The notes beneath the pieces were generated by a model. The model did no database searches. It was given only the letters and a program-made list of their open reading frames with translations, and had not been told where the DNA came from. Shown one piece after another: positions 1 to 33,768 of a DNA stretch of 33,768 nt. Source of the stretch: a virus. The stretch lies in UHGV virus genome UHGV-0181805; one strand, written 5' to 3'. The first letter of the stretch is position 1. Each line of letters begins with the position of its first letter. The translations under genes and the position numbers were made by a program.

Positions 1-9665: not shown

Positions 9666-11083
9666 TACTCGATCCTTATCTGGCAGCCTGACAGAGTGAC
9701 AGGTGACTTCGTGATAACGCGCAATTTGAAGCCGACATTTTTCCTGATGCGCCCTACTTTCTTCCACAAAACACGTTTGTCATAAACGAACGGTTCATTC
9801 TGCTCAATCATCTGCTCACGCCCGTAATTGATGCCGTCAGTGGTCGCAGAGAGGAACAGGCGGTCAGCATACTGCGCAACGCCAGTTGAAGATTCAACTT
9901 CAAGGTCGAAAACTCTGGCGTTATCTGCTTTGAACAACGGAGTAAACAGCAGGTGTTCCTGTTGAAGACCATACTGACTGCTGATATCGAACTGCAATTT
10001 CCCGGTCACGGACTCCAGCTTATCGCCGCACGTTATCTGATTGCCTTCGTAAATGAAGTCGATAGCGCGGTACACATCGTCATACAGGCCTGTTTTCAGC
10101 ACACACCATTGCGGACCATTGGCGCTTGAAGATGCGTCGTACACGAGGACGTGGCGCGGAAGATGGATAATCAGCAACTCATGCGCATCAAATCTCAGAG
10201 ACTCCATCACGCCATCAGCCAGTTCATCAGCAGTGTAGGAGCGGAGAATTTTCTCAATGCTCGCGCTGGCGATTGGTGACACCTGACCGGAGCCAATGAT
10301 GTATACAGACGGCGCACCAGTTGCCGGATTGCTGATGAACGCATACGAATCAGCAAACGGCGTTTTGCAGTAAGTCCCGGCAATACCTTTCTGCACCATC
10401 AATGATGGCTGTGCGACATACAAAGCGGCACCAACGGTGGTTGACCCCGTCAGGGAGAAATATTCAATCGTCGACGAACCAAAGCAGACTATGAAGTCTC
10501 GCCATGTGCCGATACCGATGATGCCGTCCGGCTGCGATTCTGCGCGATATTGTGCGCTGTAACGGTCAGGATGCGATTCGTCTTCAAGGTCAGTGATAAA
10601 CCATGAATCAGTGCCGTCTTTTGACCACGCATAACGCCCACGTAAGCGCGTAATGTCGCGAACTGAACCTAACTCATACTGAGTGAATCCACTGTCTGTA
10701 GGCCAGTTTGAGACGGTTTTAACCGTGCCATCATAGCGATACTCGACCAGTTGACCATTAACGCCTACCGCCTGTGATGTCCGACCATGCGCCATTGATA
10801 CACGACCACTTCCGGCAACGTCACCGACTTCACTTTCTCCTTTGTACAGCTTGCCACCACACACACGATAAACAGCACTCTGCGCCATGTTGTACTCGAC
10901 GCCTCGCGATACTCCGTTCACATCAGAACGTTTGGCAATGCCCGGGAATGAGCGAAGATATCCGCTGCTGTTGAGTATTTCTTTGGGTGTAGCCAACATA
11001 TTCACTGGCAGATAGTCGATATAGTCGGCGTTTCGAAAGTCTTTGCCGACACCTTTCATAAGCGGAAGTTGCTGAATCGGCAT
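9665..11083 (-). CDS. Tail hub protein, P22 gp10-like
   Basis: 472 aa (same as P22 gp10); gene order. Confidence 0.8.
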
Positions 11084-11092
11084 TTATTCACC

Positions 11093-11554
11093 TCACGTAC
11101 TCGGATCATCTTTCTCGATGTAAAACCGATTCCACGTAAACGCGCTTTTGTTACCACTACCGCGAGGCATGTCATTTCGCCGCTCAAGTGGTGGTATTTT
11201 GGTTAAAGCGATACAGATTGTCTGATATGCACTGTCAGCAGCGGTAAGGAGAGCGTCTGACGGCTGAATGACGTTATCCATGCACACTTGCACAGCGAGT
11301 TTCAAAGCGACGCCATCATTTGCCCATGCAGGGATACCTGAATCATCGTCCGGTAACGGCATGATGCCGTTTTCTGTATCAGCAAACTGATACCCAAGCT
11401 CGATACCTTTAGCCTGCCATGCTGCCATCATGTCTTCGAGGTCATTAATGGCATCTTCAATTGCCTGAGGGTCAGCATCTGTCAACGTGGCATTGGAATA
11501 CAGCCCGGCTTTTCGTAAAGCCTTTAGAACGAGATCACCCTTCGTTTTCGCCAT
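11093..11554 (-). CDS. Head completion / tail adaptor protein, P22 gp4-like
   Basis: 153 aa; position immediately after coat region. Confidence 0.75.
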   Translation of the reverse strand: MAKTKGDLVLKALRKAGLYSNATLTDADPQAIEDAINDLEDMMAAWQAKGIELGYQFADTENGIMPLPDDDSGIPAWANDGVALKLAVQVCMDNVIQPSDALLTAADSAYQTICIALTKIPPLERRNDMPRGSGNKSAFTWNRFYIEKDDPST

Positions 11555-11723
11555 CTTCTTCCGCCTTAGCCACTTTATGCTTCGTTGCGGTTTCTTCAGG
11601 AGTTTTTACCCAGCCTTTTTTCAGGTGAGATTTAACTTCTTCGTCATCAACAATGATGTAATCGACAGCAAACTGACCACAGGTGATCATGTTGCCAGGC
11701 TTATAGAGCATTGTTCGTGCCAT
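11535..11723 (-). CDS. Hypothetical 62-aa protein between coat terminator and gp4
   Basis: ORF with GGAG 7 nt upstream of ATG; acidic C-terminus; no recognised motif. Confidence 0.3.
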   Translation of the reverse strand: MARTMLYKPGNMITCGQFAVDYIIVDDEEVKSHLKKGWVKTPEETATKHKVAKAEEDGENEG

Positions 11724-11734
11724 TGTCTTCTCCC

Positions 11735-11757
11735 AATAAAAATGGGGCCGAAGCCCC
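11735..11757 (-). terminator. Intrinsic terminator immediately after the major capsid gene
   Basis: Minus-strand GGGGCttcgGCCCC (UUCG tetraloop) followed by ATTTTTATT. Confidence 0.6.
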
Positions 11758-11762
11758 TTAGA

Positions 11763-13022
11763 TTACTGGTTAGCCAGTACCAGGCCGGTAAACTCTGGAA
11801 CCAATACACTTGCGCCAGCCAGCGTGGTGAATCGCGTCCACGTCTTACCTGCTTTGGCATCGAACTGGTAAGCCATGATGATGGTCGCCCCCTGCTCGGT
11901 AGTTGCCGTCATAACCTGCGGGCCCTGCCCGGTCGGGAATGCCAGCTTGCCGTACATCAGCTCTACAGATCCCTCAGCAAAGAAGATGTTGGAAGCCGCA
12001 GCCTTCTTGTTGAGAATGGTGATCGCCGCGTTATTCGCCGGATTGGCGGTAACGTTCTGGTAAGGAATAGACGGCGCATCAGCGTTGTTTGGTGGCAGAA
12101 TTTTCGGGCTGATGGTAACGGTGGTGCCATTTACCGCCAGGACGCGGAATACCTGCGACTGGCCTGTATCCACCTTCTTGATCATGTGGACACTATTAAC
12201 GCCTGCGATAGTGAATGCATCACCAACAGCCAGCACGCCAGCAGTAGACACGGTGATGTCGCCCTGACGGTTATCAGTAGGTGCGCCGTTGGAGTCCATT
12301 GCGGTAACTTTATGCGCTACTGCGCCACCAAGAGTTACGGCGGTGGCAGAACCTGCCTTCATCGCGCCAGCATAATCAACACGGAAGCTGTCGAAGGATG
12401 CCACAGGTGGGATCTGAGCTTTCTCATACGCCGTCAGCGTTGCGCCAACTGCATATGCGCGAGAGCCAAGCTCTTTAGCCAGGTCTTTGTAGTTGAACGG
12501 GTTGTAGAACGCTTTGCGCTGCCCACCCTGCGGCACACCAATAGAGAGCATCATTGCGTCAATGCCTGCAGATGCGTTCCAGAGGTCTTCGCCGAGAGTC
12601 TTGCCGGTTGATGCCGAACCAATGGTGACCATGTTGGTAGCGCGGGCGGCCACCTCATCGACGATCAGGTTATCAACCCACGCTGCCAGCTGACGACCCG
12701 CCGCTTTACCAGCTTGCTCCTTATGCCATGGATCGCGCATTTCTTTTGCGTCCAGCTCGTAGATAACGTTTTCTGGCTCGCGGAAACGCGCAGGTACCTG
12801 ACGCTGAACGAGTGAGTTTGCAGTTGCTGCGGTCAGATCTAGGCCGCTAACGGTTTTCAGATGGTAACCTTGAGGGCGATAAACTACGTCGCCTGCGCGT
12901 TGCATTTCAGTGTCGCCCGGGCGGAACTTGCTGCACTCACGGGATACTACGTTTGATGCCTCGAATCCATCAATGACGTTTTCAAATAGGATTTCAAGGT
13001 CTTTAGTTAACTGATTAGGCAT
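11763..13022 (-). CDS. Major capsid (coat) protein
   Basis: 419 aa; position between scaffold and gp4 as in P22-like phages; followed by strong terminator; sequence not close to P22 gp5 as recalled. Confidence 0.7.
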   Translation of the reverse strand: MPNQLTKDLEILFENVIDGFEASNVVSRECSKFRPGDTEMQRAGDVVYRPQGYHLKTVSGLDLTAATANSLVQRQVPARFREPENVIYELDAKEMRDPWHKEQAGKAAGRQLAAWVDNLIVDEVAARATNMVTIGSASTGKTLGEDLWNASAGIDAMMLSIGVPQGGQRKAFYNPFNYKDLAKELGSRAYAVGATLTAYEKAQIPPVASFDSFRVDYAGAMKAGSATAVTLGGAVAHKVTAMDSNGAPTDNRQGDITVSTAGVLAVGDAFTIAGVNSVHMIKKVDTGQSQVFRVLAVNGTTVTISPKILPPNNADAPSIPYQNVTANPANNAAITILNKKAAASNIFFAEGSVELMYGKLAFPTGQGPQVMTATTEQGATIIMAYQFDAKAGKTWTRFTTLAGASVLVPEFTGLVLANQ

Positions 13023-13042
13023 ACTTTTTTAGCTCCGATGGA

Positions 13043-13939
13043 TTATTTTTTAGCTTTATTCTTCGCCGCTCGGTATGCGGTGTAATCACCGGTGGCGCGC
13101 GCTTTTTCGAGAAGTTTGTCGAGATTATTAATTGCAGCGCCATTGCTCCCCTTAACTGTCGGGGTTGTGGCTGCCGTGGTTTTTGCTTTTGGCATGATTC
13201 TGGCCTTCGATTCGATACGTTCCAGCAGACGACCAATTGCTACGGGGTTGGTAGCTTCTGCCAGTTGCTTGCGCAGTTCAGCGTTGCGACCGAGCGCCAG
13301 AACAACGATTTCCGGCTTCTCTGACTCAAACAGGATCGCGTTTTGTGTCTCTATGGGGATTTCCTCGAGTACGGCCTGTTCAGCTTCCTGATAGCCAGGA
13401 ACCTTGAGAGCCTTAACACGTTGCTGATATTTGGATAATCGCTCTTGATAGGCAGCCTGAAGCTCCTGCTCCTTCTGCTTACGAGCCATCTCCTGTTGCT
13501 GGTACTTTCCGTTATCCTCTGCCCACTTAGCCATGCGTTGCTGGTAGATTTCTTCATCGAAACCGATGTCCTCATCATCCAGTTTTGGCATTCGCGGTGG
13601 TTGAGTGATTACCGGCTGCTGCTCGACGGGTTTCTGAGACTGACGCATCAGTTCTTTCAGTTCGCGGTCTTTCTCTTTAATCGTCTTGCGCAGGTGTTTT
13701 ACCAGTCCATGCTCTGCGCCATCTTCGCTGGTTGGCGAATCCAGCTTTTCGTCACCAAAGTAGAATTCCTGTTCTGATTCGTCGTCATCAGTTTCAGTAG
13801 CTTCCTCTGCATCATTGCCGGAGGACTCACTGCCATCTTCTGTTTCGACTTCTTCAGCCAGTTCGACATCATCAGGAATCTGCTCTGACGCGTCGGTTTC
13901 GATTTCAACTTCTGGTGTGTTTTCTGCCATCTGGTCCAT
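13043..13939 (-). CDS. Scaffolding protein, P22 gp8-like
   Basis: 298 aa, very acidic N-terminus, Q/K/E-rich helical body, C-terminal ...GDYTAYRAAKNKAKK resembling the P22 gp8 coat-binding tail. Confidence 0.75.
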   Translation of the reverse strand: MDQMAENTPEVEIETDASEQIPDDVELAEEVETEDGSESSGNDAEEATETDDDESEQEFYFGDEKLDSPTSEDGAEHGLVKHLRKTIKEKDRELKELMRQSQKPVEQQPVITQPPRMPKLDDEDIGFDEEIYQQRMAKWAEDNGKYQQQEMARKQKEQELQAAYQERLSKYQQRVKALKVPGYQEAEQAVLEEIPIETQNAILFESEKPEIVVLALGRNAELRKQLAEATNPVAIGRLLERIESKARIMPKAKTTAATTPTVKGSNGAAINNLDKLLEKARATGDYTAYRAAKNKAKK

Positions 13940-14029
13940 TTGTTACCCCTGTTTACTCGATGTTCAGCCCATCGGAAGGCAATAGGGTGCCAGGCCTCAT
14001 AAAGACAGCCATTGCACGTTATGGGTTAA

Positions 14030-16231
14030 TTACTGCTGTGGTTGTTGCTGAGTTGATTTTTGCAGGATGCTGCTGATGTCCATGCGCTGCGCATGGCCCT
14101 GTGCCTGACTTTTCAGGACAAGCTCTGCATCAGCACGGGCATTATCTCCTTGCTGTTGCTGGAACTGTCCGAGCAGTTTCAGAGCCTCGCGGATATCAGA
14201 TTTCTGCTGACTATCGGCAGATGCGAGTATTTTCACAACATTTGCCGCTGCAACCTGAGCATCAGTCTGTGCCTGGAATGCTTTAACCTGAATGGCTGCC
14301 TGTTCGTTCTGCGCTTTCTGCAATTCAGCCTGACCAGCAAGAAGCTGACCTTGCGCTGCAACCATAGCCGGATCTGGCTGACTGGCCTGTTGTTGTTTCG
14401 CCTGCTCAACCATCTGCTGTTCTTCTGGCGTTCTCGGCTTGATAACACCAGACAGAAGCAACTGATTGCGGTTGTATTCTTTAAGGTCGTCCATCCCTTC
14501 GCCGTCCATATTGTCGAGAATCATCGACGATACAAGGTCGTGCTTCGGCGTTCCTGGTGGGATAAGTGCCAGCATGGAAAGTAACGACTTAACCGTTGCA
14601 TCACGGCGAGTAGCGAACGACTGACCGACATCGACAGTCACTTCATAGTTACCCTGCGAAAGGTCGTTAAGCGCGATAACCTGCCCTGTCTGACGGTCAA
14701 CCACTTCACCAGTCATTAGCGCCACGTCATCGCTGCCGTCCTCATTAACGATGCGCATCGGCGTATCACTGCCATAGACCTCACGCGCCATAGAAAGCCA
14801 CACAACGCCAGCGCGGCGCATGGATTTAGCCATGTTGTCCATGTAGATATAGGACTGCGTGTCCATCCGGTTAAAGATGCTATCAACGGTATCGGTGGCG
14901 ACGTTGCTCGGCATGTTCTCAAGCTGCGACGCACCTGTAATTTGCTGAATAGCCGTTCCGGTGTACTGCAATAGCCCGGCAAGAGCTGGAGGCATTTGTG
15001 TCGGAGGCGTATAACTGCTGACCTGAGCCTGCGCAGTAATATCTCCGTTTTTGTTTTTCAGACTGACCATCGGCAGGAACGCCGGGCGCTTTTTGTTGCG
15101 CTCCGCCCAATGAGCGGCGAGAGGACCAGGAATCATGTCAACATCAACTACAGGAATGCCATCACCGCCAGCCTGAGTAGCGTTATCTGCAATCATGGAA
15201 ACCATCAGGTTCTCAAGACGCTGTGCATCCATCGCTTTTGCTGCGTGGCCTTCAATTCGCTCCTGATTATCAACAAATGAGCGACGCCCATATACCGGGA
15301 TGAGAGGAATATGTTCACCCGGAATACGCTTCGGTTCTTCCAGCCATTCAGCGCCAGACAGAAGACCGCAATAAACGCGGCGCTTCTTCACCGTTCGCTC
15401 GCCAATCAGTTCGAATGCACCATCGGTCAGCTCGTCGACAATATCTTTGATTTGCTCTTCATCATAGATTGCCGTTTCTCCGCTAACAGGGTTGCGCCAC
15501 GCCGTGAGCTTCACCTTCTCTATGCGAACTTCGTAGTAGCGTCCAACATAGATGGCATCGGGCGTTGACCAGTCATATTGAGTGCCAGTGTCATCACGAG
15601 AAAGGCTTGCCGCGATGGAATCAGGGTATTCAGTCTCGAACGCTTTAGGCGTCATGGAGAACATTTCCATAGCCCACATAGCATCAGAGCGGTCATATTG
15701 CTTGCTGTCCTGATCAAAGAAGACGCATGTCGCTGGGTCGTAAACAGGAAGAAGGCTTATACGGCGTTGCTCGTTACTCGGATCCATTTCATCTTCGTAA
15801 TCGGCACACATGCGGAAACAACCGAATCCGCCCGTTACAGCATCATCAAATGCGTTATCACACGCTTCGCCACCTGATGTTTCCTGATAGTCAGCGCGGA
15901 ATTTGCCGTTCATTTTTTCGGCTAACGCTTCCGATGCCTTGTCATCCTTCGGCCTGAATTTAACGCTGATGCGATTCTGTCGATACTCGCCAATGATGCG
16001 ATCACATTCACGGGCAATCTTATTTAGTTCAAAGCGCGGGTAATGCTCAAACCTGCCTTCATCAAATGAGTAACCAGCGTTTGTGCTGCCTTCCCACTGT
16101 GCACCGGACACCCTGACGAAACGTTGAGCCTCAATAATCTGCTCACGCATATCCTGCGTTGCTGACCAGGCATTATCAAAGTTGCACAGCACCTTGCGAT
16201 GCCAGTCAGTCATCTTTCTATCATCAGCCAT
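14030..16231 (-). CDS. Portal protein, P22 gp1-like (start placed at ATG 16231, MADDRK...)
   Basis: Central ...KRRRVY......GEHIP.IPV.G... and Q-rich C-terminal barrel resemble recalled P22 portal; TAATG overlap with terminase stop. Confidence 0.9.
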   Translation of the reverse strand: MADDRKMTDWHRKVLCNFDNAWSATQDMREQIIEAQRFVRVSGAQWEGSTNAGYSFDEGRFEHYPRFELNKIARECDRIIGEYRQNRISVKFRPKDDKASEALAEKMNGKFRADYQETSGGEACDNAFDDAVTGGFGCFRMCADYEDEMDPSNEQRRISLLPVYDPATCVFFDQDSKQYDRSDAMWAMEMFSMTPKAFETEYPDSIAASLSRDDTGTQYDWSTPDAIYVGRYYEVRIEKVKLTAWRNPVSGETAIYDEEQIKDIVDELTDGAFELIGERTVKKRRVYCGLLSGAEWLEEPKRIPGEHIPLIPVYGRRSFVDNQERIEGHAAKAMDAQRLENLMVSMIADNATQAGGDGIPVVDVDMIPGPLAAHWAERNKKRPAFLPMVSLKNKNGDITAQAQVSSYTPPTQMPPALAGLLQYTGTAIQQITGASQLENMPSNVATDTVDSIFNRMDTQSYIYMDNMAKSMRRAGVVWLSMAREVYGSDTPMRIVNEDGSDDVALMTGEVVDRQTGQVIALNDLSQGNYEVTVDVGQSFATRRDATVKSLLSMLALIPPGTPKHDLVSSMILDNMDGEGMDDLKEYNRNQLLLSGVIKPRTPEEQQMVEQAKQQQASQPDPAMVAAQGQLLAGQAELQKAQNEQAAIQVKAFQAQTDAQVAAANVVKILASADSQQKSDIREALKLLGQFQQQQGDNARADAELVLKSQAQGHAQRMDISSILQKSTQQQPQQ

Positions 16232-17727
16232 TATCCAACTCCGCAAGGTATGTTGTAGCTTGAGTAATCAATCTCTTTAGGATCTTTGATGTCTCGCATC
16301 TGTATTGCAAAACGCCTCATCATGTAGCCATAGCGAACAGCAGAAAGGATGTCGTCATTTAGCTTGACGATCTTCCCGTTCTCATCGCGGTGATACAGGC
16401 GAAACTCTTCAAAGAATGGCTCGCAGGTGTTAAATACCTTGAAACGACCGTCGAGCATCATGTCGCGTATCTCTGCTATCCCGGGTTCGACCGCATTACC
16501 TCCATCAGGCCATGTTGCATGATCTGGCAACATATCGAACCCAGCGTCGGCGTATTGTTCCTTGAGCTGAGCGCCGCCTCCCTTTTCGTGCTGATGCCCG
16601 TCATGAGGCCAAGCCGTAGGGGTGTTTTTGCTCCATGCTTTAACAGCACTCCATGCCTCTGTCGCCTTCTTCTGTTTGGCCTTCCAGACGCGAGAAAGAT
16701 AAATCACGTCCTCGTCTTTATCCCACCAAAGCTGGATGTGTGCCTGTGGGTGATCCCATCCGAAGTCCATTGCATTGATGACGTAGAAGTGATCAGGACA
16801 CTCGAACGGCTGACACTTAATAGTCTCTTCCGGTATCTGGAAGATTCGACCGCTACCCATCGTAGGAATACCGCGAGCACGCGCCTCTCTCTCATGCTCA
16901 GGATAGGATGCGATGATTTGCTCTTTCTGCTCGTCGGTATAGTGCTCAGCATCATAGATGGTCATGTTGACCACTTTCTGCGACTTGCTGGGATTCTTCA
17001 GGAACTTAGTAACAACGTCAGACATCCCCATCAGCGGGGTAAACGTCAGAATTGAGAATTGCCCGTATTTGTTGGTACGGGTAAGACCTTCGCCATAAAT
17101 GCTGTATGGTGGCTCTTCGTCAAACCACACGCCGTGGATTGTGTCACCCTGCCAGCGAGCACGGCCTTGCGAGTATGGTTTGAAGTAGCAGATTGAAATG
17201 CCATCTTCAACGCCATCAGCCGTGTGATGCTTAACCAGAAGGTGATCAACAAGGTTCGGAAAGAAAGGAGACTTCTTCCAGCTAATGATGTCCTCTTTCG
17301 GTATTGAACCGTAGCCCGGCTCATCATTCTCTTCAATACGACCGCACAGGATGCGTTGAGTCGTTTTGGTTACAGTCTCGTTTGTCTCGCCACCAATCCA
17401 GAAGACAACAGGCTCATAAAAACGCTTACCTTTCCACTCACCGCCATATTTACCATCAGCAGGATAGCCTTTTGTGCCCGGATAACGCCCTGTAAGGTGA
17501 AACGCTACTTCAGCAGCACCAGTAAATGACTTACCAAGCTGGTTACCAGCCATAAAACAGCGCTCTGGATAGTCATGCCCGGCGTCGATGAACTCACACT
17601 GTTTGCTGTATGGCGTAAATTCATATAGCAGGTGTGTGTTCCGGTAGTTCTCTTCTTCTTCGAGTAGCTCGAGCAATTCGATTTGCTCTTCGTCGCTCAG
17701 GTTATCAAGAATCGCGTCCAGTTCCAC
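16231..17727 (-). CDS. Terminase large subunit
   Basis: 498 aa (P22 gp2 about 499 aa); position between small terminase and portal. Confidence 0.85.
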
Positions 17728-18199
17728 GGTTGAATAGCTCCTTGATACGAGAGCGCCGCTTATCGCGATCTCCCTTATCAGGTGTCACGTCTTCAACTTG
17801 CGACTGCTCTTTGAGGCCCAAATCACGGGCGATGATGTTAGCGTTGAGAAGGTCAGCGGCTGCGCCAGAGAATTTCTGGTCGTAGATGACCTGTTCTGCT
17901 CGCGTAACGACTTCAGATAAATCTTCTCGCAGGCGATATGTGCGCCATGTTTCAAGCGTCACATCAATGAACAGAGTGAGGCCGGTAATGGTCATCGCTC
18001 GCATCTTGGCGATAGGCTCTTGTATCACTTCACCCTGATACGAGAACGCCTTCATCTCCCATAGCGGGTTAGCTTCTACCCACTCGAAGTATTCACAACA
18101 AGCAGCCCACAGCGCCTCAGGCGATTCGAATTTAGGATTTCGCCCATGACTACTGCGGGCCTCCCAAAATCGGTTGCCCTTTGGTGCTGCCATATTCAT
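17705..18199 (-). CDS. Terminase small subunit, P22 gp3-like
   Basis: 164 aa; sequence from [48 protein letters not shown] matches recalled P22 gp3. Confidence 0.9.
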
Positions 18200-18200
18200 C

Positions 18201-18392
18201 TCACTTAATTGTCATTTCAGGTCGTTGGCTCTTCATGCTTTCAATCAATGACTGCTTCAGCAATTCGAGTGTGCCAATCGCCTCACATACACTGATTTCA
18301 CCATAATCATGGATGACGCTTTCCAGCCTCTCGTATAGCTCTTGAGTAATTGGGAATTTCTTCTCCTTACCCAAATTGATTACGCGGCTCAC
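18201..18392 (-). CDS. Hypothetical 63-aa protein
   Basis: ORF abutting the small terminase gene; no motif recognised. Confidence 0.4.
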
Positions 18393-18393
18393 A

Positions 18394-18636
18394 TCATGCT
18401 CCGGTAGTGAACAGGTCTAACGCTTCCTTCGATTTACGCACCGCTTCAAATGTGCGGATCGTGATATCCGAATTAGCGCCGCCTGACTGGAAGTGAATTT
18501 TGAATAGCTCAAGCTTCAGTTCGTCAGTGCCAATGAACTGAAATGCTTCTTCTGCGGCTGCGTTCTGGTTCATGACCAGTTTGTAAATCTCTAACTGGAA
18601 TTTCTGTTCTTCAGTCATGGGAATAATCTCTGCCAT
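18394..18636 (-). CDS. Hypothetical 80-aa protein
   Basis: ORF 1 nt upstream of the 63-aa ORF; no motif recognised. Confidence 0.4.
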   Translation of the reverse strand: MAEIIPMTEEQKFQLEIYKLVMNQNAAAEEAFQFIGTDELKLELFKIHFQSGGANSDITIRTFEAVRKSKEALDLFTTGA

Positions 18637-18740
18637 TGTTGGCTCCGTTTATCCGTTAAAAGGGATATCAGTTAAGTTATCCCGTGTAGGGTATAAGCCA
18701 TTATCAAAGCCACTCTGCAAGGAATGGCTTTTGTGATGGC

Positions 18741-18766
18741 AATAAAAAGCCACACATATGCGTGGC
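18741..18766 (-). terminator. Intrinsic terminator immediately downstream of the protease gene
   Basis: Near-perfect 18-bp palindrome GCCACaCATATGcGTGGC (18749..18766); on minus strand followed by TTTTTATTGCC. Confidence 0.6.
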
Positions 18767-18799
18767 CATATCATGTATAAAATCTTATACAACGAATGT

Positions 18800-19540
18800 T
18801 TATTTCGTAGGGAAAGATGTGATCACATCAACGATGGGCTGGATTGAAAATCCAATACCAATTCCGGAGTTAGCATTCAGCGACATCATGTCCGAAACAA
18901 TCTGTAGCGATCTACCAAACATGTCCGCCATTTGCCCGAAATTAACACCCATGATCTCAACACTTCCATGCAGACTTGCTGAAGAAAGATATTGTCGCAG
19001 TTGGGCTATTTCTTGGCTGAAAGCATCAGCCTGATCGCCCATTATATATCTACGCTGGGTGACGATACCTACTAACTCTCCCGAATCTCGATCAATAATA
19101 GGTCCTCCTGAGTTCCCCCCATTAACCATTCCATCAAGCGTAAATCGGCCATGCTCCATCGGTGCTGAAATAATTGCCTCACTTGTTAGTAACAGAGGTA
19201 TCCCATGCGGGTATCCTGCAAAAATTACTTTTCTGCCCCTGGATGGAGCAAACCCAGCAGATGGTTGAAGGACTGTTCTTCCGCCAGGAAGGGGGGATTG
19301 CAATTGCATGATAGCAAAGTCGTTACTACCATCAACATGCAAAATTTTAGCGTCGATACTCTCATTTGCTTCAGTTTGAAGAATGACGTCATTGATTTGA
19401 CACTCGGTTTGTAAGTCACAACAGGTGGCCACAACATGCAAGTTAGTTACAACTAGGTTTTCTCGCATGAAACTGAACCCGCTACCACGAGACTTACCTG
19501 CAATGACCTGAAATGTTGCGTTGGCTAAGTTTTGATGCAT
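18800..19540 (-). CDS. Trypsin-like (S1 / HtrA-type Trypsin_2) serine protease, cytoplasmic, no PDZ domain
   Basis: 246 aa; catalytic-triad motifs TNLHVV (His), NDFAIMQL (Asp), GNSGGP (Ser) in canonical order; no signal peptide; about 90-aa C-terminal extension. Confidence 0.8.
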   Translation of the reverse strand: MHQNLANATFQVIAGKSRGSGFSFMRENLVVTNLHVVATCCDLQTECQINDVILQTEANESIDAKILHVDGSNDFAIMQLQSPLPGGRTVLQPSAGFAPSRGRKVIFAGYPHGIPLLLTSEAIISAPMEHGRFTLDGMVNGGNSGGPIIDRDSGELVGIVTQRRYIMGDQADAFSQEIAQLRQYLSSASLHGSVEIMGVNFGQMADMFGRSLQIVSDMMSLNANSGIGIGFSIQPIVDVITSFPTK

Positions 19541-19652
19541 TGAAATCCTCCGATTCTGGTTAGTGGAATTTCATAATGAACTCATTTCCCAGAATAATTG
19601 ATATATCACATCAATTCACGCCCGGAATATTCAATACACCAATTGGCCCGTA

Positions 19653-20090
<438 letters not shown>

Positions 20091-20246
20091 TAAGGCAGGA
20101 GGTTCATCTTTCAGTGGCTGCCAGTGTTATTTCCCCACTTACTGGCTTGGGTTGTTTCGTGGTACTGCCGTTAACTGGTGGCCCAGAATAAATTCCGGTT
20201 TCATTATCAAGCCCACCCGTAGATGGGCTTTGTAATGCCTACATGG

Positions 20247-20810
20247 TTAAATGATTTGCCAGTCTTCTGCTAGAACATCAGTCTGACTAGCCAGCCACGG
20301 TACTAATTTATCGTCCGCTGTCTTCATGCAAATGCATGGCAGCGTCACAAGGCCATTAACTCCGTCCAGGTCACACTCAAACCCCCAAGCATTCTGCTGG
20401 ATAATGAACAGATACATCCCCTTACCATTCCAGCCAGCACGGGCAACTTTATTCCCCAACTTGAGCGCTTCAATGGCAAGGCCGAAACTTAGCCCTGATA
20501 CCGGACGATAAGCCTTTTCGAATACTTCTTTTGGACTCCAGCTAACGTAGCCATCAAAGCGATCGGTGTTAGGTTTTCCGCCATCAAGATATTCAACCAG
20601 ATAGCCTTCATCCTCGCCGTTTTCTCCGGCAGGAAGCTGCCAGCCACGAAAATCGTTATATGCCTGTCTCGTCATCGGAAAGGCGTTAATCAGTTTTACG
20701 CCAATATGCTGGGTCATAAAATTACCTATAGAGTTGGGAATAAAAAGCCCCGCATCGCGAGGCTCATTAAATGGACTTTGTGATTTGCAAAACGTGTTTA
20801 TTTCAGGCAC
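20247..20810 (-). CDS. Two-domain phage protein with DUF2829-like C-terminal domain (possible Tad2-like anti-defence); true start may be Met32
   Basis: C-terminal ...[32 protein letters not shown]... fits the ALK.GKKV.R.GWNGKGM motif I associate with DUF2829; directly downstream of Rz. Confidence 0.55.
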
Positions 20811-21268
20811 TGCTCTTTGATGTATTCCTGCAGATAGCCAACCTGCTTCGTCACTGTGACGATTCGCTCTCTGAGGGTGAAATAATCCCGTTCAGCGGAG
20901 TCAGTAAGTCGGGGGCCGGTAACATCGCCCAGGCCGCCGGTGCTGGTCGTTCCGTTCGCGGGACAGTTTGCGTTGAGCTGCAGCCGCTTACGGCCAGCAA
21001 TGACATCGCTATGCAGACGCTCAATGGTTTCTTTCGCATCAGCCAGTTCTCCGGTGTATTTGGCATCCAGTGCAGCGACATCACGCTGGCGGGTCTGCAT
21101 GTCTTTAATGGTGGCGGTCGCCAGGAGGAGTTTCTCAGTGGCCTTATCGCGCTGGTCTCTGTAAGTGATGGCGTTGTCGCGGTAGTGGTTCACGAAGAAA
21201 GCCAGTGCGCCGATTAACGCCAGCACCAGCAACTGCAGCCAGTAACGCTTAACCAGTGCGCTAATCAT
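20798..21268 (-). CDS. Rz: Spanin inner-membrane subunit Rz
   Basis: N-terminal TM helix, then ...[15 protein letters not shown]...[22 protein letters not shown]...RDYFTLRER... matching recalled lambda Rz. Confidence 0.85.
20851..21039 (-). CDS. Rz1: Spanin outer-membrane lipoprotein Rz1, embedded in Rz in another frame
   Basis: 62 aa from internal Met: [20 protein letters not shown] with lipobox, Pro-rich mature part; fully nested within Rz. Confidence 0.7.
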
Positions 21269-21714
21269 GACAGGAACAGAGCTCGCTCTGCCTTGCGGCG
21301 ATTCGTGAGCCCCGGCATCACCTTTCCGCCTGATTTATTCCAGCGCAGAAATTCATCTGCCGCGCCTTTTATATCGCCAGCATTCAGCTTTTTCAGCAGT
21401 GTAGATGTGGAAAGAGCACGCGACCCAACGTTGTAAGCGAACGACACCAGTGCGTCGAACTGGCCTTGTGTCAGCTTCACCCTGACAACTTTCAGCACGT
21501 CATTCTCATAACCAACAAGCCCTGTTTTCAGAAGCCTGTCAGCGGTTTGCTGGTCGATAGTCATACCGCGCTTTACTGGCTTTCCGTCAACCGGATGGGT
21601 CCAGCCATAGCCGATGGTCCACGGCGCATCTCCCGTTCCGGGGTCTGGGTAAGCAGTCAGCCGACAACCTTCAAATTTTTTTATCAGAGCAATTCCGTCA
21701 GGACTGGTTTGCAT
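21265..21714 (-). CDS. Endolysin, T4/P22 gp19-type lysozyme (GH24); start placed at MQTSPDG
   Basis: ...[16 protein letters not shown]...GYG...[13 protein letters not shown]...[11 protein letters not shown] resembles P22 gp19; GGGAG upstream of chosen ATG. Confidence 0.85.
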
Positions 21715-22021
21715 CGTCAACTCCCGCCTTTTTTGCTGCAAGTTTTTTAATAAGATTGCCGATCGAATCGGTGCCGATGTATCCAATAAAGACGCTGGCT
21801 ATGTAGGCGAGGTTGCTGCTCAGGCCGATAAAGTCCAGAAGGTCACGAACGAACCAGGCAATCATCGCGCACATCAGCGCATCAATTAGCGTTTTTGTTA
21901 CCGCGCCGCCGTTATAGCGACCACGCAGATACGCCATGATAAAAGCCAGCATTGCACCAATACCCTGCTCCTTGGCGGCAAGTAGCGCAGCGATGAAATC
22001 TTGTTTGTATGGCATTTTCAT
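21698..22021 (-). CDS. S: Holin, lambda S-type class I with MKM dual-start motif
   Basis: 107 aa from [40 protein letters not shown]...; near-identical in pattern to recalled lambda S107/S105; GGAGGTGA upstream. Confidence 0.85.
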
Positions 22022-22130
22022 AGGCCTCACCTCCGATTTTTCGGATGGCGCTGTGTGTGTATGAAAAGGATCAGGCTTCACTGGCTGGATTTTCAACAAA
22101 GCACGTAGTGATTGATTCCCGTGAGCCTGA

Positions 22131-22154
22131 AATAAAAAACCCGCTCAAGGCGGG
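22131..22154 (-). terminator. Intrinsic terminator between tRNA genes and holin (tR'-like)
   Basis: Minus-strand CCCGCcttgaGCGGG followed by TTTTTTATTTC. Confidence 0.6.
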
Positions 22155-22210
22155 AATGTTAGGGTGTGGCAATGTCAGCTCTGCGGCTGAAGATACCCTG
22201 GCTGGGTTTT

Positions 22211-22286
22211 TGGTGCCGGTTAACGGATTTGAACCGCTACCTATTCACTTACAAGGCGACCGCTCTACCATTGGAGCTAAACCAGC
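22211..22286 (-). tRNA. tRNA-Thr (anticodon UGU)
   Basis: Hand-folded 76 nt: acceptor GCTGGTT/AACCGGC, D arm GCTC..GAGC with G18G19, anticodon loop CUUGUAA, T arm AGCGG-TTCAAAT-CCGTT, encoded CCA; one G.A mismatch in anticodon stem. Confidence 0.65.
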
Positions 22287-22291
22287 ATGTT

Positions 22292-22366
22292 TGGCGGGAC
22301 AGCGTGGACTCGAACCACGATAAGAAGGTTAACAGCCTTCCGTAATGACCTTTATACGACTGACCC
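22292..22366 (-). tRNA. tRNA-Asn (anticodon GUU)
   Basis: Hand-folded 75 nt: perfect anticodon stem GAAGG/CCTTC with loop CUGUUAA, T arm CGTGG-TTCGAGT-CCACG, encoded CCA; one T-T mismatch in acceptor stem and a weak D stem. Confidence 0.55.
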
Positions 22367-22399
22367 AAATAAAAAAAGCCACCGTTGCAACTTAAGAGT

Positions 22400-22452
22400 C
22401 ACTAACGGCAGCTTACCCTCTAATTATGGCTAAATGGCTAATTGCATGTCAA
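22400..22452 (-). promoter_or_regulatory. Candidate late promoter pR'-like just downstream of Q
   Basis: Minus-strand TTGACA (22447..22452) - 18 nt - CATAAT (22423..22428), immediately after Q stop; inferred by analogy to lambda pR'. Confidence 0.35.
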
Positions 22453-22948
22453 GGTTTTTAACAGCAACATGCTTAACTTTCTCAACACGTTTACGCATTT
22501 TGAAAGCATTTTGCATTGGTTGGTACAAAACAAATAATGACGCTTTCAGGATGTCGTCAATTTCATTTCTACAGGTTGCCAGTGAAGGTTTTCTCCATCC
22601 CTCGCCACCACGTCCACACATCTTGCGTGGCTTTGCAGTCGCGTGATAGTAGGATGCAATTGCTCGCTTAGATGAACCATGAGCGTAGTAGCTGAGGAGG
22701 ATGCCAAAGGCTTTCTTGTCAATGTACATGACGGAATCGACGACCTGAGAAATCAACATTCCATCGTCATCATTACACATTGGCCTTGTAATAACTCTTC
22801 CCGGCTCTACGCTCTCCATGAACTTCGCTATTACGCTGCTCATGCGCTTTTCCAGACGACCTGAATAAACCCATGCGCCCCATAGTTCAAGCCATCCATT
22901 CAGCCAATCGTGCTGCTCTTTGGTGAGGTTTAGTTCTCTTATGCTCAT
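22430..22948 (-). CDS. Q: Late-gene antiterminator Q (Phage_antitermQ-like)
   Basis: ...LELWGAWVYSG.....RPMCNDDDGMLI....D.....LLSYYAHG pattern resembles recalled QuuD/phage-82-type Q proteins; position directly upstream of lysis region. Confidence 0.7.
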   Translation of the reverse strand: MSIRELNLTKEQHDWLNGWLELWGAWVYSGRLEKRMSSVIAKFMESVEPGRVITRPMCNDDDGMLISQVVDSVMYIDKKAFGILLSYYAHGSSKRAIASYYHATAKPRKMCGRGGEGWRKPSLATCRNEIDDILKASLFVLYQPMQNAFKMRKRVEKVKHVAVKNLDMQLAI

Positions 22949-23133
22949 CGTCTTCCCCTCTTGCCCTGTTTGACCATCAGGACGCCGTTAACTATTACGT
23001 GACGCTCGCCTTTGCTGTCTCGGTTGTACTTGAGCACTGTTCCTCTTGCGCAGGAAAGCATCCTCGCCACTTCGGTCTGATTGCCTCGTGTCTGGATAAG
23101 AAGCTCTGGTATCGTTTGAATTGTGGCGTTCAT
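22945..23133 (-). CDS. ninH: NinH-like protein
   Basis: ...GNQTEVARMLSCARGTVLKY......H.IVNGVLMV resembles recalled lambda NinH. Confidence 0.6.
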   Translation of the reverse strand: MNATIQTIPELLIQTRGNQTEVARMLSCARGTVLKYNRDSKGERHVIVNGVLMVKQGKRGRR

Positions 23134-23492
23134 ACGTTCTCCAGTTCGGTGATTTTTATTCCAAGCCGTCCGCCTGGTACTTTCACGCCACGAATTACGC
23201 GAATGTCATCGAATTGCTCGTCGTCTTCCGCAAATCCGGCGTGGATAAGGGAGTCGAGTAAACCTTTCAGGATGTTGTCGAGGTCGCGGCGGCGGGAGTC
23301 TGGAACGTCTGCGATGACTTTGATGCGGAGTCGTGATTTGGTGAAAATGTCTAACTTAAGTTGGCGGATGATTTGCTGAACGTCTTTTCGGTATTTCTGG
23401 CCTTTATCGCTGATGTAGTATTGGCTTCCCCGTCTTCGCCAGTAGGTATTCACCGACGGCGGGTATGGAAGCACAAACTGATATTCGTTCAT
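23130..23492 (-). CDS. rusA: Holliday-junction resolvase RusA
   Basis: 120 aa; ...LPYPPSVNTYWR....ADVPDSRRRDLDNILKGLLDSLIHAGF..DD.Q......GGRL.I.ITE matches RusA motifs. Confidence 0.85.
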   Translation of the reverse strand: MNEYQFVLPYPPSVNTYWRRRGSQYYISDKGQKYRKDVQQIIRQLKLDIFTKSRLRIKVIADVPDSRRRDLDNILKGLLDSLIHAGFAEDDEQFDDIRVIRGVKVPGGRLGIKITELENV

Positions 23493-23779
23493 GACTTAAT
23501 CTTCCCCTCCTTCAGCAGTATCGCCTGCGTCCTGATCACGCCTTCGAGGTGGTAAAGTCTGGCGTCTTTGTTGTCGAGAATCATTGTGCGTCGGTCGATT
23601 TCATCGTGACACGCGCTACAAGCCCATGCGCCGATCAGGTCGCCAGGCTTCATTCCCGTTCCGCAAATTCCAGCCATCCGGTAATGTGCCAGAACTGTAG
23701 TTTCAGGATTACCATTGCATACGCCGTAAATACGTACCTGGCATTCTCTGCCGCGTGCTTCTTTGCGTAGATTAGCCAT
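23489..23779 (-). CDS. YbcO-like DUF1364 protein
   Basis: 96 aa; MANLRKEARGRECQVRI.GVCNGNPETTVLAH.R..G.CGTG.KP.DLI...ACSACHDEIDRR matches recalled DLP12 YbcO. Confidence 0.7.
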   Translation of the reverse strand: MANLRKEARGRECQVRIYGVCNGNPETTVLAHYRMAGICGTGMKPGDLIGAWACSACHDEIDRRTMILDNKDARLYHLEGVIRTQAILLKEGKIKS

Positions 23780-24504
23780 TAAGCAGCCTCCCCTGTTACT
23801 TTCAGCATTCCGTTATCGAGCAGCTTTCTGGTCAGCCACTGTTGACCACGCCCGGTGATTTTTGTGGTGAACAATATCTGTATTCCGTGATTTGTGTTGC
23901 CCGCTGTTTCTTTCACTGTGAAATAGCCGCGATCCATATATTCCTGCATTGGCACATTGCGCCGGGAACCTGAAGCAATAAGGATTTTGTGATCGCGCAT
24001 CCACGCAAACAGTATGTTTGGACCAATACCGACAACCTTTGCAAAGTTTCCAATCAAAATTCCACTGGCCTCGCCAACGCGATCGGCAAACTCAACTTTA
24101 GGTGCTGCGAGAGCAAGCTGTTTCTCCAGTTCAGCCTTCTGGTCTTCAAGGTCAGCCGCGAGGCGCAATGCTTCAGAGAAGGTTTGTGGGATTTTCGCGG
24201 TTGCCCCTTCAAGCTCTCGCCAGCGGTCAACAAGGCGAGCGGTGAACTCTGGCGACAACTGGGCGACGACAATAATGCTGTCTCGCTTTCCTTGTTCTCC
24301 TTCGAAGACGTAGAAATCACGCTTCCCGGTAATAACACCTAAATCATTGATTATGTTAGTGTGCTGCAATGCAGGAGGCTTGATAACGCCACGTTTCACC
24401 AATCTATCTATGGATACTTTTACATTGCTATGGCGGCTTTCTACCAACTCAGCGATTTCAATGCTTGTCATTTTGATGGCATTGCCATTTATTAACTCAT
24501 TCAT
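23779..24504 (-). CDS. Rha-family regulatory protein with KilA-C/ANT C-terminal domain (antirepressor-like)
   Basis: N-terminal Rha-like segment and C-terminal ...KVEFADRVGEASGILIGNFAKVVGIGPNILFAWMRDHKIL... typical of KilAC/AntA. Confidence 0.7.
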   Translation of the reverse strand: MNELINGNAIKMTSIEIAELVESRHSNVKVSIDRLVKRGVIKPPALQHTNIINDLGVITGKRDFYVFEGEQGKRDSIIVVAQLSPEFTARLVDRWRELEGATAKIPQTFSEALRLAADLEDQKAELEKQLALAAPKVEFADRVGEASGILIGNFAKVVGIGPNILFAWMRDHKILIASGSRRNVPMQEYMDRGYFTVKETAGNTNHGIQILFTTKITGRGQQWLTRKLLDNGMLKVTGEAA

Positions 24505-24667
24505 CGTCTTCTTCCTCGTACATTGAGCTATTCGGATCGCTCATCAGCTCTGCGCAGCAATCGGAGCACACGTGAACTTCAAGCACATGCAGCTTCTGAC
24601 CGCAGTTAGCGCACGTTAAAGCCCGCTCGACGCTTTCTTGTTCGTAACTTCGATTTGGGTCAATCAC
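24501..24667 (-). CDS. ninF: NinF-like small protein (GTG start; not in supplied ORF track)
   Basis: Self-translated ...[46 protein letters not shown] matches recalled lambda NinF; overlapping start/stop with neighbours. Confidence 0.55.
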
Positions 24668-24846
24668 CTTGTTTTCCTCGCACGTTCTCTAAGCCACCGG
24701 ATATCCCACAGGTGAGCCGTGTAGTTGAAGGTTTTTACGTCAGATTCTTTTGGGATTGGCTTGCGTTTATTTCTGGAGCGTTTCGTTGGAAGGTATTTGC
24801 AGTTTTCGCAGATGATGTCGGTGATACTTCGTCGCTGTCGCCTCAT
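24664..24846 (-). CDS. ninE: NinE-like protein (start at internal Met of the longer ORF)
   Basis: [60 protein letters not shown] matches recalled lambda NinE. Confidence 0.65.
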
Positions 24847-25406
24847 GCCGCCCTCCTGACGCCCTGCCCGATCGCCATCAATGCCGCTTTGGATACGGTA
24901 GTAAACATCCGTCGAGGACTGATGAACGGTCGCCAAATCAGCAGCATGGAGCCTTTGCTGTTTCCCTTCTTCTCCAGCCCTGTCGATGGTTCGATAAAAT
25001 TAATCCGTCCATCAGTGATGATGCGAACTTCGTCAACACTCTCCAGAGCCTTGCTGAACCATCCGACTGACATATCCTCTGGCACAAGCATAACTACCGT
25101 CTGTCGCTGTTGTATGCACTGCTCAGCGGCTTTTTCCACCCACGGCCTGATATTGCTGTACGGCGGGTTATTCCAGATTGCACCGTGGCTTACCCACTCA
25201 GAATTGAGCGCGTCGTCGGCCTCAGTTAGCCAGTGAGCACACAGAGCATTTTTGTCGCTCGCTGCCGAATCCAGCCAGAATCCAAACTCAATATCCAGTG
25301 CATCAAAAAGCCAGAGCGGCGTTTGCCAGCAGTCCTTGTCGTGTGCTGGCGTATTTGATTTGATAGTCACTCTACTTGCCTCTCCTTTAGATCCCGGTAC
25401 TCGCAA
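24843..25406 (-). CDS. Orphan DNA N6-adenine methyltransferase (phage Dam-type); start uncertain (possibly GTG near 25370)
   Basis: ...[10 protein letters not shown]....EFGF.LD.AAS......A..W.......L...W...[10 protein letters not shown]... with NPPY catalytic motif; no adjacent endonuclease gene. Confidence 0.8.
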
Positions 25407-25792
25407 TTATCAGGAATGGTTAGTCGTAATCCCTTCTGATGCGCCCACTGGTCAATATCGGTCAGATATTTGTGCATATCTCCAATATCAAGCTGACGTG
25501 TTGATTTAACGCATCGTGTAATATTAAAAATCGTCACCCTTTTAGCCGGACAAAATATATCTTTCAGCCACTCATGAACCTCTTCAGGCGTGAAGTTTTC
25601 AGCAGAAGCAGCAGATAACTGTGCGGCTATTTCTGCATTCCACATCCACAGCAGATTGTTTTGTGACAATGTACGCTTCTCACGGTACTCAGATATTTTG
25701 ATTCTCCAGCGTTTGCCGGTAGAGAGGATTTGTTTCAGAACTAACCAGAATTGTGATTTATTGGTTTCGTGCAGAATGAAATCATTCATCAT
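25367..25792 (-). CDS. ninB: NinB-like recombination protein
   Basis: 141 aa; ...REKRTLSQNNLLWMW... resembles NinB ...RNRSLDQNRKLWA...; nin-region position. Confidence 0.6.
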   Translation of the reverse strand: MMNDFILHETNKSQFWLVLKQILSTGKRWRIKISEYREKRTLSQNNLLWMWNAEIAAQLSAASAENFTPEEVHEWLKDIFCPAKRVTIFNITRCVKSTRQLDIGDMHKYLTDIDQWAHQKGLRLTIPDNCEYRDLKERQVE

Positions 25793-26009
25793 CAGTCATC
25801 AAATCTAATTGCTGGATAATTCTGTCACACTGAAAATCAGTATCGATTTTAACCAACCGGCGAAGAACGCGGTCACGCGGATAGATCCGTGGCTTAGGGG
25901 CGTTTTTCTGTCTCTCGCCAGTCGGAAGTCTGGAAGCAGACCAGTACCGCTTTGCACGACCAATGTTCTCCTGAAAGTCGGCGCAGACAAGCTCAGTCAT
26001 CGAACTCAT
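25782..26009 (-). CDS. Hypothetical 75-aa nin-region protein
   Basis: ORF only; position between helicase and NinB. Confidence 0.4.
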   Translation of the reverse strand: MSSMTELVCADFQENIGRAKRYWSASRLPTGERQKNAPKPRIYPRDRVLRRLVKIDTDFQCDRIIQQLDLMTDDE

Positions 26010-26094
26010 TTCTTAAAGCCTCCAATTACTCTCCCCCAAATAAAAAAGCCTGCGATTACCTGCAGGCCTGTTACAAGCTCAGTGATGTAGATGG

Positions 26095-27471
26095 TCATAC
26101 GTCAGCCCCTTGTGCATATCGTCTGCCACGCGCAGCGGGCGCATTTGATGCTGTGCAAATCTGTCTGGCTTCATCCTGGTCACATGCAACAAAGTGTCCG
26201 TTACAGAACCGCTGGTAAACCGTACCAAGCGAGCCAAAACGGTTTTTCGTCACGATGATTTCAGCAAATGGCGCGGCGCTACTGCTCTCGTCATATACCG
26301 CTTCCCGATAGAGCATGATGATTGAGTCTGCGTCCTGTTCAATGCTTCCTGAATCACGCAAATCTGCGTTTGTCGGGCGTTTGTTTGGTCGCTTCTCAAC
26401 ATCGCGTGAAAGCTGACTCAGGGAAATAACCGGTGTTTTCAGGTCTTTCGCCATCGCCTTCAGGCTTCCGGAGATGTGAGCAATTGCGAGGTCGTTGCGG
26501 TCTGCTTTCGGCTTCTCAATCAGACCAAGATAATCCGCCATGATGAGTGACAGGTTTGGATTTTCCTGTTTGTGCCGTTCTGCGATTGAGCGTATTTCTT
26601 CGACCGATAACCGCGAGGCATCGACTACCCATACATCCAAATCTGCAAGCTGACTCATGCCGTTAGCAACGCGCGCCCAGCCTTCGTCATCCATCGATGC
26701 AGGATTTCGCAGCACGCTAACCGACATCCTCCCGGCGTTGGCAATACTTCGCTCTGCAATCTGCAATGCGCTCATTTCCATCGAGAAAATCAACACTCCG
26801 CGCCGGACGTCAGAACCAGGAATAACGCGGCTTGCAACGCCTTCGGCAATCTTCAGCGCCAGTTCGGTTTTACCCATACCAGGACGAGCGGCGATAATCA
26901 CCAGGTCTTCTGCGTTCATCCCTCCGGTGATGGCGTCAAGTTCATCGATTCCGGTCTTCAGGGTATCTGACTCTTCTCCGTTCCTCAGACGCCTGTCAAG
27001 CGTGTCAGTGTAGTCAGTGATGATTTCCCCTAACCGTACAGGTTTAACCTCGTCACGGGGCTTTCTGATGGCTGAAAGACGCTTTACAAGTTCATCCATC
27101 GCCTGACTCGATGCGTCGATGGTTCCGCTCTGAATTGGTTCACGCATTTCATCCATGATTTCCAGAACCAGACGGCGGTGATAGTTATCCGCGACCATTC
27201 CGGCATATCCCTTCAGGTTTGCGGCACTCGGGCAGTTTTTGCTGGTCATCAGGATTGACGTGAAATGTTCCTCTCCGCACGCCTCGGCAACCATCAGCGC
27301 GTCGATTAGGTTTCTGTTTCTCGCCTGCTTACGGATAACTTCGAAGGCTTTCCGGTAGAGCGGAATTGAAAACGCTTCCGGCTCCAGCGTTGCCAGAACG
27401 TCGCTGGCGGTTGGAGTTAATCCACCAATCAGCAGGCCACCGATAACGCTCGCTTCGATATCCTGTTTCAT
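26095..27471 (-). CDS. Replicative DNA helicase, DnaB-like (P22 gene 12 analogue)
   Basis: 458 aa; N-terminal DnaB-like domain, Walker [16 protein letters not shown], ...IIMLYRE..Y... motifs; downstream of O-like gene. Confidence 0.85.
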
Positions 27472-28289
27472 GCAATCCCCCTGTCTGCAAACTTCCCTTC
27501 CCGTACCCCCGTTAACGAGTCTTCCCTCAGCAGGTAATCAAAATCTGCCGTCCAGCCAGTGTCGTTGTCTCCGAAGTAAAACGGCTTGGCCTGATGCACA
27601 AACGCCCTGACATACGCTCTGAAACCGTCCACGTTTGGCGTTTTCAGTTGCGGAATGATTTTCTTCAGGCGGCGTTTTCGTTTCTCGTTGACCGCAACAG
27701 CGTGTGGCAGTCTGTCACCGACTTCGGTGTTGTAGGCGTTCAGGAAGGATTCGTAGTCGATTCGTTCTGCCTTGCGACGTTCAGGTTTAACCTGCCCATC
27801 GCCGCCCCCGTTAGGGGGTAAGGGGGTGTTTGTATTTATTGTCTTTTGTATATTGTCTTTTGTGTTTAGCTGACTTGGCTTATACCCATTAGCCGACTTG
27901 GCTAATGTTTTATTAGCTGTTTTAGCTAATGTTAAGCTGTCCTGGCTAATCCACTGCGAAACCACCTTGTTCACTCCGATTTTCACGCCATCAGCAATGA
28001 GGAATTTACGCTCAATAAGCTGGCGCTTGGCAGCGCAAACATGAGTGTGATGAATACCTGTCATGGCTGCTATCTGCGTGTTTGTGAGTCGATCCATCGG
28101 CTTATTGAATCCGTATGTCTTGCGCATGATAGCGAGCATCACCTTCAGCTGCCGGACGGTTAAATCAGCCATCAGCAGACTGTCGGTAATCTCGTTAGCA
28201 ACGCGCATGAAACCATCTTCGGTATCTGCCACGCGATGCTCCACGACCTCCAGTTGAGGCCTGTAATCAGCTAACTTAACGACGCCCAT
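27468..28289 (-). CDS. Replication initiator, lambda O-like (N-terminal iteron-binding domain)
   Basis: ...[38 protein letters not shown]... matches recalled lambda O ...LTKRQFKVLLAILRKTYGWNKPMDRITDSQL...; iterons lie inside the gene. Confidence 0.8.
27805..27951. other. Origin of replication inside the O-like gene: four ~19-bp iterons, AT-rich block with two ATTGTCTTTTGT copies, GC palindrome CCCCCgttaGGGGG
   Basis: Iterons TTAGCTGACTTGGCTTATA, TTAGCCGACTTGGCTAATG, TTAGCTGTTTTAGCTAATG, TTAAGCTGTCCTGGCTAAT starting 27866, 27889, 27913, 27932; layout parallels ori-lambda. Confidence 0.7.
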
Positions 28290-28469
28290 GTTTCACTCCT
28301 GCTTTGGCTAGTCTGTAAACACCAACAAGGCGCTCTGCGAACGCCCTGTTATTTGCTGCGGCTACCACTAATCCCTCAGGTGAATCAGGGTGTCGAATCT
28401 CTTCTTTTTCCTGGTATTTCTTACGACGTTTTGTCATAATGACTCCTGTGGATTGATCCAGTAATTACC

Positions 28470-28766
28470 TCAGAATTGCATATCAATTTGCTTAAAATCC
28501 TCGGTGGCGGCCGGGGATTTTTTCTTTGTGATTTCATCAAGCGCATACTTAAAAGCCCTACTAATCGGACTGATGTCTGATGCCATTCCAAAAGCACACA
28601 AGACCGAAGCAATAAACCTCCAGTCCGTTCTGCTTATCTTCGATTCATGACAGCCAATCATCTTTGCCAGACCGCGCTGGGTAAGCGTTGACAGGTTGAT
28701 GAGTAAATCAGTTTCAGCGCGATCAATTTCTCGCTGTGTTGGCTTGCTGTAACTTGCTTGTGTCAT
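28470..28766 (-). CDS. cII: CII-like transcriptional activator
   Basis: 98 aa; HTH ...GLAKMIGCHESKISR.DW.....L... and C-terminal KKKSPAATEDFKQIDMQF versus lambda CII ...KKRPAATERSEQIQMEF. Confidence 0.75.
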   Translation of the reverse strand: MTQASYSKPTQREIDRAETDLLINLSTLTQRGLAKMIGCHESKISRTDWRFIASVLCAFGMASDISPISRAFKYALDEITKKKSPAATEDFKQIDMQF

Positions 28767-28851
28767 TTCTCACTATTTCCAATAGTGAATAGTTAGTTGA
28801 AAGGTATGCGTGGAAACGCATATGACCTTAGTTGGTCAGATATCTTGGGAC

Positions 28852-28897
28852 TCGCTTTGTCAGCGACGTAGGACGAATGTCCATTGTGAAAAGAGCG
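28852..28897 (-). promoter_or_regulatory. nutR-like site: boxA CGCTCTTTTC (28888..28897) and boxB hairpin UCGCU-GACAA-AGCGA (28852..28866)
   Basis: Minus-strand reading; boxB has the same GACAA pentaloop as the nutL boxB; located between cro and cII. Confidence 0.55.
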
Positions 28898-28904
28898 GTG
28901 TTAC

Positions 28905-29138
28905 TTATGCTGCTGATGCTCTACGCGATACGAACACCAGGTTTTCCTTTTTCACGGGTTTATAGGCCGTGAAATTACGAGTAGCTTCTTCGATTGCATT
29001 CGCTTTATCAGGGGAAGCTCTTCGAAATCCATATGCAATCTGGTCAAGATAGCCAACTGAAGTTTTCGCTAATGCGGCGAGTCGCTTCCATTCCTCACTA
29101 GAAGCCTCTTTTCGCCAGCGTAGTAGTTCATTACTCAT
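28905..29138 (-). CDS. cro: Cro-like small HTH repressor
   Basis: 77 aa, divergent from cI across the operator region, GGAGG upstream; ...LAALAKTSVGYLDQIAYG... HTH-like. Confidence 0.6.
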   Translation of the reverse strand: MSNELLRWRKEASSEEWKRLAALAKTSVGYLDQIAYGFRRASPDKANAIEEATRNFTAYKPVKKENLVFVSRRASAA

Positions 29139-29251
29139 TAGTGCCTCCGTTTATCATACAGAATAACTTTACCATTTTGATAAATCAACCGCAATGTAAA
29201 TTTATCATATTGCGTATTTATCCATTTGCTAAATAGAGGGAGAATTGTGAG
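29139..29251. promoter_or_regulatory. OR operator region with pR (minus strand: -35 TTGCGG 29189..29194, -10 TAAAGT 29166..29171)
   Basis: 17-bp near-palindromes TTTACCattttGATAAA (29168..29184) and TTTATCcatttGCTAAA (29217..29233) plus TTTATCAT half-sites at 29150 and 29201; palindrome sits in the pR spacer. Confidence 0.6.
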
Positions 29252-29956
29252 ATGGAAAACAAAGATATTCGCAAATCGAATCTGGCGTTTTTGCTAGATG
29301 AGCATAAAAAAATCGCGGGTAACACTAATGCAAGCTTTGCCGATAAGCTTGGGGTTAGCCCTTCTCAACTCACGCAAGTCTCCGGTGAAAAAAGCACTCG
29401 AAACATAGGGGATAAACTAGCAAGAAAATTTGAAGCCGCACTTGGGTTACCTAATGGGTGGCTTGATTTGGTACATGATGTAACACCAATTGCATCATGC
29501 TCAGATTCTTTAACTTTTGTCGGTCAGGTAAGAAAAGGGTTAGTGCGCGTGGTTGGTGAGGCAATTCTTGGTGTTGATGGTGCCATCGAGATGACCGAAG
29601 AGCGCGATGGGTGGCTCAAAATTTATAGCGATGATCCAGATGCCTTTGGCCTTCGTGTGAAAGGAGACAGCATGTGGCCTAGAATAAAATCAGGAGAATA
29701 TGTACTCATTGAGCCTAACACCAAAGTATTCCCGGGTGATGAGGTGTTTGTCAGAACCGTTGAAGGACACAACATGATTAAGGTTCTTGGCTATGACAGA
29801 GATGGAGAATACCAGTTTACAAGCATCAACCAGGACCATAGGCCAATAACGTTGCCTTATCATCAAGTAGCAAAGGTGGAGTATGTGGCTGGTATTCTGA
29901 AGCAATCTCGCCATCTGGATGACATCGAGGCAAGGGAGTGGCTGAAAAGTTCGTGA
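29252..29956 (+). CDS. cI: CI-type prophage repressor (HTH plus LexA-like S24 autopeptidase domain)
   Basis: 234 aa; N-terminal HTH region; C-terminal ...GDSMWPRIKSGEYVLIEP...GDEVFVRTVEGHNMIKVL... with Ser-Lys dyad context. Confidence 0.85.
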   Translation: MENKDIRKSNLAFLLDEHKKIAGNTNASFADKLGVSPSQLTQVSGEKSTRNIGDKLARKFEAALGLPNGWLDLVHDVTPIASCSDSLTFVGQVRKGLVRVVGEAILGVDGAIEMTEERDGWLKIYSDDPDAFGLRVKGDSMWPRIKSGEYVLIEPNTKVFPGDEVFVRTVEGHNMIKVLGYDRDGEYQFTSINQDHRPITLPYHQVAKVEYVAGILKQSRHLDDIEAREWLKSS

Positions 29957-30382
29957 CTTCATCGTCACATAGCTGATAGCCAATGGCCTGAAGAGACGTT
30001 TGGGTGAAGAGGATAGATGGAGTTTAATGGCCATGAGTATCACGCGGTCAAAAAGAAGTTCATCTATTCATTGAAAGCATAAGGCCATCTGAGTATATCC
30101 GTAATGATCTGGATATTGTCTATAACATCAATGACCGGACAATAGATATCGGTGAGCAGCGTCCTGTATGGCAGGGTGAGGCAGGTGAAAAAAACGTCCT
30201 GCCATCAACAAGAATCAAGTGCATCAGCTCTCTGGACAGATGGAAAATTTATTGGATGCAAAAAGATATGAAATAACACCTGTATAGCACGGAGCTTTCT
30301 CTGACCGATGCACTTGAAGTTGTTAGGGCTGACCCAGCCTGCTGTTTCTTTAGGTAAGAGAAAAGAGATTTAGGAGATGAAA

Positions 30383-30409
30383 GGTCGCAGAGGTGCGGCC
30401 TTTTTTATT
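30383..30409 (+). terminator. Intrinsic terminator about 430 nt downstream of cI
   Basis: GGUCGCA-gagg-UGCGGCC hairpin followed by TTTTTTATT. Confidence 0.65.
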
Positions 30410-30433
30410 GAGAGTGGATCTTGAACGGAAATT

Positions 30434-30477
30434 CTCAAGACTTGAGTCTTGCATGCAAATCAATTCCTGGATAAACT
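30434..30477 (+). promoter_or_regulatory. Candidate promoter with overlapping palindromic operator for the 173-aa gene
   Basis: Perfect palindrome CTCAAGaCTTGAG (30434..30446); TTGCAT (30449..30454) - 17 nt - TAAACT (30472..30477). Confidence 0.4.
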
Positions 30478-30509
30478 CGATCTGAGTCAATAACTTAGAG
30501 AGAGAGCAA

Positions 30510-31031
30510 ATGGCAAAGTCAAACGTTAGCGTGCAGGCATTCAAGGACTTCCTTGAAGAGCTTATGTCGCTGAACATAATGAAGGAGGCCACCGCTCGAA
30601 ATTTAAAAAACTCATCCGCTCGCCTCTTAACGGTAGTCCAAGAAGAGGAAATGGGTGATGTTACTCAGCTTGATGTGAATGAGCTTGCCGAGCGATACAT
30701 CAACGCAACTGAGCCGAAGCCTAGCGACAGCAGCATTACTGCATATAAAAGCCGCATGGAAAGTGCAATCAAAAAGTTTGTAGCTTTCCAGTCTGGTGAA
30801 GAAATCCCATACACTCCGATTGACAAAGAATCCAGTGAGGAAAAAGATTTGACTGGCGAACCAACAAAAGTCGAAGGCAAGGCTAATGCACTTCATACCT
30901 ATGATCTTCCAGTAGTTCTTCGACCTGAATCAGGGGTTACAGTAACGATTAAAGGCATTCCTAACGATATCACAAACGAAGAAGCCGAACGCATCTCTTC
31001 AATTCTGAAGGTTTACGTTCGGCCTCAATAA
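30510..31031 (+). CDS. Hypothetical 173-aa soluble acidic protein in the immunity-region cargo slot
   Basis: Clean ORF with GAGAG upstream; no TM segment or recognisable catalytic motif; sits between cI and pL where lambda carries rexAB and P22 sieB. Confidence 0.6.
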   Translation: MAKSNVSVQAFKDFLEELMSLNIMKEATARNLKNSSARLLTVVQEEEMGDVTQLDVNELAERYINATEPKPSDSSITAYKSRMESAIKKFVAFQSGEEIPYTPIDKESSEEKDLTGEPTKVEGKANALHTYDLPVVLRPESGVTVTIKGIPNDITNEEAERISSILKVYVRPQ

Positions 31032-31334
31032 TGCAAAAGCATTCAGCACAATGTCCAACTCCCCAGTCCGACATTGATGCTGTTTAACCAGAGCCTCCAA
31101 AAGGAGCCCTTGTTAAGGTACACAATATTTGCGATGTAACCTTAGCGCGTCTGGTACATTTTTTCAAGCGGTTGTAGGGCTGCCGCCAATATGAGAAAAC
31201 ACAGATGTCTACATACAATTTGAATGACCAATTCGATCGAGAAGTTCATGTGAATGCCTATGAACGGATAAGGCATGGAAATCTTGAACATGTGTGTGAG
31301 CATTATCGCTCAAGGCCACACCGCTAATCATCAA

Positions 31335-31360
31335 CCCGGCCTCAGCGCCGGGTTTTCTTT
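31335..31360 (+). terminator. Intrinsic terminator downstream of the 173-aa gene
   Basis: CCCGGC-ctcagc-GCCGGG followed by TTTTCTTT. Confidence 0.6.
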
Positions 31361-31538
31361 GCCTCTCGATCCCCCACCTAAAAAAAACATAACTCATTGT
31401 ATTTATTGAAAAACTGATTGATACAACTTGCTAAACCACGCAATCCAGATCTCCCTCAAATCTCTTTATTTATCCTGTCGAATTCCTACAACAAAATAAA
31501 ACACCATAAGAATCAATACGATATTTGAAAATCAAAAG

Positions 31539-31584
31539 AATTTATCATTTTGCTATTGCCATTAATTTATCATTCCGATAAAGT
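31539..31584 (+). promoter_or_regulatory. OL operators and candidate pL (-35 TTGCCA 31556..31561, -10 TAAAGT 31579..31584)
   Basis: 17-bp palindrome TTTATCattccGATAAA (31566..31582) in the promoter spacer; additional AATTTATCATT copy at 31539..31549; same motif and same -10 hexamer as OR/pR. Confidence 0.5.
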
Positions 31585-31652
31585 TTGCCCATCAGCAGGA
31601 CGCACTACTCACCAGGGCGGTGAATATACAACGATTCGAATATGAATCTACG

Positions 31653-31667
31653 GCGCTGACAAAGCGC
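31653..31667 (+). promoter_or_regulatory. nutL boxB RNA hairpin (P22 type)
   Basis: GCGCTGACAAAGCGC is identical to the P22 nutL boxB sequence as I recall it; about 60 nt downstream of candidate pL; matches the P22-like Arg-rich motif of the N protein. Confidence 0.7.
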
Positions 31668-31977
31668 AATAACCAAAGTGAACTTTGGGGTGTGGTGAAG
31701 CCAGCTAGTCACTGGCAAGTGCTTACCTACTGTTGAGCGGTGAAGCGCTCCCAACGCTAGCAATAGCGTGGACGAGATGGGGAGCCGCGGGCGATAAGGC
31801 CGCCATAACGCGCACGTTGTCGCATGGAAAAATCACTGGGGTGCCGGTTATACCCCTCCGAATGAGACTCAACAAGCTGGAGCTAGACTACCAGCCACCA
31901 CACCACCAAAGTTCATCAGGAGGTCTATATGACACGCAGAGCGCAATAACCAAAGTGAACTTTGGGGTGTGGTGAAG
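31663..31977 (+). repeat. Perfect 38-bp direct repeat A: copies 31663..31700 and 31940..31977
   Basis: AGCGCAATAACCAAAGTGAACTTTGGGGTGTGGTGAAG present twice; contains local hairpin CCAAAG-tgaa-CTTTGG. Confidence 0.9.
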
Positions 31978-32121
31978 GGTTCATGGACGGGAATATGTCG
32001 CACGTAAAGCGGCGAGGCCTGCGGGACTATTGCCGAATTGAAGTAGGCCGAAACAGGTCGAAATGGGTCTCCCACCTACCACACCACCAAAGTTCATCAG
32101 GAGGTCTATATGACACGCAGA
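31897..32121 (+). repeat. Perfect 44-bp direct repeat B: copies 31897..31940 and 32078..32121, each with SD and ATG
   Basis: ACCACACCACCAAAGTTCATCAGGAGGTCTATATGACACGCAGA present twice; second copy is the N start, first copy starts a 6-codon ORF. Confidence 0.9.
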
Positions 32122-32493
32122 ACTCAGTTCAAAGGCAATTCACGTTCTCGTCGTCGTGAGCGTTTAAAGGCAAAGGCATTAGCTAACGGCGTACTGGCCC
32201 GCGAAGAAGCAATAAGTTCAGAAGTATTACACCGCCCTACTCTAAGCAGAGCGCAGATTCAGGCTAAAGGTACTCACGAAACGCCTGAGCGCATAGAAGA
32301 CGCTAAGCCAATTAAGTTCATGGCACAGGACGTGATCTGGCAACAGAAAGAATACAGACGCAATCTGGAGCGAGCGGCCATTGTGTACGCGAATGAGTTT
32401 GGACATAAGCAACCAGAAACTGGTGTATGTCTTCCAAACGTAGCCATTTACTCGGCAGGCTACCGGAAATCAAAACAACTGACGGCGAGGTAA
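32110..32493 (+). CDS. N: Transcription antiterminator N (P22 gene 24-like)
   Basis: 127 aa; N-terminal Arg-rich motif GNSRSRRRERLKAKA (compare P22 N GNAKTRRHERRRKLA); C-terminus LPNVAIYSAGYRKSKQLTAR versus recalled P22 ...LPGVALYAAGHRKSKQITAR. Confidence 0.8.
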   Translation: MTRRTQFKGNSRSRRRERLKAKALANGVLAREEAISSEVLHRPTLSRAQIQAKGTHETPERIEDAKPIKFMAQDVIWQQKEYRRNLERAAIVYANEFGHKQPETGVCLPNVAIYSAGYRKSKQLTAR

Positions 32494-32721
32494 GTGATGA
32501 ATCAGACATACATTCCATCATGCTTGAGAAATCTGCCAAAGCAGAAAGCAAAGCCCCGCAAGCAAGCCATAAAGGACGCTAAGGCAGAGGTTATTGATCA
32601 AGCAATACAATTGCTCAGGGAGGAGTTAAGAAGTGGCAAGCTCGAAGGAATGATGATGCCCTATCAGCGCGGATATCTATCGGCGATTAGTAAGTTGGAA
32701 GTATTGAAGAGTGAATTATGA
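32494..32721 (+). CDS. Hypothetical early-left protein, 75 aa
   Basis: ORF directly after N in the pL operon. Confidence 0.45.
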   Translation: MMNQTYIPSCLRNLPKQKAKPRKQAIKDAKAEVIDQAIQLLREELRSGKLEGMMMPYQRGYLSAISKLEVLKSEL

Positions 32722-32785
32722 ACTATCTGGAATTTCCGGATGGTTCATTGTTTTGGCAGCAAACCAATTATTTGAGAGCTGATAC

Positions 32786-33028
32786 ATGAGAGTAAAAACT
32801 ATGGGCGCAAGCCCATTAAGCGGTCGTATTTTTCAAGGAACATTAAACACTGAAAAAGGAATGTGGGTAGGAAAGAAAGAAGATGTCACCGATCAGGCAG
32901 TTAGGGCAGTAGCCGAACACATGATGATAAAAGACCAGAAATATGCATACGAAACGAAGGATGGCAAATGGCTGATAATAAGTCATCAACTGGTTGATAA
33001 ATTACCAGAAGAGTTTGTTGATGGTTAA
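32786..33028 (+). CDS. Hypothetical early-left protein, 80 aa
   Basis: ORF in pL operon. Confidence 0.45.
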   Translation: MRVKTMGASPLSGRIFQGTLNTEKGMWVGKKEDVTDQAVRAVAEHMMIKDQKYAYETKDGKWLIISHQLVDKLPEEFVDG

Positions 33029-33053
33029 ATTTGCTTTGGCATAAACAACAGAG

Positions 33054-33347
33054 GTGGATATGAAAGAGTTTAAGGGTACGCCTGGTAAATGGAAGTACAC
33101 GGTTAGAAACGTCAACGAGATGATGACTACGTTCCATGGTGTGACGATTGGTGACACATACATTGAAGCAGCAACAAGAAATGAAAGGGAGGATGCGCTA
33201 CTGATAGCAGCAGCTCCTGACCTTCTCGAAGCACTTCAGTTATTACTTAAGCAAACCAAAAATAGAACAACGACAACATATCCAGAATGGTATGGAGCTG
33301 TTAATAAAGGTATCGCAGCAATCAGAAAAGCTCTTGGGGATAAGTAA
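33054..33347 (+). CDS. Hypothetical early-left protein, 97 aa
   Basis: ORF with GAGG upstream; pL operon. Confidence 0.45.
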   Translation: MDMKEFKGTPGKWKYTVRNVNEMMTTFHGVTIGDTYIEAATRNEREDALLIAAAPDLLEALQLLLKQTKNRTTTTYPEWYGAVNKGIAAIRKALGDK

Positions 33348-33535
33348 TGAAAGTAAAAATAACTGCTTCTAATACCAGTTTTGTTAGTGTTGGTGATATT
33401 ACAGAAGTAATAACAAACCATGATGGAACACAAGTTATGTGGTCTGATTTTTGTAAAAGATATGAGCGAGTCACTTGGTGTAAACTCGTATGGGGAGTCG
33501 AATACGAAGAATTACCTGAAATGCATGACGAATAA
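33347..33535 (+). CDS. Hypothetical early-left protein, 62 aa
   Basis: ORF; TAATG overlap with preceding gene. Confidence 0.4.
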   Translation: MKVKITASNTSFVSVGDITEVITNHDGTQVMWSDFCKRYERVTWCKLVWGVEYEELPEMHDE

Positions 33536-33628
33536 GCACTGTGTATTCATTCCAACGAGTGAATACACGGAGCAATGTCGCTCGTAACTAAACAGGAGCC
33601 GACTTGTTCTGATTATTGGAAATCTTCT

Positions 33629-33657
33629 TTGCCCTCTAATGTGAGGGCAATTTTTTT
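33629..33657 (+). terminator. Intrinsic terminator in the early-left operon
   Basis: TTGCCCTC-taatg-TGAGGGCAA followed by TTTTTTTG; preceded by a 9-bp-stem hairpin at 33541..33568. Confidence 0.6.
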
Positions 33658-33768
33658 GACGGAGGATATATGAGTGAAGTAACAGATTTGTAAGCGTGCA
33701 GTGAGAACCGTATTGACGAAGTGAAGCTGGTCAGGCAGGCAGAGTACCCCGCCACGGGAGCAGAGCAC

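Follow-up and report, generated by a model that had tools for sequence, protein, structure and literature searches.

The DNA analyzed here (the window: a stretch of 33,768 nucleotides, UHGV virus genome UHGV-0181805) belongs to a mosaic P22-like (Lederbergvirus) coliphage or prophage, and its closest relatives, E212, Kapi1 and CUS-3, are approximately 94% identical to it over 45–47% of the query. On the minus strand, the order of genes and signals begins with Q, a pR′-like promoter, tRNA-Asn, tRNA-Thr, a tR′-like terminator, holin, lysozyme and Rz/Rz1, and continues with a terminator hairpin, the gene under study, a 59-aa ORF, a Trypsin_2/S1 peptidase gene (246 aa), DUF2560, a 63-aa ORF, terS and terL. 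The Q gene matches PF06530, and the layout of Q and its promoter is the same as that of the annotated pR′ of Sf6. The gene under study encodes a protein with two domains, a Tad2-like domain preceded by an N-terminal domain that is referred to here as ND, and the spanin genes Rz/Rz1 lie immediately upstream of it in the direction of transcription, as a preliminary description of this DNA had stated. The coordinates of all features are collected in Table 1.

Table 1. Features of the ND-Tad2 locus, in positions of the window.
Feature	Position	Strand	Basis
CDS of 156 aa with two domains (N-domain and Tad2-like domain), TAA stop 20247-20249 included	20247..20717	-	Conserved start, annotation, PHROG 872
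N-terminal domain (ND), aa 1-74; small beta-barrel b-b-a-b-b-a-b, "sponge-associated" module	20496..20717	-	Predicted structure
Tad2-like domain (DUF2829, PF11195), aa 75-156	20250..20495	-	Pfam, PDB sequence matches, Foldseek, pocket residues
Hypervariable beta2-beta3 insertion of the Tad2 domain, aa 107-127	20337..20399	-	Homologue alignment; position of the insertion region of Li et al.
5′ extension of the maximal ORF	20718..20810	-	Overlaps the Rz stop at 20798; not conserved as protein; contains the terminator
Shine-Dalgarno-like AGGT, 6 nt upstream of ATG 20717	20724..20727	-	Read from the sequence
Intrinsic-terminator-like hairpin (9-bp stem) with UUUUUAUU tail, after Rz and before the gene	20737..20765	-	Terminator scan, RNA fold
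Rz spanin gene, immediately upstream in the late operon	20798..21268	-	Pfam PF03245, E = 1.2e-42
Rz1, embedded in Rz	20851-21084	-	ORF list
Late-promoter-like site TTGACA-18-CATAAT, just after Q	22423..22452	-	Promoter scan, 11/12 matches

The preliminary description had placed a gene for a 187-aa protein at 20247-20810. An ORF of that length is present on the minus strand, but it is only the maximal ORF, opening with a GTG that falls among the final codons of Rz, and the real coding sequence is the shorter one of 156 aa. In all 69 aligned homologues, which come from many genera, the first residues are M-x-x-(H/Y/F)-I-G at the position of ATG 20717. The additional 31 codons contain a hairpin (20765..20745) with a G+C-rich 9-bp stem followed by the T-run UUUUUAUU, which was detected by the terminator scan and folds at -15 kcal/mol (z = -3.74), a value that none of 200 shuffled sequences reached. 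The same ATG is the annotated start in PGAP (E. coli EC2001), in phage Louie and in phage Kapi1, where the homologue is longer solely through a larger internal insertion. The starts of the homologues, the spacing of the AGGT, the internal terminator and these three annotations therefore identify the product as a 156-aa protein, and it matches PHROG 872 over its full length (E = 1.3e-68). The 187-aa product was rejected because of the overlap with Rz, the terminator within the 31 extra codons, their lack of conservation and the other annotations; these codons are most likely the untranslated 3′ end of Rz and an intergenic leader. Automated Logan gene calls still carry the longer form (P0001, 95 members). 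Searches of NCBIfam and PADLOC with the protein gave no match.

The C-terminal half of the protein is a canonical Tad2/DUF2829 domain. Residues 75–156 match the Pfam family PF11195 "Tad2-like" with E = 1.4e-26 and a score of 93.2 bits, where 25 bits is the gathering cut-off, over profile positions 2–73 of 73. A DUF2829 signature had been suspected in this part of the protein from a short motif, which is indeed present in the translation, and the profile search and structural comparison that the preliminary description had called for both bear out the suspicion. With phmmer, seven solved Tad2/AcrIIA7-family sequences were found in the PDB (E = 3.6e-17 to 6.5e-14), the best being SPO1 Tad2 (3.6e-17), and ModTad2, HgmTad2/AcrIIA7 and SptTad2 were also among them. 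An AlphaFold2 monomer model of the protein, for which an alignment of 70 sequences served as input, had a mean pLDDT of 90, and all 24 significant Foldseek matches to this model in the PDB were Tad2-family structures (probability 1.00, target TM 0.63–0.87), including complexes with gcADPR, His-ADPR and cGG. PGAP names such genes DUF2829, and the family is already curated in Pfam.

The ligand pocket of the characterized family members is largely preserved. In SPO1 Tad2, 1′′-3′ gcADPR is contacted by W25, N26, I63, T65, D67, H71, W73, S76, T78 and D79 (Yirmiya et al., 10.1101/2023.05.01.538930), and in the phmmer alignment these residues correspond to W96, N97, M131, T133, D135, V139, W141, S144, T146 and D147. 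Eight of the ten are identical (W96, N97, T133, D135, W141, S144, T146 and D147), and four of them, W96, N97, W141 and D147, are invariant in the 70 sequences. The two substitutions are a conservative one, I63 to M131, and H71 to V139, which replaces a residue whose contact in SPO1 Tad2 is water-mediated. The gcADPR-contact motifs of HgmTad2, W21/N22/G23 and W87/L88/S90/T92/D93 (Li et al., 10.1101/2023.11.15.567273), match G-W-N-G and W-L-A-S-Q-T-D in the protein, a correspondence drawn by motif identity only.

The part of the domain that varies is the insertion between beta2 and the next core strand. This "insertion region" spans residues 36–59 in SPO1 Tad2 and residues 32–72 in HgmTad2, where it forms a second pocket for cyclic dinucleotides (10.1101/2023.11.15.567273), and in MoTad2 cUMP is bound at the same interface (10.1101/2025.08.24.671296). 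The insertion of the window protein has 21 aa, compared with 24 in SPO1 Tad2 and 41 in HgmTad2, so that the long insertion of approximately 41 aa that builds the cyclic-dinucleotide pocket is absent, and its sequence is unrelated to that of HgmTad2. Because the insertion is short and of the SPO1 type, a pocket for cyclic dinucleotides like that of HgmTad2 is unlikely in this protein. Among 69 homologues, the length of the insertion ranges from 18 to 38 aa, and its mean identity to the window protein is 12.5%, compared with 73–78% for the three flanking regions. The homologue P0002 is 100% identical in the N-domain and 93–94% identical in the flanks, but only 4% identical in the insertion. In this comparison the insertion behaves like an exchangeable cassette, and its hypervariability points to it as the place where the ligand specificity of Tad2 is likely diversifying. 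The gene was found in 45 of 5,426 complete E. coli genomes, with this variant present at full length in only 4; most of the E. coli matches listed cover only nt 1–252, at approximately 99% identity.

Judged by homology, the window gene is an ordinary member of the Tad2 sponge family, and the reading that we prefer, with a probability of roughly 0.75, is that its product is a Tad2-type sponge that would disarm a Thoeris-type system. By analogy with Tad2, residues 75–156 are expected to assemble into a homotetramer, whose inter-protomer pockets would bind and sequester an ADP-ribose-derived immune signal made by a TIR protein, and the Thoeris effector would then stay unactivated. As a first guess the ligand may be 3′cADPR (1′′-3′ gcADPR) of type I Thoeris, in view of the SPO1-like pocket and of how short the insertion is; the alternatives would be the type II signal, His-ADPR, and the type IV signal, N7-cADPR. 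Members of the Tad2 family have been shown to act against type I, II and IV Thoeris, against CBASS and against Pycsar (10.1101/2025.08.24.671296), and with so wide a range of ligands among them, homology does not reveal which one the window protein would bind. A type IV Thoeris system is native to E. coli (PMC13243611). Within this scheme ND would be a separate module with a binding function of its own, and the gene would be expressed from the Q-dependent late operon after the lysis cassette.

The preliminary description had also seen a separate uncharacterized N-terminal domain of approximately 100 residues. The separate domain stands; its size is nearer to 74 residues, the larger estimate being a consequence of the wrong ORF start. 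The small beta-barrel fold of ND is predicted with confidence, but no Pfam model and no PDB relative of it was found. An exhaustive phmmer search with ND (E <= 1e-3) returned 1,603 representative clusters, in which the domain occupies N-terminal, internal or C-terminal positions or stands alone as a small protein. In INPHARED it turns up in 137 phage records, most of them from phages of Proteobacteria, and these records include N4-like, Vibrio, Klebsiella, Pseudomonas, Rhizobium and Clostridium phages and crAssphage.

The partners of ND are dominated by sponges. Among the best 150 of the 1,603 representatives, the partner totals are Tad2 57, Sequestin 38 and Acb4 21, with ND alone in 10, and Pfam by itself finds Tad2-like in 53, PF21825 in 37 and PF13876 in 20 of them. 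Here PF21825 is Sequestin, a 3′cADPR sponge that was discovered through its fusion to Tad2 and Acb4 in Pfam architectures (10.1101/2025.07.12.664507), and PF13876 is Acb4, a sponge that sequesters the cyclic dinucleotides of CBASS (10.1101/2024.12.30.630793). When the same 150 proteins were parsed into domains, the architectures were ND-Tad2 (43), ND-Sequestin (18), ND alone (10), Acb4-ND-Sequestin (7), ND-Acb4 (6), ND-Tad2-Sequestin (2) and ND-Sequestin-Tad2 (2), and at least one known sponge domain was present in 102 of the 150, triple fusions included. The partners classed as "unknown" are mostly singletons, several of them frameshifted fragments of Tad2, and a Pfam search of ten of them added nothing. 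Recurrent fusion to known sponge domains, the criterion applied to phage sponges by Tal et al. (2025), is therefore what ND displays, and a Pfam-based screen for domains fused to sponges could not have seen it because ND has no Pfam model.

The conservation of ND does not depend on its partner. Of its 74 positions, 27 are at least 90% conserved overall and each of these is also occupied by the same dominant residue in every partner class, in a set that consists of top-scoring matches and is hence biased towards the query. The conserved residues are G6, K8, A12, M15, R17, Y20, N21, R24, W26, P29, E32, D36, G38, L40, V41, E42, Y43, D45, N50, G56, Y57, S59, W60, S61, P62, F66 and Y70.

ND is homologous to the N-domain of RyR-Tad (gp68). 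The two are 34% identical by BLASTP (E = 5e-6), the ND HMM scores the gp68 N-domain at 24.9 bits, and hhalign aligns them with a probability of 96.2% (E = 2.7e-9). A Foldseek search of BFVD also retrieved a RyR-domain protein of Yersinia phage TG1 (E = 3e-4, TMq 0.74). The gp68_N domain has diverged and is without R17, N21, R24, W26, E42, D45 and N50, while P0137, a full-length RyR-Tad homologue (E = 2e-27), has a canonical ND. With RyR-Tad (P0137) added to Tad2, Sequestin and Acb4, ND has fusion partners from four sponge families, all of them validated by experiment. In the RyR-Tad crystal the N-domain is a beta1-swapped dimer (10.64898/2026.06.04.730250), and ND itself probably forms such a dimer as well.

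Three identities proposed for ND were rejected. It is not Lockin or Acb5 on the basis of their described architecture and distribution: Lockin is a hexameric cog that is absent from INPHARED, and Acb5 is a tetramer found in the complete phage genomes of Streptomyces, Mycobacterium, Bacillus and Haloarcula viruses, whereas ND occurs in the INPHARED records given above, mostly of Proteobacteria phages. It is not the "head domain" of pdAcrIIA7 either, which is a two-helix hairpin, ND being a predicted beta-barrel. The described TadIV-1 is a dimer of the T4 family with a flexible N-terminal loop. The ND motif was not found among the tested Tad2 proteins in the portion of the supplementary tables of 10.1101/2025.08.24.671296 that was available, and a literature search found no experimental work on the window protein or on any ND-Tad2 protein. 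The literature searched contains no description of ND as a domain that combines freely with four sponge families and is conserved whichever of them it joins.

In terms of what ND does, we lean slightly towards a function of its own that goes beyond a scaffold, namely the binding of a further small molecule or of a defence protein. The competing view is that ND serves only as a structural scaffold for dimerization or stability, with all anti-defence activity residing in the Tad2 domain. It draws on the beta1-swapped dimer formed by the homologous N-domain in the RyR-Tad crystal, and on the finding that against type I Thoeris gp68_C suffices by itself and gp68_N by itself has no activity (10.64898/2026.06.04.730250). 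Since gp68_N lacks seven of the conserved residues, its inactivity is no test of a canonical ND. The only direct data on a domain of the ND type are these negative results with the divergent gp68 copy. An independent function is favoured over a pure scaffold because the four partner families (Tad2, Acb4, Sequestin and the RyR-Tad C-domain) each oligomerize alone, and with differing stoichiometries, and because ND also occurs by itself and at any position, with partner-independent conservation of residues many of which are polar or aromatic (K8, R17, Y20, N21, R24, W26, E32, D36, E42, Y43, D45, N50, W60 and Y70 among the 27 of 74). With these observations set against it, the scaffold is a rather unlikely full account of ND. 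Less probable again, and improbable by our estimate, is that ND inhibits by binding a protein, as Tad3–Tad6 do, and would block the TIR enzyme or the effector directly while the fused sponge removes the signal.

The preferred reading of ND as a module with its own function has a broader form, in which it would be a widespread and unrecognized anti-defence module that acts as a further sponge, as a signal-degrading domain or as a direct inhibitor of defence proteins. We offer this tentatively, at somewhat less than even odds. If it is true, ND-Tad2 proteins such as the window protein and N4 gp49, together with the Acb4-ND-Sequestin proteins, would be multi-warhead inhibitors with one extra target.

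The homologues in phages Louie, Huey and Mimir124 are labelled "anti-CRISPR protein," a label that arises because DUF2829 is similar to AcrIIA7. To our knowledge, the CRISPR-Cas systems of E. coli and its relatives are of type I and not of the Cas9/tracrRNA kind, so that the hosts would offer no Cas9 to block. A protein of the AcrIIA7 type would bind tracrRNA and block Cas9; tracrRNA binding by AcrIIA7 has been reported by Lee and Park 2026 (PMC13133391), and the core of the window protein does resemble AcrIIA7 in sequence (phmmer, E = 7e-15 to chain 9kzr and 1e-14 to chain 8kbi), which together with the database annotation is what speaks for this explanation. The layout described for pdAcrIIA7 is a two-helix head, a core and an extended domain (PMC13133391), and the window protein does not share it: both the head and the long extended domain are missing, the N-domain being predicted to be beta-rich and the insertion being short. 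In addition, no anti-Cas9 activity was seen for HgmTad2 or its homologues (Li et al., 10.1101/2023.11.15.567273). An anti-CRISPR function is, in view of these differences, very improbable.

As the gene directly follows the lysis cassette within a late operon that depends on Q, its protein is probably made alongside the late (structural) proteins. The promoter scan found no dedicated promoter between Rz and the gene, which would have been a sign of moron-type expression, and with the terminator-like hairpin upstream its expression would depend on read-through. In lambdoid late operons, Q-modified RNA polymerase passes such terminators, and transcription across the lysis genes into this gene is presumably Q-antiterminated read-through from the late promoter, by analogy with lambdoid biology. 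For sponges, early expression has been proposed as ideal (10.1101/2023.05.01.538930), and the late expression predicted here differs from that timing. Another reading has the gene as a passenger, silent or in decay, with no current function. It draws on the strong terminator-like hairpin directly upstream, which would cut the gene off from the late transcript, on the lack of a sigma-70-like promoter in the promoter scan and on several frameshifted or truncated homologues in the databases. This reading is hardly credible given that the reading frame of the gene is intact, that the ligand-contact residues and 27 ND positions are conserved, that near-identical intact copies occur in independent prophages and lytic-cycle isolates, that related lambdoid phages have annotated post-Rz terminators with late genes continuing downstream, and that Q-modified polymerase is generally known to read through such terminators.

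The slot between Rz and terS appears elsewhere with similar contents. In Sf6, which has the same layout, gene 66 lies between Rz and DUF2560 and belongs to the Acb4 family (PF13876, E = 3.6e-35), and an ND-Tad2 gene with 99.4% identity to this one occupies the same slot of an HK97-like prophage in E. coli EC2001. In the window, the slot also holds a rare S1-peptidase cassette that adjoins an IS remnant. The suggestion in the preliminary description that the post-lysis region is a cluster of accessory genes is reasonable on both counts, the sponge gene in the Sf6 slot and the peptidase cassette with its IS remnant here. In phage N4, gp49 is an ND-Tad2 protein and its neighbour gp48 is Acb4, and both genes adjoin the virion RNA polymerase gene, in a region that has been described for N4-like phages as an "anti-signalling hotspot". 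In P22-like phages, one sponge gene or another takes the slot between Rz and terS, an alternation that is not described in the literature searched. With Acb4 in Sf6 and ND-Tad2 here, the Rz-to-terminase slot of P22-like and lambdoid phages is a place to look for anti-signalling genes.

The assignment to Tad2 is routine but useful, as it corrects an inflated ORF call and the misleading "anti-CRISPR" label that is spreading in annotations of enterobacterial phages. ND is the more valuable lead, a highly conserved domain with no Pfam model, four validated sponge partners and a representative in the model phage N4. The fusion logic that yielded Sequestin applies to ND as well, and the isolated domain could reveal a new immune signal or target; we regard ND as a testable lead for a further anti-defence function.

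Among known systems, SPO1 Tad2 (Gp34.65; PDB 8SME, 8SMF, 8SMG and 8WJE) is of the same Pfam family and has the same fold, with 43–49% identity to the window domain in the Foldseek alignments and eight of the ten contact residues in common. It differs in being a single-domain protein of 89 aa from a lytic Bacillus myovirus, while the window protein carries the extra 74-aa ND and comes from a temperate P22-like coliphage, in whose late operon its gene lies; H71 of SPO1 Tad2 is V in the window protein, and the insertions, 24 aa and 21 aa long, differ in sequence. HgmTad2/meAcrIIA7 and pdAcrIIA7 (PDB 8KBI–8KBM and 9KZR) have the same DUF2829 core, and the gcADPR-contact motifs G-W-N-G and W-L-x-S-Q-T-D of HgmTad2 are found in the window protein too. 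The 41-aa insertion of HgmTad2 forms a cGG/cGAMP pocket where the window protein has 21 aa, and the 48-aa two-helix head domain of pdAcrIIA7 contrasts with an N-domain that is predicted to be a beta-barrel.

With respect to ND, the nearest system is N4 gp49 (YP_950527, 160 aa; PHROG 872), which has the same ND and Tad2-like architecture, is approximately 54% identical in ND, and also lies beside a sponge gene (gp48, Acb4); no experimental characterization of it was found in the literature search. N4 gp49 belongs to a lytic N4-like phage, where it sits in the hotspot by the virion RNA polymerase. RyR-Tad (gp68 of Pectobacterium phage vB_PatP_CB1) follows the same logic of an ND joined to a sponge, its homologous N-domain being followed by a gcADPR-binding domain. 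The C-domain of RyR-Tad has an all-helical RyR Repeat12-like fold (PF02026) instead of Tad2, and its N-domain is without the seven residues conserved in the canonical ND. Sf6 gene 66 (Acb4, PF13876) has its place in common with the gene studied here: it too is a sponge-family gene of a P22-like phage, lying after Rz/Rz1 and ahead of DUF2560 and terS. In fold and family it is unrelated to Tad2.

The slot between the Rz/Rz1 spanin genes and the DUF2560 gene is occupied by an ND-Tad2 gene both in the window (20247-20717) and in Kapi1, and by a gene of the Acb4 family in Shigella phage Sf6. Because the same slot holds either an Acb4-family gene or the ND-Tad2 gene, the comparison suggests that the lysis-packaging junction of P22-like phages is a hotspot for anti-signalling genes. 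In phage N4, two sponge-family genes lie side by side: RefSeq gp48 is an Acb4-family protein (PF13876, E = 8.8e-35), and RefSeq gp49 consists of ND and Tad2. The Pfam name 'N4 Gp49' is therefore at odds with the RefSeq numbering, in which the Acb4-family protein is gp48. The annotation of the ND-Tad2 gene across phage copies is also inconsistent as a result of the DUF2829 and AcrIIA7 history, with the label 'anti-CRISPR protein' used in recent records of phages Louie, Huey and Mimir124, and 'Thoeris anti-defense 2-like protein' used for the copy of Shigella phage Moonfish.

Coordinates of the features discussed, in the window or in the numbering of the compared loci
Feature	Location	Strand	Remark
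Acb4-family gene	L007 (Shigella phage Sf6) 2618-2998		between Rz/Rz1 and DUF2560 gene
ND-Tad2 gene copy of phage Louie	L001 639-1109		annotated 'anti-CRISPR protein'
gp48 + gp49	L005 (phage N4) 2609-3462		adjacent genes
beta2-beta3 insertion of Tad2 domain	window 20337-20399, aa 107-127	-	homologue comparison
8-bp hairpin AAGCCCAT/GTGGGCTT	window 20209-20230	-	read from sequence
S1/Trypsin_2 peptidase (246 aa) + upstream 59-aa ORF	window 18800-19832	-	
Q-holin interval: late-promoter-like site, two tRNAs, terminator-like hairpin	window 22140-22452	-	
tRNA-Asn	window 22292-22366	-	between Q and holin gene
tRNA-Thr	window 22211-22286	-	between Q and holin gene
terminator-like hairpin	window 22154-22140	-	between Q and holin gene

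Comparison of the window protein with 69 homologues shows the Tad2 domain's beta2-beta3 insertion to be hypervariable and cassette-like: its mean identity is 12.5%, compared to 73-78% for its flanks, and its length ranges from 18 to 38 aa. The related protein P0024, from a marine Haliea MAG, has the insertion type of the window protein at 67% identity, and its remainder is only ~65% identical. In P0194, a metagenomic ND-Tad2 protein of 354 aa, the insertion loop is interrupted by an HNH_3 + AP2 segment that is homing-endonuclease-like. In terms of other partners of ND, a helical segment of ~75 aa that lies immediately C-terminal of ND is common to the ND proteins P0185, P0205 and P0232, and is a possible further partner module; its only matches are weak, sub-threshold ones to TPR.

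The 8-bp hairpin is located directly 3' of the ND-Tad2 stop codon; it has no T-run on the coding strand, and the terminator scan made no call there. Further downstream of the Tad2 gene, and before the peptidase cassette, lies a ~95-bp segment (~19950-20045) with ~94% identity to the sequence that follows istB at the terminus of IS21-family IS100kyp copies; it resembles a solo remnant of an IS end. A 414-bp query that included this segment had matches, both chromosomal and plasmid-borne, in 3,408 of 5,426 E. coli genomes. The cassette of the peptidase and the 59-aa ORF is intact in only 21 of the 5,426 genomes, in some of which a Rha regulator lies beside it; among 50,697 phage records, essentially none carries it. 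The peptidase itself is similar to the protease domains found in defence proteins, with a match to RT-Protease_XI (E = 2e-15) and weaker matches to Avs1b and LmuA, and may be a prophage-borne effector of the defence type.

Upstream of the lysis genes, a late-promoter-like site with 11/12 consensus matches is found between the Q and holin genes. The arrangement of this interval in Sf6 and Kapi1 is the same as in the window, with a promoter-like site, tRNA-Asn, tRNA-Thr and a hairpin.

Follow-up and report, generated by a model that had tools for sequence, protein, structure and literature searches.

Genes for tRNA-Asn and tRNA-Thr beyond the first terminator of a phage 21-type late-operon leader in a P22-like E. 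coli phage or prophage

In phage lambda, the constitutive late promoter pR' gives rise to a short terminated transcript, the 6S RNA, that ends at tR', and Q is loaded at a sigma-dependent pause. The locus described here shares these elements with lambda, and in both only a leader lies between the promoter and tR'. Phage 21 is a closer relative. Its record (AJ237660) carries a 50-nt 'aRNA' feature with a promoter annotated there too, and this annotation, together with Shi et al. 2019, was the basis of our late-region comparison. 21tR' works as a terminator in vitro, where 21Q lifts read-through about 2-fold, or about 10-fold with GreB, and the phage 21 Q-binding element consists of two copies of TGAGCA with essential C:G pairs at -21 and -13 (PMC6606751). 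The phage 21 genome paper counted two tRNA genes (PMC9119081). [quoted passage not shown]

The place between tR' and the lysis genes is a standard lambdoid slot for tRNAs and morons, occupied in phage 21, Sf6, BTP1, L, JLK-2012, 2851 and Mulock, and it is thus not the unusual regulatory slot for which it was taken in the original prediction on this DNA. The tRNAs found in it are Asn and Leu in phage L, Asn, Thr and Gly in JLK-2012, Asn, Phe, Thr and Arg in Klebsiella phage Mulock, and Ile, Arg and Arg, after the same tR' hairpin, in the Stx2c phage 2851. The Sf6 record gives the order pR', qut, tR', tRNA-Asn, tRNA-Thr, with a similarity to phage 21 noted for every one of them, and the phage L record has a terminator annotated at the tR' position. 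The Stx phages share with the present locus a constitutive pR' ended at tR', with tRNAs placed after tR' and ahead of the late cargo and lysis genes. Their tRNAs, however, are for Ile and Arg (ileZ, argN, argO), lie ~200-300 nt after tR' and have a separate promoter, mapped between tR' and the tRNAs (PMC7547250), whereas the tRNAs studied here abut tR'; the Stx phages studied make a terminated RNA of 258 nt (StxS) that binds Hfq and is regulatory, compared with about 50 nt predicted here.

Phage tRNAs of these specificities have also been studied in connection with tRNA nucleases. In P2-lambda interference, P2 Old kills by cleaving the tRNA-ThrU of the host, and the cuts fall at paired CNG motifs of its anticodon stem (PMC12445682, 2025). 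Cells are rescued by phage tRNA-Thr(UGU) genes; phage 21's own tRNA-Thr protects against P2-OLD and rescues cells expressing Old plus Gam, and resistance requires that the anticodon stem be shorter and the CNG motif changed as well, in phage 21 by C28U/G42A (PMC12445682). For PARIS AriB, Thr(UGU) and Asn(GUU) are secondary targets, and the Lys, Thr and Asn tRNAs of T5 jointly rescue (PMC12409363).

The window, that is, the whole 33.8-kb stretch of DNA that was analysed, belongs to a P22-like E. coli phage or prophage, since its virion genes are P22-like, the nearest being those of E. coli phages JEP4, E212, CUS-3 and Sf101. The tRNA genes stand between Q and the holin, which is the first protein gene of the late operon, and genes of the NinH, RusA and YbcO types lie upstream in the same region. 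The features of the late-operon leader and of the genes flanking it are as follows.

22430..22948, minus strand: Q antiterminator of the phage 21 type, 172 aa (Pfam PF06530, 1.6e-25)
22423..22452, minus strand: late promoter pR', with -35 TTGACA at 22452..22447, an 18-bp spacer and -10 CATAAT at 22428..22423 (consensus scan)
22428..22441, minus strand: predicted Q-binding element, a direct repeat of TTAGCC (22441..22436 and 22433..22428) that overlaps the Q stop codon (sequence inspection)
22367..22416, minus strand: predicted terminated leader RNA of about 50 nt, starting at G22416 and matching the phage 21 'aRNA'
22415..22410 (+2 to +7), minus strand: -10-like pause element TAAGCT, invariant in six phages
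22414..22376, minus strand: tR' hairpin of 17 bp (folding)
22377..22367, minus strand: U7AUUU of tR', the U-run overlapping the last two stem pairs
22292..22366, minus strand: tRNA-Asn, anticodon GUU, G73 discriminator, CCA encoded (ARAGORN, gtt; Rfam RF00005, 55.3 bits)
22211..22286, minus strand: tRNA-Thr, anticodon UGU, G1-C72, C2-G71, CCA encoded (ARAGORN, tgt; Rfam RF00005, 55.4 bits)
22130..22154, minus strand: second intrinsic terminator-like hairpin, CCCGC-CTTGA-GCGGG followed by T6ATTT (TTTTTTATTT; pattern scan)
22022..22129, minus strand: holin leader (5' UTR), common to HK225, mEp237 and Gifsy-2
21698..22021, minus strand: holin, class I, S-like, starting M-K-M (Pfam PF05106, 8.5e-30)
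21265..21717: endolysin, after the holin (PF00959)

The two tRNA genes, for which scores below threshold had been feared when they were folded by hand, were both called by ARAGORN on the late strand and at exactly the coordinates proposed, and they are the only two in the whole window. Their Rfam scores are nearly twice the RF00005 gathering score of 29 (E-values of ~8e-11 for both), and both form a cloverleaf with a 7-nt anticodon loop above this curated threshold. Two non-standard pairs are found in tRNA-Asn (U4xU69 and U13xU22) and a single one in tRNA-Thr (G27xA43 in the anticodon stem), in addition to a U28-A42 pair. The E. coli identity elements are G34, U35, U36 and G73 for Asn and G1-C72, C2-G71, G35 and U36 for Thr. 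All of these are present in the window tRNAs, with the 3' CCA encoded in both. Both tRNA genes are genuine, and their identity elements predict that the products would be chargeable. The tRNA-Asn is invariant across six phages, being 100% identical to that of phage 21, Sf6, BTP1, L and JLK-2012, whereas tRNA-Thr matches the phage 21 tRNA-Thr (sequence taken from AJ237660) at 71/76 positions and E. coli thrU at 56/76. The five differences from phage 21 are A26G, C40U, A70G and single changes in the variable loop and the T-loop, and structure is kept, C40U giving G-U and A70G giving U-G. Against the Mulock tRNAs there are compensatory changes at 6-67, 7-66 and 28-42 of tRNA-Asn and at 6-67 of tRNA-Thr, which indicates that the cloverleaf is under constraint.

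Two other interpretations of this interval were rejected. The tRNAs are not remnants of an attachment site, as they are complete, lie in the late operon leader and occupy the same place in phage 21 and Sf6; and the plus-strand ORFs 22045..22323, 22166..22345 and 22287..22433 were regarded as spurious, since they run antisense to the tRNA genes. Just 3' of tRNA-Thr, a small hairpin, UCAGC-CGCAGA-GCUGA, is found at 22175..22190 (minus strand). In Mulock (L004 ~1215..1235) the matching place after the four tRNAs holds UCGGU-CAUC-ACCGA, and the two form a compensatory set; this hairpin may be a processing or 3'-end element.

Upstream of the tRNA genes, the window Q aligns over residues 1-162 with the phage 21 Q of the RNA polymerase structures (9e-91 for 6JNX, 2e-90 for 6P18), covering all 162 residues of Q21. 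Its C-terminal half diverges from that of phage 21, with residue 95 being R here and H in 21. The candidate promoter TTGACA-18-CATAAT proposed upstream of the tRNAs is indeed present (22452..22423, minus strand) and fits 11/12 consensus positions; it is identical in Sf6, where it is annotated as "P R', nearly identical to phage 21 late promoter", and it represents the late promoter, pR', of a cassette of the Q21 type. A consensus scan of 21600..23200 gave no other promoter-like site on the minus strand. The TTAGCC repeats lie between -35 and -10, 8 bp apart, and their fifth base, C at 22437 and at 22429, is at -21 and -13 from G22416. The promoter spacer and these repeats are unlike those of phage 21, which has two copies of TGAGCA where the window has two of TTAGCC. 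Thus, a Q homologue, two predicted subsites, a -10-like pause element and an intrinsic terminator directly downstream, which together define a Q21-type cassette, are all found in the window. As a side observation, relative to phage 21 the predicted Q-binding repeats and the DNA-contacting half of Q (residues ~95-160) have both changed, but the pause element and the terminator are identical, which points to a specificity switch inside one cassette.

The terminator of this cassette, tR', folds at -20.2 kcal/mol with a z-score of -5.42 (0/200 shuffles as stable), and its sequence matches phage 21 tR' at every position. Base for base, the 50-nt 'aRNA' of the phage 21 record equals window positions 22416..22367. 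From TAAGCT on, the leader of the window agrees fully with those of phage 21 and BTP1, and those of Sf6, L and JLK-2012 differ only in lacking one T of the T-run. Phage 21 is moreover 100% identical from TAAGCT through tR' and tRNA-Asn, with the same order of elements and the same zero spacing between the U-tract, which ends at 22367 in the window, and tRNA-Asn, which starts at 22366. This hairpin (22414..22367) was overlooked in the original prediction and is far stronger than the terminator named there. Our consensus terminator scan also missed it, probably because only a simple stem with a 3-8-nt loop was accepted, and it was folding that found it. Rfam also gave a match to CbSR9 at the 3' end of Q, but with 19.7 bits (E = 0.61) it falls below the gathering score of 279 and was taken to be fortuitous. 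A minor point concerns the phage 21 record AJ237660 (L006 ~880..895), which reads CATTGAGCAAGTAGCAAC where JLK-2012 reads CATTGAGCAAATGAGCAAC; the difference is probably a single-base error of the kind that, according to the 2022 genome paper, early phage 21 sequences contain.

The second hairpin, downstream of the tRNAs, is of a different kind. It has 5 GC pairs followed by T6, and its fold energy of -8.4 kcal/mol (z -0.9) is like that of shuffles. HK225, Mulock, Gifsy-2 and L also have a hairpin and T-run at this point before the holin, with stem sequences that are all different, and in HK225 and Gifsy-2 there are no tRNAs. Of the strong tR'-like terminator that had been placed at 22131..22154, the hairpin and the T-run are there, but the site (22154..22130) is not tR'; it is a putative second terminator that goes with the holin leader, also in phages without tRNAs, and it would probably act as a fail-safe that halts unmodified polymerase ahead of the lysis genes. 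Homology to phage 21 and Sf6 ends at the CCA of tRNA-Thr; beyond it the DNA is unrelated to phage 21 and, up to the holin start, is a leader like that of HK225, mEp237, Gifsy-2 and Mulock, with 84-93% identity to the first three over 22145..22024, that is, up to the Shine-Dalgarno sequence. Sf6 and BTP1 carry another mosaic piece between tRNA-Thr and the holin, with a GC-rich hairpin that lacks a clean T-run, in contrast to the HK225/Mulock-type terminator and leader of the window.

The module as such is already known and partly characterised, being annotated in phage 21, Sf6, BTP1 and others. The 3' end of Q through the tRNAs matches 92 phage records at 90-99% identity, many of them annotated with tRNA-Asn and tRNA-Thr, and identity is 96-97% for Sf6, BTP1 and other P22-like phages across the 3' end of Q, pR', tR' and the two tRNAs. 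The module is also present in 830/5426 complete E. coli genomes (~15%), and one E. coli genome is 100% identical over 256 bp, where RefSeq annotates tRNA-Thr, tRNA-Asn and Q. A different state is seen in Stx2c phages with a Q21-type Q (2851, L011 701..773; 1717 and others), which share the tR' hairpin and the first ~24 nt of tRNA-Asn and then diverge, with Ile, Arg and Arg tRNAs following ahead of stx2A; divergence at this point places a recombination junction inside tRNA-Asn.

We consider it likely that this P22-like E. coli prophage has a late-operon leader module of the phage 21 type, from which Q-dependent late tRNAs with a twofold role would be made. The constitutive pR' would start transcription at about G22416, and without Q the polymerase would stop after ~50 nt at tR'. 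Q would bind the two TTAGCC copies and load onto polymerase paused at the -10-like TAAGCT, after which the Q-modified polymerase would cross tR', tRNA-Asn(GUU), tRNA-Thr(UGU) and the putative second terminator (22154..22130), with read-through continuing into the holin, endolysin, spanin and virion genes. Host tRNA-processing enzymes would then excise the tRNAs from the late transcript. As tRNA-Asn starts right after the U-tract, leaving neither room nor signal, no promoter of its own is expected, and by sequence none was found between tR' and the tRNAs (zero spacing; scan of 21600..23200). Q-modified polymerase should thus read the tRNAs during lytic growth, as had been proposed, given that they lie beyond the tR' of a Q21-type cassette. 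With tR' upstream of the tRNAs, constitutive synthesis in the lysogen is not predicted except by leakage through the terminator; such a leak is possible, and the effect of Q on 21tR' in vitro is only ~2-fold without GreB. A literature search for RNA evidence on the tRNAs of the BTP1 prophage returned nothing relevant.

The main competing account is the one from which this analysis started, in which the tRNAs sit inside a constitutive pR'-tR' transcript like the lambda 6S RNA that ends at 22154..22130, so that they are always made and aid decoding in the lysogen. The near-consensus pR' agrees with it, such promoters being constitutive (PMC7547250), as does the terminator-like site that does come after the tRNAs, at which any RNAs leaked through tR' would stop. 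Between promoter and tRNAs, however, stands the 17-bp hairpin with U7 (-20.2 kcal/mol), the equivalent of the phage 21 tR' that ends a 50-nt RNA; the same upstream hairpin is annotated as a terminator in Sf6 and L, and the downstream site is found also in phages without tRNAs. As the tRNAs lie beyond tR', the analogy with lambda fails as it was drawn: the short transcript ends one base before tRNA-Asn begins, and tRNAs made constitutively in the lysogen are not what this arrangement predicts. We regard this account as improbable. Another possibility is that the tRNAs serve mainly as punctuation for RNA processing, where cuts by RNase P and RNase E would free the hairpin leader and set the 5' end of the lysis mRNA, with decoding being incidental. 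The tRNAs do separate the leader from the first protein gene, and in the window as well as in Mulock the tRNA cluster is followed by a small hairpin whose stem shows compensatory changes; yet many lambdoid phages have the same holin leader without tRNAs (HK225, Gifsy-2), the identity elements, encoded CCA and compensatory stem changes are those of working tRNAs, and phage 21 tRNA-Thr decodes ACA in vivo (PMC12445682), which makes this a very improbable primary role. That the tRNAs are non-functional relics, carried along by recombination, might be suggested by the mosaic junctions flanking the module, with homology to 21 and Sf6 ending at the tRNA-Thr CCA, and by the Stx2c phages that retain only ~24 nt of tRNA-Asn. 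Against Rfam scores at nearly twice the gathering threshold, a tRNA-Asn invariant in six phages, structure-preserving changes in tRNA-Thr and a phage 21 orthologue of tRNA-Thr whose function has been tested, we give this explanation hardly any weight.

What the tRNAs are for is a separate question. In the late-expression model favoured here they would have two jobs, the first being to keep ACA and AAY codons readable during late protein synthesis, and the second to substitute for host tRNA-ThrU, and possibly tRNA-Asn, when these are cut by Toprim tRNA nucleases of competing elements such as P2 Old and PARIS AriB. As to the first, ACA accounts for 26.6% of the Thr codons of late genes (15.6 per 1000 codons) compared to 10.2% (5.4 per 1000) in 42 annotated E. 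coli K-12 genes, a difference of about 3-fold (odds ratio 3.2, Fisher p = 8e-12), whereas Asn codons are only 1.24-fold enriched. The codon supplementation proposed earlier is thus borne out for ACA and only weakly so for Asn, and a role in codon supply is plausible for the former and weak for the latter. The coat gene uses ACA in 1/34 Thr codons and, as coat is the most abundant late protein, codon supply would not be critical for it.

As to the second job, the window tRNA-Thr has G27xA43 unpaired and a U28-A42 pair, with UCG at 28-30 and UGA at 40-42, and hence no CNG, where thrU has CUG and CAG. It shares the anticodon with the tRNA-Thr(UGU) of phage 21 and with the library coliphage tRNAs examined against P2-OLD, and it has the 27-43 mismatch and C28U/G42A; the sequence features that go with P2-OLD resistance (UGU, 27-43 unpaired, CNG altered) are therefore all present. 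The resistance features of phage 21 are kept in the window allele, and on this basis it is predicted to be resistant. The tRNA-Asn is also without both CNG motifs, having AAG and CUU where host asnT has CGG and CCG, while the Mulock tRNA-Asn keeps both. P2-OLD cuts tRNA-Asn(GUU) too, more slowly than ThrU. The anticodon arm of the window tRNA-Asn suggests a possible counter-defence role for this tRNA. For tRNA-Thr, such a role has direct experimental support in its phage 21 orthologue (PMC12445682). The comparison with T5 is more distant: the anticodons UGU and GUU are shared with the T5 tRNAs that act against PARIS AriB, but the window has no tRNA-Lys, so full rescue from the studied PARIS system would not be expected, and T5 has a large early tRNA cluster where the tRNAs of the window are predicted to be late and Q-dependent. 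Old is triggered by a RecBCD inhibitor, and the pL operon is cut short in the window, following an N-like gene and a few small ORFs. In JLK-2012 (L008 1029..1104), the tRNA-Thr(UGU) is thrU-like (67/76) and has mismatches at 27-43 and 28-42 that leave a 3-bp anticodon stem, with CAU at 40-42; it seems to have arrived by a separate route at an anticodon arm that looks Old-resistant.

Each of the two jobs could in principle be the whole story. In a purely codon-based explanation, the tRNAs would only raise the level of ACA and AAY decoders in late synthesis and have no anti-nuclease role. It draws on the ~3-fold enrichment of ACA over K-12 genes, on the fact that ACA is read solely by tRNA-Thr(UGU), for which the host has a single gene, thrU, and on the phage L authors having proposed codon supply for tRNA-Asn (PMC8022706). 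But the early genes, whose translation precedes synthesis of the tRNAs, are just as rich in ACA (31.6% of Thr codons), the codon is avoided in the coat gene and the enrichment for Asn is small. Furthermore, the anticodon arms differ from those of the host at exactly the positions that decide cleavage by OLD, and protection against P2-OLD is conferred by the phage 21 orthologue but little or not at all by host tRNA-Thr genes, thrU among them (PMC12445682). We thus find codon supply alone rather unlikely. The opposite extreme, which we can offer only tentatively and as a minority view, is that the Asn/Thr pair is a dedicated cassette against Toprim nucleases and not a codon supplement, in which tR', the tRNAs and a second terminator are so arranged that a trickle of transcription from the strong constitutive pR' past tR' would pre-load the lysogen with resistant tRNAs while the holin stays unreached. 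This is suggested by both tRNAs lacking the paired CNG motifs at which P2-Old-type enzymes cut the host versions and by their anticodons matching the two secondary targets of AriB; if true, a prophage at induction would be protected in advance against P2 or P4 elements resident in the same cell. The twofold role in late, Q-dependent expression remains our preferred reading.

The significance of these results is mainly that of a correction: annotators of lambdoid prophages should place tR' before the tRNAs and should not assume expression in the lysogen. As about 15% of the complete E. coli genomes carry the module, exclusion of the P2 Old type may be widely evaded in nature through its tRNA-Thr. 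Whether tRNA-Asn acts likewise against another nuclease is an incremental question on a known system.

Three further ORFs of the window deserve mention. Directly after the Rz/Rz1 spanin genes, the ORF at 20247..20810 (minus strand) carries at its C terminus a domain like Thoeris anti-defense 2 (PF11195, E = 1.4e-26; phrog_872), making it a candidate counter-defence gene in the late operon and near the tRNAs. Between the lysis cassette and the terminase genes, the ORF at 18800..19540 (minus strand) encodes a trypsin-like serine peptidase (PF13365, 3.2e-20), which is odd cargo for a P22-like late operon. Finally, beyond the tailspike gene, the ORF at 1012..2022 (plus strand) belongs to the acyltransferase-3 family (PF01757, 1.3e-29) and is likely an O-antigen acetylase of the serotype-converting kind.

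Follow-up and report, generated by a model that had tools for sequence, protein, structure and literature searches.

In type II toxin-antitoxin operons, the two genes usually abut, and an inverted repeat over the -35 element is the usual layout of antitoxin promoters that are autorepressed. The Panacea domain (PanA) is a “hyperpromiscuous” antitoxin domain. Toxin-antitoxin systems also occur in lambdoid prophages, as illustrated by paaR2-paaA2-parE2 in a cryptic prophage of O157:H7 (PMC8630535). The slot between the cI repressor gene and pL is a known hotspot for exclusion genes that are expressed in the lysogen, such as rexAB and bstA (PMC7067206). This slot, the design of a “moron,” and the logic of toxin-antitoxin systems have all been described before. 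Here, we describe a cassette in this slot whose domain architecture, micro-ORF partner, RNA spacer, and family size appear to be undescribed.

We analyzed a 33,768-nucleotide stretch of DNA from virus genome UHGV-0181805 (the window). Positions 30379 to 31360 form a portable, transcriptionally autonomous cassette (“moron”) that consists, in order, of a terminator, a weak promoter with a candidate inverted-repeat operator, a 173-codon gene (ORF173), a spacer, a 40-aa ORF, and a second terminator. As expected of a moron, it has terminators on both sides, a conserved promoter, a patchy distribution, six types of neighboring cI, and a relative in the nin region. The features of the cassette and of the remnant that precedes it are as follows.

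29978 to 30378, plus strand: DUF3024 pseudogene, in a stop-interrupted frame that runs from 29959; three-frame translation places the remnant at ~30000 to 30360
30379 to 30409, plus strand: upstream intrinsic terminator (stem at 30379 to 30404, followed by a T-run; ΔG, -15.9 kcal/mol; z, -4.16)
30434 to 30451, no strand assigned: candidate operator, made up of the palindrome CTCAAGaCTTGAG (30434 to 30446) and the inverted repeat CAAGACT-TG-AGTCTTG (30436 to 30451)
30449 to 30477, plus strand: weak sigma70-type promoter (-35 element TTGCAT at 30449 to 30454, 17-bp spacer, -10 element TAAACT at 30472 to 30477)
30510 to 31031, plus strand: ORF173, 173 aa, with a predicted core-binding-like four-helix domain (aa 8 to 94), an acidic linker, and a predicted beta-beta-alpha module (aa 130 to 168)
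31032 to 31204, plus strand: conserved noncoding spacer of 173 nt, probably a structured leader
31205 to 31327, plus strand: small ORF of 40 aa (type A micro-ORF), counterpart of VT2-Sakai H0092 (phrog_21154; E, 5e-8)
31333 to 31360, plus strand: downstream intrinsic terminator, found by a terminator scan (stem at 31333 to 31354, followed by a T-run; ΔG, -14.6; z, -3.6)

The cassette shares the cI-to-N slot, the orientation of cI, and expression from the prophage with lambda rexAB, P22 sieB, BTP1 bstA, and 933W stk, to whose products ORF173 has no sequence or domain similarity (Pfam, PHROGs, and PADLOC). Cargo of the rexAB type rides on the cI transcript and confers an exclusion phenotype, whereas the cassette is transcribed from a promoter of its own downstream of a terminator, and deletion of ECs1184, the Sp5 counterpart of ORF173, was apparently lethal instead (PMC5155283). 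Like parDE-like type II modules and Panacea, the ORF173 family has a small upstream protein that pairs with varied toxins and effectors. The cassette also shares with type II modules an inverted repeat over the promoter, an apparently lethal deletion of the upstream gene, and carriage on mobile DNA. It differs from them in protein architecture, which is predicted to join an integrase core-binding-like domain to a beta-beta-alpha module and in which none of the RHH, AbrB, Phd, and HTH domains was detected (hhalign probability to AbrB, MazE, and ParD, <2%), and in its partner, a micro-ORF of 40 to 60 aa that lies beyond a 150- to 175-nt spacer. The ORF173 family is linked to ParE, as is paaR2-paaA2-parE2 (PMC8630535); no homology of ORF173 to PaaA2 or PaaR2 was found, and the window has no ParE gene.

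In the window, cro lies at 28905 to 29138 (minus strand), cI at 29252 to 29956 (plus strand; Peptidase_S24), OL/pL at ~31520 to 31590, and N at 32110 to 32493 (plus strand), so that the plus strand of this lambdoid early region corresponds to the leftward direction of lambda. The first-pass annotation had assigned ORF173 to the cI-to-pL cargo slot, and the positions of cI, ORF173, and N, all on the plus strand, bear this out. We found the ORF173 family in the matching slot of Salmonella, Serratia, Yersinia, Cronobacter, and Proteus prophages and likewise in the viral loci examined. In these five genera, the orthologue is the N-proximal cargo and lies 170 to 245 bp past the preceding gene, and its upstream neighbor varies (none, DUF3024, a gene of 141 to 160 aa, or a gene of 345 aa). 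The same annotation described the gene as isolated, which does not hold on either side. Upstream, the gap between cI and the first terminator is filled by the DUF3024 pseudogene, of which Proteus has an intact 113-aa version in the matching place (L004, 4422 to 4760; PF11225; E, 2.9e-27). Downstream, the conserved coding ORF of 40 aa precedes the second terminator and belongs to the same promoter-to-terminator unit. The DUF3024 remnant accompanies the cassette in Sp5-type phages.

Terminators had been predicted on both sides of the gene, and both fold far better than shuffled sequence (for the upstream terminator, none of 200 shuffles folded as well). The upstream hairpin also occurs in Salmonella and Proteus, and Yersinia and Cronobacter have a different hairpin and T-run in the matching place. 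This terminator shields the cassette against read-through of the cI transcript. The downstream terminator stretch is 84 to 92% identical to lambda, HK542, and 933W sequence adjoining exclusion genes, and its counterpart is annotated as “terminator” in 933W and AP000422. Judged by this sequence match, it is the counterpart of the lambda/933W immunity-cargo terminator, and the right junction of the slot is homologous and conserved.

The claim that the gene has its own sigma70 promoter holds for a conserved but weaker element than first proposed. TTGCAT-N17-TAAACT matches 7 of 12 consensus positions, and a consensus promoter scan of positions 30410 to 30509 found no promoter. Even so, both hexamers stand at the same positions, 17 bp apart, in the sequences from E. 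coli, Salmonella, Yersinia, Cronobacter, and Proteus, where they read TTGCnn-N17-TAGAAT or TAAACT. Serratia could be aligned over only part of the upstream region. The -10 element is followed by an invariant GATC (30479 to 30482), and this GATC and the 5' untranslated region CAATAACTTAGAGAG are invariant or nearly so in the six genera. The palindrome CTCAAGaCTTGAG is exact, as first noticed, and overlaps the longer inverted repeat, whose right arm reaches into the -35 hexamer. An inverted repeat with 7-bp arms is expected ~0.05 times by chance in 100 bp, and the significance of the repeat therefore rests on conservation: five of the six genera retain AAGAC..GTCTT at the -35 element, although its spacer has changed. 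Other family loci have unrelated inverted repeats that overlap the -35 element, such as GATTCATCGATC..GATCGATGAATC in L093. We treat the operator proposed in the first-pass annotation as a candidate.

The 173-aa ORF was correctly placed at 30510 to 31031 on the plus strand, and its product is acidic, as predicted (pI 4.9). ORF173 is under purifying selection, with dN/dS of 0.10 to 0.25 relative to its orthologues in five genera. Its Sp5 counterpart is ORF23, also listed as ECs1184, ECs_1184, VT2-Sakai orf22, H0093, or ORF c63 and annotated throughout as a hypothetical protein. Across positions 29978 to 31462, the DNA shares 97.8% identity with VT2-Sakai/Sp5 and related Stx phages, and the cassette (30383 to 31360) is 99.7% identical to Sakai and occurs in 234 of 5,426 complete E. 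coli genomes. ORF173 matches PHROG 2602, which has no known function. Sequence searches of Pfam, NCBIfam, PADLOC, and the PDB with ORF173 and its family profiles returned nothing significant, and Foldseek found no significant match among BFVD viral and PDB structures.

Structure prediction and remote-homology searches yielded a three-part model and no curated family. Based on an alignment of 46 sequences, AlphaFold confidently predicted a four-helix N-terminal domain (aa 8 to 94) and a C-terminal beta-hairpin plus helix (aa 130 to 168), joined by a disordered acidic linker (aa ~101 to 129; aa 103 to 127 in the AlphaFold model). The predicted N-terminal fold resembles the core-binding (SAM-like) domain of tyrosine recombinases such as lambda Int, XerD, and IntI4 (PDB 3nrw and 2oxo). 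Unlike these enzymes, ORF173 lacks the catalytic R-H-R-Y domain, as judged from its length of 173 aa and the lack of a Phage_integrase hit in the Pfam search, and members of this clade have an acidic core-binding-like domain (in many family members, it is acidic to neutral). Although ORF173 has the core-binding-like domain, we could rule out a recombinase, given that only the disordered linker and the 40-aa beta-beta-alpha module follow it. A role in recombination directionality or as an integrase decoy was set aside; no connection of the gene with int genes or att sites emerged, and its partners, described below, point elsewhere. No RHH, AbrB/MazE, Phd/YefM, or HTH fold was detected in ORF173 with Pfam or hhalign, and kinship of the C-terminal module with AbrB, MazE, or RK2 ParD was rejected (hhalign probabilities of 0.7%, 1.6%, and 0.2%, respectively).

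Published data are available for ECs1184. Mondal et al. (2016) made in-frame deletions throughout Sp5 in a K-12 lysogen and were unable to delete ORF23 (ECs1184) and ORF21 (ECs1180); deletion of ECs1184 “appears to be lethal to the host,” and they proposed a role in the maintenance of lysogeny (PMC5155283). The failed deletion is a negative result with neither a complementation nor a double-deletion control, and the unrelated ECs1180 was equally undeletable (PMC5155283). Because deletion was apparently lethal in the lysogen, it suggests an antitoxin- or repressor-like role and not that of a dispensable exclusion gene (PMC5155283). A 2025 RNA-interactome study detected the ECs1184 protein in cultures of EHEC Sakai (PMC7618764). 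The protein is thus made in prophage-carrying cells, and the lysogen expression that had been anticipated is supported. Beyond PMC5155283 and PMC7618764, no further paper in the literature collection searched names the counterpart of ORF173.

Following the suggestion of Mondal et al. that ECs1184 is needed for stable lysogeny (PMC5155283), ORF173 could be the phage's own lysogeny-maintenance factor, for example, a co-repressor or anti-antirepressor, so that prophage induction and cell death would follow from its loss with no need for a toxin partner. The undeletable gene and its location next to and co-oriented with cI fit this explanation, and the predicted core-binding-like domain could bind DNA. 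However, proteins identical at 172 to 173 of 173 positions adjoin six different cI repressors, each with its own operators; these repressors are only 22 to 71% identical to one another and include a lambda-type cI, next to which, in one relative, the cassette stands in place of rexAB. Further evidence against a lysogeny factor comes from a relative of the cassette in the nin region (L088, beside DUF1367 and RusA genes; the sole locus with neighbors scanned in the 41 to 46% identity group of viral loci) and from family relatives in nonphage chromosomal loci. Moreover, most lambdoid phages lack the gene, as do all but the 234 E. coli genomes noted above, the gene has a micro-ORF as a constant companion, and a factor tied to a single repressor-operator set would not exchange so freely. 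We consider this explanation unlikely, and it is the most weakened of the four alternatives to the reading favored below, given that an identical protein serves with six unrelated repressors.

The 40-aa small ORF is coding and under strong purifying selection (dN/dS of 0.03 to 0.13, with an in-frame 9-nt indel in Yersinia), is not hydrophobic, and matched no toxin family in PADLOC, NCBIfam, and further family searches. In all 28 diverse viral loci from the enterobacterial-type scan (28/28), the family gene is followed ~150 to 175 nt downstream by a micro-ORF of one of three types. These are unrelated to one another: type A has 40 to 44 aa, type B has 57 to 61 aa (phrog_33859), and type C has 47 aa and is Cys rich. 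Family searches with them returned PHROGs of unknown function and, for type C, a weak hint of a treble-clef zinc finger. Type B also occurs downstream of a 33%-identical relative on an environmental metagenome contig (L047; E, ~1e-11). Based on this comparison of cassettes, we conclude that the unit that moves is the gene, spacer, and micro-ORF together, with exchangeable parts, and the small ORF is a candidate partner or effector of ORF173. A genome-collection scan returned one locus.

E. coli, Salmonella, Yersinia, and Cronobacter share a nearly identical spacer between the two ORFs, which is probably a structured RNA, with a predicted consensus fold of -51 kcal/mol that includes only 2 compensatory pairs. 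A hairpin just past the ORF173 stop codon (31044 to 31082; ΔG, -16.6; z, -6.6) is kept at the matching place in Serratia and Proteus with a different sequence. In the last predicted helix, a U-run (31160 to 31167) pairs with the Shine-Dalgarno region of the small ORF (31191 to 31199). An Rfam search of positions 29950 to 32200 at gathering and relaxed thresholds found no match. With a conserved and probably structured spacer directly after the gene, ORF173 might bind RNA, with the spacer transcript or host RNAs as its target, and ECs1184 was enriched in the TRAPP RNA interactome at a false-discovery rate (FDR) of 0.065 (PMC7618764). Against this, its signal in the PNK cross-link assay resembled that of the sfGFP negative control, leading to its description as “not a strong RBP” (PMC7618764), and no RNA-binding domain was detected with Pfam. 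We regard an RNA-binding role as very improbable.

The ORF173 family is large and undescribed. An exhaustive profile search (E up to 0.001) returned 653 representative clusters; among the 150 clusters listed, most proteins have 160 to 210 aa, and the match spans nearly the whole profile. Distant full-length relatives (21 to 34% identity to ORF173) occupy the first position in tight gene pairs. The downstream genes include a ParE toxin (18 bp away; L025 to L027), a TIR protein of the CAP12/Pycsar type (26 bp; L023 and L024; PADLOC PDC-S35; E, 6.6e-78), a CBASS oligonucleotide cyclase (L043; E, 5e-98), a Hypoth_Ymh protein that matches the PD-Lambda-3_B and Aga_HEPN models (1 bp; L048), SAP-domain proteins, and several further proteins whose function is unknown. 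No tightly linked gene follows in about half of the distant relatives on chromosomes. The beta-beta-alpha module also occurs alone, in proteins of 41 to 69 aa, and the gene for one of these (P0223; 55 aa) runs into the start of a ParE gene (L019). In a further protein, P0218, a deletion has fused the family N-terminal domain to a ParE C terminus. A gene split into parts of 151 and 69 aa (L020 to L022) was considered as a new architecture and rejected as a frame-shifted copy of the ORF173 family.

These neighbors bear on whether ORF173 is mainly a transcription regulator of the downstream gene or genes, here the micro-ORF, that binds no toxin. WYL-type and CapH/CapP-type regulators control defense operons in this manner. 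The family gene always comes first, upstream of very diverse partners that include a CBASS cyclase operon; inverted repeats lie at the -35 element, and the predicted fold resembles a DNA-binding domain. ParE, however, needs a protein neutralizer, as in parDE systems, and the ParE-linked loci (L025 to L027) show no other candidate antitoxin. The C-terminal module alone also pairs with ParE, and the charge of the N-terminal domain is untypical of DNA binders. Weighing these points, we think that regulation by itself is improbable as the main role.

The first-pass annotation favored a role in exclusion or defense. On a reading of this kind, ORF173 would be a stand-alone protein acting directly on the DNA or proteins of incoming phages, and the micro-ORF would be an unrelated passenger. 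The location in a hotspot that also holds rexAB and bstA (PMC7067206), the cassette's own promoter and terminators, and the pairing of relatives with ParE, TIR, CBASS cyclase, and HEPN-like genes are compatible with a defensive function in general. The stand-alone form of the proposal fares less well. ORF173 has no similarity to RexA/B or SieB and no defense match in PADLOC, Pfam, or NCBIfam; a dispensable gene should delete easily, and ECs1184 did not (PMC5155283). In addition, the strict linkage to a micro-ORF across 33 to 100% identity argues for a two-part unit. This form is, in our judgment, an outside candidate.

The explanation that we tentatively favor, at slightly less than an even chance, is that the locus works like a toxin-antitoxin system, as an addiction or abortive-infection cassette with ORF173 as the neutralizer and autorepressor. 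This accounts for the partners of the relatives, the strict linkage of the two genes, the cassette's autonomy and independence of immunity type, and the failed deletion. ORF173 would be produced in the lysogen and serve as the neutralizer. Through its core-binding-like N-terminal domain, it would autorepress the cassette by binding the inverted repeat at the -35 element of its own promoter, and the C-terminal beta-beta-alpha module, shared with the small protein encoded directly upstream of ParE, would directly restrain a harmful partner. That partner would most likely be the downstream micro-ORF product, presumably toxic, whose ribosome-binding site the spacer RNA is additionally predicted to mask. 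Were ORF173 lost or inactivated, through a superinfecting phage or through loss of the prophage, the toxic activity would be set free and the cell killed or arrested, possibly with an antiphage effect.

Several observations count against this reading. A 173-nt spacer is atypical of a type II operon; adjacency is seen in the distant relatives (ParE at 18 bp), and the partner in the window is the 40-aa ORF located 173 nt downstream. The toxin-linked relatives are just 21 to 34% identical to ORF173, and function may have diverged over that distance. An acidic-to-neutral N-terminal domain is unusual for DNA binding, no PADLOC model matches ORF173, and the 40-aa ORF has no known toxicity.

If the antitoxin-like reading is right, it provides a testable explanation for the ten-year-old finding that ORF23/ECs1184 of the Shiga toxin phage Sp5 is undeletable. 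The analysis also offers a fold and a probable role for an unannotated family of at least 653 sequence clusters and suggests a new antitoxin or regulator architecture that is paired with well-known toxins and immune effectors. Since the cassette resides in clinically important O157:H7 Stx2 prophages, it may affect prophage stability and phage-phage competition, both of which bear on the spread of toxin genes. More speculatively, the family could be an undescribed superfamily of promiscuous neutralizer/regulator proteins (core-binding-like plus beta-beta-alpha) with ParE, TIR, CBASS, and HEPN-type effectors as partners. In lambdoid prophages, including the Stx2 phage Sp5, such a protein might control a micro-protein via a structured RNA leader, making a three-part addiction or abortive-infection cassette (protein, RNA, and micro-ORF) on which lysogen viability depends. 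We see this wider proposal as possible but doubtful.

The spacers themselves fall into different classes. Covariance model R1 of the Proteus-type spacer does not match the window spacer and thus gave no sign of homology between the two classes. The spacers of type B cassettes are structured RNAs with good covariation support (compensatory changes in 12 of 29 pairs), and a covariance model built from the type B spacer, which misses the window spacer, finds the type C spacers of Serratia with scores of 90 to 93 bits.

Copies of the cassette, comprising the gene for a 173-amino-acid protein (ORF173) and its flanking elements, are not confined to the interval between cI and N. One lambdoid phage (viral contig L088, 583-8497) carries a 44%-identical copy with a type-B micro-ORF (57 to 61 amino acids) within its nin region, where the neighbors are DUF1627, DUF1367, and RusA genes. 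Because this copy lies outside the cI-N slot, the cassette occupies two distinct cargo hotspots. Other features of the window and of the compared loci are listed below.

Features of the window and of compared loci
Window 22214-22366, minus strand: two adjacent tRNA genes, each scoring ∼55 bits against Rfam RF00005
Window 29978-30378: DUF3024 pseudogene with several stop codons, directly 3' of cI and before the first terminator
Window 31660-32126: tandemly duplicated leader of the N gene, with two direct-repeat families
L004 5520-5680 (Proteus), the L084-L104 spacers, and L013 and L082 4534-4695: structured RNA of ∼160 nt between the family gene (the ORF173 relative) and a type-B or type-C micro-ORF
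L010 4861-5064 (Salmonella) and L013 4870-5040 (Serratia), minus strand: extra small gene of 56 to 67 amino acids between the cassette terminator and pL

Residues ∼101 to 160 of ORF173 (window 30810-30990), which cover the linker and beta-hairpin, occur in two allelic forms that are discordant with the rest of the gene: one (…DKESSE…HTYDLPVVLRPESGVTVTIKGIPNDIT…) is common to the window and Cronobacter, and the other (…ERQEEEE…SSYSLPVVIRPESG.TVTISGIPTDLT…) is common to Salmonella, Yersinia, and Proteus. This distribution of alleles suggests recombination inside the gene. On three metagenomic contigs (L020 4576-5210, L021, and L022), a frame shift splits the family gene into a 151-amino-acid N-domain ORF overlapped by a 69-amino-acid C-module ORF; these copies are pseudogenes or, alternatively, are expressed by programmed frameshifting.

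The spacer RNA of type-B and type-C cassettes shows strong covariation, with compensatory changes in 12 of its 29 pairs, and R1, a covariance model built in this analysis, recovers the Serratia spacer copies at 90 to 93 bits. This RNA could control translation, provide a processing site, or act as an RNA antitoxin. Dam (GATC) sites are abundant in family-gene promoter regions (window, L084, L088, L093, L094, L102-L104, L013, and L025), often within the -35 element (TTGATC) and within long inverted repeats such as GATTCATCGATC..GATCGATGAATC. The site at window 30479-30482, just 3' of the -10 element, is invariant across six genera. Based on these promoter sites, expression of the family gene could be sensitive to methylation or to SeqA.

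In Sakai (L018 3209-3460), N is directly followed by ECs1180 (ECs_1180; phrog_2471), the second Sp5 gene that could not be deleted, and a different small gene (phrog_5305) occupies this position in the window (32494-32721). The small minus-strand gene of the Salmonella and Serratia terminator-pL interval is absent in the window. At the position equivalent to that of the DUF3024 remnant, a Proteus mirabilis prophage (L004 4422-4760) carries an intact DUF3024 gene.

Within the duplicated N leader, one repeat family is 58 nt long (91% identity, 181-nt spacing) and the other is 41 nt long (98% identity, 277-nt spacing). Complementarity between TTTGGGGTGTGGTG and CACCACACCACCAA closes each repeat unit, beside the N ribosome-binding site, and ATGACACGCAG, made up of the start codon of N and 8 more nt, is present in the first copy as well. 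The Rfam searches, which covered the window, matched nothing in this leader; it may have arisen by duplication of a leader structure of the RNase III or nutL type. As for the paired tRNA genes, Stx-type lambdoid prophages typically have such genes in the region preceding their toxin and late genes.

Follow-up and report, generated by a model that had tools for sequence, protein, structure and literature searches.

In phage lambda, the N protein bound at NUTL represses translation of N, and cleavage of the leader by RNase III relieves that repression. The lambda leader is arranged in the order NUTL, RNase III-sensitive hairpin, N start site (Steege et al. 1987; Kameyama et al. 1991; Wilson et al. 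1997, 2002). About 200 bp of highly structured leader separate nutL from N downstream of it, and N regulates its own expression, with autorepression depending on both nutL and the structured leader (PMC5725501). The N mRNA is regulated by RNase III (PMC8708148), an enzyme with several targets in lambda; one account of these targets lists Steege et al. 1987, on the leader of the N gene, among its references (PMC5371410). Leaders of this kind also belong to genomes in which mosaic exchange of modules is known, as in the work on lambdoid phages by Juhala et al. 2000 that is cited in PMC4104026.

Here we describe the N leader of UHGV virus genome UHGV-0181805, of which we analyzed one stretch of 33,768 nucleotides (the window). 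The window is a P22-like mosaic prophage, at best about 94% identical to E212, Kapi1, CUS-3 and E. coli prophages. Across positions 9000-33768, any complete E. coli genome or phage record was only about 93-95% identical, at a coverage of 67% or less. Identity to E. coli phages rises to 99-100% in the N-leader region alone. The window is strongly mosaic.

Organization of the N leader

The immunity region has the layout CI-like repressor, 173-aa ORF, terminator, pL, nutL, leader and N. Its features, and the parts of the leader that are discussed below, are as follows.

29252-29956: CI-like repressor gene, part of the immunity-region layout
31333-31354: terminator before pL
31556-31584, plus strand: pL-like promoter, TTGCCA-17-TAAAGT
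31600-31667, plus strand: nutL, which aligns to the nutL annotated in 933W and includes a GATTC/GAATC spacer hairpin at 31633-31648
31653-31667, plus strand: boxB, GCGCTGACAAAGCGC
31663-31700, plus strand: repeat A1, with a helix arm at 31678-31697
31701-31896, plus strand: X1, the interior of hairpin 1, the single-copy allele in Sf6, HK544, HK446, mEp213, E. coli CX12 and L139
31897-31940, plus strand: repeat B1, with a helix arm at 31896-31916, a duplicated SD at 31918-31923 and duplicated N codons 1-4 at 31929-31940
31929-31949, plus strand: mini-ORF MTRRAQ with its stop, consisting of N codons 1-4 followed by GCG CAA TAA from the boxB 3' half and repeat A (junction alignment)
31940-31941, plus strand: novel joint, ACGCAGA joined to GCGCAA, with 1 nt (A, 31940) common to both parental sequences
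31940-31977, plus strand: repeat A2, with a helix arm at 31955-31974
31978-32077, plus strand: X2, the interior of hairpin 2, an allele also carried by 933W, AU5Stx1, mEp506 and most IMG/VR loci
32078-32121, plus strand: repeat B2, with a helix arm at 32077-32097 and the SD at 32099-32104, then N codons 1-4
32110-32493, plus strand: antitermination gene N (Pfam N_peptide, E = 3e-15; 126/127 residues identical to 933W N by BLASTP)

A sequence-only reading of the window had described two interleaved perfect repeats between boxB and N, and a repeat search of the window agreed with it. Repeat A is perfect over 38 nt (41 nt at 98%) and repeat B over 44 nt (58 nt at 91%), each occurs twice, and the order is A1..B1-A2..B2. 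The copies of A start 277 nt apart and those of B 181 nt apart. Position 31940 is both the last base of B1 and the first base of A2, and boxB overlaps A1, which begins within the 3' stem of boxB. Even when two mismatches were allowed, the core of A was seen twice in the window, compared with 0.07 occurrences expected by chance.

Repeat B contains AGGAGG and ATGACACGCAGA, and the B2 copy of ATGACACGCAGA is the start of N, with the true start codon at 32110. In B1, the AGGAGG at 31918-31923 precedes an ATG at 31929, which opens a six-codon reading frame (ATG ACA CGC AGA GCG CAA TAA) encoding MTRRAQ. The stop codon (TAA, 31947-31949) lies inside A2, just as the earlier reading had it. The length that it predicted for the leader, about 520 nt and longer than that of lambda, also agrees with ours: based on the homology of CATCAGCAGGACGCACT to lambda pL +1, the pL transcript would start at about 31591, giving a predicted leader of about 519 nt, whereas that of lambda has 222 nt and those of 933W-type phages have about 242 nt.

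We made several further observations in the surrounding region. Within the stretch that aligns to 933W nutL, the small hairpin GATTC-GAATAT-GAATC (31633-31648) stands 4 nt upstream of boxB; a dyad of this kind has been described between boxA and boxB in H-19B-type nut sites. A boxB-like sequence, TCGCTGACAAAGCGA, is found on the minus strand at 28852-28866, adjoins a CII-like gene (28470-28766, minus strand) and has the same loop as the boxB of nutL; it is presumably nutR. The 173-aa ORF (30510-31031, plus strand) occupies the place of rex, with the CI-like repressor on one side and the terminator on the other, and is flanked by untranslated gaps at 29957-30509 and 31032-31332. It had no Pfam match and is a member of PHROG 2602, a family of unknown function; the gene could be expressed from the prophage and serve in exclusion or defence.

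The A:B helix

Repeats A and B are complementary to one another. In the duplex fold, A and B form 20 bp with one bulged A, at predicted energies of -32.7 and -31.1 kcal/mol; the pair listing gives 19 consecutive pairs plus the bulged A, and the ungapped repeat finder caught only 14-nt arms of this complementarity. The sequence-only estimate of about 19 nt agrees with this, but its placement of the stem ends 2-4 nt before each SD needs a minor correction, because the helix ends 1 nt ahead of each AGGAGG. In the predicted folds, two guanines of the SD are paired as well, with the CC upstream of A.

The same helix is present in lambda. Between nutL and the N SD, at the matching position, lambda has GGCTTTGGGGTGTGTG...CACACACCACCAAAGC, which folds to the same bulged helix, and the helix core CTTTGGGGTGTG / CACACCACCAAAG is shared, bulged A included. 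Both helices of the window (31678-31916 and 31955-32097) lie in the predicted pL transcript between boxB and the N SD. In sequence, the A:B helix is nearly base for base that of lambda, and it is covarying or kept in other leader types, so that the earlier proposal of an RNase III control element for N fits the identity of this helix. Cleavage of the A:B helix by RNase III would be expected here from homology to lambda. A scan of positions 30000-33768 with Rfam covariance models gave no match at E <= 1.

Comparison of the helix among leaders pointed to conservation of the pairing. Across 16 distinct arm pairs, 95% of cells were paired, compared with 35-52% when the partner was slid by 1-3 columns. 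In this set 13 of the 20 helix pairs were invariant, part of which comes from loci having been fished with exact A and B words, and three outer pairs were altered on both sides between N types (GC/UA, AU/CG and GC/AU), a covariation that rests on a few lineages. A fourth allele, X4, was found in two loci (L135 and L136, both at 1085-1190), where GGTGAAT/ATTCACC replaces GGTGTGGTG/CACCACACC and the bulge is a G, not an A. The X4 leaders fold alike, have the same 933W-type nutL and encode an identical N protein. With these comparisons, we conclude that the A:B helix is a predicted double-stranded RNA of about two turns (20 bp, -31 to -33 kcal/mol) that is maintained in evolution as RNA structure.

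Single-copy relatives and the origin of the tandem

The sequence-only reading had proposed an alignment of related prophages in search of covariation or single-copy ancestry. Besides the covariation of the helix described above, we found single-copy relatives with either X1 or X2. The Stx phages 933W and AU5Stx1, and phage mEp506, have one unit, boxB-A-X2-B-N, and align to the window with a clean 277-bp gap. They match unit 2 and N of the window (leader 99-100% identical; N 126/127 in 933W), and differ in that the window adds 277 bp, composed of A-X1-B and N codons 1-4, between boxB and the X2 unit. X1 is 99.6% identical in Sf6, HK544, HK446, HK633, mEp213, mEp043 and Sf101, where it is flanked by a lambda-type nutL and N, and it occurs with a 933W-type nutL and N in E. 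coli prophages, e.g. CX12. The leaders of Sf6, HK544, HK446, mEp213, CX12 and L139, an E. coli chromosome contig, are 99.6-100% identical to unit 1, and L139 also shares the whole immunity region and N. All of them differ from the window in having no second unit, and Sf6 and HK544 also differ in their lambda-type nutL and N.

Metagenomic loci gave the same picture. A second copy of A was found in 0 of the 120 IMG/VR loci fished with the A core. The spacing from A to B in these loci was 122 nt (X2) in 87, 217-218 nt (X1) in 24, 133 nt in three, and 66 nt and 60 nt in one each. X1 and X2 were found in free combination with nutL/N modules of at least four types, and alignment of X1, X2 and the lambda interior did not rise above shuffled controls.

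We also observed that the arms of the N-leader helix are near-constant across lambdoid phages (loci L011-L130, L010 and L135). The hairpin interiors comprise at least six unrelated sequences (those with spacings of 60, 66, 122, 133 and 218 nt, plus those of lambda and X4), and these reassort with at least four unrelated nutL/N modules. The base of the N-leader hairpin thus looks like a structure under selection that also serves as a joint for recombination.

A comparison with L139 located the junction. Base by base, L139 and the window differ between 30728 and 32558 in two respects only: a 1-nt indel in an A run, and the 181-bp X2 unit (31941-32121), which is absent from L139. This extra unit begins in the 3' half of boxB (GCGCAATAACC...), continues with A, X2, B and the SD, and ends at N codon 4 (...ATGACACGCAGA). 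At the left joint, ACGCAGAGCGCAA, ACGCAGA is joined to GCGCAA and the parents share a single A, a microhomology of 1 nt. The extra segment measures 181 bp relative to an X1 parent and 277 bp relative to an X2 parent. These features are consistent with an illegitimate recombination in which a segment from the boxB 3' half to N codon 4 would have been joined into the same position of a related leader. Two histories would then fit: a single crossover, unequal and illegitimate, of an X1 phage with an X2 phage that shared its N haplotype, or one illegitimate joint combined with a homologous one. The mini-ORF would be a by-product, with the copied N start reading into boxB and A sequence, because such a frame follows automatically from the joint.

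We then asked where else the tandem occurs. Neither 50,697 phage records nor 5,426 complete E. coli genomes contained a place covering at least 80% of a tandem-spanning query. Junction words of 32 nt and 25 nt were absent from IMG/VR and JGI metagenomes, and the true junction was not found in GTDB species representatives. Three hits to a 23-nt junction word in GTDB (L004 3619-3641, L005 and L006) were discarded as chance matches, since they lie in a gene of Clostridia MAGs (...GHDTQSAITA...) with no other similarity to the window; they show that short junction words need flank checks. Exact look-up of the two ORFs that span the junction (80 aa on the plus strand and 68 aa on the minus strand) returned no record. 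The tandem rests on a single assembly.

One argument and two other ideas were dropped. A drop in BLAST identity of L139 at the junction had spoken for a one-step crossover between phages, but L139 matches the window without a break at the junction, through the end of N and on to 32558. The idea of a second nut site at this joint was rejected because CGC-AGA-GCG makes only a 3-bp stem with a 3-nt loop, unlike boxB. The interiors were also considered as prophage sRNAs of the AgvB/AsxR/Pas type, which sit at the pR' moron site and not in the N leader.

The relatives are single-copy with X1 or X2 and the tandem junction was found nowhere else searched, so the other earlier suggestion, a recombination scar from module exchange, holds for the doubling. 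Taken together, we estimate a probability of about 0.8 that A:B pairing forms the closing helix of the RNase III-sensitive hairpin of a lambda-family leader between nutL and the N ribosome binding site, and that this hairpin was doubled in the window by illegitimate recombination. The doubling is probably a rare, near-neutral recombination scar in a known element. It is probably an incidental structural variant that was previously unreported.

Folding and expected behaviour of the tandem leader

The whole leader was predicted to fold more stably than shuffled sequences (z = -4.9). The sequence-only reading had proposed A1:B1 plus A2:B2 or, alternatively, B1:A2, and when the leader was folded both sets of pairings were indeed found and were close in energy. 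In the minimum-energy fold the helices are nested, with A1:B2 outside and B1:A2 inside, and the inner loop encloses the decoy SD and mini-ORF. Of a total of about 200 kcal/mol, the sequential fold (A1:B1 + A2:B2) falls short by 4.5, a difference no larger than the error of such energy calculations. In equilibrium folds of the growing transcript, which disregard kinetics, ribosomes and the N/Nus complex, A1:B1 forms first, B1 shifts to A2 once A2 has been made, and A1 then takes B2. B2 is paired in every complete predicted fold. For the N SD, the spacer and the AUG, the probability of being unpaired differed by no more than 0.01 among the tandem, X1-only and X2-only leaders, and the decoy start site was predicted to be at least as open as the true N start.

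The tandem leader carries two complete allelic hairpins, hairpin 1 with X1 (31678-31916) and hairpin 2 with X2 (31955-32097). In our model, the N start site would retain its usual structural setting, because B2 would always be paired with one of the two A copies. RNase III would cut both helices in either topology. The products would be the nutL RNA, the interiors, a short fragment that bears the decoy start, and an N mRNA with its usual 5' end. N expression would be little changed, and the leader would behave much like a single-copy leader. Through the direct repeats of 41-58 nt, the tandem could revert to one or the other single-copy allele. N autorepression could be altered by the extra 277 nt, or by the presence of a decoy in the usual position of the N start relative to nutL.

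We weighed this model against three other explanations. The sequence-only reading had seen in the leader an evolved attenuator-like switch, in which the level of N would depend on whether the decoy six-codon ORF is translated and on which pairing prevails, A1:B1/A2:B2 or B1:A2. The small energy difference between the pairings, the movement of B1 from A1 to A2 in the growing transcript and the predicted openness of the decoy start speak for such a switch, and the mini-ORF stop lies 6 nt before the A2 arm, where a terminating ribosome would be expected to open the outer pairs. However, no terminator-like site was found between 31591 and 32110, nor another output element in the leader, and since B2 is paired both ways and the N SD and AUG are predicted to be as accessible as in single-copy leaders, the leader lacks the defining features of an attenuator. 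Freeing B2 would also forgo a helix of about -31 kcal/mol, the mini-ORF has no regulatory codons, being N codons 1-4 plus fortuitous sequence, and the arrangement is unique rather than conserved. We therefore consider a switch highly improbable. That the tandem never existed in one molecule, and is an assembly or amplification chimera of X1-type and X2-type phages in the same sample, is quite improbable. In favor of a chimera, both parental leaders are common, often with identical nutL and N, and the junction is seen in the window only, but the parents share only 1 nt at the joint and the flanks on either side are continuous with a single haplotype, that of L139. A k-mer graph would also contain no path from the N start back to boxB, so that a graph assembler would not be expected to build this joint.

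The remaining explanation accepts a real duplication and holds that it alters regulation: in the sequential fold the decoy sits one hairpin after nutL, so that N/Nus autorepression would hit the decoy and the true N start would escape. Autorepression in lambda needs nutL and a structured leader (PMC5725501). The geometry of nutL, hairpin and SD is exactly reproduced for the decoy, and the sequential fold is predicted to form first during transcription. Against this, the nested A1:B2 fold is predicted to be slightly more stable and would return nutL to the side of the real N start, RNase III cleavage reportedly abolishes autorepression anyway, and the arrangement occurs once, with no sign of selection. 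Altered regulation is thus unlikely. It is similarly quite improbable that the tandem is a functional variant in which the decoy absorbs N/Nus repression, more N is made at low RNase III, and the direct repeats allow low-frequency switching to the single-copy alleles. We favor an RNase III-sensitive hairpin of the lambda type that was doubled by illegitimate recombination.

For the biology of N regulation, a doubled hairpin of this kind changes little in principle, because the underlying element is textbook lambda biology, and its value is a modest one, of a practical kind. In the window, two RNase III hairpins and a decoy start stand naturally between nutL and the N start, which offers a test of distance and RNA folding in relaying N/Nus repression from nutL. 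In many lambdoid phages the arms are near base-for-base constant and the 60-200-nt interior is swapped among unrelated sequences and nutL/N modules, which suggests that only the hairpin base is under selection, doubling as a recombination joint.

Compared with the lambda N-leader hairpin, the hairpins of the window share their position in the pL transcript and a nearly identical closing helix (CUUUGGGGUGUG.../...CACACCACCAAAG, with the bulged A) that ends just before the SD. They differ in that two stand in tandem where lambda has one, in their unrelated interiors, in a boxB with the sequence GCGCUGACAAAGCGC and in a 933W-type N. The leader resembles the trp, his and pheA leader-peptide attenuators in having a short upstream ORF and RNA segments with more than one possible pairing, whereas it differs from them in having no terminator, regulatory codons or mutually exclusive output state, and in an arrangement that is not conserved. 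The closest parallel in origin is module exchange among lambdoid phages: X1, X2 and the other interiors are exchanged among nutL/N types, and the breakpoints fall within the helix arms, which are conserved. The exchange in the window differs from this in being unequal and illegitimate, with both alleles kept in tandem rather than one replaced by the other.
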